A stretch of DNA of 36,418 nt from Candidatus Nomurabacteria bacterium (lineage in GTDB: Bacteria; Patescibacteriota; Minisyncoccia; Phycocordibacterales; UBA9973). Numbering within the stretch: the stretch's first letter is position 1; each line of letters starts with the position of its first letter. Both the position numbers and the translations under genes were made by a program. A model generated the notes under the pieces. The model ran no database searches, was not told where the DNA came from, and saw nothing but the letters and a program-made list of their open reading frames with translations. This document shows, piece after piece, positions 1 through 36,418 of this stretch. The DNA is taken from contig CALRET010000003.1 in the NCBI GenBank assembly GCA_943356375.1, positions 1 through 36,418 on the forward strand, given 5' to 3'.

Positions 1-39
1 GACTTTCACCAACTAGTGTACTCAATCGCATGGCGACCC
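1..39 (-). other. 5' part of a putative intron/insertion in 16S rRNA at about pos. 1396/1397 (truncated by window edge)
   Basis: After CTTGTACTC the universal ACCGCCCGTC is absent and replaced by GGGTCGCCATGCGATTGAGTACA. The internal GAGTACA can pair with exon TGTACTC. Confidence 0.65.
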
Positions 40-1467
<1,428 letters not shown>

Positions 1468-1721
1468 ATTCGGAAACGGGATAAATCCCGGTTCGCAAAT
1501 TTAGAACGGAACAAAAGAAAAAATAGTAATAATTTCAGTTGTTTTAGTCATAGCTCGAAAACTTGCATTTGCCCGCCATATTATGTGATACGGCGGACAT
1601 GTTCTCCGCACCATACCCAAGAGATCAATCCTGAGTAGATGCGTCTGTAATTATCAAAAATCAATAGGTAATCTTATTTCTTTCTTCGAAATAAAAACGC
1701 CTTCCTTAGACGTTCCGAGAG

Positions 1722-1750
1722 AGTATATATGAATGGTAAAGTAAAGTCAA
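1722..1750 (-). promoter_or_regulatory. sigma70 promoter of the rRNA gene
   Basis: TTGACT (1750-1745), 17 bp spacer, TATACT (1727-1722), about 250 nt upstream of 16S. Confidence 0.8.
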
Positions 1751-1759
1751 GCGGAGAAC

Positions 1760-1797
1760 AGGTGCTAGGTTCTAGGTTGTAGGTTCTAGAAAAATAC
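1760..1797. repeat. 7-bp tandem array (AGGTTCT type x4) followed by AGAAAAATAC
   Basis: aggtgct aggttct aggttgt aggttct agaaaaatac. Confidence 0.85.
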
Positions 1798-1841
1798 CTA
1801 TATAAATTAAGGGTTAATTTCAATTCACTATTTACAAATTA

Positions 1842-1874
1842 TGTCCCTTCGGAGACATCGCTCGAAGGGGGACA
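1842..1874. repeat. GC-rich REP-like hairpin within AT-rich periodic DNA
   Basis: tgtcccttcg...cgaagggggaca inverted repeat. Confidence 0.6.
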
Positions 1875-1963
1875 AGTGAATTTATAAATTTTAAAATGAT
1901 AAATTTATAATTAATTTGTAACTTGTACTTTTAACTTTAAAATTGTCTCATGTGTCTCCAGGT

Positions 1964-1992
1964 TTGCAAAATAATTGCTTTCTTGCTATGCT
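1964..1992 (+). promoter_or_regulatory. leaderless sigma70 promoter for secG
   Basis: TTGCAA, 17 bp, TATGCT (TG extended), with ATG 6 nt downstream at 1999. Confidence 0.7.
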
Positions 1993-1998
1993 TTCCTC

Positions 1999-2229
1999 AT
2001 GACTGCAATAACTACTGTATTGCCTTATATACAAATCATTCTCTCGATACTCCTTTGTCTAAGTATTTTACTTCAGCAATCTGGCGCAGGATTAGGTGGT
2101 GCCATGGGAGGAGGTGACGGCAATACAACATTTCACACACGTCGCGGTTTTGAAAAACTGCTTTTCCGATCTACGATACTTTTCGCGGTGTTATTTGTTA
2201 TTTCTGCAATTCTCGCAGTCATACTCTAA
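1999..2229 (+). CDS. secG: preprotein translocase subunit SecG
   Basis: Two TM helices around LLQQSGAGLGGAMGG..TRRGFEK. Start moved to ATG 1999. Confidence 0.92.
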   Translation: MTAITTVLPYIQIILSILLCLSILLQQSGAGLGGAMGGGDGNTTFHTRRGFEKLLFRSTILFAVLFVISAILAVIL

Positions 2230-2307
2230 TTCTATAACCAAAAACTACATACTCTCTTTTACTACACGTGTGAAGCACGGAATAGTATTTCTGAAGTATC
2301 TATATCT

Positions 2308-4041
2308 ATGAAAAATGTATTCCGCTCTCTTATACAAACATTCCCTACGGTACGAGAAGTAAAACTTTCTTTAACTCTTTTTACTAAACGTGAGTGGATT
2401 ATTTTTTTTATTGCACTTATTATAAGTACTGCGAGTGCGCTCATCCTTGTATATAAAATAAATGCTCGGATAAGCACTGCTGTCCCAGTTCCTGGTGGAA
2501 CTATCTCAGAAGGAGTCGTTGGTGCTCCACGATTTATTAACCCGACACTCGAGATATCAGATGCTGATAAAGACATTACCTCACTTGTATATGCAGGACT
2601 TATGCAACTAGACACCAATGGAAATCCTATACCAGATCTTGCTGAAAGTTATGAAGTTTCTAAGGATGGACTCACATACACAGTAACACTCAAGAATGAT
2701 ATTTACTTTCACGATAATAAACCGGTGACCATAGACGATATTTTGTTTACTATTCAAATCATTAAAGACCCTATCCTTAAAAGTCCCAAACGAGTATCAT
2801 GGGAAGGTGTCGCTGTACAAAAAATAGATGATCAAACTGTTGAATTTACTCTTAAAAAACCGTTTGTATCTTTTCTTGAAAATCTTACTATCGGGATTCT
2901 CCCTTCTCACTTATGGAGTGAAGTTCCTATTGATCAAATGACCTTCAGCGAACTCAACACACGTGCAATTGGTGCAGGTCCATATAAAATAACCGATATA
3001 CAAAAAAAATCTTCAGGGATTATCGAATCATACTCTCTTTCTGCTTTTAAAAAATACTTGCCACACGAATCATATATACAACATATCAATTTTACATTCT
3101 TTCCAAATGAAGGAGATCTCATAAAAGCTCTCGAAAATGGTTCTGTTGACAGTGGTAGTGCGCTTTCTCCCATTAATGCAGAACGATTATTAGAATCAGG
3201 TCTTCGTATTGAAAAAACTGTACTCCCAAGATTATTTGCTCTTTTCTTCAATCAAAACAAAGCGCCACTATTCACAGATAAAAGTGTTGTACAGGCGCTG
3301 AACAGCGCTATTGATCGAAACCTATTAGTCAATGATGTTCTCGGAGGGTATGGTATTGCAACCAATAGTCCTATCCCAAAAAACAAAGATTCTGTATTCG
3401 TCGAATCTTTTACTTCACAAGAAGAACGTTTCGCAGAAGCATCGTCAATACTAACCAAAAACGGTTGGACGAAAAATGACGCAGGCGTCTTTGAAAAGAA
3501 ATCAAAGACTAGCACCATACCTCTCTCATTCTCAATAGCAACAGCAGACAACACTGAACTAAAAAAAGCAGCAGAGAGCATCAGAAAGCAACTCGAAACA
3601 TTTGGCGCTCTTGTGGAAGTTAAAATATACGATACAGGTACACTCAATCAGACCATTATCCGTCCTCGTGAATATGAAGTGCTTTTATTTGGACAAGTCA
3701 TTAGTCATGAGTCTGATTTCTTTGCATTTTGGCACTCCTCACAAAGAAATGATCCAGGGCTCAATATTGCAATGTATACAAACGCAAAAGTGGATAATTT
3801 ACTAGAGAGTGGGTTAAAAACGCTTGATCAAGGATTGCGCGATAAAAATTATAGAGCATTTGAAGCAGAAATACAGAAAGATATGCCCGCATTATTTCTG
3901 TATTCACCAGAATTCATTTATGCTATTCCTAAAAACTTAAAAGGAGTATCCATGGATCATGTCACTCTTTCATCAGATAGATTTTTAGGAGTGACGGATT
4001 GGCACATCGAGACTGATATAATTTGGAATATTTTCAAATAA
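2308..4041 (+). CDS. ABC transporter peptide-binding protein (family 5, OppA/AppA-like), membrane anchored
   Basis: N-terminal TM helix, PDLAESYEVSKDGLTYT-x-TL and FHD motifs, IGAGPY. Confidence 0.9.
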   Translation: MKNVFRSLIQTFPTVREVKLSLTLFTKREWIIFFIALIISTASALILVYKINARISTAVPVPGGTISEGVVGAPRFINPTLEISDADKDITSLVYAGLMQLDTNGNPIPDLAESYEVSKDGLTYTVTLKNDIYFHDNKPVTIDDILFTIQIIKDPILKSPKRVSWEGVAVQKIDDQTVEFTLKKPFVSFLENLTIGILPSHLWSEVPIDQMTFSELNTRAIGAGPYKITDIQKKSSGIIESYSLSAFKKYLPHESYIQHINFTFFPNEGDLIKALENGSVDSGSALSPINAERLLESGLRIEKTVLPRLFALFFNQNKAPLFTDKSVVQALNSAIDRNLLVNDVLGGYGIATNSPIPKNKDSVFVESFTSQEERFAEASSILTKNGWTKNDAGVFEKKSKTSTIPLSFSIATADNTELKKAAESIRKQLETFGALVEVKIYDTGTLNQTIIRPREYEVLLFGQVISHESDFFAFWHSSQRNDPGLNIAMYTNAKVDNLLESGLKTLDQGLRDKNYRAFEAEIQKDMPALFLYSPEFIYAIPKNLKGVSMDHVTLSSDRFLGVTDWHIETDIIWNIFK

Positions 4042-4066
4042 TTAAAATTAATATAACAATTACTAT

Positions 4067-5983
4067 ATGAATCAACACACGGGAGCACAATCAAATATAC
4101 CGAATGGAGGGCAAACTGTATCAACACCACACACACCCCGAAGACAAAGTGGGAATGGAAAACCATCTAGACCACACACATCCCGCCCAAAAAGCGGTAA
4201 CCGTGGAGGAAGTTTTCAATACCAAGGACGAGGAGGACGACCACCACAAGGAGGATCGTACCGAACAGCACCTCGTGCAAATATAACCATCCCAAAACCT
4301 GAAGCAGGTGTTATTCGAATAATTCCACTCGGCGGTGTCGAAGAAATCGGTAAAAATATGACTGCAATCGAAATCGGTAATGATATTATTGTCATCGACG
4401 CAGGTATGCATTTCTCGACTGGTGAAACACCAGGTATTGATTACGTCATCCCTAACACCACATACCTAGAGGAACGAAAAGATAAAATTCGTGCACTCAT
4501 TATTACCCATGGACACCTTGACCACATTGGTGGAGTACCACTTGTACTTTCTCGTATCGGTAATCCTCCAGTCTACTCTCGTAATCTCTCGGTATTAATG
4601 CTCAAGAAACGTCAAAGTGAATTCCCGCATCTTCCTCCAATGAATGCACAGGTTGTTGAACGTGGCGAAACACTTACTCTTGGAAATATTAAAGTTCGTT
4701 TTTGGGGTGTCACTCACACTATTCCTGATAGTATGGGAGTTATTATTGAAACTCCACATGGGTGGATCGTAACCCCGGGAGACTATAAACTCGACCAAGT
4801 GGACGGCATAGTAACAGATCAAGAGGAAGAAGAATATGCAATGTTCGACAATGCAAAAGTCTTACTATTAATGACTGATTCGACGAATGTTGAAAATGAA
4901 GGTTTTGCATTACCAGAAATAAAGGTACATCAAGGTCTTGAGAACATACTCCGACGTGTCCAAGGGCGCATTATTATTGCAGCATTTGCGTCACATATAA
5001 CTCGCCTTATTAAGATAATCCATATCGCTGAAGCACTTGGAAAGAAAGTTATTCTCGAGGGACGGTCTATGAAAGGAAACATCGAGGTTGCAATTGAAGC
5101 AGGATTACTTAAACCAGAAAAAGGAACACTTATACCGATTGACCAAATAGATGATCACCCTCCACATCGTGTGATTGTTCTTTCGACTGGTGGACAAGGA
5201 GAGGAATTTTCTGCACTCTCTCGAGCAGCAAATAAAACAAACAAAAAGTTCGTTCTCAAAAAAGGAGATACGATTATTCTATCTTCATCTATTGTTCCCG
5301 GTAATGAACGTGCGGTTCAAAAAATGAAGGATGGTCTCTCACGCCAAGGAGTAAAAATTATTAGTTATCGAACCCCTGGTGAAGATTTTGTTCACGCAAC
5401 TGGTCATGGAAACAAAGAAGACATCCGATGGCTCCACAGAAAAATGAAAGAAAAATTCTTTATTCCAATTCACGGACATCATTATCATCTCGAGCTCCAC
5501 AAAGAACTTGCTATTGAACTCGGCATACCAGAAGAAAATATTGTCGTTCCTGATAACGGTTCAATTATTGAAATAAATCCTGAGGGAACAAAAATCTCAG
5601 TCCGCAAAGAAAAAGCTCCCGCTGCACCAATGATTGTTGACGGACTCTCTGTTGGCGATGAACAAGATGTAGTTATTCGAGATAGACAAATGCTCGCTCA
5701 AGATGGCATGTTTGTTATCATTGCAAGTGTGGATTCAAATACCGGGAAATTAAAAAAATCTCCAGACCTTATTTCTCGTGGATTCGTATATCTAAAAGAA
5801 AACCAAGAATTATTGAGACAGGCACGCACACTCATTAAAACAACAATTGAAAATGATAATAAATCATGGAATGCATCGAATTACGACATGATTAAAAGTG
5901 ATGTTGGGGAGGTTGTTTCAAAATTCTTATTTCAAAAAACAGCAAAACGTCCATTAGTAATACCGGTAATTCTCGGTGTGTAG
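4067..5983 (+). CDS. rnj: ribonuclease J
   Basis: PLGGVEEIGKNMT, THGHLDHIG metallo-beta-lactamase motif, HATGHG, C-terminal RPLVIPVI. Confidence 0.96.
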   Translation: MNQHTGAQSNIPNGGQTVSTPHTPRRQSGNGKPSRPHTSRPKSGNRGGSFQYQGRGGRPPQGGSYRTAPRANITIPKPEAGVIRIIPLGGVEEIGKNMTAIEIGNDIIVIDAGMHFSTGETPGIDYVIPNTTYLEERKDKIRALIITHGHLDHIGGVPLVLSRIGNPPVYSRNLSVLMLKKRQSEFPHLPPMNAQVVERGETLTLGNIKVRFWGVTHTIPDSMGVIIETPHGWIVTPGDYKLDQVDGIVTDQEEEEYAMFDNAKVLLLMTDSTNVENEGFALPEIKVHQGLENILRRVQGRIIIAAFASHITRLIKIIHIAEALGKKVILEGRSMKGNIEVAIEAGLLKPEKGTLIPIDQIDDHPPHRVIVLSTGGQGEEFSALSRAANKTNKKFVLKKGDTIILSSSIVPGNERAVQKMKDGLSRQGVKIISYRTPGEDFVHATGHGNKEDIRWLHRKMKEKFFIPIHGHHYHLELHKELAIELGIPEENIVVPDNGSIIEINPEGTKISVRKEKAPAAPMIVDGLSVGDEQDVVIRDRQMLAQDGMFVIIASVDSNTGKLKKSPDLISRGFVYLKENQELLRQARTLIKTTIENDNKSWNASNYDMIKSDVGEVVSKFLFQKTAKRPLVIPVILGV

Positions 5984-5997
5984 TAGAATATATACAA

Positions 5998-7128
5998 ATG
6001 AAAAGACTCTATATTCTAGCATTCATATTTACTCTCCATATCGCTCTCTCTGGATATGTTAATTCGACATATCTTTCAGAATTTATAAATGAAAACTATG
6101 TCGGACTTCTTTATACAGCAGGATCACTGGTAACCCTCATTGCATTCAGTTATAGTTCTGAGATTCTCGCAAAGATTGGAGACCGGAAAGCTATCATCCT
6201 TGGTGTGCTTATAAATTTCATAACACTCCTCGTACTCGGCTTTGCAAAGACCCCAATACTCATTATAGGCGCTTTTATTGCATTTATGGTTACCAATAGT
6301 ATTATCATGCTCTTACTTGATGTATTCTTTGAGCATCTCGAAGATGGAAAAACCATCGGAAATATGCGCGGTATTTATCTCTCTGTCACCAACCTTGCAT
6401 GGCTTGTCTCCCCTGTTCTTTCAGGATACATTATTAGTGTTTATGGACATGCATCAATATATATTGTTGCGTCAGTACTCGCACTCCTTATGCTTTCTGG
6501 ATTCTTTATTGCACGATTCCCTGCAAGTAGAAAATATCTAAAGATATCTTTCTTCAAAGCAATCAAACATCTAAATGGTAATAAAAATATTCGCGCCATT
6601 GTTGGGGTAAACTTTTTACTACAATTCTTCTATGCGATTATGGTCATTTACACACCAATCTATCTTATTGATCATATTGGATTTGACTGGGAAACACTTG
6701 GTATAATATTTACCATTATGTTGCTTCCTTTCATACTATTAGGTATTCCTGTCGGGAAAATAATAGACAAAGGGGTGTCAGAGAAAAAGTTGATTACAGT
6801 AGGATTTATTGTAATGGCGCTAGCTACTTTCTGTTTGCTATTAATTCAGACTAAAACAATTATCCTATGGGCGATAATACTTTTTACAACTCGATTTGGT
6901 GCAGCTCTTGTGGAGACTGCATCAGAAATATATTTCTTTAAAAGATCAGAGGTAACCGATACTGATATCCTCTCTATTTTCCGAGATATGTCTCCCTTTG
7001 CATACATAGTCGCACCAATTACTGCAACACTTCTCTTATTGATTTTCCCTTTCAAGGTACTCTTTATACTCATTACTATTCTAATGTTTTTCGGCGCACT
7101 CCTCTCCCGTGTATGGCTCACTAAATAA
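5998..7128 (+). CDS. MFS transporter
   Basis: About 12 hydrophobic segments, with motif-A-like KIGDRK and GKIIDKG. Confidence 0.85.
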   Translation: MKRLYILAFIFTLHIALSGYVNSTYLSEFINENYVGLLYTAGSLVTLIAFSYSSEILAKIGDRKAIILGVLINFITLLVLGFAKTPILIIGAFIAFMVTNSIIMLLLDVFFEHLEDGKTIGNMRGIYLSVTNLAWLVSPVLSGYIISVYGHASIYIVASVLALLMLSGFFIARFPASRKYLKISFFKAIKHLNGNKNIRAIVGVNFLLQFFYAIMVIYTPIYLIDHIGFDWETLGIIFTIMLLPFILLGIPVGKIIDKGVSEKKLITVGFIVMALATFCLLLIQTKTIILWAIILFTTRFGAALVETASEIYFFKRSEVTDTDILSIFRDMSPFAYIVAPITATLLLLIFPFKVLFILITILMFFGALLSRVWLTK

Positions 7129-7131
7129 TAT

Positions 7132-7863
7132 ATGAAAAAAAATACACCTATAAAAGAAATAAAAAAAGATTTTCCTGTGCGCATAAATAAATATCTCGCA
7201 GATAAAGGTTTTTCAACACGACGAGGTGGCGATGAGTTAATCAAAAAAGGATTAGTATATATAAATGGCAAAATAGCAGTGCTTGGAGATAGTGTGAATG
7301 AGCACGATATTGTCACCATACCTAAACCAAAAAAATCCTCATACACATACTATCTGTATCATAAACCAGTTGGTATAGTGACTGTTGGTCGTGGTCCGGG
7401 TGAAAAAGAAATCAAAGATGTGACGAAACTTCCGGAGGGAGTTTTTCCTATTGGTCGTCTCGACAAAGATTCACACGGGCTCATAATACTAACTAATGAT
7501 GGACGCGTGACCGATCGCCTACTCAATCCTAAATACGATCACGAAAAAGAATACCGAGTTATTCTTGATAAACCAGTGACACATGAATTCATGATTCGTC
7601 TCAGAAATGGTGTATCTCTTGGAAAGAATTTTAAAACAAAGAAAGCTGATGTCCGTCGGTTTAATTCTCATACGATTGATATTGTTATCACTGAGGGTAA
7701 AAATCGTCAGGTACGCCGCATGTGTGCATCTTTTAATTATGCCGTAGAAGATCTCTGTCGTATCAGAATCATGAATCTAGAACTTGAAAAACTCGGATCT
7801 AATTCCCTAAAGAAATTAACCGGGGAAACCTTGCAGATATTCCTAAAATCTATAGGGCTTTAA
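7132..7863 (+). CDS. rRNA pseudouridine synthase, RsuA/RluB/RluF family
   Basis: S4 domain RINKYLA, catalytic GRLDKDS, EGKNRQVRRM. Confidence 0.93.
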   Translation: MKKNTPIKEIKKDFPVRINKYLADKGFSTRRGGDELIKKGLVYINGKIAVLGDSVNEHDIVTIPKPKKSSYTYYLYHKPVGIVTVGRGPGEKEIKDVTKLPEGVFPIGRLDKDSHGLIILTNDGRVTDRLLNPKYDHEKEYRVILDKPVTHEFMIRLRNGVSLGKNFKTKKADVRRFNSHTIDIVITEGKNRQVRRMCASFNYAVEDLCRIRIMNLELEKLGSNSLKKLTGETLQIFLKSIGL

Positions 7864-8426
7864 TACTGGTAGACGTATAATTTTCTGCCAAGACGTTCTG
7901 TTGGTACACTACAATCAACCACCTTAATCGGTTCTTTGTTCTCAATAAAAAAATCACAAGTAATGACTACTGTGCCAGGTTTGAGTTCCTTGACACATTT
8001 TTCTGCAAGCTTATTCGTCAACTTTTGACTAAGATACATAAAAACATGAGTCGCTGGGGTAAGAAGAACTTTTTGAGCATCTCCATACAAAAGAGTTATT
8101 CTTTGTTCTTTTTGGGAAAAAAATTGACGCATAGTACCAATAAACCATGGAAGTGGTGCGAATTCGACTCCGACAGCAGTTATTGTCGGTGATAACTTTT
8201 TTAAATACGAAAGCACCCGTCCATGTCCCGCACCAAGATCGTATACAACACTTTCTGAGGAAAAATTAAACTCTCTATACAAATGCAATAATACATGTTT
8301 ACGAACACTGAGATATGGAACACGAAGTTTCATTGATCCATAAAAATCAAGGACAATAAATATACAGATAACTAATTGAACTATTTGTAAAACAAAAATA
8401 ACGACGTGTGCCATGAAAATACTCAT
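7860..8426 (-). CDS. class I SAM-dependent methyltransferase with N-terminal TM helix
   Basis: PY motif, YDLGAGHG motif I, GVE, ELKPG. Confidence 0.85.
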   Translation of the reverse strand: MSIFMAHVVIFVLQIVQLVICIFIVLDFYGSMKLRVPYLSVRKHVLLHLYREFNFSSESVVYDLGAGHGRVLSYLKKLSPTITAVGVEFAPLPWFIGTMRQFFSQKEQRITLLYGDAQKVLLTPATHVFMYLSQKLTNKLAEKCVKELKPGTVVITCDFFIENKEPIKVVDCSVPTERLGRKLYVYQY

Positions 8427-8433
8427 ACAGCTA

Positions 8434-9240
8434 TTATACCAAAGAAAAAGTATTCTTCTTATTTAGAATAAATCCTTCCTTTTCTAGTGAGATAAGTTCA
8501 TCTTGTATCCTATCATCACCTTCTAATATCTTTGACATATTCTTAAATGTAACCGATGATTCATTTACCAGTGTACGCAAAATAGCTCCACGAAGTTGCC
8601 GCCTTGAACCTTTGAATGGTTTTTGCTTACCGTACGTCTTACTCGCAGTATTTTTTGCTCTCTCTATTTTTTTGAGCATAGTTCCATAATCCATAAGTGC
8701 GAAGTACCATTCACGTGGATTATGATTATCGACTGTTTTTTCGATTTTCTGCATCAAATCATTATCAGATATAGATTTCAGTTCAGCATTCTTAAAAAAG
8801 AAATATAAATATACAGTGCGAATATTTGTCTCTATAAAAACATTAGGAATATTGTATGCAAAAGTGAGTATCGCTCGCGCAGTATATGAACCGATTCCTG
8901 GAAGCACGGTAAGCTCTTGAATTGTTTTAGGAAATTTTCCTCCATATTTCTCTGTAATGATTTTCGCAGCGCGCATAAGATAAAGTGCACGACGATTGTA
9001 TCCAAGCCCTTGCCATAGAGTAAGTACGTCCCGCTGAGACGCCCGCGCAAGATCTCCGACCGTTTTATATTTTTCTATAAATACCAGATATTTTGGAACA
9101 ACACGGTCCGCTTGGGTTTGCTGAAGCATCAATTCAGAAACAAATATGCGATATGGGTCGTGTGTTTTTCGCCATGGAAAAGATCTTTTATTTTTATAAT
9201 AAAATTTCCAGATAGTTTCTTTAAAATTACCAAAAATCAT
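8434..9240 (-). CDS. mutY: A/G-specific adenine glycosylase, short MutY-like form
   Basis: WRKTHDPY, SELMLQQTQ, WQGLGYNRRA, HhH LPGIGSYTA. Start moved to ATG 9240 because the longer ORF overlaps the next gene. Confidence 0.88.
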   Translation of the reverse strand: MIFGNFKETIWKFYYKNKRSFPWRKTHDPYRIFVSELMLQQTQADRVVPKYLVFIEKYKTVGDLARASQRDVLTLWQGLGYNRRALYLMRAAKIITEKYGGKFPKTIQELTVLPGIGSYTARAILTFAYNIPNVFIETNIRTVYLYFFFKNAELKSISDNDLMQKIEKTVDNHNPREWYFALMDYGTMLKKIERAKNTASKTYGKQKPFKGSRRQLRGAILRTLVNESSVTFKNMSKILEGDDRIQDELISLEKEGFILNKKNTFSLV

Positions 9241-9250
9241 AGCTGTGTGT

Positions 9251-9883
9251 TTATTTAATTTTAGGAAAGAAAAACCGAATAGGAGAAAAGATAATCTTTG
9301 TACTTCTTCGAGACAAATTAAATAAAATCCCAATAGTAAACAACGTGAGCGACAATGTCGGATTTGCAAAACTTGTTGTAATGGCAACAACAGCACAGAA
9401 AACAGGAAAGAGAATTCTTGTGTATGCATGAGCGGTTTCCATCGGGGACGTTTCCTCATTTTCAATAGTCTCTGCAATAGTTACATATCGACGCATCCAG
9501 AAAAGTGAAAGCCCTATAGCCATAATATTGAGTGCGAAAATAATTATTGCAAGTTGTGATGTACCATAGTGCCCAAGTAGGTTTGAAGAAAATGGCACGA
9601 GTGCCACAAAAAAGAAAAACAATGCATTTATATTTGTTAATTTTGCATCGATATTTTTTGCATAGACTGATGCAATAAAATGGTGTGCGCGCCAATAAGT
9701 AAACAATAAAGAGAAACTAAGTAGATAACTAAGGAAAAGTGGTATATTCTTTTTGAGTGCAAATAAAAGTGAGATATCGGACACCCCTGGCGGCAACAGT
9801 GGCACACGAATTTCAAGCACAATAAGAGTCATTACGATGGCAAAGATACCGTCAGCAAGCGATTCAAGTCGAAATTGTTTCAT
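9251..9883 (-). CDS. TMEM175/DUF1211 family potassium channel-like membrane protein
   Basis: RLESLADGIFAIVMTL signature, YW-x-AHH, about 6 TM helices. Confidence 0.88.
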   Translation of the reverse strand: MKQFRLESLADGIFAIVMTLIVLEIRVPLLPPGVSDISLLFALKKNIPLFLSYLLSFSLLFTYWRAHHFIASVYAKNIDAKLTNINALFFFFVALVPFSSNLLGHYGTSQLAIIIFALNIMAIGLSLFWMRRYVTIAETIENEETSPMETAHAYTRILFPVFCAVVAITTSFANPTLSLTLFTIGILFNLSRRSTKIIFSPIRFFFPKIK

Positions 9884-9916
9884 ATATGTTTATTATACCA
9901 TGCAGGCAATTTAGAG

Positions 9917-10321
9917 TTAAGGTTTCATCTCTCTATTAATATCATCTGTTTTCAGATAACGATTCCTTTTTCCTAAATGCATATTTTTAGCGGCCGTATA
10001 TATAAGGGTTCCTTGTTGAATAGCTAATTCTTTTTGTGCTATTTCTGCCCCCTTTTCTCCACTTTTACGATATTCTTTCAGAACCCCAGCGAGCCAACCT
10101 CTATATGCTTGTAAAACAAACTTTTCAGTTTCTGGGCCAATTTCAAGACCCCCCTCAATTTTTTTAGTTAATCTCTTTTCAAAATCTATTAAATACATAA
10201 TATCGCGAATCTCTTCGGGAGATGCACCAAGACCACTCAAGGTGTCAATAAGGTCTCTCCTTATTTCCTCCTCTGATCTTTCTCTTCGACTACCCATGTT
10301 TTCGAATCCCATAAAATACAT
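9917..10321 (-). CDS. hypothetical protein
   Basis: 134-aa ORF with TATAAT at its 5' end; true start may be the second Met. Confidence 0.6.
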   Translation of the reverse strand: MYFMGFENMGSRRERSEEEIRRDLIDTLSGLGASPEEIRDIMYLIDFEKRLTKKIEGGLEIGPETEKFVLQAYRGWLAGVLKEYRKSGEKGAEIAQKELAIQQGTLIYTAAKNMHLGKRNRYLKTDDINREMKP

Positions 10322-10352
10322 TATACCACGCCAAATAAAATCCTAATACTAC

Positions 10353-10379
10353 AAAAAAGGCCTTCGAGGTGAAGGCCTT
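10353..10379 (-). terminator. intrinsic terminator
   Basis: aaggccttc/gaaggcctt stem followed by a T-run on the minus strand. Confidence 0.65.
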
Positions 10380-10397
10380 AAAAAACAGTTCTTTCCA

Positions 10398-10847
10398 TTA
10401 TACTTTCAAAAACTTAGTTTCTGAAAGAGCTCTCCATAATGTTCCACACGTTCCAGACCAAGCGGCCATATCTCTCTCGGTGGACATCTTTACATTTGGA
10501 TGAGAGAATTTCCCATCCAGCGATGTCCATCCAATAGCACCAGGAACAGTGTTTTTGTATCTTGGAAATTGACTATCGAGAACTTTCATACGAACTTTTA
10601 GGACGAAATTCCCGGTAACTTCAATCGTCCTAAAAACAGGAGTTAAGCTGTCTTTATTGACTAACACGTAGTCACTTATTAAAATTATTTCTCTTTTAAA
10701 AAAAGCGGAATCTGCTTCCAAAGAAATAACTTCATATGTAACCGTTGTGTATAACGGTTCAGTTTCGGATAAATACCCGAGAGTATCATCCTTCTTACAG
10801 GAATTTAATACCAGAGTAATAAATAGAAAATAGATTATTTGTTTCAT
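10398..10847 (-). CDS. putative lipoprotein with a Bacteroidota-style signal
   Basis: MKQIIYFLFITLVLNSC-KKDD lipobox from ATG 10847. Confidence 0.65.
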   Translation of the reverse strand: MKQIIYFLFITLVLNSCKKDDTLGYLSETEPLYTTVTYEVISLEADSAFFKREIILISDYVLVNKDSLTPVFRTIEVTGNFVLKVRMKVLDSQFPRYKNTVPGAIGWTSLDGKFSHPNVKMSTERDMAAWSGTCGTLWRALSETKFLKV

Positions 10848-11038
10848 TTGATTGGGTTTTAGTTGGTTTTCACAAAATCCAAAAGAGTCTGTGAAAACCA
10901 ACAAAAACCCTGTTTTAAAGAACCCACTTAACACATAATACCATATTTAATTAGAAAAGTCAAGACTTACATTACCCAAAATAGTATTGTAAAATTACCC
11001 TATTAAATAAGGATTTTATACACATAATTTACAAACAT

Positions 11039-11827
11039 ATGCTCACAAAATACACATCCCCTATCTTACTATTTTCCCTATGTTTAGCGCTCTTGATATA
11101 CCCTCTTACCCAAGCACATGCCACAACGTCGGATATTGATCGTGCGATGTATGTTTGGTCTACCGCAGAAACAACCTACGGCGCTGAATATATTAAAAAT
11201 TATCTAATAGAAAACAATATAACAACAGTCGTTGCATCGAGTACTAACAAAACGGTATTTAAACAATTACTCGCAACATTGCCCGATGAAGGAATCCAAG
11301 TAGAACTTTTGGTTGGCAGTAACTCCCTGTTAACAAACCCAGATCCGACAGCATATTTTGATAACCTACTCAATGGTATTGACACAACAAAACTTTCTGC
11401 GATACATCTAGATGTTGAACCACACGCAACATCATCATTTCCAGATTATCATTCACGAGAATCCTATTACCAAAATCTATACATCAAACTTCTTAAAACG
11501 ACAAAATCATATTTAGAGGAACGAGACATACAACTTGCTGTCAGTATCCCCGTTTTTTATCCAAAGACGATAGTGAAGAAAATATATAAACAAGCAGATA
11601 CGATATATGTCATGGCATACCAAATAACCAGTATGGATTATTTGAAGAAAAAATTAAAAGAAGAATTCGCACAAGGAAAAAATAAAACCGTTGTCGCATT
11701 CCGCGCGAACGATTTCGAAAATCGAGCAGATTTTGAAAATTATTTAGCTCGCGCAGCAACAAAACTACAAACTAATTCATTCGCATTACACGATTTTGGT
11801 AGATTTGTAACACTTGATACCCAATAA
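11039..11827 (+). CDS. secreted protein, possible TIM-barrel glycoside hydrolase
   Basis: Signal peptide ending AHA, AIHLDVEP (DxE) motif, YVMAY motif. Confidence 0.6.
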   Translation: MLTKYTSPILLFSLCLALLIYPLTQAHATTSDIDRAMYVWSTAETTYGAEYIKNYLIENNITTVVASSTNKTVFKQLLATLPDEGIQVELLVGSNSLLTNPDPTAYFDNLLNGIDTTKLSAIHLDVEPHATSSFPDYHSRESYYQNLYIKLLKTTKSYLEERDIQLAVSIPVFYPKTIVKKIYKQADTIYVMAYQITSMDYLKKKLKEEFAQGKNKTVVAFRANDFENRADFENYLARAATKLQTNSFALHDFGRFVTLDTQ

Positions 11828-11915
11828 CAGATACGGAGCATAACGGTGCTGTCTTGCCTTAATTTGACATGAGCATTTTGAAGTAGTAGTGTATAGAAAG
11901 ATATTACTATAGAAC

Positions 11916-12392
11916 ATGTACATAAAGAGTTTTAACCGTATTCTCGGAAAAGGGATTAGAACCCTATTACAACAACAAGGGTTGCAGGCCTATTCTCTAC
12001 TGGATAAGATGGATTTCAAGAACACCGAAGGTATACTCTACTTACCCCAAATGGTGCAGGTATTGCGTGGGTCACGCGAATTACAACCAAAACAACTCCA
12101 AAAAATATGCAAAGCACTCGATACAACCAGTATAGATATTTTTCTCACTGGTCTATCAGAATTGAAGAGAAAAGACCTGACCGATCACGAAAAAGAAGTT
12201 GTTGATATGTCTATCGCAATTGCCAGAAAATTAATTTCCAATGAGGAAGAATTGGAGAAATTAAAAAAACTGAAAAAAGAAGATTTGGGTGATCGCTTCA
12301 ACGAGGAGGAAAAAAGTGAAGTAATGATTATGAAAGAATGTGCGATTCAACTTGCAGAAGTAATTAAAAAATTTGAAATAGAAAATACATAA
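11916..12392 (+). CDS. hypothetical protein, possible XRE-type HTH
   Basis: LGKGIRTL...LRGSRE...LQKICKALD resembles the Cro/C1 HTH pattern. Confidence 0.5.
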   Translation: MYIKSFNRILGKGIRTLLQQQGLQAYSLLDKMDFKNTEGILYLPQMVQVLRGSRELQPKQLQKICKALDTTSIDIFLTGLSELKRKDLTDHEKEVVDMSIAIARKLISNEEELEKLKKLKKEDLGDRFNEEEKSEVMIMKECAIQLAEVIKKFEIENT

Positions 12393-12395
12393 AAC

Positions 12396-12421
12396 AAAAA
12401 GCGGCCCACAGCCGCTTTTTT
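12396..12421. terminator. bidirectional terminator
   Basis: aaaaagcggc/gccgcttttt between convergent genes. Confidence 0.75.
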
Positions 12422-12683
12422 AAATGTGATTTTTTATCAATTTTAATTTCTCTATCCTTGTCATGCGCTTCAATTGAGCCTCTCGAGATCGCGATTCTTT
12501 AAATGTGGCAACCGCTTCTGAATACTTAAGTATAACCGGGCGACGAATCTTTGTGTAGTGAGCGCCGGATTTTGCTGTATTGTGCTCTTTCAATCTCTTC
12601 TCTAGATTGTTCGTTGAACCCACATAGAGCGTCGTATCAGCACATTCGAGAATATACACAAAAAATGTCGGAGTGATTTTCAT
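12420..12683 (-). CDS. GIY-YIG nuclease family protein (UPF0213/YhbQ-like)
   Basis: FVYILECAD..LYVGSTNNLEKRLKEHN..GAHYT..RE. Confidence 0.9.
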   Translation of the reverse strand: MKITPTFFVYILECADTTLYVGSTNNLEKRLKEHNTAKSGAHYTKIRRPVILKYSEAVATFKESRSREAQLKRMTRIEKLKLIKNHI

Positions 12684-13693
12684 TAGATTGCTGGCAAACG
12701 ATTTGCAAATTTCATAATAGTGGCATCATCGTAATGAGAAAAAAGATCTTTTGTATCTTGATCCAATTGTCCTTTAGTCAATTTATCTCTGAGTATCTCT
12801 AAATGTTTTTTACCAAACACTTCCTTTTTAGGATCAAATGTCTCACCAAGATCTCTAAACATTGAACGAATCCTCGTATCTGTTTCGTATATAAGACCGA
12901 CGTATTCCTTATCTGGTGCCCCCTCTTTAAAAGTTGGTTTCCAATCACCATACAATTCACTATCTAATAATCCATCCTGAGCAACATGACCGACTTCATG
13001 CTGTAACACATTAGTATCAATTGTTTCCGCTGGTCTATATTCTTGACCAGGGATCGGCGGTTTTGCTGGAGTTTCTTTCATAAAGACACTGCTAGTTATG
13101 TATTCAGGAACATCTGTTCTTCCACCAGAAACATGAAATGCCTGACCTTCCTGCAAACCATCTTCTCCTGTCATTTCGCGCAATACATCTACCACATTCT
13201 TAAATGTATCAGATGGTAATATAAAAGTCTTTGCATTATTCGTATTATTAATTAACCAATTTTTAACTTGTACAACATCTTCACCTGTCGCACCTCTTAA
13301 TTTCAATCGTCTCGCAAGTTCGTCTGAATGAGCCCAATCAATTTTTGATTTTTTTACTTTATCGATAATATCTTTATATTTTTCTGAAACGTCAAATTTT
13401 AAAAGTTCTTGCAATTTTTTTTCGAGTTGAATCTTCTTATTTTCCAATTGAACAATTTGTTTTTTATCAGATTCAATTGAAGGAATGTCTGTCTTCTCAC
13501 CAGAAAGACCCAGGTCAACTCGAATCAGGTTAATTTCTTTTATTGTATTAGAAACAACATCTTGATGTCTCGTAATTTCAAGATTAGTATTTTCTAGTTC
13601 TTTAACAAAATTATTCTCGGTAACGGGTATAATTTGCTCTTGTTTTTCAAGAGGACTATTTGACACAACTTCTTTTTTTGATATTTCTTCCAT
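12683..13693 (-). CDS. hypothetical protein with coiled coil and HExxH motif
   Basis: QHEVGH..Q and a downstream E-x-x-x-R. Start moved to ATG 13693 because the upstream in-frame part is a structured element. Confidence 0.7.
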   Translation of the reverse strand: MEEISKKEVVSNSPLEKQEQIIPVTENNFVKELENTNLEITRHQDVVSNTIKEINLIRVDLGLSGEKTDIPSIESDKKQIVQLENKKIQLEKKLQELLKFDVSEKYKDIIDKVKKSKIDWAHSDELARRLKLRGATGEDVVQVKNWLINNTNNAKTFILPSDTFKNVVDVLREMTGEDGLQEGQAFHVSGGRTDVPEYITSSVFMKETPAKPPIPGQEYRPAETIDTNVLQHEVGHVAQDGLLDSELYGDWKPTFKEGAPDKEYVGLIYETDTRIRSMFRDLGETFDPKKEVFGKKHLEILRDKLTKGQLDQDTKDLFSHYDDATIMKFANRLPAI

Positions 13694-13842
13694 ATTATAG
13701 TAAATATTCAACGTCGAAAGCGTGCTCGTTTCGACGCGATTTTTACGCTTGATACCTTCTCGTGTTTTCTTTGAAAACACAGCGAAGCGATTTTAAGCTT
13801 TTTTAGAAATGATCGCTTCGCTTGTAAAAAACTTAAAATCGG

Positions 13843-13913
13843 CTGCCAGACTTGGATTCGAACCAAAGTGACGACTTTCAGAGAGTCGCATCCTACCACT
13901 AGATGATCTGGCA
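13843..13913 (-). tRNA. tRNA-Gln(CUG)
   Basis: TGCCAGA/TCTGGCA acceptor (U1:A72, G73), CGACT-CTCTGAA-AGTCG anticodon arm, TTCGAAT T-loop. CCA is not encoded. Confidence 0.93.
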
Positions 13914-13968
13914 ATACAAACCATACAGTACACTAAAAACGGCTATTTTTCAATACAAAACTTCATGC

Positions 13969-14016
13969 TATACCCGCACACTTGTTTTATTGCAATAAAA
14001 CAAGTGTGCGGGTATA
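13969..14016. repeat. 48-bp perfect palindrome containing a promoter
   Basis: tatacccgcacacttgttttattg|caataaaacaagtgtgcgggtata; TTGCAA-17-TATACT (14013-14018) then ATG 14026. Confidence 0.9.
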
Positions 14017-14025
14017 CTACTACCC

Positions 14026-14736
14026 ATGGATACACAAAACACACAACTAAAACATCTCAGTCTCGATGAGATACGAGAAGGATGTATTACGATACATGGC
14101 GGAGAAAATGACGGATCAAAAGTCTGCATGATGCAAGAAGAATTTCGACAAGGAATCGATCTTATACAAGACTACAAACACGCAGTTACTTTCTATGGAT
14201 CAGCAGTGCTTCATGAAGAAGATCCAATATACAAACGAGTGCAGAATATTGCATATAAAATGGTTAAAGAATTTGGAGTCGCAGTTATCACTGGTGGTGG
14301 ACCAGGGCTCATGGAGGCAGCAAACCGTGGAGCATTTGAAGCTGGTGGAAAATCTGTTGGCGCAACCATTAAACTTCCCCATGAACAAGAGACTAATAAA
14401 TATGTGACTGATATGATTCCTTTTTATTTTTTCTTCGCACGAAAAGTAACACTCTCATATACAACAGAAGCATGTTTTTTTGTACCTGGAGGATTTGGCA
14501 CACTCGATGAATTATTTGATGTTCTTACTCTTGTTGAAACTAAGAAAATAACACCAGTTCCTATCATCTTGATCGGGAGCGATTTCTGGAAACCTCTTGA
14601 TACTTTTATCAAAGAGCAGTTATTAAAGAAATTCAAAACAGTACAAACAGAAGACATAAATATCTACCACATTCTCGATGACGAAGAAGAAATCATGAAC
14701 GTCGTCAGGAATGCAAAACCACGAGTGAGTTTCTAA
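14026..14736 (+). CDS. LOG family protein (TIGR00730, nucleotide monophosphate nucleosidase-like)
   Basis: TFYGSA, TGGGPGLMEAANRGA, PGGFGTLDE. Confidence 0.92.
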   Translation: MDTQNTQLKHLSLDEIREGCITIHGGENDGSKVCMMQEEFRQGIDLIQDYKHAVTFYGSAVLHEEDPIYKRVQNIAYKMVKEFGVAVITGGGPGLMEAANRGAFEAGGKSVGATIKLPHEQETNKYVTDMIPFYFFFARKVTLSYTTEACFFVPGGFGTLDELFDVLTLVETKKITPVPIILIGSDFWKPLDTFIKEQLLKKFKTVQTEDINIYHILDDEEEIMNVVRNAKPRVSF

Positions 14737-14737
14737 T

Positions 14738-14772
14738 AAAAAAAAAGCGCAAGCCTTGCTTGCGCTTTTTTT
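14738..14772. terminator. bidirectional terminator
   Basis: A-run, gcgcaagc/gcttgcgc stem, T-run, between convergent genes. Confidence 0.8.
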
Positions 14773-14773
14773 A

Positions 14774-16486
14774 TTAACCCTTCTTTTTTCTATTGATAGC
14801 TGCTTGTATAAAAGCAGTAAAAAGTGGGTGTGGGGAAAGTGGTCGCGCAAGGAATTCGGGATGGAATTGAACCCCAAGGAAAAATGGATGTTCTTTTTTC
14901 GGGAGTTCGGCTATTTCCATGAGCACACCAGAAGGTGATGTCCCGGAAAACACCAACCCTCCTTTCTTAAGCATTTCGACATATTCAGGATTTACTTCAT
15001 ATCGATGACGATGTCGTTCGCTGACAATAATATTCCGATTTATATTTTTTTTAAGTTTATCTTTTTTCTTCAAAAAAATCCCATATGCATCATGAGCAAT
15101 AGTGTCCAAGTGAATTATTGCGTCATACGCACCAAGTCGCATAGTGGCTCCATATTTTCCTTCTTTGAGATTAACTTTTTGTTCAGGGAGGATGTCAATG
15201 ACCGGATTTGTCGTCTTTGGTCTTATTTCTGTTGTATGTGCATCAGAGAGACTGAGTACATGACGAGCATACTCAACCACAATAAGTTGCATACCATAAC
15301 AGAGTCCAAAATACGGAATTTTATTCTCTCGCGCATACCGAATGGCTTTAATCTTCCCCTCCACACCAGATTCACCAAATCCACCAGGAACCAAAACACC
15401 ATCAAAATTCTTTAATATGGAAATCTTTTTCTTACCACTCTCAAAATCTTTTGAATTAATCCAGGTGAGTTCCGCTTTAACAGAAAGAGATCCCGCGGAA
15501 ATTTTCATTGCCTCAATAACTGATATATATGCATCAGAAAGAACAAAATCCCCAGTATCAAAATATTTCCCAACAACAGCAATCTTAACAGTACTCTTTG
15601 AGTGTTTAATACGAGAAACCATCGCACGCCATTCTATAAGATCTTTATGTTTTGGTTTAAGCCCAAAATGCTCCAATATCTTTTGTCCTGCTTTATCATT
15701 ATCAAAATTAATCGGAACATCATAGATACTATCAATATCTGGTGCTGAAATAACATTTTCATGAGACATACCGCACATGCCCGCGATTTTCTCTTTTCGT
15801 TTTGCATCAAGTGGCGTCTCTGATCGAGCAACAATAATATCCGGACTGATGCCATAAGAATTCAATTGGCGAACAGCGTTTTGTGTTGGTTTTGTTTTCA
15901 TCTCACCTAATTTTGATGGAACAGGAAGAAATGAAACCATAACAAATAAAACATCCTTTGGGTGTTTTATTTTTAATTGCCGAGCAGCTTCGAGAAAGAT
16001 AGCATTTTGATACTCACCTACCGTACCACCAACTTCAACAATCATAATATCCGGGTTCATTTCTGCAACTGATTCACTTATTCGTCGAAGTATTTCTTCT
16101 GTTATATGAAATGTTGGCTCAACACAAGCCCCCTTATAACCAAGCGCACGCTCTTTGTCGATGACATATTTAAAAACCATTCCATTGGTCATGTAGTTCA
16201 CCGCAGGCATACTTTTATTCAAAAAACGCTCGTAGTTCCCCATGTCCTGATCCGTCTCAAGTCCGGAATCAAGAACGAAAACTTCACCATGCTCTGTCGG
16301 GTTCATCGTACCAGCATCAACATTCAAATACGGATCGGCTTTCATAATACTCACAGAAAACCCTTTTGACTGAAGAACCGTCCCAATAGATGCACTCGTA
16401 ATACCCTTACCCACACCCGACATGACTCCACCGACGACAAAAATGTATTTAGGAGACTTTTTGTTGCGAATGGTTTTCTTTTTCAT
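14774..16486 (-). CDS. pyrG: CTP synthase
   Basis: GGVMSGVGKG, DPYLNVDAGTMNP.EHGE, GLCYGMQ, ERHRHRYEVN, QFHPE. Confidence 0.98.
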   Translation of the reverse strand: MKKKTIRNKKSPKYIFVVGGVMSGVGKGITSASIGTVLQSKGFSVSIMKADPYLNVDAGTMNPTEHGEVFVLDSGLETDQDMGNYERFLNKSMPAVNYMTNGMVFKYVIDKERALGYKGACVEPTFHITEEILRRISESVAEMNPDIMIVEVGGTVGEYQNAIFLEAARQLKIKHPKDVLFVMVSFLPVPSKLGEMKTKPTQNAVRQLNSYGISPDIIVARSETPLDAKRKEKIAGMCGMSHENVISAPDIDSIYDVPINFDNDKAGQKILEHFGLKPKHKDLIEWRAMVSRIKHSKSTVKIAVVGKYFDTGDFVLSDAYISVIEAMKISAGSLSVKAELTWINSKDFESGKKKISILKNFDGVLVPGGFGESGVEGKIKAIRYARENKIPYFGLCYGMQLIVVEYARHVLSLSDAHTTEIRPKTTNPVIDILPEQKVNLKEGKYGATMRLGAYDAIIHLDTIAHDAYGIFLKKKDKLKKNINRNIIVSERHRHRYEVNPEYVEMLKKGGLVFSGTSPSGVLMEIAELPKKEHPFFLGVQFHPEFLARPLSPHPLFTAFIQAAINRKKKG

Positions 16487-16504
16487 GCAAGTGGTAAGGT
16501 TATT

Positions 16505-17428
16505 TTATTTGTTTAAATATTTCCTGATTGCCAGAAAACTTGAGACTGACCCAAGTACAGCACCAGATGCAAGAACAATAAGTGCTATCTGGAAGAAATT
16601 TTCTCTATAGTATATTGCCATATTGATTCCCAAGAAATCAGTCATTGTATTACCCAACCATATAGTTATCGGAATAAATAGAATAAGCGTAATCAATGCA
16701 GAAACCATTCCATAAATGACTCCCTCAACGATAAATGGCCCTCTAATATAGAAATTACTTGCGCCGACGAGACGCATAACACCAATTTCTTCACGAGCAA
16801 TGTAGATAGTGAGACGGATGGTATTAAGTGTGATAATAACAGAAATAACAATCAATATAAGTGTGACCAAAAAACCAAGTTTCTCAGCACCATTGATAAT
16901 AGCGTTCAACCGATCAATAATTATTTTATTCTGATTATAATTAATCTTATCAATGATTGTTGCACTGTCTTTCGCTAAGACTCCATCTCCTTCTAAGAAT
17001 TTTGCGATACTTTCATATTGAGATGTCTCTCTTGCTTTAACATTAATCGTTGCTCCAAGTGGATTTTCATTTAATTCTTCAAGTGCTTGTAACGTCAAGT
17101 AATCGTCTTTATGACGCTCTTTAAACTGTAGCAACGCATCATCTGAAGAAATATATGATGCGCTTGCTACTTCTGGAATTTTCTCTATAGACTCTTTAAG
17201 TGATAATATCTTCGACTCGGACGCATCAGGAACAAAATAAATAGTCACATCAACTTTATTTCTAATATCACCAAGAGCTGATTGGAGTACAGCTTGGACA
17301 AAAATAAGACTAGTGATGACTGATAATGTAATAGTCACCACTAATACAGATGACAGAGAGACAACTGTATTTCTAGCAAAACTTACAAATCCTGATCTAA
17401 GTATTCTTTTTAAAAGTATCCATCCCAT
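16505..17428 (-). CDS. ftsX: cell division permease FtsX
   Basis: 4-TM topology, REEIGVMRLVGAS.FYIRGPF; downstream of ftsE. Confidence 0.92.
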   Translation of the reverse strand: MGWILLKRILRSGFVSFARNTVVSLSSVLVVTITLSVITSLIFVQAVLQSALGDIRNKVDVTIYFVPDASESKILSLKESIEKIPEVASASYISSDDALLQFKERHKDDYLTLQALEELNENPLGATINVKARETSQYESIAKFLEGDGVLAKDSATIIDKINYNQNKIIIDRLNAIINGAEKLGFLVTLILIVISVIITLNTIRLTIYIAREEIGVMRLVGASNFYIRGPFIVEGVIYGMVSALITLILFIPITIWLGNTMTDFLGINMAIYYRENFFQIALIVLASGAVLGSVSSFLAIRKYLNK

Positions 17429-17446
17429 AAAATAATGTTTGAAAAA

Positions 17447-18133
17447 TTAAATAATATATTTACCATCTTTATCATCCCTGATAAGTCTCCCTTTCTCAAG
17501 AGTGATCACGCGTTTACCTATAGAATCAATAACTCCACGATTATGTGTCGTTAAAATAACCGTTGTTCCAAGATCATTAATCTTCTTCAAGATCTGCACT
17601 ACTTCATAAGTATTCACTGGATCAAGATTTCCTGTCGGTTCATCAGCAATAATAAGTTCGGGTTGATTAATTATGGCACGTGCAATAGCAAGACGTTGAC
17701 GTTCACCGCCAGACATTTGATGTGGAAAATGATACATTTTACTCGTTAAATCCACGAGATCGAGTACATGTGGAACATCACTCATAATTTCTTCTTCATC
17801 TTTACCTGCTGCTTCCATAGCAAAAGCGATATTTTCATATGCAGTTTTATTTGCAAGGAGACGAAAATCTTGAAAGACAACTCCAATGCGACGACGATAA
17901 TTGGTAAGTTCTTTATGTTTCAATGCGTGAATATTTAGTGATTCAAAAAATACAGAACCTGCTGTTGGTTTTTCTTCACAAAGTAAAAGCTTGATAAGAG
18001 TTGTCTTTCCGGCACCAGAATGTCCGACAACTGAGACAAATTCCCCGGGTGCGACAGAAAATGTCACATCTTCGAGTGATGCGTCGTTTCCTCCTTGTGG
18101 ATATACTTTTGATACATTATTGAAATAAATCAT
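17447..18133 (-). CDS. ftsE: cell division ATP-binding protein FtsE
   Basis: GHSGAGKT, RRRIGVVFQDFRLL, MSGGE, ADEPTGNLD. Confidence 0.94.
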   Translation of the reverse strand: MIYFNNVSKVYPQGGNDASLEDVTFSVAPGEFVSVVGHSGAGKTTLIKLLLCEEKPTAGSVFFESLNIHALKHKELTNYRRRIGVVFQDFRLLANKTAYENIAFAMEAAGKDEEEIMSDVPHVLDLVDLTSKMYHFPHQMSGGERQRLAIARAIINQPELIIADEPTGNLDPVNTYEVVQILKKINDLGTTVILTTHNRGVIDSIGKRVITLEKGRLIRDDKDGKYII

Positions 18134-18139
18134 TGGGAC

Positions 18140-18230
18140 AGTTACTAGTTGATAGTTTATAGCTTGTAGAAAAATACTTGTTGTATTTTGAATTCCCTGT
18201 AAGCTACTTTCTACTATCTACAAACTAGTT
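18140..18230. repeat. two inverted 7-bp arrays in the ftsE 5' region
   Basis: agttact agttgat agtttat agcttgt agaaaaatac (18140-18177) and an opposite-sense array agctact ttctact atctaca aactagt (about 18202-18229). Confidence 0.75.
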
Positions 18231-18344
18231 TCTATTATACCCTACTTGAAAAAATCAACAAATTCCCGAACACTATAGCACCATAAATTTGACATTTGTG
18301 TGATAAATATGTTAAATTATGTCCAGAAATTAGAACTTTTTATA

Positions 18345-19679
18345 ATGAGCAAAAAAGTGGACGGAAAGATGCTTTCCTATATACGGCAAGCGTTTCTGAT
18401 GAATATCCCTTTACCACTCATCGGTAAAGTCTGTGGGATCAACCATCTAACGATCGGACGGTATACTGAAGATATACGAGACCAAGTAAAAAAGATGACT
18501 AGAAATGGTCTAACAATGAATTTATTGAAACTGTATGTTTCCACAGCAATTGAACCAAAAGAATTTGGAGCATTACTCGGATATGCAAAAAAGACTGAGC
18601 GAGTACTCTATGAATACTTGAAATTAAATGTATGGAAACTCTATATTCAGGGAGTGTGTGATTCAGTGAACAGATATTCGAGATTGTCTTTCGAAGAAGG
18701 TATACCTGATTCGTATCAGAAACTTATATTACATCTGGTGAGAGAATACAGGGTATCATTGAATCAGGAAGAGGTATTCCATAAAATTCTTTTGAAAATG
18801 CATGGAAGTGGAATATACCCGAAAGCGATGATCAGAAATCCGACAAAATCTATACAACCGATTTTGGAAGACATCTTAGTTGATGAACGAAAAAAAGTTG
18901 GGTATGCAATATCTGTTGCGTTCTATAAACAACTTCGTTCTTTGATTATGGGGAGTGAACTGCCGAAACAACATAGAGCGGCATTGGTATTGAGTTTTGA
19001 TCTACCAGAAGAAGATGCACCAGTGGAGTACAAAGAGTTTTTCAGCGAGTATCAAACAAATATACCAAGAGACCGAGCATGCAGAGAAGCCATTCGCAGA
19101 CTGCGATCTCATATGATGTTATCAGATTTACCGGAAAACTGGAGCCAGGTCGTTGAGTCACATATCACTCATGAAACAAAAGTACGGTCATTGGATATTA
19201 AAGTATCTCAATTGCATAATGAATTGATTGAGGAGAAAAAATGGAAAGACGATATTGATAAATATCCTGTTTCCTATTTAGTAAAATTCATTCACGATCA
19301 CATGACTGAGGATACATCACTCCCTGTTCAAATTCAAGAAGCGCTACTTATGTATGTGCCTGAGTATAAGAAGAAAGTAGAGGCGTCAGGTGTTCCCACG
19401 GAATTTTCACCATCTATGCTGGCATTTCTGATACAACCTATTCAAGATTTGGACATGAGTGTGCGTACGTATAATTGCCTACGCGCTGCTGATATTTTTT
19501 ATGTGTGGCGAATTTTTAATTATAACAGAAATGATTTTTTAAAATTCAGAAATTTTGGCAAAAAAAGTCTCACTGAGCTTGATGATTTTGCGCATGGTAA
19601 AAATATGCACTTTGGTTTCAAGTATGATACCGCAACATTTAATTATCTGTTAAGTAAGACAAATAACGGCAAACCGTAA
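18345..19679 (+). CDS. protein with C-terminal RNA polymerase alpha-CTD-like domain (not RpoA)
   Basis: C-terminal DLDMSVRTYNCLRAADI...LKFRNFGKKSLTEL; no alpha-NTD. Start is uncertain (TTGACA at 18289 favours ATG 18345). Confidence 0.8.
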   Translation: MSKKVDGKMLSYIRQAFLMNIPLPLIGKVCGINHLTIGRYTEDIRDQVKKMTRNGLTMNLLKLYVSTAIEPKEFGALLGYAKKTERVLYEYLKLNVWKLYIQGVCDSVNRYSRLSFEEGIPDSYQKLILHLVREYRVSLNQEEVFHKILLKMHGSGIYPKAMIRNPTKSIQPILEDILVDERKKVGYAISVAFYKQLRSLIMGSELPKQHRAALVLSFDLPEEDAPVEYKEFFSEYQTNIPRDRACREAIRRLRSHMMLSDLPENWSQVVESHITHETKVRSLDIKVSQLHNELIEEKKWKDDIDKYPVSYLVKFIHDHMTEDTSLPVQIQEALLMYVPEYKKKVEASGVPTEFSPSMLAFLIQPIQDLDMSVRTYNCLRAADIFYVWRIFNYNRNDFLKFRNFGKKSLTELDDFAHGKNMHFGFKYDTATFNYLLSKTNNGKP

Positions 19680-19683
19680 CAGT

Positions 19684-19707
19684 AAACCCCGCATGTGCGG
19701 GGTTTTT
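19684..19707. terminator. intrinsic terminator
   Basis: aaaccccgca tg tgcggggttttt. Confidence 0.75.
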
Positions 19708-19724
19708 ATTTAAGTAATTACTTC

Positions 19725-20117
19725 TTACTTTTTCTTTGTTATCTTCCAAGCGAGACGATGTCCATACATCTCCCTTCCATGGGGATAATCAAATTCGGTA
19801 ATTATGTACCCCATATCCTCAAGTCTTTTTTTAACATTTTTAAAGCATTGAAGATCTCTTGATTTATAATACCCCAAATGTTTGGATATATTATCTTTAC
19901 TAATACCATTCATAAGAACAGTCTCTTTACTAAATCTTTTTGGAATGATCTCAAATTTTGTAACAATATCTTTACCTTTTTCAATGACAGCTTTAGTGTC
20001 TCGAAGATAATGAATAACACCAGCAAGTATTTGAATTTCATCATGTAGTGTTTGAAGATCACTGGCCTGCTTTGAGTTACATACCAGGGTTTGCCCTGGT
20101 ACAACAATATTTTTCAT
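19725..20117 (-). CDS. hypothetical protein
   Basis: 130-aa ORF filling the intergenic space. Confidence 0.6.
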   Translation of the reverse strand: MKNIVVPGQTLVCNSKQASDLQTLHDEIQILAGVIHYLRDTKAVIEKGKDIVTKFEIIPKRFSKETVLMNGISKDNISKHLGYYKSRDLQCFKNVKKRLEDMGYIITEFDYPHGREMYGHRLAWKITKKK

Positions 20118-20185
20118 ATATTAAAACATGTATTTCTAAAAAAATAGTAGCACGAATTTACAATATATGCAAGTACCTAGCTATA

Positions 20186-21064
20186 CTACAATTTCTGTTG
20201 TGCTTCAATAAATTCATCAAGTTCGCCACGCTCTAACACTGAATCAGCATCGCCAGTCTCAACACCAGTACGCAAATCTTTGACCAGTTTATACGGATGG
20301 AGAACATAATTTCTGATCTGATTCCCCCATTCGATATCAGTCGTCTTAGCGATCTGCATACTTTCTTCAAGACTTTTTTTCTCTGCTTCGGCTTTTGCAA
20401 ACAGTTTTCCTTTCACGAGTTCAATCGCTTTTTGCTTATTCTGTTCCTGAGAACGTTCACTGGTTACATGCACCGTTATGCCGGTCGCCGTATGCGTTGC
20501 TCGAACAGCAGTCTCCCGCTTGTTTACATTCTGTCCACCTGGACCACCTGATTTTGAAAATTCTACTTTAATATCAGCGTCTTTAATTTCGGGTAATTGA
20601 CCATGTACAATTTTAGGAACTATTTCAACCAAAGAGAAGCTCGTATTTCTTTTTTGTTTGGAATTAAATGGAGAAAGACGGACCAATCGATGTACACCTG
20701 ATTCACGTTTGAGTGCACAGTAAACACCTTGCCCAATGACTTCAATTGAAATATTACGATATCCGCCATTGTCATTTTTATTCTCATGAATGAGCGACAC
20801 AGACCATCCTTTCTTTTCAAAATATTTCATATACATTCGAAGAAGCATAGCTGAGAAATCTTCGGCATCATCTCCACCTGCACCAGAGAGAATCGAAAGT
20901 AATGCACCACCTCGGTCGAAAGCACTACTGCCCTCTTTTTTATCTTTCAGATCTCTGAGTTCTTTAAGTACTTCCTGTGCATGAAGTTTATCATTCCAAA
21001 AATCTGTTGATATCATTTCTAATTCAAGTGATTCTATTTTCTTTTGTATATCATTGGTATCCAT
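20186..21064 (-). CDS. prfB: peptide chain release factor 2 (short form, no frameshift)
   Basis: GVHRLVRLSPF (SPF tripeptide), GGPGGQNVN, WGNQIRNYVLHPY. Confidence 0.93.
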   Translation of the reverse strand: MDTNDIQKKIESLELEMISTDFWNDKLHAQEVLKELRDLKDKKEGSSAFDRGGALLSILSGAGGDDAEDFSAMLLRMYMKYFEKKGWSVSLIHENKNDNGGYRNISIEVIGQGVYCALKRESGVHRLVRLSPFNSKQKRNTSFSLVEIVPKIVHGQLPEIKDADIKVEFSKSGGPGGQNVNKRETAVRATHTATGITVHVTSERSQEQNKQKAIELVKGKLFAKAEAEKKSLEESMQIAKTTDIEWGNQIRNYVLHPYKLVKDLRTGVETGDADSVLERGELDEFIEAQQKL

Positions 21065-21069
21065 AACTA

Positions 21070-21711
21070 TTATTTACTTGATTTCTTTTTTAACAAACGA
21101 TACAAGAGAAATGCTCCGACCCCAAGCGTAATACACACGAGTATAATATTCTCAATGGTACCCAAACTTCCCGCAAGCGAAGTATATGAATTACCTAATT
21201 TCCATCCAATAAACCCAAGAACAAATGCACGAGGAATTGTCCCTAAAAATGACAATAGAGTGTACTTAAATAAATTCATCCTAATAACTCCTGAAAGAGT
21301 TGAGAGGACCACAGATGGAATTGCTGGAATTGTTCGTGCAATAAAAAATGCAAATTCATCTTTAGTTGTATGTGAAAATTTATCCTCAAATTTTTCAATC
21401 ATGTCCCATGACACGGTGAAAAATTTCCCATATTTTTCTATAATCGGTTTTCCTCCCATATATCCGATTGCATAAAATACCAGAGATCCTATCGCAAGCC
21501 CAAGTGACGCCGGTAACGCCACATGCGTGAATAAAAAAATAACACTTGAGAGAGATGTTTCCATCCCTTGTAGCATAAAGAACCCTGCTCCCAGCTGAAC
21601 TAATGCCGAAGGAATCACCGATATAACCTCTTCAATAACAGATCCAGCAAATACGCCAGTCGCACCCCACGATAAGATGAGTTGATGGATGATTTCGAGA
21701 ATATGTTCCAT
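21070..21711 (-). CDS. DedA/VTT family membrane protein
   Basis: IEE..SVIPS, GSLVFYAIGYMGG, ARTIP. Confidence 0.87.
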   Translation of the reverse strand: MEHILEIIHQLILSWGATGVFAGSVIEEVISVIPSALVQLGAGFFMLQGMETSLSSVIFLFTHVALPASLGLAIGSLVFYAIGYMGGKPIIEKYGKFFTVSWDMIEKFEDKFSHTTKDEFAFFIARTIPAIPSVVLSTLSGVIRMNLFKYTLLSFLGTIPRAFVLGFIGWKLGNSYTSLAGSLGTIENIILVCITLGVGAFLLYRLLKKKSSK

Positions 21712-21826
21712 AATCAGTATATTATCACAAAACCGCCCTCTTTAATCAGGGGGTATCTTTTAAACATCACTAGAATTCACTTTAGCGAAATAAGGTAATA
21801 AAAAAGCCCTCCTAGCTGAGAGCTTT

Positions 21827-22423
21827 TCATTCATCCAATTCTTCTCGATTGCGTTTCCATTCCACAATTTTCTTTTGGACTTCGCGCGGAAATATACCCT
21901 CTCCTTGTATAGACCAATTCCAGATGCGTATTGCATTATCTTCACCGAGCATTCTTTCGAAATATTTCAGTGTAAATTTTTGCAATTCTAGGATTTTCAT
22001 ATGCTTCTCATACCAAGAAGGATCAATGGTATTTTCCTTGATTGCTCGTTTGAGGCTATATGGATGATCGGGAAAATAACAATGCAAATTATACTTAACG
22101 ATCTCATACACAAATGTCATCGTGAGCACAAAATTATTTTCAACCGCTTTTTGTTTGATCCGATCAAAGTACCATCCATGAGTGTGCGCAAGTTGTTCGA
22201 GTGGCTCCCGATGTAGTACTTGGTGTCTCTCGATACGGACAAAATCGCAAACGCAGAGAGTTTCCTCAGACTGATTCTTACCATTCATAAGATTCACTGC
22301 TGGTGAAGGATAATATGAGGATCCAGCATCATACAAATGCATATTTGTAGGCACTGTTTTTGGTTGAAACAATATTACTTGCTGACTAAAACCGTTCGGA
22401 GACGGGATAAGAACTGCTTTCAT
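21827..22423 (-). CDS. hypothetical protein
   Basis: 198-aa ORF downstream of tRNA-Thr. Confidence 0.6.
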   Translation of the reverse strand: MKAVLIPSPNGFSQQVILFQPKTVPTNMHLYDAGSSYYPSPAVNLMNGKNQSEETLCVCDFVRIERHQVLHREPLEQLAHTHGWYFDRIKQKAVENNFVLTMTFVYEIVKYNLHCYFPDHPYSLKRAIKENTIDPSWYEKHMKILELQKFTLKYFERMLGEDNAIRIWNWSIQGEGIFPREVQKKIVEWKRNREELDE

Positions 22424-22496
22424 GATAAATAACTTTTTTGTAACTATATCAAAAACTCCCAGAAAGTCTACTTGGGATACCTTTCATTCTGATTGC

Positions 22497-22529
22497 GGAG
22501 CCGTTGAGCAGGATTGAACTGCTGAACCT
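22497..22529 (-). repeat. diverged duplicate of the tRNA-Thr 3' half
   Basis: AGGTTC AGCAG TTCAATC CTGCT CAACGGC TCC versus tRNA AGGTC AACAG TGCAAAT CTGTT TAACGGC T. Confidence 0.8.
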
Positions 22530-22639
22530 TACAGGTTCTGTACACCTTTTGGATTTTTTATTTCGATTACTTATAAAAACTCTCAAAAGGTCTTGCGCTT
22601 GGGTCCCACCCCAAGCTCACTCGTCATTCACCCCCTTAG

Positions 22640-22712
22640 AGCCGTTAAACAGATTTGCACTGTTGACCTCGATATTACCAATATCGTGCTCTACTACCTG
22701 AGCTATAACGGC
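22640..22712 (-). tRNA. tRNA-Thr(GGU)
   Basis: GCCGTTA/TAACGGC acceptor, CGATA-TTGGTAA-TATCG anticodon arm, atypical T-loop TGCAAAT. Confidence 0.88.
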
Positions 22713-22819
22713 TCTAATGGGACCAATGAGTAAGGAAACAGACTTCATACTACTCGTTTTTCTTTATTTTTTCAAGCTAAATTAAAAAACAGGATGTATC
22801 CCTGTTTTTTAATTAAATA

Positions 22820-23152
22820 CTATTTCTTTCCGTGTGTACTAATTGATTTCCAATGTTTCTTTAATTCTTTGACCATCTTTTCGACATCCACAGAATCAAT
22901 AGATTTTACTGCTCCATATTTCTTTGCCACAACATCAACCACTTGATGATATGCAGGCTCAGAAACTTCTTTCATTTTTTCTATTTTCTCAATAATTTCA
23001 CCTTTCATTTTAATCATCCATCCTTTTGTCTTCTTTATATTTTTCTCTCCATTAGGACCGAAGAAAAAATATCCTGCTGCCGCAAGCGCTGCAACACTAG
23101 CCGTTACCGCAAGCACCTTTACTCCTGTATTATTTTTGGGTTTTATTTTCAT
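22820..23152 (-). CDS. small membrane-anchored hypothetical protein (YtxH-like)
   Basis: AALAAAGYFFFGP.G then a lysine-rich helix; start at ATG 23152. Confidence 0.65.
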   Translation of the reverse strand: MKIKPKNNTGVKVLAVTASVAALAAAGYFFFGPNGEKNIKKTKGWMIKMKGEIIEKIEKMKEVSEPAYHQVVDVVAKKYGAVKSIDSVDVEKMVKELKKHWKSISTHGKK

Positions 23153-23202
23153 CTTTTTATATACATTATTAATAGACGGAAAGAAGTATAGCATATACTA
23201 TG

Positions 23203-23787
23203 TCATTCCTTTCTATTTTTCTTCTTCTTGTGACAGAAACAAGTAACTTCATGATCATGAACCATACCAATACCTTGCATAAATGCATAGCAGATAGTCG
23301 ATCCAACAAATTTAAATCCTCGCTTTTTAAGATCAAAACTCATAGTATCCGATATGCTTGATGTGCTTGGTAAACCCGTAGTACGTGTCCACGCATTGTA
23401 AATAGTTTTACCACCAACAAATGACCAAATATATTTTGAAAAAGCACCAAATTCTTTTTGAATTTTCAAAAATTCTTGTGCGTTTTTTATAGTACTAGAA
23501 ATTTTGAGACGATTACGAATAATACCTGGATTTTCCATAAGTCTCTCCACATCCTTTTCGGTAAATCGAGCTACCTCCTTTGGGTTGAAGTCTCTATATA
23601 CTTTTGCAAAATTATCGCGTTTGTGAAGTATTATTTTCCAGGAAAGCCCAGCCTGATTCGTATCAAGTACAATTGCTTCAAATATATCTCGATCATCGCG
23701 TTTCGGTACACCCCAAACAGTATCATGATATGTTTTCATTTGTTCGTCATTCCCTGCCCACGCGCATCGTATTTTTTCTTTCTTCAT
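23203..23787 (-). CDS. tag: DNA-3-methyladenine glycosylase I
   Basis: RCAW, YHD..WG, QAGLSW, IIRNRLKI, GFKFVG.TICYAFMQ..G..DH...C. Confidence 0.95.
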   Translation of the reverse strand: MKKEKIRCAWAGNDEQMKTYHDTVWGVPKRDDRDIFEAIVLDTNQAGLSWKIILHKRDNFAKVYRDFNPKEVARFTEKDVERLMENPGIIRNRLKISSTIKNAQEFLKIQKEFGAFSKYIWSFVGGKTIYNAWTRTTGLPSTSSISDTMSFDLKKRGFKFVGSTICYAFMQGIGMVHDHEVTCFCHKKKKNRKE

Positions 23788-23958
23788 CCCGTTAGAGATA
23801 GGAAATCTGCTGATTTCCGTATTTAATTAATTGTTTGTAATTTCAACCATGTACATATTTTACCTTTCTTGTTAAATCTAATATAACTCTCTGATCTCTA
23901 ACGGGATTCAATATATGTACTAGTATAACAAAAACCCGCTCATGCGGGTTTTTATACT

Positions 23959-24585
23959 TCAAATCTTAATACTCAGAGAACTAAAAAAGTCTATAGTCTT
24001 TTTTTCAAGCTCGACTTCAGTCTTCCAGTTAAATAAAAATGTCTCAAATCCTAAAGAATCAGCCTTCACTACATTTTTAAGACTGTCATCAACAAAGAGG
24101 ACATCTTTAGGCAGAAGATTAAACTGGTTACACGCTTCCATAAAAAATTCGTCTTGTTCTTTGTTTGTGTGTGTACAACAAGAAAACAATTTGAATTCAA
24201 ATGGATCGTCAAGTCTCAAATTAGTAAGAATTATATCTTTCTTATCTCGTGGACAGTCAGACAATAGTCCGATTCTGTACTCATATAAAGACTTTATATG
24301 ATTCCATAAATATTCATTTCTATCGACTTGTAAAACAATATCTCGTACTGCTGTAATACTGTTAACATGAAATGTCTGTGATAAAACATTCCAAAATTTA
24401 ATAGTATTCACATTCCCTTTGGTAAAATCATCCGAACCTATACTAATAAGAATTTCTTTTATCTCTTCTTGAGTAAGTCTACTTTTATTAGCATTCGTAA
24501 AAAGATATTCAACCAATGATTCAAAACGAATTTTATCGAATACCCCATGCCAATCAAAAAGAATGGCTCGTACTGCTTTCAGCAT
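23959..24585 (-). CDS. HAD-superfamily hydrolase
   Basis: ILFDWHGV motif I, LLSD, K, FVDDS..NV; start at ATG 24585. Confidence 0.8.
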   Translation of the reverse strand: MLKAVRAILFDWHGVFDKIRFESLVEYLFTNANKSRLTQEEIKEILISIGSDDFTKGNVNTIKFWNVLSQTFHVNSITAVRDIVLQVDRNEYLWNHIKSLYEYRIGLLSDCPRDKKDIILTNLRLDDPFEFKLFSCCTHTNKEQDEFFMEACNQFNLLPKDVLFVDDSLKNVVKADSLGFETFLFNWKTEVELEKKTIDFFSSLSIKI

Positions 24586-24700
24586 ATATTGTATTATTAC
24601 TTCTTTTACATTTATACCATAAATCGATGTTATTTGCAAATACAGGGATTGACTTTACGCATATAGTTAGATATCTTTGTGTTAGAAGTTTTTTCTTTAT

Positions 24701-25285
24701 ATGAAAAAAATAATAGCCAAACAAACCCATAGCTCTATTGTGCAAAAAGTAGATCGACACACTCACTCTTGGGGACAGTATGATGGCATGATAACAGATG
24801 ATCTATCGGTTGCTCTTGTTGCTTATGGAGCAGACTGTGCACTTATTGCGTTCTGGGATGATAAAAAAATTGGTATCTGTCATGCTGGATGGAAAGGATT
24901 TGTCGAAGGAATTATAGAAAATATACTCAATAATTTTACGATTGAAGTACGGTGTCATATTGCTCCATTTCTTCATGAATTTGAAATCAAACGAGACACT
25001 TGTTATGAATTGATACGTGAAAAATTTGGAGACAGATATTTCAGATATGAAAATACTAAAATCATATTTGAATTTAGACGAGCAATCGTCCATTCCCTTG
25101 AATCAATTCCGTATACTATTGATGATCGATCAACAATAGACCATCCAACACTTGCGAGCTTCAGACGTGACAAGAAAAAAGGTAATGGTACACAGAATAG
25201 ACTTGTTGTATGGAGAGACTACAAAAATAATGTCCACACATCATTATTTTACCCGAAAGAAGAAATTGTTCTCTGGCACCCATAA
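24701..25285 (+). CDS. YfiH/PgeF (laccase-domain, purine nucleoside phosphorylase-like) protein, N-terminally short
   Basis: QTH, DG, ADC, HAGWKG, SFRR motifs. Confidence 0.85.
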   Translation: MKKIIAKQTHSSIVQKVDRHTHSWGQYDGMITDDLSVALVAYGADCALIAFWDDKKIGICHAGWKGFVEGIIENILNNFTIEVRCHIAPFLHEFEIKRDTCYELIREKFGDRYFRYENTKIIFEFRRAIVHSLESIPYTIDDRSTIDHPTLASFRRDKKKGNGTQNRLVVWRDYKNNVHTSLFYPKEEIVLWHP

Positions 25286-25383
25286 AGGGTATTAATAACC
25301 CCAGAGCAAGCTCTGGGCTCGCTTGAATACTCGTGGATACATTCGTGCGAGTCCCGCAGTAGAACTGCGGGGTATTCTACCCT
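25286..25383. repeat. multi-hairpin REP-like element
   Basis: agggta/taccct outer arms; cccagagc-aa-gctctggg and cccgcagt-aga-actgcggg hairpins. Confidence 0.65.
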
Positions 25384-25387
25384 ATAA

Positions 25388-25474
25388 TACGTCGTCGAAC
25401 CCAGTAGGTGATTCCACTGAATCATCGGACGCTGTGTGAGTGAATACACTCCCACGCGCTCCTCGCTAGACGTA
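25388..25474 (-). ncRNA. candidate structured RNA (three-way junction), family unknown
   Basis: tacgtc/gacgta closing stem and two internal hairpins; G-U pairs favour the minus strand. Confidence 0.35.
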
Positions 25475-25479
25475 ATAAC

Positions 25480-25504
25480 AAAAACCGGTCAATTGACCGG
25501 TTTT
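25480..25504. terminator. intrinsic terminator after pyrE
   Basis: aaaaccggtcaattgaccggtttt. Confidence 0.7.
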
Positions 25505-25512
25505 AATTTTAC

Positions 25513-26157
25513 CTACAGAGCTTCCTGTTTTTTAGTCCACGTGTGTGGATCTCTATGCCATGTATACAAAACTTCTGATTGAATTTCTGTTATCTTTTCC
25601 ATTTTCAACGCTTCTTCTATAATTATTGAAAAAGATACAAGTGAATGAAGTTCTACCTGAGCATCAGTGAATGCTTTTTTCGCTTCCGGAAGACAGTAGC
25701 TGACGATTGAAACACAATCATTCACAGTCGCGCCAGCTTCTCTAAGTACTTTAACTGCTTCCAAACTGCTTCCACCTTTTGTCACCAAGTCTTCAAATAA
25801 AAGAACTGTAAATCCTTTAACCGAACCCCCGACAATTTGTTCTTTCATGCCGTGATCTTTTGCCTGCTTGCGAACAATAACTGAAGGCTTCCCTAAATAA
25901 AAACCTACTACAGACGCATGCGGAACGCCACCCAATTCAACACTTCCGATAACATCGTAATCAATATGTACATCATCAATCATATCTGTCATTTCATCAA
26001 TGAGTGTTTCCCATATTCCCGGATGATACGGCAATATCCGATTATTAACATAGACTGGAGATAATATTCCCGATTTGAACTGTATCGGCTTATCAAATGA
26101 AAACCCAACAGCATTTATTTGAAGTAATAGTCGCGCAATTCTTTGTTCTCTGGACAT
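25513..26157 (-). CDS. pyrE: orotate phosphoribosyltransferase
   Basis: KSGILSPVY, VRKQAKDHG, EDLVTKGGS PRPP-binding motif. Confidence 0.92.
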   Translation of the reverse strand: MSREQRIARLLLQINAVGFSFDKPIQFKSGILSPVYVNNRILPYHPGIWETLIDEMTDMIDDVHIDYDVIGSVELGGVPHASVVGFYLGKPSVIVRKQAKDHGMKEQIVGGSVKGFTVLLFEDLVTKGGSSLEAVKVLREAGATVNDCVSIVSYCLPEAKKAFTDAQVELHSLVSFSIIIEEALKMEKITEIQSEVLYTWHRDPHTWTKKQEAL

Positions 26158-26234
26158 TGTAAAGTATCTAAATCTACTGCGACATTACCATAATCCCATT
26201 TATTGTCAAAATACCGTATTCAAAAATTCAAACA

Positions 26235-26642
26235 TCAACTAACAGTTTTTGATAACAAATATATTAAAGCTCCACATAAACCCCATAGAGGGACAGAGAG
26301 CAGACTCGTATGGCCCGCAATGGAATATTTGTTGTATACCCAAAGCCTTTGCCCAACAACTGTTTGATAGGAAAAACCAATACAATACTCAAGTACTGTT
26401 CCTAAAACAGCGAATATTAAAAAGTATTTTAATATTGAGACACTGACAGTCAGTGACATTACTAGCACGGCAAGCACAGGAACAGAAAGAAGAAATAAAT
26501 ATCTAGAAAGTTTAAAGTGTACAACTCGATGTTTCTTTTCAATACCATCTTTCTTAAAATAAATTTTAGACAAAAATGATTCAATACCTACTCCTAAAAC
26601 CACAATTCCCAAAAAAATTATTAAATCAAAATATGGATTCAT
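26235..26642 (-). CDS. small integral membrane protein
   Basis: About 4 TM helices, LEY..G...G.RLW.Y...G.TS...PLWG; leaderless TATACT-6nt-ATG. Confidence 0.7.
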   Translation of the reverse strand: MNPYFDLIIFLGIVVLGVGIESFLSKIYFKKDGIEKKHRVVHFKLSRYLFLLSVPVLAVLVMSLTVSVSILKYFLIFAVLGTVLEYCIGFSYQTVVGQRLWVYNKYSIAGHTSLLSVPLWGLCGALIYLLSKTVS

Positions 26643-26717
26643 AGAGGTAGTATATCAGTTCTAATGTCCAATTAGTACATAGAAAAAGAGCCCTATTTCT
26701 AGGACTCTTTTTCAATG

Positions 26718-27045
26718 CGCGGCCAACCGGGCTCGAACCGGCAACCTCTCACGTGCACTAAATCCAATATTTTCATAAAGGCGTGGACTATATCTTTACC
26801 AATAGGTGTAGAGTTCCCTTCGCCGAGAATACTCGGCATAAGTGTTCGCTACGCTCCCTTAGGTACTCCGGTATCTAGTCTCTACGGCGCCCCCGACCGT
26901 ATGTCGGGGTTCCCTCGGTATTCGCATATCCGTCACATGACGAACTTAGCCTCCACCGATATCCCAGAGAGTTTCAATCTGCCCTTTCGACAGAAAGCTG
27001 CACGAATCTACAGGCGAGTGCTCTAACCAGTTGAGCTATGGCCGC
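26718..27045 (-). tRNA. tRNA-Asp(GUC) interrupted by a group I intron (exons 27045-27010 and 26755-26718)
   Basis: Spliced product GCGGCCA TA GCTC AACTGGTTA GAGC A CTCGC CTGT|CAC GTGAG AGGTT GCCGG TTCGAGC CCGGT TGGCCGC G forms a complete 74-nt cloverleaf. Confidence 0.93.
26756..27009 (-). mobile_element. group I self-splicing intron, 254 nt, no internal ORF
   Basis: Exon U before the 5' splice site pairs U-G with IGS GCAG; P7 elements GTAGAGACTA (26885-26876) and AAGATATAGTCC (26796-26785); ATCGGTG/TACCGA P4; terminal G. Confidence 0.92.
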
Positions 27046-27716
27046 AAATGTTTAAACTTTTCAAAAATTACCCTCTTTCTCTTGAGATACAGTATAGGTA
27101 AATCTTTGACCATACCATTATACATAAAATCATATAATTTCAAAGAGTCTTTGGCGCTGAATTGCAAACGGGAAAAATTTCCTTTTGCTGTATATAAGGA
27201 TCCTCCCACTACGCCATGAATACGAAGTCTTTCGTGTATATCATGTAAAAATCTATAAGAACAAGAAGTAAACATTGTCTGCAACCCGAGTAAGGGAATT
27301 TTTCTTGATTTATGTAAAAATCCAACCCATACATTTCCATCTCCATCAAAATATCCCCTAATGAAATCAGGAAAATATTTTTTCGAAATATATGGTACCG
27401 CTAAACTTTTTGTTTTATTTTCTGAAAATCCAATTGCTCTTAAATCATTACACATCTCTATACTACCAATCTGTAACCGATATTGTGTCTTCTCAGTACG
27501 ATTTTTTCTTTTCCGAACACTGATTGCGTGATTTGATCCGATAATTTTTCTGATAGAAAAAAGTAGATTTCTATCTGTAATTTGAATACACCAAAATTGC
27601 CCGCCTCGTTTATTTACCGTAATATATCCGTCTGCAGCAAAAAATCCGACTACGTATGCCATGGTACCCGTCCATTTTTTAAAAAAATTCTTATTCACCT
27701 TTTTATATACAGGCAT
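27036..27716 (-). CDS. free-standing double-motif LAGLIDADG homing endonuclease
   Basis: AYVVGFFAADG and DFIRGYFDGDG motifs; stop codon lies inside tRNA-Asp; ATG 27716 is 6 nt after TG-c-TAGTAT. Confidence 0.9.
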   Translation of the reverse strand: MPVYKKVNKNFFKKWTGTMAYVVGFFAADGYITVNKRGGQFWCIQITDRNLLFSIRKIIGSNHAISVRKRKNRTEKTQYRLQIGSIEMCNDLRAIGFSENKTKSLAVPYISKKYFPDFIRGYFDGDGNVWVGFLHKSRKIPLLGLQTMFTSCSYRFLHDIHERLRIHGVVGGSLYTAKGNFSRLQFSAKDSLKLYDFMYNGMVKDLPILYLKRKRVIFEKFKHLRP

Positions 27717-27791
27717 ACACACATACTAGCATGTGACAGGAAAATATACTAACCATACACCCGAACAATATTGGAGAAAAAATAAGAAATG

Positions 27792-27865
27792 TGTCGACGG
27801 GTGGAATCGAACCACCGACCTTGGCTTTATGAGTGCCACGCTCTAACCGTCTGAGCTACGCCGAC
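27792..27865 (-). tRNA. tRNA with CAU anticodon (elongator Met or Ile2)
   Basis: GTCGGCG/CGTCGAC acceptor, TGGCA-CTCATAA-AGCCA arm with A31:A39 mismatch, TTCGATT T-loop. Confidence 0.9.
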
Positions 27866-27918
27866 AATAGGAGAAATATAGCATATTTTTACTAAATTTC
27901 AATATGATGAATGATTTT

Positions 27919-28272
27919 TTATTTTCTCCGTTTGAAAGTCCGTATTCTATGACAGTTTGCACATACGAGTTCACATTTTTCAATTTCTTTCTTCACTTTA
28001 TCCATATTTGATGTTTGTTGGTAAAATGTGGAAATATTAAATTCTTTGTTATTACCTATATGATCAAATTCTAAGACTTCAGGATATTCCTTCCCCATAA
28101 ACCCACAGTCGGTACATTTATTATTCTGTTTATAATCTAAAATGAAATCAGAAATCTTTTTTTTAATTCTGTCAACATATCCTATATGCTTTTCTCTGTT
28201 CTTGGGATACCAAATTTCCCGCATATATTTCTTATGACGTTCTTTCCTTTTTGTTATATCTTTATAGGGCAT
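27919..28272 (-). CDS. free-standing HNH endonuclease
   Basis: CTDCG...LEFDH...CELVCANCHRIRT zinc-binding HNH pattern; likely start MPYKD at 28272. Confidence 0.88.
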   Translation of the reverse strand: MPYKDITKRKERHKKYMREIWYPKNREKHIGYVDRIKKKISDFILDYKQNNKCTDCGFMGKEYPEVLEFDHIGNNKEFNISTFYQQTSNMDKVKKEIEKCELVCANCHRIRTFKRRK

Positions 28273-28325
28273 AATACTCATAAATCATAGCATTTATGAG
28301 CCCCTACTGTAAATACATAAAATTG

Positions 28326-28396
28326 TTGCGGAGGGCCGAATCGAACGGCCACCTCAAGGTTATGAGCCTTGCGAGATGCCTTTTCTCTACTCCGCT
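28326..28396 (-). tRNA. initiator tRNA-fMet(CAU)
   Basis: 1:72 mismatch (A:A), A11:U24 pair, CAAGG-CTCATAA-CCTTG arm. Confidence 0.87.
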
Positions 28397-28449
28397 ACGG
28401 TGAAAGCCCTATTATTATACAAAACGGGGAAAAAATCAACCCTCTACGA

Positions 28450-29076
28450 CTAGATTTGCCCCATATCACTCAATACTTCACCAAACTGATCGATTGCTAT
28501 TTTTGCATCTCGTTGAGAGAGTTCGAATGCAGACCCATCATGAGCAATACGATTTCTCACTTTATGTGCTTCCCACGCACTATCAATATTAGGTATATCA
28601 CTCTTGTCAGCATTTTTCAGACGATCACCAAGTGAATCACCGGGAATACCCATAGTTTTAGTCACCTCTTCAAGAATAGTATCTGCTTCGATAATAGCCA
28701 ATCGCCATTCTGATGAATTAACACTATCGACATGTTGCAGAACCTGTTCCCAGCGTGCGTTTTTAGGTGGAGCGATTTCAGCTTGTTTTTGTTTTGCAAA
28801 TAATGCTTTCATTTTTTCAGCTTCTTCTTTTTTGATCTCCCAAATACGTACCAATGAGTACAGAATAATCGTAATAAGGATGATTGCCAAAACGATAAGG
28901 AAATTTTTTAACATCACCCAAAAGAGAGATTCGGAAACGGAATTCAAAAGACCACCGTTGCTAGAATTTTTTGATGCATATCCAGAATCACGAAGTGGTA
29001 CGCCAACCCAAAGCAACAAGCGATACACTTGATAAAAGAAATAATCTAAATTTAAGAAATTAGTCAACCCATTCAT
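28450..29076 (-). CDS. membrane-anchored hypothetical protein
   Basis: TM segment, then W...WRLAIIEAD...G.SLGDRLK..AWEAHKVRNRIAH (RxxxxH, HEPN-like). Confidence 0.75.
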   Translation of the reverse strand: MNGLTNFLNLDYFFYQVYRLLLWVGVPLRDSGYASKNSSNGGLLNSVSESLFWVMLKNFLIVLAIILITIILYSLVRIWEIKKEEAEKMKALFAKQKQAEIAPPKNARWEQVLQHVDSVNSSEWRLAIIEADTILEEVTKTMGIPGDSLGDRLKNADKSDIPNIDSAWEAHKVRNRIAHDGSAFELSQRDAKIAIDQFGEVLSDMGQI

Positions 29077-29078
29077 AC

Positions 29079-30518
29079 TTATAATTGTACAGCACTTTCA
29101 AACGCTTTACCAATCGCAAAAAGTCGATCCTCGCAAAAGTGTGGCGCCATAAACTGAATACTATGCGGAAGTCCATTGTTTGTTTTTCCTGAAGGAATAG
29201 CAATCCCTGGAATACCTACAATATTTGCAGGGACAGTAAAGAGATCTGACATATACATAGCGAGTGGATCTTCTGTTTTCTCTCCTGCTTTAAATGGTGG
29301 AAACGGAGATGTAGGGGTCGCAATAACACCAACTGTTTCGAAAACTTTTTTAAATTCTTCTTCAATTTGAGTACGAACAATACCTGCGGTCCCATAAAAT
29401 GCATCATAATATCCGTGAGACAGAATATATGTACCTAAAAGGATTCTTCTTCGAACTTCTTTCCCAAATCCTTCCCCGCGGCTTTTTTCATATACATCAA
29501 GTAAGTCTCCTTCCTGATTCGAGTGTCCATATCGAATACCATCAAAACGTGCAAGATTACTCGACACCTCGGCTGGCTGTAAAATATAATAGGCAGCAAG
29601 AGAATATCGCGATACCGGAAGCTCAATATCAACAAGTTCATAACCGAGTTTTTTCAATATATTAAGTGATTCTTCAAAATTCTTTTTCACCTCTTCATCT
29701 ATTCCCTCCCCAGAAAGCCAATCACGCGGAACACCAACTCTGTTAGTTTGTAGTTTGTAGCTTGTAGCTTGTAGCTGTCTTGCCTCCATCGGTACTGATG
29801 TTGCTTCTAAAGGATCGTGACTGGTGATTGCCGAAAAAATAATTTCTGCATCACGCACAGTTTTAGCAAATGGACCAATCTGATCAAGCGAAGACGCCAT
29901 AGCCATGAGTCCTGATCGAGATACTGTTCCATACGTCGGTTTCATTCCTACGATTCCACAGAAGGCTGCAGGCTGTCTGATAGACCCTCCAGTATCAGAA
30001 CCAAGTGCAATCAGTGCTCCCTCCATAGCAACAGCAGCAGCAGAACCGCCTGATGAACCTCCAGGCACATAGTCTGGCGCAAGCGGATTTTTCGTTCTCC
30101 CAAATGCACTGTTTTCAGTCGATGAGCCCATGGCAAACTCATCCATATTGGTTCGTCCCAAAAATACCACTCCTTGTTTTTTTAAAATAGATACAACTGT
30201 ACTGTCATATGTTGCTGTATAATTTTCGAGCATCTTTGAAGATGCACTTGCGATATGACCAGCAAACAACATGTTATCTTTTAGTGCGATCGGGATACCT
30301 GTAAGGATAGTCGCAGTACCATCAGAAAACATTTTCTGTGCAGATAAAACTTGTTCATTAATATCATTATATATTTCGAGATATGCATTAATATCAGAAT
30401 TCTTCTCCGAAATCACCGCAAGATACCGATCAACAAGTTCGCGTACTGAAAATTCACCACCCCGCAGAGATTCATGTGCTTTTTCAATAGTTAAATTTTT
30501 TAGATCAATATTTTTCAT
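29079..30518 (-). CDS. gatA: Asp-tRNA(Asn)/Glu-tRNA(Gln) amidotransferase subunit A
   Basis: GRTNMDEFAMGSSTE, PGGSSGGSAAAV, GSDTGGSIRQPA, SSNLARFDG. Confidence 0.97.
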   Translation of the reverse strand: MKNIDLKNLTIEKAHESLRGGEFSVRELVDRYLAVISEKNSDINAYLEIYNDINEQVLSAQKMFSDGTATILTGIPIALKDNMLFAGHIASASSKMLENYTATYDSTVVSILKKQGVVFLGRTNMDEFAMGSSTENSAFGRTKNPLAPDYVPGGSSGGSAAAVAMEGALIALGSDTGGSIRQPAAFCGIVGMKPTYGTVSRSGLMAMASSLDQIGPFAKTVRDAEIIFSAITSHDPLEATSVPMEARQLQATSYKLQTNRVGVPRDWLSGEGIDEEVKKNFEESLNILKKLGYELVDIELPVSRYSLAAYYILQPAEVSSNLARFDGIRYGHSNQEGDLLDVYEKSRGEGFGKEVRRRILLGTYILSHGYYDAFYGTAGIVRTQIEEEFKKVFETVGVIATPTSPFPPFKAGEKTEDPLAMYMSDLFTVPANIVGIPGIAIPSGKTNNGLPHSIQFMAPHFCEDRLFAIGKAFESAVQL

Positions 30519-30796
30519 TACAGTATTTTTTTAACTTTCACATAATTCCCTTCGTGCGCCGGAGCTTCAGCAAGCACTACATTCGTATATGTTCCAGTTT
30601 CAATAGTAACCACATCATCTTTTCCTCTATTAATAAGATCTGGAATATTTTTCTCACCCACCATTCCTGCAACTTTTTGGACTTGTGCTACGTACTCCAA
30701 AATAGGATCCATACCTTTTGCGGCAGCTTCAAGTTCATCATCTGTAGCCGACAGACGAGCAAGACGAGCAAGTTTTTTAATATCTGAGATATTCAT
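30518..30796 (-). CDS. gatC: amidotransferase subunit C
   Basis: DIKKLARLARL...ILEYV...YVKVKKIL; coupled to gatA; start at ATG 30796. Confidence 0.9.
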   Translation of the reverse strand: MNISDIKKLARLARLSATDDELEAAAKGMDPILEYVAQVQKVAGMVGEKNIPDLINRGKDDVVTIETGTYTNVVLAEAPAHEGNYVKVKKIL

Positions 30797-30806
30797 AGAA
30801 GCAGTA

Positions 30807-30850
30807 TACCCGCACAGATACTTTCTTGCAAGAAAGTATCTGTGCGGGTA
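30807..30850. repeat. 44-bp perfect palindrome containing the gatC promoter
   Basis: tacccgcacagatactttcttg|caagaaagtatctgtgcgggta; minus strand TTGCAA-17-TATACT-6nt-ATG. Confidence 0.9.
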
Positions 30851-30906
30851 AGTTGACATAATCATATAATTTAAGTACTATTATATACAGTCATTAGTTC
30901 TTGTAT

Positions 30907-31242
30907 ATGAATCTTTTAATGGAACGCCTTATTGATAAGATAGAAATTTTTGATATATATTTAGATAAGATACCTCCGCTATTACGAGAATCTGAATGTA
31001 TTAAAAAACTTGATTCTTTCGTACATGGAGAAAATAAAATCGCAGAGCGATTTATTGCACTAGAAGAATCCTCTGATGAAGTTTGGGAGATTATTGAATA
31101 TTATCAATTAGAAAAATTAATTGGGGAAGCATTAGACTATCTAATAGATTTTCTAAAAAATATAGGGATTCTTCCAAAAATACTTATGGTAAAGACAGCT
31201 ACCAGACCGTTAGTTATGGAAACACACTATTCTTTAAACTAA
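30907..31242 (+). CDS. hypothetical acidic protein
   Basis: ORF between gatC and ligA, followed by a bidirectional terminator at 31244-31270. Confidence 0.55.
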   Translation: MNLLMERLIDKIEIFDIYLDKIPPLLRESECIKKLDSFVHGENKIAERFIALEESSDEVWEIIEYYQLEKLIGEALDYLIDFLKNIGILPKILMVKTATRPLVMETHYSLN

Positions 31243-31268
31243 CAAAAAAGCGATCACAAGATCGCTTT

Positions 31269-33317
<2,049 letters not shown>

Positions 33318-34037
33318 TTATGGAGTCAATGATTGTATCTGTGGTCCTCCTGGTAAGTCAACCACTGTGTCACCTGATCCTCCACCTGAAGGAACACCTC
33401 CACCACCAGGACCCCCTAAACTACCTGATCCCCCTGGACCACCACCTCCTGGTGGAAGAACTATTACTGGATTTGGATATGTTGCTCTTACTGAACGTTC
33501 AATAGATTTTGGAGATAAAACAGGTTGAAATGAACCATCACCTGTGCATTGAGCAGTAAAACCACGAGAAGTGATACGGGTATGTGATACAGATACACCA
33601 TTAACATCTATTGGAAAATTTTTGTTGACAGAAACAACCGCACAAGTATCTAGTGTTGGCGCAAACTCAAACATATACATGTCCAGTGATGGTGTACTAA
33701 ATGAAATTGTTTGATCATTACAATAAATTGGATTTAATTGTCCTGTATAAAAGACATTAGTATTATTCCCTATGTCCCAATACAATGCACATTCAGCTCC
33801 AGTATCAGCTGCGAAAAAAGCGATATTTGCATCTCTGGCTTCAGATGATAAGACCAATTCTTTATAAGTTACATTTGCAATACCAATCGCCATAGTAAGA
33901 ATAATACCGGCAATAAGAACAGTGAACAGAGCAACGAAACCACCTGAAGAGCTAATAGCTAGTAGCTTACAGCTTGTAGGTAAAGAATCCTGAACTCCGA
34001 CTTTGTTGTTTTTACTTTTTACCATTTGCTGTGTCAT
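33318..34037 (-). CDS. type IV minor pilin, PilX-like, with Gly/Pro-rich tail
   Basis: GF-VALF hydrophobic helix lacking E5; AFFAADTGAECALY. Confidence 0.8.
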   Translation of the reverse strand: MTQQMVKSKNNKVGVQDSLPTSCKLLAISSSGGFVALFTVLIAGIILTMAIGIANVTYKELVLSSEARDANIAFFAADTGAECALYWDIGNNTNVFYTGQLNPIYCNDQTISFSTPSLDMYMFEFAPTLDTCAVVSVNKNFPIDVNGVSVSHTRITSRGFTAQCTGDGSFQPVLSPKSIERSVRATYPNPVIVLPPGGGGPGGSGSLGGPGGGGVPSGGGSGDTVVDLPGGPQIQSLTP

Positions 34038-34038
34038 A

Positions 34039-34599
34039 TTATAGTATCCAATTAAATAAATTCTCTTCTGCTTTTACTGAATACACAGTGGTACTCGACC
34101 CCTGTGTCCAAGAAACTTCAGATATAATATTCAATTCGTCAGCAGAGAGATCTTGTGCTCTGAGTGTACGGTAAAATTTTGTCGCAGAAAAATTAGAATC
34201 TTGAATATACCCTTTTCCACCCGGACTATCATCATAGTAAACTAAACAATCAATAGGACTCACGCATGAAGTAAACGGCGGCGTACCACCATTCATCCAA
34301 AAAGTATAATCCAAACTACAACCATCCTGACAAGTAGGAATCATTAGATTAACAAAATCTGTCCACCCGGTATTACCCATAACAGTGGTATCACGAATAT
34401 TCCTCGTTAACTCAATTCCCTCTTGGGCAAGGTACGATGCAATAAGACGATTTTTTGCATACTGAACATCTCCTACTCCATGACTACTGATAACAATAAT
34501 ACCAAGGATTGAGAACGAGAAAATAAAAATCGCCACCAGTGTCTCAATAAGTGTGAATCCAGAATTTTTACTTTTTAGTTTTAACTTTTTACTTTGCAT
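34039..34599 (-). CDS. type IV minor pilin, PilV-like
   Basis: GFTLIETLVA prepilin motif; A.YLAQEGIE..RNIRD. Confidence 0.88.
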   Translation of the reverse strand: MQSKKLKLKSKNSGFTLIETLVAIFIFSFSILGIIVISSHGVGDVQYAKNRLIASYLAQEGIELTRNIRDTTVMGNTGWTDFVNLMIPTCQDGCSLDYTFWMNGGTPPFTSCVSPIDCLVYYDDSPGGKGYIQDSNFSATKFYRTLRAQDLSADELNIISEVSWTQGSSTTVYSVKAEENLFNWIL

Positions 34600-34604
34600 A
34601 TATA

Positions 34605-35273
34605 TTATTCATCTACTTGTCTCTGAGATATTATCGTCTCGAGCGCAAAGGGTGTCACCACTCCTCTATAGTCTATCACCCCTGCGAGACGAATTCGAAC
34701 GTACGGTTGACGAGCTGGACTTTCAGGAGTCGCAGAGCCAATAACTATAAAACCAGACTTTGCCATATCTATATGTACTTCTGTTGGAAGTAGATTATAA
34801 AAGTCATCGTTACTTGACGTCAGTCCAAATTCTGATTTCTGCAATATTCCATCATCACTTGTACCAGTTATTCTATAGACATATTCATCTCCTATGCCCG
34901 TAACAGGATCCCAATCTCCATCCACTTGTTCAAATGAAAACTGATAGGTTAAAACTGAACAATCGCCACCACTAGTTCCACAATTATACGCACTACCTAG
35001 TCTCGCATTACGCGCAATATCTTCCATAGCAAAACTGATCGTATCTATAACAGAACGAAGTTTTTGATTTTTCTTGTGTACTGATGTGACAGTAAGCACT
35101 GCACCGATCCCAATTAAAATAATAATCGTAAATAATCCTGCGGAAATCATCATTTCGATTAGCGTGAATCCAGCTGAGCAGGTTCTAGGTTCTAGGTGCG
35201 AGGTTCTAGAAGAATTCCCAATTCCGGATTTCAATTTGTATTTTGTAAATGGTAATTTAAAATTGTATTTCAT
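34605..35273 (-). CDS. type IV minor pilin, PilW-like
   Basis: GFTLIEMMIS prepilin motif. Confidence 0.87.
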   Translation of the reverse strand: MKYNFKLPFTKYKLKSGIGNSSRTSHLEPRTCSAGFTLIEMMISAGLFTIIILIGIGAVLTVTSVHKKNQKLRSVIDTISFAMEDIARNARLGSAYNCGTSGGDCSVLTYQFSFEQVDGDWDPVTGIGDEYVYRITGTSDDGILQKSEFGLTSSNDDFYNLLPTEVHIDMAKSGFIVIGSATPESPARQPYVRIRLAGVIDYRGVVTPFALETIISQRQVDE

Positions 35274-35276
35274 ATT

Positions 35277-35999
35277 TTATTGTGCGCTTATTTGTCCGAT
35301 TCGTGAGACTGAGACAGTACGTTCTTGTCCACGTGAAGACCTCAGTGTTATTTTAGCACTAATAAGTGTTCCAATATTAGGATCATTAACAGCAAAAGAT
35401 GCCTCTAGTTTCGGTCTCGTAAAAATAATATCAAGCGATTGGAAGGTTGATATAGAAGCAAGATGGGGACCATTTGCATCTATTACCTCTATTCCAGAAA
35501 TAATGAATTCATCTGGAAGTGACAAGACATCAATACACTCATTGTCTGAATAATGAACGACATCACAATATGAAGTAGAATTATCATATTCGCCAATAGT
35601 TGCCATATCAAAATCAGCAAAATAAACAAACTGAGTGTTTTCAGTAATATCAAAATGAACTCCATATGCAGGTTTAAGTCCATTAGCAAAATCTGTTGGT
35701 GTAAATGTATTACTCCCTTGGGTCACTTGTGGCGGCATACGCCCAGAGCTTCCAGAAAGTTGTGCTTGTCGGATTTGCAATGCAACATCTTGCACAAGAT
35801 TTTGCAATTTCACATTTGAACTAAAATCAGTAAAATTAAACATCACAACACTAGAGAGGGCTGCAAAAATAGAAATGACGATGATGAGCTCGACGAAAGT
35901 AAAACCAGATGTTCGTGAAGCTTGAAGCTTGAAGCTTGAAGCAGAAAAATCCTTAGTCCCAACATTTTTCTTTTTACTTTTTTCTTTTTGCTGTGTCAT
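35277..35999 (-). CDS. type IV minor pilin, FimT/FimU/GspH-like
   Basis: GFTFVELIIV motif, IRQAQ, C-terminal GQI; start moved to ATG 35999. Confidence 0.87.
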   Translation of the reverse strand: MTQQKEKSKKKNVGTKDFSASSFKLQASRTSGFTFVELIIVISIFAALSSVVMFNFTDFSSNVKLQNLVQDVALQIRQAQLSGSSGRMPPQVTQGSNTFTPTDFANGLKPAYGVHFDITENTQFVYFADFDMATIGEYDNSTSYCDVVHYSDNECIDVLSLPDEFIISGIEVIDANGPHLASISTFQSLDIIFTRPKLEASFAVNDPNIGTLISAKITLRSSRGQERTVSVSRIGQISAQ

Positions 36000-36003
36000 T
36001 TTT

Positions 36004-36418
36004 TTATCCGAATAACAATGCAATTGAACCCAAATCAAACCCACAGAAAAATACAATGGCGAGAGCGGTGACCAAAAATGGCGCAAATGGGAGCGGGGTT
36101 TTTGTGGTAAATGTACGACCTTTAACAACAAGCAGAAATACCCCAACAAGTGCACCAAGCCAAAATGCCATAAGAAGTGTGGTTGCTCCACCAGATAAAC
36201 CAAGAAGGAATCCAATACCCAACATGAGTTTTGCATCACCTAACCCCATCATTTCACCCTTTGAGAAAAACCAAATTGCCCAAAATGGAAATGCGAGAAT
36301 TGGACCCGCTAATACATGCCACAACCCTGGTAATGAGAATGTTTGGAAAACACCATCACCAAAAAACATTCCAATAAATGCGAGACCTGCAAAAAGATAG
36401 ACCAATCTATCTGGAATA
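36004..36418 (-). CDS. pilD: prepilin peptidase (3' part, runs off window)
   Basis: MGLGDAKL catalytic GxGD motif, LPFAPFL. Confidence 0.9.
   Translation of the reverse strand, partial: IPDRLVYLFAGLAFIGMFFGDGVFQTFSLPGLWHVLAGPILAFPFWAIWFFSKGEMMGLGDAKLMLGIGFLLGLSGGATTLLMAFWLGALVGVFLLVVKGRTFTTKTPLPFAPFLVTALAIVFFCGFDLGSIALLFG

Follow-up and report, generated by a model that had tools for sequence, protein, structure and literature searches.

A tRNA-derived element overlaps the promoter of tRNA-attached LAGLIDADG genes in Patescibacteria and changes with the neighbouring tRNA

Results

In the genome of a Candidatus Nomurabacteria bacterium (GCA_943356375.1), the promoter of a free-standing LAGLIDADG gene overlaps an element that is derived from a tRNA gene, is conserved among related loci and changes with the tRNA gene next to which the endonuclease gene lies. 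We favour, tentatively and at a little under even odds, the reading that this element is left over from a tRNA 5′ half that was duplicated, and that selection has retained it as a promoter and probably also as an autorepressor operator.

Layout of the locus

The locus lies in a window of 36,418 nucleotides, by which we mean the whole stretch of DNA that was analysed. Its minus strand carries, in this order, tRNA(CAU), an HNH gene, a second tRNA(CAU), the LAGLIDADG gene and a tRNA-Asp gene with a 254-nt group I intron. ARAGORN, Rfam and Pfam placed all of these features where the original prediction had put them, and the two promoter motifs that it had described, CCTGTCAC-ATGC-TAGTAT (27740-27723) and GGCTCATAA-ATGC-TATGAT (28302-28284), were also found. 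No terminator-like site was found between the tRNA genes of the locus. The features are as follows.

28325..28396, minus strand: tRNA(CAT), initiator-like, with a 1:72 mismatch (ARAGORN; Rfam tRNA, 55.3 bits)
28277..28313, minus strand: HNH promoter region, TTTACA-18-TATGAT with TG (28313-28284)
27919..28281, minus strand: HNH gene, free-standing, ORF 28281/28272-27919 (Pfam HNH; homology)
27875..27902, minus strand: promoter-like site 5′ of the second tRNA(CAT), TTGAAA-16-TATATT with TG
27791..27865, minus strand: tRNA(CAT), elongator Met or Ile2 (ARAGORN; Rfam tRNA, 65.6 bits)
27733..27755, minus strand: tRNA-Asp-like bipartite element, TGGTTAG-TATATTTT-CCTGTCAC, copy of the D-loop and the intron-less anticodon loop
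27723..27732, minus strand: extended -10 box of the LAGLIDADG gene, (A)TGC-TAGTAT, with the start codon 6 nt downstream
27036..27716, minus strand: LAGLIDADG gene, free-standing, two-motif, ORF 27722/27716-27036 (Pfam LAGLIDADG_3, E 9.2e-10, above the cut-off)
26718..27045, minus strand: tRNA-Asp(GTC), whole gene including the intron (cloverleaf of the joined exons)
27010..27045, minus strand: tRNA-Asp(GTC) 5′ exon, last bases CCTGT
26756..27009, minus strand: group I intron, ORF-less, 254 nt, splitting anticodon bases 35/36 (RF00028; contigs)
26718..26755, minus strand: tRNA-Asp 3′ exon, first bases CAC

The LAGLIDADG gene belongs to a family attached to tRNA genes

The LAGLIDADG gene starts at the ATG at 27716 (MPVYKK), and its TAG stop codon (27038-27036) forms positions 8-10 of tRNA-Asp. 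Profile searches matched the protein to the solved enzymes 2dch (a putative homing endonuclease, 6e-12), I-AniI (1.7e-8) and I-HjeMI (3.1e-7), while NCBIfam gave no meaningful match for either the LAGLIDADG or the HNH protein. Both LAGLIDADG motifs keep their acidic residues, and when 12 members of the family are aligned, D31-G32 and D126-G127-D128-G129 do not vary; the retained residues and the homing-endonuclease relatives suggest that the enzyme is probably active.

All 19 LAGLIDADG matches, which come from 16 of 61 genomes (with G000 counted), stop at -11 to +44 nt from the start of a tRNA gene on the same strand. For the Asp survey set (n = 85), the best 80 of at least 525 relatives were combined with 5 loci found before. 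A tRNA-Asp 5′ exon lies downstream of the LAGLIDADG gene in 83 of these 85 loci, and in 54 of the 83 the two overlap by exactly 10 nt, with U8-A9-G10 of the tRNA as the stop codon. Upstream, a same-strand tRNA-Met was present in 64/80 loci. These and all other locus counts are drawn from related genomes, and the statistics ignore phylogeny. The gene is a member of a large Patescibacteria family in which each gene directly adjoins the 5′ end of its particular tRNA gene and has a promoter of its own, based on a copy of about 23 bp of the D-loop-to-anticodon-loop segment of that tRNA gene. A search of open-access full texts and preprints turned up no report on LAGLIDADG genes attached to tRNA genes in these ultrasmall bacteria.

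The gene behaves like a selfish homing element, and its distribution is sporadic (17 of 300 genomes of the class). On contigs of related organisms the cassette is absent, only a 3′ remnant of the ORF is left, or the intron is absent; on one of them the 3′ end of tRNA-Met is joined directly to tRNA-Asp. In locus L013, a remnant of 42 amino acids is what is left of the LAGLIDADG gene.

The tRNA-Asp intron is linked to the LAGLIDADG gene

An Rfam search on 371 nt found the intron (RF00028, 35.3 bits, E 1.5e-7, below the gathering score of 50 bits), which a search on 3 kb had missed. The joined exons form a perfect 74-nt tRNA-Asp cloverleaf, and metagenome contigs join 26755 to 27010 exactly, which is an exact skip of 254 nt. 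The intron was present in 42 of the 83 tRNA-Asp genes beside an endonuclease gene, and at the other 41 loci the tRNA-Asp gene beside it is intron-less. The canonical site was found interrupted in 29/83 gene-bearing loci versus 1/283 genomes of the class sample that lack the gene, and intact in 3/83 versus 55/283. The contrast for the intact site within the class sample alone (1/17 versus 55/283, p 0.21) was not significant. The tRNA-Asp intron is thus hardly ever found away from the LAGLIDADG gene, a tight linkage which fits the earlier observation that CCTGTCAC has been lost from the interrupted gene.

The idea that changes in the D-loop confer immunity on the intron-less genes was dropped (intact site in 3/41 versus 55/283, p 0.08). 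The only genome of the class sample that combines the gene with an intact site, G143, carries its gene beside tRNA-Cys and not tRNA-Asp. In another genome, G292, the intron is present and an endonuclease gene is not detectable.

A tRNA-Asp-like element overlaps the LAGLIDADG promoter

It had been predicted that the sequence upstream of the LAGLIDADG gene copies the anticodon loop of intron-less tRNA-Asp. The copy is real, and it proved to be larger than the loop: CCTGTCAC makes up the right half of an element of 23 bp, TGGTTAG-N8-CCTGTCAC (27755-27733), which repeats the D-loop and the intron-less anticodon loop of tRNA-Asp with their native spacing. Compared with the D-loop-to-anticodon segment of tRNA-Asp, 17 of 24 positions are identical, and in the copy the junction CCTGT|CAC is not interrupted. 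The extended -10 box follows immediately 3′ of the element, which overlaps the promoter. Since the start codon is only 6 nt beyond the -10 box, the mRNA is probably leaderless or near-leaderless, as judged from this spacing.

Counted genome-wide over 1.3 Mb on both strands, there are 8 copies of CCTGTCAC and 4 of GGCTCATAA, close to what composition predicts; therefore, a single copy of either motif proves nothing by itself. The evidence comes from the orthologous loci. Exact CTGTCA was found within 120 nt upstream in 62/85 Asp loci, compared to a mean of 2.4 and a maximum of 7 in shuffled sequences. Because of this conservation, the LAGLIDADG motif is not a chance match, a possibility that the original prediction had left standing. 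GGTTAG precedes CTGTCA by exactly 9 nt in 36 Asp loci, and by the criterion applied the element is missing in 17/85. In a sequence logo, a TATAAT box stands at a fixed distance from the element with base frequencies of 0.76-0.96, which are partly circular because the loci were selected by the motif itself.

The ATGC between the loop copy and the -10 box is GTGA, GAGG or another sequence in the orthologues. ATGCTAnnnT occurs 83 times in the genome versus about 136 expected, and since it is not enriched, ATGC is no special signal. Three copies of ATGCTAnnnT fall inside this 1.7 kb.

The element changes with the neighbouring tRNA

Paralogues beside other tRNA genes carry other motifs. TTGAG was found upstream in 25/35 loci beside tRNA-Leu(GAG), and TTAG was found within 3 nt of the -10 box in 7/11 Leu-TAG loci versus 1/35 Leu-GAG loci. 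Cross-matches were nearly absent: CTTGAG occurs in 0/85 Asp loci and CTGTCA in 0/35 Leu-GAG loci. The motif beside the -10 box thus co-varies with the tRNA, which is the outcome that the prediction had proposed to look for. In two Leu loci (L150 and L180) and in one HNH locus beside tRNA-Gln (L117), full tRNA 5′ halves, including the acceptor stem, lie upstream of the gene.

The Leu-GAG elements consist of two blocks that are 8 nt apart in 22 of 23 fitting elements (12/35 loci had no match), and in real tRNA-Leu genes the corresponding blocks are 7 nt apart in 30 of 30 fitting genes (5/35 without match). Because of this difference the Leu-GAG element is no geometric copy of its target, and for the same reason an ungapped 24-nt window matrix, which recovers the Asp block, fails for Leu. 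The Leu D-loop block, TTGGCA or TTGGTA, can also be taken for a -35 hexamer, at a distance of 18 nt from TATAAT, so that plain promoter function could conserve it. Relatives beside tRNA-Phe (n = 6) have similarity to the D-arm only (GCTC[AG]GTGG in 2/6, CTGAAG in 0/6). By eye, three Tyr relatives and one Cys relative have at most a D-loop-like block, and two Leu-CAG relatives and one Ser relative have no block.

The HNH gene and its promoter

The HNH protein scored just under the Pfam HNH cut-off (E 3.5e-4; 21.1 bits, cut-off 21.4). CxxC...DH...N...CxxCH is readable in its translation, and its homologues include ORFs encoded in tRNA group I introns. Comparison with the homologues L117, L026 and L126 points to the ATG at 28272 (MPYKD) as the likely start.

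In the promoter region, GGCTCATAA occupies 28302-28294. Among 2000 shuffles of the 43-nt upstream region, a 9-mer match to tRNA-fMet was reached in 10 and an 8-mer match to tRNA-Met in 27. On either side of the -10 box is one arm of a perfect inverted repeat of 8 bp, CTCATAAA at 28300-28293 and TTTATGAG at 28284-28277. No orthologue with more than 46% identity was found in 400 genomes of the class. Among 14 free-standing HNH loci, the window's own included, a tRNA-like remnant lies upstream in 4, at varying positions, and no remnant was found in the other 10; the best homologue, L117, has in the same place a 37-nt tRNA-Gln 5′ half (30/37 identical). CTCATAA in the HNH promoter is, most likely though tentatively, the short leftover of a tRNA(CAU) 5′ half that the cassette brought with it, and the motif may also be one arm of the inverted repeat. 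The proposal that two unrelated nuclease families share one layout of anticodon loop, ATGC and extended -10 box does not hold as a rule, given that ATGC is the (A)TGn of an extended -10 box and that remnants occur in so few HNH loci.

Discussion

Homing endonucleases must stay at low levels to spare their host. To our knowledge, self-regulation of these enzymes is documented mainly for those of phage T4. In the reading that we favour, the element would have begun as the 5′ half of a tRNA gene, duplicated when the cassette was formed. The D-loop-to-anticodon segment would be the homing site of the LAGLIDADG enzyme, which would recognise intron-less tRNA-Asp around CCTGT|CAC and hence bind the copy in its own promoter as well, and this binding would be the reason why the copy was retained. 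The middle of the copy would have been replaced by AT-rich, -10-like sequence, and we propose that the copy escapes cutting because of this replacement. Bound enzyme would occlude the promoter and so hold down its own production, in the way that I-TevI acts when bound to its operator. The intron would split the recognition sequence in the tRNA-Asp gene next to the cassette and so make that gene immune, and the intron and the endonuclease gene would spread together by collaborative homing. Two observations hint indirectly that the enzyme may cut where the intron is inserted, namely the uninterrupted junction in the promoter copy and the linkage of the intron to the gene. An origin as an insertion scar and a role as an operator had been offered as alternatives. 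Both survive and probably both are true: the complete tRNA 5′ halves that persist in L150, L180 and L117 argue for a scar, and the conservation argues for retention as a functional site. It is a bolder and rather doubtful step to extend this to each of the at least 525 tRNA-attached LAGLIDADG genes, whose promoters would then all hold a non-cleavable copy of the target as an autorepressor operator that is swapped along with the tRNA.

The main competitor, less probable than the favoured reading but still a serious one, is that the LAGLIDADG element is a scar turned promoter that no endonuclease binds. It would be what remains of a tRNA 5′ half duplicated as the cassette arose, conserved by ordinary promoter function, with the D-loop as -35, an AT-rich middle and the -10, and by inheritance along with a cassette that moves often. 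The complete 5′ halves are consistent with it, as are the Leu elements that can be read as TTGGCA-18-TATAAT and the middle of the Asp element, which is TATAAT-like and is the working -10 box in 14 'short' loci. The 1-nt difference in spacing from real tRNA-Leu would also suggest that the elements were derived one from another rather than adjusted to a target. This explanation does not account well for the position of the loop block, at about -24 to -17 in Asp and -18 to -12 in Leu loci, where no general promoter element is known, nor for its being as conserved as the -10 box. Moreover, the Leu-GAG and Leu-TAG elements differ exactly at the anticodon bases and are otherwise alike, and in most loci decay has affected the acceptor and D-stem segments but spared both loop blocks. 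A chance match in an AT-rich spacer is unlikely overall and is serious only for the 7-9-nt HNH motif; for the LAGLIDADG element, conservation excludes it. For HNH, the copy number that composition predicts, the lack of anything comparable in 10/14 free-standing relatives and the post hoc search by which the motif was found all speak for chance; the motif has no support from orthologues. The shuffling result, the identity of the motif with an arm of the perfect inverted repeat around the -10 box and the tRNA-Gln 5′ half of L117 point the other way.

Two further explanations appear weaker. The element could be a homology anchor, with blocks that let a broken tRNA end prime repair on the donor and so allow homing across species with different flanks. 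That the universally conserved tRNA loops alone are kept, and not the species-variable stems, fits this idea, which we nevertheless consider improbable: whole tRNA-Met and tRNA-Asp genes already flank the cassette, as the contig that joins the two directly illustrates, and can therefore act as homology arms; tRNA-Met is upstream in most loci; and blocks of 7-8 nt are known to be very short for recombination. Least probable by our estimate, and very improbable in itself, is a tRNA mimic at the RNA level, which might act, for instance, as a thrS-type translational operator or guide the processing of transcripts that read through from the upstream tRNA promoter. With no terminator-like site between the tRNA genes, read-through transcripts that contain the element are conceivable, but the flanks of the loop block (TTTTC and ATGCT) are not complementary, so that no hairpin like an anticodon arm is possible, and the element lies upstream of the cassette's own -10 box and would hence be absent from a leaderless mRNA, as suggested by the spacing.

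The favoured reading, a promoter relic with a probable operator function, has its closest parallel in I-TevI, the GIY-YIG enzyme of the phage T4 td intron. The I-TevI operator is identical to the homing site at 15 of 20 positions and overlaps the I-TevI promoter; the enzyme binds to this operator and cleaves it poorly, and transcription is repressed (PMC2988022). Likewise, the presumed homing-site copy overlaps the LAGLIDADG promoter and differs in the middle. Unlike I-TevI, the present enzyme is of the LAGLIDADG type (an HNH enzyme possibly being a further case), is free-standing and not intron-encoded, resides in a bacterial chromosome and has a tRNA gene as its presumed target; the site co-varies across subfamilies with different targets, and binding and repression are here predicted from sequence. 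Collaborative homing of a free-standing endonuclease and an ORF-less intron, as described in PMC3984707 and the abstract of PMC2790892, resembles the present case in that the insertion site is the presumed target and that intron and gene co-occur. Here, in contrast to the systems covered there, the anticodon loop of a cellular tRNA gene would be the target, the endonuclease gene and the 5′ end of the tRNA gene are fused, and about half of the loci (41/83) have the gene without the intron. SegB of phage T4 is a free-standing GIY-YIG endonuclease in a tRNA gene cluster, and its site contains a conserved tRNA motif (PMC2330249, abstract). It shares with our case the homing endonuclease gene between tRNA genes and the tRNA motif in the recognition site, but it is a phage enzyme of another family, its motif is the T-psi-C stem-loop, and the abstract of that paper does not mention a copy of the target in the promoter. 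LAGLIDADG endonucleases are common in rRNA introns of Patescibacteria, according to PMC11809585; those enzymes are of the same phylum and family and are encoded inside 16S/23S rRNA insertions, whereas the present one is free-standing and attached to a tRNA gene.

If the operator reading is true, the principle of self-regulation known from T4 would extend to LAGLIDADG enzymes and cellular tRNA genes. If it applies to the whole family, this would be the first operator of its kind for a LAGLIDADG enzyme, and genome sequence alone would yield hundreds of natural pairs of enzyme and recognition site, a read-out of specificity that would be useful for meganuclease engineering. The locus also shows that in reduced genomes selfish elements concentrate at essential tRNA genes present in a single copy, which thus are hot spots for them; here the intron, the endonuclease gene and the tRNA are physically interlocked. 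With the LAGLIDADG stop codon inside the tRNA, RNase P processing would leave a stop-less message, so that a given transcript could yield either a mature tRNA or the endonuclease, but not both.

Organization of the tRNA array

On the minus strand of the window, tRNA genes alternate with two endonuclease ORFs in the order given by the original prediction, and both motifs that it had quoted from the endonuclease promoters were found in place. The features are as follows:

28396-28325, minus strand: tRNA(CAT) (Rfam, 55.3 bits)
28281-27919, minus strand: HNH ORF (Pfam HNH, E = 3.5e-4, slightly below the cut-off)
27865-27791, minus strand: tRNA(CAT) (Rfam, 65.6 bits)
27722-27036, minus strand: LAGLIDADG ORF (Pfam LAGLIDADG_3, E = 9.2e-10)
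27045-26718, minus strand: tRNA-Asp(GTC) with a 254-nt interruption

The interruption resembles a group I intron (narrow Rfam search, E = 1.5e-7; its 35.3 bits fall short of the 50-bit gathering score). When 27045-27010 and 26755-26718 are joined, they form a perfect tRNA-Asp cloverleaf, and the exact 26755/27010 junction occurs in metagenome contigs of related organisms. The source genome (657 kb, 49 contigs, 38% G+C), whose relatives are Patescibacteria MAGs, yielded no second tRNA-Asp in an assembly that is 90.8% complete. Upstream of the array, an ORF at 28450-29076 encodes 208 amino acids with a membrane-like N-terminus and weak Pfam matches only, including Swt1-like HEPN (E = 0.067).

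The LAGLIDADG gene is attached to tRNA genes

The LAGLIDADG protein had 19 matches in 60 related genomes, the window's own counted, and all 19 have a same-strand tRNA gene downstream (Asp, Leu-GAG, Leu-TAG, Tyr or Ser), whose start falls anywhere from 11 nt past the ORF end to 44 nt ahead of it. A wider scan gave at least 525 relatives; the best 80 of these and 5 Asp-type loci of the 60-genome search make up the Asp-type set (n = 85), in which a tRNA-Asp 5′ exon lies downstream in 83 loci. In 54 of these 83 (a survey that takes in L037-L116), the ORF and tRNA-Asp overlap by exactly 10 nt (27036-27045 in the window), so that the stop codon of the endonuclease is U8-A9-G10 of tRNA-Asp. Since the stop codon lies inside the tRNA, an RNase P cut at tRNA position 1 would strip the message of its stop, and endonuclease translation and tRNA maturation may be mutually exclusive on any single transcript. 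A same-strand tRNA-Met is found upstream in 64 of 80 loci. The acidic residues are kept in both LAGLIDADG motifs, and the nearest solved proteins are homing endonucleases. Within open full texts, LAGLIDADG genes of these bacteria are described in rRNA insertions only (PMC11809585), and no description of tRNA-attached ones was found there.

A tRNA-Asp-like element at the LAGLIDADG promoter

An 8-nt copy of the anticodon loop had been proposed at the LAGLIDADG promoter; the copy is present and is larger than proposed, reaching to the D-loop. The 8-mer makes up the right-hand part of TGGTTAG-N8-CCTGTCAC (27755-27733), which repeats the tRNA-Asp D-loop and the uninterrupted anticodon loop at native spacing. 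The genome holds 8 copies of CCTGTCAC and 4 of GGCTCATAA, roughly as composition predicts, so a single copy is no proof and the relatives must decide. The 120 nt upstream contain an exact CTGTCA in 62 of the 85 loci (shuffles: mean 2.4, maximum 7), with GGTTAG exactly 9 nt ahead of it in 36 loci; by a looser criterion, the element is present in 68 of 85. The sequence logo of the element is partly circular, since its loci were chosen by motif, and the CTGTCA and GGTTAG counts are not.

In the 'long' loci (n = 54), an extended -10 box stands 4 nt past CAC, and an ATG or GTG start codon followed by CC lies 6-8 nt beyond the box; in the 'short' loci (n = 14), TGTATAAT forms the middle of the element, and the start codon and CTGTCA overlap. 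Judged by this spacing alone, the LAGLIDADG mRNA is probably leaderless. The 'ATGC' once read as a distinct signal is the (A)TGn of the extended -10 box, and orthologues have GTGA, GAGG and others in its position. Both endonuclease ORFs in the window (28272 and 27716) open with ATG-CCn and then TAT-AAA-like codons (MPYKD, MPVYKK) directly past their -10 boxes, as do relatives of both; the common opening may be a requirement of leaderless starts, or chance.

The upstream motif co-varies with the neighbouring tRNA

The co-variation that the original prediction had put forward for testing was found, with CTGTCA in 62 of 85 Asp loci, TTGAG in 25 of 35 Leu(GAG) loci and TTAG in 7 of 11 Leu(TAG) loci. 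The Leu(GAG) paralogues, 34 of which have the tRNA called directly downstream, follow the pattern TTGG(T/C)A(G/T)AC-GCTAnnnn-CTTGAGG-TATAAT; CTGTCA occurs in 0/35 of them and CTTGAG in 0/85 Asp loci. TTAG within 3 nt of the -10 box marks the 7 Leu(TAG) loci compared to 1 of 35 Leu(GAG) loci. The picture is less clear in the remaining subfamilies. GACTTAAAA stands right after the -10 box in two near-identical places, L192, with tRNA-Leu(TAA) directly downstream, and L195, at a contig end with no tRNA called downstream. Six Phe-associated relatives have a D-arm-like block only (GCTC[AG]GTGG in 2/6, CTGAAG in 0/6). By eye, three Tyr relatives and one Cys relative have a D-loop-like block at most, and no tRNA-like element was seen upstream of two Leu-CAG relatives and one Ser relative.

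Origin and mobility of the cassettes

A whole tRNA 5′ half including the acceptor stem lies upstream in two Leu-associated LAGLIDADG loci (L150, L180) and in L117, the best homologue of the window's HNH gene, beside tRNA-Gln, where 30 of 37 positions of the 5′ half are identical. These whole halves suggest that the cassettes, each an endonuclease gene with its promoter, either originate together with a duplicated tRNA 5′ half or produce one. Decay has affected the acceptor and stem parts in most loci and spared the two loop blocks. Block spacing is 8 nt in 22 of the 23 Leu-GAG elements fitting the measure (12/35 loci had no match) compared to 7 nt in all 30 real tRNA-Leu genes fitting it (5/35 had no match). 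The elements are thus inherited from one another and move with the cassette rather than being rebuilt at each insertion; those of the Leu-GAG subfamily also do not reproduce the geometry of the target exactly.

The population comparison drew on contigs alone, with the likeness threshold set at 85%, and hence covers related organisms. In one contig, the second tRNA(CAU) is identical and the first nearly identical, and they lie 61 nt apart compared to 448 nt in the window, where the gap holds the HNH gene and its promoter. In another, the tRNA-Met 3′ end is joined straight to tRNA-Asp without the LAGLIDADG cassette, and in a third, as in L013, the LAGLIDADG ORF is reduced to its 3′ end. These cassette-free and remnant contigs indicate that the cassettes with their tRNA-like promoter pieces are insertions between intact tRNA genes.

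Linkage to the tRNA-Asp intron

An intron interrupts 42 of the 83 tRNA-Asp genes adjoining an endonuclease gene, and TGGTTAG-N8-CCTGT is found in 29/42 of these intron-bearing genes compared to 3/41 of the intron-less ones. Among 300 evenly drawn genomes of the class, 17 carry an Asp-type gene (E <= 1e-30), and 56 have TGGTTAGARC-N5-CCTGTCAC, the intact site without intron: 55 of the 283 that lack the gene and 1 of the 17 that carry it, in which the gene adjoins tRNA-Cys. The class sample alone gives no significance (p = 0.21, shared ancestry ignored); the intact element-like sequence is rarer in gene-adjoining tRNA-Asp genes (3/83) than in gene-free genomes (55/283; Fisher p = 2e-4, shared ancestry ignored). 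The interrupted form occurs in G292 only among the 300, and in the window's own genome outside the sample, by a pattern that overlooks introns in tRNA-Asp genes with other D-loops. No endonuclease gene was detectable in G292, whose locus (L196, C4:175000-177000) has tRNA-Met, a 42-nt spacer and tRNA-Asp with a 204-nt intron and no detectable LAGLIDADG gene, and is an intron-only state. Away from loci with an endonuclease gene, the intron is thus almost absent.

In relatives (L003, L004, L013, L040, L049, L055, L075, L093, L110-L112), ARAGORN also called introns of group I size (180-280 nt) within the anticodon loops of further tRNAs, namely Leu-CAA, His-GTG, Thr-GGT and Met-CAT, so tRNA introns seem common in the clade.

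A possible operator

The promoter element may act as an operator for the LAGLIDADG enzyme. The enzyme would recognise CCTGT|CAC and its surroundings in the intron-less tRNA-Asp gene, the intron would shield the resident gene, and the promoter copy would be bound and left uncut because its middle differs, thereby limiting expression. I-TevI limits its own expression in this way at an operator identical to its homing site at 15 of 20 positions, as described in PMC2988022. The ORF-less intron arrangement matches collaborative homing as presented in PMC3984707, and SegB, as reported in PMC2330249, is a precedent for tRNA motifs as endonuclease targets. Counting against an operator are the spacing of the Leu elements, which departs from real tRNA-Leu, the D-loop block, which is readable as a -35 hexamer, and the absence of the element from 17 of 85 loci.

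The HNH gene

No orthologue of the window's HNH gene above 46% identity was found in 400 class genomes. Its relatives are of three kinds: ORFs within tRNA group I introns, free-standing genes joined to tRNA-Arg, -Pro or -Gln at the tRNA 5′ end, and genes in the vicinity of tRNA-Phe. Of 14 free-standing loci, L117 and L122 clearly have a tRNA-5′-half-like stretch upstream, L126 has a borderline one, and that of the window spans 7-9 nt. One layout common to both nuclease families is no general rule. In the window, a perfect 8-bp inverted repeat with CTCATAAA (28300-28293) and TTTATGAG (28284-28277) as its arms surrounds the -10 box TATGAT; its chance occurrence is about 0.01 by rough hand arithmetic, and it could be an operator.

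In the intron-encoded homologues (L022, L023, L028-L033, L120, L123, L124, L127, L129-L133, L138-L141, L143-L145), the host tRNA 5′ exon ends in ...CTGT (Asn-GTT or Thr-TGT by ARAGORN), and a -10-like box lies between exon and ORF. In four free-standing loci beside tRNA-Arg(TCT) (L026, L126, L134, L137), the -10 box is preceded by a conserved GGGTTAGA(A/G)T block, which is more like the tRNA T-arm (GGTTCGAAT) than the anticodon loop. A second HNH gene of the window's genome (L036, contig C16:1682-1849) lies close to tRNA-Phe and tRNA-Arg(CCT) and is preceded by the D-arm-like GTAGAGCA and then ATGCTATATT, whose -10 form is that of the window.

Follow-up and report, generated by a model that had tools for sequence, protein, structure and literature searches.

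A free-standing LAGLIDADG nuclease gene adjoining an intron-bearing tRNA-Asp gene in a Patescibacteria chromosome, and its possible part in the spread of the intron

The tRNA-Asp locus and its neighbors

The DNA considered here, referred to as the window, is a stretch of 36,418 nucleotides of contig CALRET010000003.1 (assembly GCA_943356375.1) from a Candidatus Nomurabacteria bacterium. In it a tRNA-Asp gene is interrupted in its anticodon loop by a group I intron, and a gene for a LAGLIDADG protein ends within the first nucleotides of the same tRNA gene. The order of tRNA genes at the locus is tRNA-Met, tRNA-Met, tRNA-Asp. From higher to lower coordinates the features are as follows:

27875..27902, minus strand: promoter-like site TTGAAA-16-TATATT upstream of tRNA-Met (consensus scan only)
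27791..27865, minus strand: tRNA-Met(CAT), 74 nt upstream of the nuclease ATG (ARAGORN and Rfam)
27036..27716, minus strand: free-standing double-motif LAGLIDADG homing-endonuclease gene, 226 codons (ORF and Pfam LAGLIDADG_3)
27036..27045, minus strand: 10-nt overlap of nuclease gene and tRNA gene, where tRNA-Asp nt 1-10 serve as the last three codons and stop (sequence)
27045..26718, minus strand: tRNA-Asp(GUC), intron-bearing (sequence and intron-aware ARAGORN)
27010..27045, minus strand: tRNA-Asp 5′ exon, nt 1-35, with U35 at 27010 (sequence and intron-aware ARAGORN)
26756..27009, minus strand: ORF-less group I intron of 254 nt in the anticodon loop between nt 35 and 36 (Rfam RF00028)
26718..26755, minus strand: tRNA-Asp 3′ exon, its last base being the discriminator G at 26718 (sequence and ARAGORN)
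26682..26713, strand not assigned: A/T-flanked hairpin right after tRNA-Asp (seen in the sequence)

The 5′ exon of the tRNA-Asp gene is 36 nt long, with one extra D-loop nucleotide, and once spliced the anticodon loop would be CUGUCAC, giving a GUC anticodon. With introns allowed ARAGORN reports the gene as tRNA-Asp(gtc) i(37,254), and it is absent both from the default ARAGORN output and from Rfam at gathering thresholds. The intron match to RF00028 runs from 27019 to 26764 and covers all of model positions 1-253, at 35.3 bits (E 2.4e-7) where the curated gathering score is 50. Group I splicing demands a U before the intron and a terminal G, and in the window a U precedes the 5′ splice site and the last intron base is G. 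Thirteen homologous introns of relatives, from 203 to 270 nt in size, are at the identical site, after ...CCTGT, with terminal G, and before CACG. In an alignment of 13 copies the catalytic core is invariant and the peripheral helices are variable, and RNAalifold predicts 45 consensus pairs for them, 20 with compensatory changes. By these comparisons the intron is a conserved, real ribozyme for which self-splicing is predicted. The initial annotation had the intron itself as ORF-less and this holds, with no ORF of at least 40 aa found on the intron's own strand. A search of the genome gave no second credible group I intron.

The nuclease gene begins at the ATG at 27716, with an in-frame GTG at 27722. 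The ATG is supported by conservation in relatives of the N-terminus, MPxYKK..FFKKW, which is invariant in all 28 sequences of an alignment of the window protein and 27 homologues at 59-68% identity. The gene call in the protein database begins at an internal Met and is of 208 aa. The Pfam LAGLIDADG_3 match scores 39.1 bits against a cutoff of 22.5 (E 9e-10), and the aspartates of both motifs, GFFAADG (D29) and GYFDGDG (D126), are invariant in the same 28 sequences. The AlphaFold model (pLDDT 83.9, pTM 0.84) has two alpha-beta-beta-alpha-beta-beta-alpha domains, and its best Foldseek matches in the PDB are I-AniI, I-Tsp061I and bI3 maturase (E about 1e-9), with I-HjeMI also matched; a phmmer comparison with I-AniI matches the first domain only (residues 20-82, E 1e-4). 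Judged by sequence and predicted fold, the gene is intact and its protein looks like an active enzyme, presumably an endonuclease. It is single-copy in the genome and has at least 1409 relatives in the protein database at E <= 1e-3, of which those with names are all from Paceibacteria/Patescibacteria and the others are nameless.

That the last codons of the nuclease gene, TTG CGG CCA TAG, are made of tRNA-Asp nt 1-10, as had been noted at the outset, is evident in the sequence, and the TAG (27038..27036) is U8-A9-G10 of the tRNA. The ORF ends on tRNA-Asp nt 8-10 in 16 of 18 orthologous loci, and so the overlap is not chance; in the remaining two it ends at the next TAG (nt 19-21). The promoter-like site at 27902..27875 is the sole one on the minus strand from the HNH gene to the end of tRNA-Asp, keeping in mind that such sites are no more frequent in the region than in shuffled sequence. 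The same locus in some nuclease-free relatives has TTGAAA-N17-TATAAT just upstream of tRNA-Asp; a scan for a tRNA-Asp promoter inside the 3′ end of the nuclease gene found none. The hairpin at 26682..26713 is a possible bidirectional terminator, and a similar hairpin follows tRNA-Asp in a related genome, G011; the terminator scan made no call, this hairpin included. No Shine-Dalgarno sequence is evident before the nuclease ATG. As the sole promoter-like site is upstream of tRNA-Met and no terminator was called, a co-transcript of tRNA-Met, nuclease and tRNA-Asp is plausible, and tRNA-Met(CAT) is probably the first gene of that transcription unit as well as the left homology arm of the locus. 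Genes for RNase P RNA (96.6 bits) and tmRNA (125 bits) are present in the genome, and RNase P cleavage of such a co-transcript at tRNA nt 1 would strip the last three codons and the stop from the nuclease message.

A nuclease family positioned at tRNA 5′ ends

A survey with the nuclease protein of 201 genomes of the same bacterial family found a homologue in 52, and in all 30 of the loci examined a same-strand tRNA gene is directly downstream. The 30 include six intron-bearing tRNA-Asp genes of the type termed B below, which were missed by ARAGORN and resolved by other means. The tRNA gene differs with the identity of the homologue to the window protein:

tRNA-Asp, 18 family loci, identity at least 46%: stop at tRNA nt 8-10 in 16, nt 19-21 in 2
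tRNA-Cys, 2 family loci, identity 33-37%: ORF end at tRNA nt 18 or 21
tRNA-Leu(TAG), 2 family loci, identity about 28%: ORF end at tRNA nt 15
tRNA-Leu(GAG), 8 family loci, identity 24-30%: ORF end 1-10 nt before the tRNA

A sample of 401 genomes from across the phylum had 36 with a match, and in 25 of the 29 loci fetched from these the gene abuts a tRNA gene (Asp 9, Cys 3, Leu 11, Phe 2). There is a large Patescibacteria nuclease family, each member of which is lodged immediately 5′ of one particular tRNA gene. The tRNA-Cys, tRNA-Leu and tRNA-Phe genes beside the paralogues are intron-less, so that what defines the family is its position at a tRNA 5′ end rather than an intron partner, and the idea that the intron is the defining partner of these nucleases has to be set aside.

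In the tRNA-Leu(GAG) clade, and at locus L228 also, there is no overlap and the ORF stops just before the tRNA. Since the overlap is not universal, it is likelier to be a side effect of tight insertion than a control on which the system depends. The D arms of the tRNA-Leu(GAG) genes vary among carriers, the comparison being of carriers alone.

The tRNA-Asp locus was resolved in 161 of the 201 family genomes. It has a full-length nuclease gene in 17, a C-terminal remnant beside the tRNA in 9 and neither in 135; one full-length gene (G178) is interrupted by an in-frame TAA. In 13 of the 17 carrier loci a tRNA-Met gene on the same strand precedes the nuclease match, with its end 35-90 nt away, and the spacer from tRNA-Met to tRNA-Asp, which is 16-460 nt in empty sites, is about 700-940 nt in occupied ones and is filled by the gene. 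Nuclease genes of a single genus are scattered across the nuclease tree, though that tree is poorly resolved (6 of 13 inner branches unresolved). A homing element that goes through invasion, decay and loss would be expected to leave a distribution of this kind. A stand-alone gene between conserved genes, sporadic among relatives and with decayed copies, is also what is seen with nuclease genes of the SegB and Mob kind.

Assembled metagenome DNA may bear on the presence of empty sites alongside occupied ones. Among contigs from four runs, an exact join of 26755 to 27010 occurs in X1 (depth 2.6, side 38) and X8 (depth 221, side 21), and one X8 contig joins 27038 to 27790 (side 21). The probable source of such contigs is other community members whose tRNA-Asp loci lack the intron or the nuclease gene; with sides this short and a likeness threshold of 85%, they give no more than a hint that communities of this sort also contain naive alleles.

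The intron, the tRNA-Asp alleles and what the nuclease may cut

The co-occurrence of the intron with an upstream LAGLIDADG gene across relatives, the check proposed with the initial annotation, proved to be far above chance. The intron is present at 10 of the 17 loci with a full-length nuclease gene, at 2 of the 9 remnant loci and at just one of the 135 empty loci (G016). The comparison of 10/17 with 3/144 has a Fisher probability of 2e-9, which is uncorrected for shared ancestry, and the counts ignore kinship though some family genomes are near-identical (G021 and G055 for instance). Two of the three intron-only loci retain a C-terminal nuclease remnant. Two further candidates for intron-only loci, G011 with 10 N at the exon/intron junction and G062 whose contig begins inside the intron, were dropped, and the intron copies of both were left out of the locus counts. 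The identity matrices of nuclease and intron correlate weakly (r 0.32, permutation p 0.057, 9 taxa).

All four states, with nuclease and intron each either present or absent, occur within one bacterial family. Seven of the 17 family carriers have an intron-less tRNA-Asp, and in the phylum sample only one of nine tRNA-Asp carriers has the intron and eight do not. Intron-less carriers, together with the paralogues at intron-less tRNA genes, mean that the intron is not required. It had been suggested that the intron protects the resident allele from the enzyme, and as a general requirement for carriage this does not stand.

The tRNA-Asp gene in this family is of two types, each polymorphic within genera: type A, with a normal D loop, and type B, in which the D loop is shorter by two nucleotides and the T arm is unusual. 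In type A, each of the 10 carrier alleles departs from the common nuclease-free allele at some point in the region bounded by the D loop and the anticodon loop, by the intron, by a one-nucleotide D-loop insertion (of which there are at least four forms) or by a changed anticodon stem. In intron-less type-A genes, nt 10 to nt 31 span 23 nt in 118 nuclease-free genomes, at 3 remnant loci and in one carrier, G138, which is the one with the changed anticodon stem. The D-loop insertion lengthens this span to 24 nt in 4 carriers, at 2 remnant loci and in only 2 nuclease-free genomes. Among intron-less type-A alleles the insertion is thus found in 6 of the 10 that accompany a nuclease gene or remnant and in 2 of the 120 that do not (9e-7, uncorrected). 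In the remaining five type-A carriers the intron is present, accompanied in G178 by an insertion. The window tRNA after splicing is identical from nt 8 to nt 56 to nuclease-free alleles such as those of G191 and G179, so that its exons equal a common nuclease-free allele and the intron alone sets its tRNA body apart.

The correspondence is imperfect. Remnant loci in G174, G076 and G075 have the standard allele, and the nuclease-free G132 and G163 have the longer D loop. A counter-example is provided by type B, where the tRNA-Asp of carriers G135 and G139 is identical to that of nuclease-free G018 and G009; type B may be refractory in itself, or the target site may reach into the spacer. A separate possibility, that type B marks past spread of the nuclease, was not supported, with a remnant at 2 of 16 type-B loci that are nuclease-free and intron-less and with most spacers there being 18-93 nt.

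From the alleles that co-occur with the gene, and from these alone, the target would be in the region from D arm to anticodon arm. The explanation we favor, though with about equal weight for and against it, is that the LAGLIDADG gene encodes a free-standing homing endonuclease whose cut falls within the tRNA-Asp gene, and that the intron is one means of immunity among several and is carried along as a passenger by co-conversion. The nuclease gene, filling the spacer between tRNA-Met and tRNA-Asp, would probably be transcribed with both tRNAs, and release of tRNA-Asp from the transcript by RNase P would spare the host any harm from the insertion, in the way that splicing does for a nuclease gene carried within an intron. 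The enzyme would most likely recognize the conserved body of the intron-less tRNA-Asp gene, from the D arm through the anticodon arm, with the nuclease gene itself a few tens of bp away. With a target inside the tRNA body the gene's own upstream insertion leaves the site intact, and so carriers need a second change in the tRNA gene. Protection could come from a group I intron at 35/36, as in the window, from a one-nucleotide D-loop insertion or from a changed anticodon stem. A naive allele, once cut, would be repaired from a carrier, and the copied tract would take in the nuclease gene as well as the protected tRNA allele beside it, together with the intron. Homology arms would be provided by the two conserved tRNA genes. 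In this way an intron with no ORF could spread as a passenger, by trans or collaborative homing. The comparisons show the anatomy of the locus, the intact catalytic motifs and fold, the placing beside tRNA genes across the family, the patchy distribution with decayed remnants, and the association with the intron and with D-loop variants; the endonuclease activity, the cut position, the immunity, the co-conversion and the co-transcription are all things that we infer. The sequences are compatible both with a cut at the insertion site (collaborative homing) and with one nearby (trans homing).

A doubtful but serious competitor is that the enzyme recognizes the junction of the spacer with the tRNA 5′ end. 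Insertion of the nuclease gene would then abolish the site and leave no need for further immunity, and the intron and D-loop variants would be linked to the gene only by co-conversion or descent. The constant placing of the gene end at the tRNA 5′ boundary is as this would have it, as are the type-B carrier tRNAs that are identical to those of nuclease-free genomes and the existence of intron-only (G016) and nuclease-only loci, and the trans homing of MobE is a precedent (PMC2790892). However, the spacer upstream of tRNA-Asp is not conserved in nuclease-free genomes and would make a poor half-site, and four different D-loop insertions, all of one nucleotide and concentrated in alleles of carriers or ex-carriers, are hard to explain by linkage alone.

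Strict collaborative homing, with the cut exactly at nt 35/36, the resident allele protected by the intron and the partnership obligate, was in essence the proposal of the initial annotation. Part of it stands: a free-standing and intact nuclease gene does adjoin an ORF-less intron, the two co-occur strongly, the intron is the sole difference of the window tRNA body from nuclease-free alleles, and phages offer precedents (PMC3984707). The obligate part fares badly, given that the intron is absent from 7 of the 17 family carriers and 8 of the 9 tRNA-Asp carriers of the phylum sample, that paralogues are beside intron-less tRNA-Cys, tRNA-Leu and tRNA-Phe genes, and that the carrier-linked changes of intron-less alleles affect the D loop, which is 14-19 nt away from the insertion site; in its strict form the scheme is unlikely. 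A domesticated LAGLIDADG protein, acting as maturase for the adjacent intron or as a regulator or processing factor of the tRNA locus, is very improbable, for although the closest solved structures include the bifunctional I-AniI and bI3 maturase and probable co-transcription with an intron-bearing tRNA lends it some weak support, both catalytic aspartates are unchanged among the aligned homologues, the gene is patchily distributed and has left decayed remnants, most family members adjoin intron-less tRNAs and an intron-only locus persists (G016).

Relation to known homing systems and wider meaning

The combination of a free-standing nuclease with a passenger intron is already known, and what is new here is its setting in a bacterial chromosome, the LAGLIDADG type of the enzyme and the tRNA gene as host. 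Collaborative homing, in which the cut is at the intron insertion site, is described for phages (PMC3984707), and so is trans homing, in which the cut is nearby and the intron is co-converted (PMC2790892). With phage collaborative homing, as far as its description in the first of these goes, the window shares a free-standing nuclease gene within recombination distance of a nuclease-less intron, and an intron that interrupts sequence otherwise identical to nuclease-free alleles; a statistical association of the two is also seen, though in part of the carriers only. Unlike it, the window is from a Patescibacteria chromosome, with a LAGLIDADG enzyme, a tRNA gene as host and a stop codon formed by U8-A9-G10; many carriers are intron-less and have D-loop insertions instead, and a cut at the insertion site is here hypothetical.

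The favored reading, that the enzyme cuts within the tRNA body and the intron travels along, has a closer parallel in MobE and the intron of T4 nrdB, where, by the account in PMC2790892, a nearby free-standing nuclease moves a non-autonomous intron by co-conversion while cutting elsewhere than at the insertion site, which agrees with the D-loop evidence at the tRNA-Asp locus. MobE is a phage HNH nicking enzyme acting on a protein-coding gene, whereas the tRNA-Asp system is known from sequence alone. T4 SegB provides a different likeness, being encoded by a free-standing gene among tRNA genes, with a site that includes a conserved tRNA motif and with co-inheritance of flanking tRNA genes; it is a phage GIY-YIG enzyme, and as portrayed in PMC2330249 it is without a fixed position at a tRNA 5′ end, an overlap with a tRNA or an intron partner.

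Among LAGLIDADG proteins of solved structure, the monomeric double-motif enzymes I-AniI, I-Tsp061I and I-HjeMI and the bI3 maturase (PDB 1p8k, 2dch, 3uvf and 2ab5) have the fold and both LAGLIDADG motifs in common with the window protein, but they are intron-encoded and the window nuclease is free-standing. Group I introns in tRNA genes of CPR bacteria, and LAGLIDADG genes in CPR 16S introns, receive passing mention in PMC8172020. The latter are of the same phylum and protein superfamily and likewise have a conserved structural RNA gene as target; by that mention they sit inside the intron, unlike the window gene, which is outside the intron and at the 5′ edge of the tRNA. A literature search, with subscription journals and supplements outside its scope, found no paper on LAGLIDADG genes abutting tRNA genes and none on a group I intron in a bacterial tRNA-Asp gene.

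The movement and persistence of group I introns that lack an ORF, in the tRNA genes of bacteria, have long been a puzzle. If the favored explanation is correct, collaborative or trans homing would reach beyond phages, into cellular chromosomes and among enzymes of the LAGLIDADG type, and it would suggest that RNase P processing can make a selfish insertion harmless. Quite tentatively, the tRNA genes of the ultra-small CPR/Patescibacteria may be under continual attack by diversified LAGLIDADG nucleases, each specific for a tRNA gene, for which the 5′ leader would be a harmless parking place by virtue of RNase P; the abundant ORF-less introns in anticodon loops, the odd D-loop lengths and the alternative tRNA-Asp types would then be scars of immunity or passengers, and there would be a concrete route by which seemingly ‘immobile’ bacterial tRNA introns spread between species. 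This may explain some of the atypical tRNA genes that hamper annotation of CPR genomes, the window tRNA missed by default ARAGORN and by Rfam being one example. With four states of the locus, decayed genes and candidate resistance alleles to hand, the question of how such introns move and persist is testable with a small protein and short DNA substrates.

Alternative nuclease gene ends and an intron-only locus

In two orthologues of the free-standing LAGLIDADG gene that abuts tRNA-Asp, those of loci L010 (genome G111) and L012 (G101), the 3′ end of the ORF is in a different frame, so that it continues across nucleotides 1-18 of the tRNA (..AAVAQR) and stops at the D-loop TAG rather than at U8-A9-G10; this type of ending is also found in several database homologues. 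The single clear intron-only tRNA-Asp locus, L222 of genome G016, has a 239-nt spacer 5′ of its intron-bearing tRNA-Asp. A small hydrophobic ORF of about 70 amino acids occupies the spacer where the nuclease gene would be, and a promoter-like TTGAAA...TACTAT is immediately 5′ of the tRNA gene.

Type B tRNA-Asp and contig breaks

A second type of tRNA-Asp gene, type B, is present in relatives at L014, L019 and L095-L111; its D loop is shorter by 2 nt and its T arm is unusual (GGGGTCAGCACCC). Of the 161 family genomes whose tRNA-Asp locus was resolved, about 25 have this type, which is scattered inside genera that also have the normal type and is enriched among loci with the nuclease gene or the intron. 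The majority of the nuclease-free type B copies are without a nuclease remnant.

The interior or edge of tRNA-Asp is also where many MAG contigs of relatives start or end (examples are G007, G027, G038, G067, G070, G073, G087, G088, G104, G137 and G152). Strain-level presence or absence of the nuclease gene or intron may have disrupted assembly there, or the breaks may reflect mere repeats.

Predicted inserts in other tRNA genes of relatives

When ARAGORN was run on the relatives' loci with introns allowed, anticodon-loop inserts of 186-248 nt were predicted in further tRNA genes.

Predicted inserts by tRNA gene
tRNA-Met(CAT), neighbor of tRNA-Asp: L014, L016, L018, L078, L091, L102, L104, L107, L110, L111
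tRNA-Leu(CAA): L007
tRNA-Pro(GGG): L036, L117

Because of these predictions, tRNA introns seem to be common across the family.

Other features of the window

27919-28281, minus strand: HNH endonuclease-like ORF, 120 amino acids, between both tRNA-Met genes
11-1466, minus strand: 16S rRNA gene (Rfam)

Against Pfam HNH the ORF scores 21.1 bits, slightly below the 21.4 cutoff, and it has a CxxCH at its C-terminal end. Homologues with 62-66% identity are in the same tRNA cluster of only G103, G075 and G178. This tRNA island thus seems to have, in the HNH-like ORF, another free-standing nuclease gene of sporadic occurrence, its second.

Near model position 80 the 16S rRNA has a 64-nt insertion, versus 6 nt in the Rfam model; such rRNA expansions are typical of CPR.

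Follow-up and report, generated by a model that had tools for sequence, protein, structure and literature searches.

Gene organization of the pilin locus

The window analyzed here is the whole 36,418-nt stretch of the forward strand of contig CALRET010000003.1 from Candidatus Nomurabacteria bacterium (GCA_943356375.1). It carries four pilin-like genes (pilins 1 to 4, Table 1) and, immediately upstream of them, a PF01478 gene whose stop lies 4 nt ahead of the pilin 1 ATG and which adjoins the pilins as a cognate prepilin peptidase would. The pilin genes are packed stop to start with gaps of 1–5 nt, so that the operon is devoid of intergenic DNA, the usual site of the repeat arrays described below.

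Pilins 1 to 3 display the characteristics of type IV prepilins, namely Gly at −1, a hydrophobic helix, Glu at +5 and an N_methyl match above the PF07963 cut-off. Their leaders, with a slash at the predicted cleavage site, are MTQQKEKSKKKNVGTKDFSASSFKLQASRTSG/FTFVE in pilin 1 (coded by 35904–35999), MKYNFKLPFTKYKLKSGIGNSSRTSHLEPRTCSAG/FTLIE in pilin 2 (35169–35273) and MQSKKLKLKSKNSG/FTLIE in pilin 3 (34558–34599). The MTQQ start of pilin 1 also appears in the gene calls of relatives, and the two leader peptides quoted in a first-pass annotation of this DNA agree with the ORF translations. Pilin 4 begins with MTQQMVKSKNNKVGVQDSLPTSCKLLAISSSGG/FVALF (33939–34037), has F rather than E at +5, and gave no match to any Pfam or NCBIfam model. 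Its homologue P0034 (39% identical) bears the NCBI name "pilus assembly PilX N-terminal domain", and pilin 4 presumably resembles the PilX/GspK-type subunits without Glu5. Judging from the sequence, cleavage at the G/F site would remove leaders of 32–35 aa; the pilin 3 leader, at 14 aa, is of ordinary length. Subtype names for the four pilins were considered and dropped, as the NCBIfam models matched the N-terminal motif alone and stayed below the family cut-offs; for the pilin 3 N-terminus, the scores against the PilV, ComGE and GspI models were all below their cut-offs.

Table 1. Positions of the genes, heptamer arrays and leader module in the window
Feature	Position	Strand	Basis
Prepilin (type IV leader) peptidase gene, truncated by contig end	36004..36417	-	PF01478 Peptidase_A24, 27.7 bits (cut-off 26.5)
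Pilin-like gene 1, 240 aa	35277..35999	-	PF07963 N_methyl 22.1 bits; TIGR02532 20.1 bits
A-rich array (AAAAAGT/AAAAAGA type), pilin 1 leader	35965..35989	-	TRF unit TTTTTCT, 3.6 copies, 88%
Perfect heptamer array, pilin 1 leader	35916..35942	-	TRF unit TGAAGCT, 3.9 copies, 100% match, score 54
Pilin-like gene 2, 222 aa	34605..35273	-	PF07963 23.0 bits
CTAGAAC-type array, pilin 2 leader	35180..35209	-	TRF unit AGGTTCT, 4.3 copies, 82%
Pilin-like gene 3, 186 aa	34039..34599	-	PF07963 31.1 bits
A-rich array (AAAAAGT type), pilin 3 leader	34565..34595	-	TRF unit TTTTTAC, 4.4 copies, 83%
Pilin-like gene 4, 239 aa, PilX-like, Gly/Pro-rich C-terminal tail	33318..34037	-	ORF
GTAAAAAGTAAAAAC module, pilin 4 leader	34008..34022	-	15-mer identical in mnmA loop composite, contig C23
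Degenerate CTACAAG-type array, pilin 4 leader	33945..33979	-	Codon layout; period-7 score 8
ligA array (CAAGTTT type)	31630..31661	-	TRF
ligA array (AAGCTCC/AAGCTTC), linker before BRCT domain	31486..31518	-	TRF
gatA array, (AGCTACA)x4.7	29744..29776	-	TRF 96%
Intergenic CTAGAAC-type array upstream of 16S rRNA gene	1760..1789	-	

Heptamer arrays in the leader-coding DNA

The first-pass annotation had described 7-bp periodic DNA between the ATG and the G/F codons of every pilin gene, and TRF together with a period scan bore this out: on the minus strand, period-7 DNA lies there in 4 of 4 pilin-like genes, clear in three and degenerate in the fourth. The period-7 scores of the leaders of pilins 1 to 4 were 20, 12, 12 and 8, with other non-multiple periods at ≤5. 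Only 37 of 13,072 genome windows of 100 nt reach a score of 12 and 156 of 13,072 reach 8, and the occurrence of such scores in four adjacent leaders is therefore far beyond chance.

On the coding strand, the perfect pilin 1 array reads (GCTTCAA)x3.9 and is translated as ASSFKLQAS; its perfection implies that the units were homogenised recently. The second array of pilin 1, which was absent from the first-pass list, is A-rich and translates to QKEKSKKKN, and the A-rich array of pilin 3 spans almost the entire leader. As A-rich lysine-codon tracts, these two are weaker evidence (best match fraction at another period, 0.74 for the second pilin 1 array and 0.61 for the pilin 3 array). In pilin 2, the second unit is CTCGCAC, where the TAG of CTAGAAC would fall in frame. 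The pilin 4 array had been claimed as AGCTNNN at 33950–33977, and TRF gave no call there at score 30. Its units (CTACAAG CTGTAAG CTACTAG CTATTAG CTCTTCA) scored 8 at period 7 versus ≤5 at the other periods from 2 to 13, and its alignment with the perfect array of pilin 1 is gap-free. Overall, the leader arrays hold 3.6–4.4 copies, the perfect array of pilin 1 being the only one of its kind and the rest 82–88% matched or degenerate. All are solo and in one orientation, without an inverted partner.

That two leaders are homologous, also proposed in the first-pass annotation, holds at the DNA level for pilins 1 and 4: their leader sequences align gap-free over the whole stretch from ATG to G codon, while the mature proteins show no relationship (E 0.66). 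Their common cassette consists of the GTAAAAAGTAAAAAC module, a spacer and a CTACNAG array. The same composite recurs in a variable loop of mnmA, where it aligns to the pilin 4 leader, and a similar one lies on C4 at ~9630–9694.

A genome-wide family of arrays

Arrays of this kind are not confined to the pilin operon. In the 657-kb genome, TRF found 25 period-7 arrays at a score of at least 40, versus 0 in each of five Markov-2 shuffles, and the period scan found 55 on 27 contigs, of which 30 lie between genes, 22 in coding DNA and 3 at the edge of a gene. The tracts are ~25–35 nt long and consist mainly of CTANNNN units (CTAGAAC, CTACAAG, CTAGACC, CTATACC and others), plus the A-rich GTAAAAA type. 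Intergenic arrays most often have CTAGAAC units, and the leader types CTAGAAC, CTACAAG and GTAAAAA are all present elsewhere, including between genes. By their tandem 7-nt unit, their dispersal over the genome and the unit types and composite structure common to leaders and other sites, the leader arrays group with STRR- or TAACTGA-like repeats.

Among the 46 listed arrays, 9 end 4–5 nt ahead of an ATG in forward orientation, and no Shine-Dalgarno motif separates them from it. This near-start intergenic placement holds for the family, and the leader arrays, inside ORFs, are atypical. In 12 of the 14 listed coding arrays, it is the C-rich strand, free of stops, that codes. One intergenic array of the window precedes the 16S rRNA gene at the contig start, whose last bases seem unlike the conserved 3′ end. 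Three PF05635 (23S_rRNA_IVP) genes occur in the genome, on C1, C10 and C26, none of them within the window. Inverted CTACAAG-type arrays flank the C1 cassette, and another array directly precedes the C26 gene; the leader arrays have neither a PF05635 cassette nor inverted heptamer arms.

Heptamer arrays also lie inside the housekeeping genes gatA, ligA, iscS, tsaD and mnmA and a CCA-adding enzyme gene. The gatA array translates to QLQATSYKLQTN, a variable segment in an alignment to PDB GatA and 18 relatives. In iscS, an ATATAAC unit stands at a point where TAG would fall in frame. The net length change at the gatA and ligA arrays is +3, +3 and 0 aa; the tsaD and iscS sites are 7 and 9 aa longer, respectively, than solved homologues. 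We had considered that arrays replace existing sequence as a general rule and dropped this, because tsaD and iscS gain residues despite the values in gatA and ligA.

Leaders in relatives and other samples

Among 11 family relatives, the period-7 signal is absent from 40 of 41 pilin leaders, most of which are 5–20 aa long. Elsewhere in this genome, three more pilin genes likewise have array-free leaders, of 3–10 aa, and the long leaders of the operon accordingly look derived. The relatives have inserts of their own, namely a perfect and independent AACTTTC x3.7 array in one leader of L005 and palindromic inserts in leaders of L003 and L010, and we therefore regard the leader as a recurrent sink.

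The closest relatives (P0002–P0010, P0026 and P0027) were compared as proteins, and their arrays were deduced from the peptides. P0008, an orthologue of pilin 2, carries the leader of pilin 3 (14/14 residues); P0005, an orthologue of pilin 1, carries SKKLKLKSKN; and P0004 and P0009, on the same contig, have one leader in common. Another study yielded a contig in which a pilin 2-like leader start is joined to a pilin 1 body identical to the one here. In this protein comparison, strain differences in leaders are whole-module replacements, all in frame. Where pilin 2 here has CTAGAAC, P0009 has a CTACAAG-like peptide; the array type thus varies at the same leader position, implying that the arrays are dynamic. 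In P0003, whose pilin 1 is 67–71% identical, the SSFKLQAS segment is retained at equal length, which could reflect constraint rather than neutrality. P0005, P0007, P0008 and P0027 have leaders of 9–17 aa on orthologous pilins. The gene call of P0026, an orthologue of pilin 4, begins at an internal Met.

A second sample gave contigs identical across 4 of the 5 arrays; at the fifth, a contig breaks. No ±7 variant was found among the contigs of the four runs compared, a contig-level comparison to which minority length variants are invisible. Of these runs, X4 and most of X3 covered just array-sized pieces from other loci. A metagenome scan returned a single locus, L016, 42% identical.

Two routes by which an array might have entered a leader were set aside. 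GGATT-like words stand to the left of arrays (KDFS in pilin 1, GNSS in pilin 2, GGATTCTTTAC vs GGTTTCGTTGC in pilin 4), and GGRTTTAC flanks both sides of the palindromic inserts in L003 and L010. For the leader arrays, a target-site duplication of the GFT codons is unsupported, because P0010 has TGNSS without an array and the left flanks of other arrays are often TG[TC]ATTT. Capture of a former 5′-UTR array by a new start codon found no support, as the stretch between each array and the G/F codons is free of in-frame ATG, GTG and TTG.

Origin of the leader arrays

We consider it probable that the leader repeats are STRR/TAACTGA-like arrays retained in the sole dispensable stretch of a spacer-less operon. 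The first-pass annotation had listed cleaved leaders as neutral landing sites among its alternatives, and the evidence favors that alternative. Dispersed heptamer arrays would have become fixed where four adjoining pilin-like genes encode their class III signal peptides, which are presumably cut off at G/F by the neighboring prepilin peptidase. Beyond Gly at −1 and some positive charge, little is required of a leader, which should therefore tolerate 30–60 extra nt. Selection would then filter the survivors, letting through only the stop-free orientation and units edited where TAG is in frame, and the outcome would be leaders of 32–35 aa versus 5–20 aa in most relatives. The leaders would go on to evolve as exchangeable modules; gene conversion, perhaps seeded in the conserved GFTLIE-coding DNA, would explain the same cassette on unrelated pilins. 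There are five arrays in ~340 nt of leader DNA versus ~20 in coding DNA genome-wide, a density above that expected from permissiveness alone, which may point to a target preference or to some benefit of the arrays.

The main proposal of the first-pass annotation was phase variation as in Neisseria opa, in which slipped-strand gain or loss of one heptamer would frameshift a minor pilin and switch the composition of the pilus tip. Mechanically this could work: the arrays are situated in the 5′ coding portion of genes for surface structures, each pilin gene meets a stop 5–55 codons past the array in either other frame so that a ±7 change yields a clean OFF state, the perfect pilin 1 array implies recent turnover of units, and the internal Met of P0026, on protein-only evidence, would fit a broken 5′ end. 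Slippage switches are known to use longer perfect tracts. The arrays here have about four copies, only one is perfect, and of the four CT-type or A-rich leader arrays, three match at 82–88% or worse. Rather than being confined to surface or variable genes, the identical array class sits in gatA, ligA, iscS, tsaD and mnmA, where an OFF state would be harmful. The second sample left four arrays unchanged at the contig level, P0003 kept the length of the array-encoded peptide, and strains differ by in-frame swaps of entire modules. We thus regard opa-like switching as very unlikely. A role of the long leader as protein, in which the extra 18–19 residues would delay processing by the peptidase or set its order, or would hold the minor pilins inactive before assembly, seems to us about as unlikely. 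Long leaders are known from type IVb pilins, the arrays occur in all four pilins of the operon and in 0 of the 3 others, and P0003 conserves the pilin 1 leader peptide; against this, the short leaders of P0005, P0007, P0008 and P0027 are borne by orthologous pilins of close relatives, neither sequence nor array type is conserved at the leader site, and pilin 3 makes do with an ordinary leader.

Two further explanations assign the arrays a function or an active origin. They might be G-poor, unstructured sites in the mRNA for ribosome standby or protein binding, embedded in leader codons because the operon has no spacers. Besides the 9 near-start arrays mentioned above, this is consistent with the scarcity of SD-like 4-mers at −20 to −4 (45 of 670 predicted genes), with the A-rich arrays starting 4–10 nt past the ATG in pilins 3 and 1, and with a fold of 0 kcal/mol in the pilin 3 start region. 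For TAACTGA repeats, MacGregor 2015 (PMC4679880) likewise describes near-start placement and proposes translational control. However, the CT-type arrays lie 57–69 nt after the pilin 1 and pilin 2 ATGs (pilin 4 is similar) and >500 nt from the next start, which places them outside the usual initiation window; orthologous leaders are array-free in the 40 of 41 cases noted above, and some arrays are mid-gene in long genes. We therefore judge such a role unlikely. RNA structure was rejected as an explanation, since the leader regions fold no better than their shuffles (z = −0.56, −1.04, +1.72 and +0.07). Alternatively, an active site-directed process, perhaps linked to PF05635, might write ~30-nt tracts of one heptamer at gene 5′ ends, overwriting the sequence there, with pilin leader modules turning over and being exchanged rapidly and tip pilins occasionally switching heritably ON or OFF. 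Overwriting in place is suggested by the net change of 0 to +3 aa in the variable segments of gatA and ligA and by the different unit types at one leader position. We hold this to be improbable.

Implications

Read as tolerated passengers, the arrays offer a concrete case of a cleaved signal peptide in which repeats, selfish or neutral, collect as in a sink within a highly compact genome. They also illustrate how coding DNA filters repeats, with the sense orientation surviving and units edited where TAG is in frame. Short non-triplet repeats in surface-protein leaders should accordingly not be equated with contingency switches in the absence of population data. The exchange of minor-pilin leaders among paralogues and strains provides a small, testable case of concerted evolution in a dispensable segment, and the naturally occurring leaders of related pilins, from 3 to 35 aa in length, form a series for probing the tolerance of prepilin peptidase. 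Finally, the still unexplained phenomenon of heptamer arrays is extended to a candidate-phyla genome and to coding sites.

Comparison with known repeat systems

Contingency loci include the CTCTT pentamers in the signal-peptide DNA of Neisseria opa and the 7-bp repeats upstream of the Haemophilus hmw genes. Like them, the arrays here are non-triplet tracts in leader-coding DNA of surface proteins; unlike them, they are short, mostly imperfect, and also found in housekeeping genes, and no copy-number polymorphism was seen among the contigs. The arms of the PF05635 cassette in this genome share unit families with the leader arrays, whereas the latter are solo and have no PF05635 gene in the window.

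Rickettsia palindromic elements (RPE) are reportedly selfish DNA lying in frame within protein-coding genes, as Ogata et al. are said to have described in 2000. In both cases, housekeeping proteins of a reduced genome accommodate a short repeat in frame where their sequence is permissive. RPE are palindromes of 100–150 nt, whereas the arrays here are direct 7-nt repeats of ~30 nt, and the leader RNA does not form RPE-like hairpins beyond what shuffles do. The palindromic leader inserts of L003 and L010 are nearer in kind to RPE.

The STRR heptanucleotides of heterocystous cyanobacteria, reportedly described by Mazel et al. in 1990, are dispersed tandem heptamers in several families and are not known to have an established function. 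The arrays here share this dispersal, the multiplicity of families and the lack of an established function. STRR are described mainly in non-coding DNA of large genomes, whereas the present arrays are also coding.

Among the closest counterparts are the direct repeats of the heptamer TAACTGA in marine Beggiatoaceae, Cyanobacteria and Bacteroidetes, described in MacGregor 2015 (PMC4679880). TAACTGA repeats, like the arrays here, are short dispersed tandem sets of 7 nt, mostly intergenic, placed forward and SD-free a few nucleotides from a start codon; they have stops in all frames in one orientation, and their few in-ORF copies are at the protein periphery. In contrast to the single TAACTGA heptamer described there (PMC4679880), many unit types coexist in this 657-kb candidate-phyla host, with arrays inside essential enzymes and five in the leaders of one pilin operon.

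Heptamer arrays in the leaders of four adjacent pilin genes

The window corresponds to contig C3 in a draft genome of 49 contigs (657-kb, 38% G+C), whose relatives, from the source names of homologues, lie among Paceibacteria/Parcubacteria. Its prepilin peptidase gene is followed by four pilin-like genes, pilins 1-4, with only 1-5 nt between the genes; ligA, a gatC-like gene and gatA lie downstream, in an order kept in relatives. Pilin 4 matched no family model in Pfam or NCBIfam, and a homologue 39% identical to it carries the NCBI name PilX N-terminal domain protein. The 16S rRNA gene at the contig start ends in bases unlike the conserved 3' end; an insertion, or an effect of the contig edge, may be the reason.

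Coordinates of the genes and arrays
Feature	Position	Strand	Remark
Prepilin peptidase gene	window 36004-36417	-	PF01478
Pilin 1 gene	window 35277-35999	-	N-terminal methylation motif above Pfam cut-off
Pilin 2 gene	window 34605-35273	-	N-terminal methylation motif above Pfam cut-off
Pilin 3 gene	window 34039-34599	-	N-terminal methylation motif above Pfam cut-off
Pilin 4 gene	window 33318-34037	-	G/FVALF, F at +5
Pilin 4 C-terminal tail	window 33318-33480		Gly/Pro-rich, low-complexity (PPGGGGPGGSGSLGGPGGGGVPSGGGSG...); opposite Pro-rich ORF probably spurious
Pilin 1 A-rich array (first in leader)	window 35965-35989	-	TRF, period 7
Pilin 1 array	window 35916-35942	-	TRF, perfect, 3.9 copies
Pilin 2 array	window 35180-35209	-	TRF, period 7
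Pilin 3 A-rich array	window 34565-34595	-	TRF, period 7
gatA array	window 29744-29776		reads QLQATSYKLQTN
ligA arrays (two)	window 31486-31518 and 31630-31661		peptides of 12 and 11 residues
iscS (cysteine desulfurase) array			reads QEPRTYNLEPRTY
tsaD array			reads KSYKLQATSC
mnmA gene (L069)	C23 3015-4136		arrays of the leaders' unit types; three adjoining in variable loop, ~3653-3730
CCA-adding enzyme gene			arrays of the leaders' unit types
Composite similar to the leader cassette	C4, about 9630-9694
16S rRNA gene	window 11-1466	-	Rfam 1228 bits
CTAGAAC-type array	window 1760-1789		~300 nt upstream of 16S rRNA 5' end
Arrays ending 4-5 nt before ATG	C1 18531; C2 6548; C6 10023 and 12896; C11 12891; C17 7010; C25 7651; C29 6340; C32 6508
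PF05635 gene	C1 38770-39200		bracketed by inverted CTACAAG-type arrays
PF05635 gene	C26 9030-9075		array just upstream, then TAAAA and ATG; other side beyond contig end

The first-pass annotation described heptamer repeats in the leaders (the peptides before the G/F cleavage site) of all four pilins, and this was borne out: TRF calls arrays in pilins 1-3, and that of pilin 4, under the TRF threshold, appears by period scan only (score 8 at period 7, at most 5 at the other periods from 2 to 13). On the coding strand, the pilin 4 units are CTACAAG, CTGTAAG, CTACTAG, CTATTAG and CTCTTCA. The period-7 scores of the four adjacent leaders, 20, 12, 12 and 8, are not due to chance, because only 37 of 13,072 100-nt windows genome-wide reach 12 and 156 reach 8. 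The A-rich arrays (GTAAAAA/AAAAAGT units) in pilin 3 and first in pilin 1 are lysine-codon tracts, and hence weaker evidence.

No in-frame start codon was found between each array and the G/F codons; therefore, the arrays must be translated. In pilins 1 and 2, the CT-type arrays lie 57-69 nt past the ATG, and the pilin 4 array is at a similar distance, a long way off for an element acting in initiation. The A-rich arrays, right after the ATG, could help initiation independent of a Shine-Dalgarno (SD) motif. Leader RNA folding was no better than that of shuffles.

The leaders of pilins 1 and 4 align without gaps from the ATG through the G codon, whereas the mature proteins are not related (best BLASTP E 0.66), in agreement with the earlier view of homologous cassettes on dissimilar pilins. 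The composite of GTAAAAAGTAAAAAC, a spacer with GARTTCA and a CTACNAG array is also present in the mnmA variable loop, whose copy can be aligned with the pilin 4 leader; the loop holds an array of AGTTGAA type and, making up this composite, one of GTAAAAA and one of CTACTAG type. The leader cassette is one copy of a composite dispersed in the genome.

A genome-wide family of arrays

The arrays are not specific to pilins. At a TRF score of at least 40, 25 period-7 arrays were found genome-wide versus none in each of five Markov-2 shuffles, with periods 14 and 21 likewise in excess. Our own period scan gave 55 arrays, of which 30 are intergenic, 22 lie in coding DNA and 3 straddle or touch gene edges, mostly of CTANNNN units (CTAGAAC, CTACAAG, CTACCAG, CTAGACC, CTATACC, CTAAACC), plus the GTAAAAA type. 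Some arrays in coding DNA are perfectly homogeneous. Among 46 listed arrays, 9 stop 4-5 nt short of the ATG opening a predicted gene, in forward (CTA...) orientation, with no SD motif between array and ATG in these 9; an SD-like 4-mer precedes only 45 of 670 predicted genes, by our own rough gene calls. Three intergenic regions of C6 hold inverted array pairs. PF05635 (23S_rRNA_IVP) genes number three in the genome, none within the window, and in the one not listed in the table the heptamer pattern of the inverted arms is less clear.

One array, (TAAACCC)x4.3 at C1 18531-18560, stands 5 nt ahead of an ATG; its unit is the plant-type telomere heptamer, and the array is probably just one member of a CTANNCC series. 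By an eye count genome-wide, TG(T/C)ATTT-like words (for example tgtatttct, gcattttg, gtatttac) precede many arrays, which hints at a conserved head of the element.

Arrays in housekeeping genes

All the housekeeping-gene arrays lie in segments variable among homologues. Those of gatA and ligA change the net length by +3, +3 and 0 aa relative to 18-21 family relatives, and these near-perfect arrays of ~33 nt resemble replaced sequence more than plain insertions. Compared with solved homologues, the tsaD array adds 7 aa (21 nt, three units) and the iscS array 9 aa. At the gatA array site, the GatA of relative locus L039 has a repeat of 8-aa period.

The coding strand is the C-rich strand in 12 of 14 listed coding arrays; on the opposite strand, each unit contains a TAG, which would come into frame within three units. 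Where TAG would be in frame, CTAG units are altered: the pilin 2 array has CTCGCAC, and that of iscS has ATATAAC. This strand bias and these altered units are the mark of sequence that enters or originates without regard to coding, after which selection sieves it.

Leaders in relatives

The 40 GTDB relatives searched all lie outside the genus, and their pilin 1 identity is at most 42%; 41 leaders from 11 orthologous clusters were inspected. Most are 5-20 aa, and 40 lack any period-7 signal; the exception, in L005, is AACTTTC x3.7, a perfect array. Arrays are likewise absent from the leaders of this genome's three other pilin genes (3, 8 and 10 aa). Because relatives' leaders and the genome's other leaders are mostly short and array-free, the long array-bearing leaders are derived. 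Other inserts occur at this place: L003 has a palindrome with a 10-bp stem, CCAGCACCAA...TTGGTGCTGG, in the leaders of two pilins, L010 has a GC-rich hairpin, and L002 has similar extra leader segments in two adjacent pilins. The L003 and L010 inserts each lie between two GGRTTTAC words, as if a target site at the cleavage-site codons had been duplicated. In this family, the leader repeatedly takes up insertions.

Closer relatives were compared at the protein level only. The pilin 1 homologue P0003 (67-71% identical) has MTQQIVKSKKKNVETKDFSASSFKLQASRNSG, with an identical array-encoded peptide of equal length. P0004 and P0009 (pilins 1 and 2 on one contig) have another leader in common, with a SYKLQTT/NYKLPIT segment at the place of the array. 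The window's pilin 3 leader is found on P0008 (pilin 2; 14/14 residues), and P0005 (pilin 1) bears MNTSKKLKLKSKNLG. The leaders of P0007, P0010 and P0027 are 9, 27 and 17 aa long, and the P0026 (pilin 4) gene call begins at an internal Met only. At one fixed leader site, the unit type differs between relatives. A contig of 300 nt from another study (X3) contains 196 nt that match the pilin 1 body exactly (35711-35906), starting at the G(-1) codon; 56 other letters connect them, in frame, with a start resembling that of pilin 2 (35234-35278; 5 differences in 45 nt). Given its shortness and low depth, this contig may be a chimera. Taken together, the leaders behave as modules swapped among paralogues and strains. 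Conserved GFTLIE-coding DNA is the sole nucleotide similarity common to the pilin paralogues, and gene conversion seeded in it would account for the exchange.

Origin of the leader arrays

The first-pass annotation proposed phase variation, in which a ±7 change in a leader array would frameshift the pilin, or alternatively that the leaders are neutral landing sites. Such a switch is possible in principle, as a ±7 change would stop each pilin gene 5-55 codons past the array. However, arrays sit in essential genes too, and the leader arrays have only ~4 copies, all but one imperfect. Over 33300-34057, 34489-34922 and 35864-36010, which span four arrays, no difference was seen in the contigs of a second sample, in a contig-level comparison blind to rare variants; the remaining leader array falls at a contig break. 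P0003 retains the array-segment length, and strain differences are all in-frame module changes. Phase variation by ±7 is therefore not supported, and neutral landing sites are favored over it.

In an operon without spacers, the leaders would be the only dispensable DNA, where genome-wide heptamer arrays could persist. We consider it fairly probable that the arrays have been retained there in this way, with leader-module exchange superimposed. Such retention does not by itself account for how strongly the arrays are concentrated in the leaders, for the perfectly uniform units of some coding arrays or for the switch of unit type at one leader site.

This kind of element is already known from the literature: the placement of arrays just ahead of start codons matches the description of TAACTGA repeats by MacGregor 2015 (PMC4679880). 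What is added here is modest: the class III leader niche and the exchange of modules.
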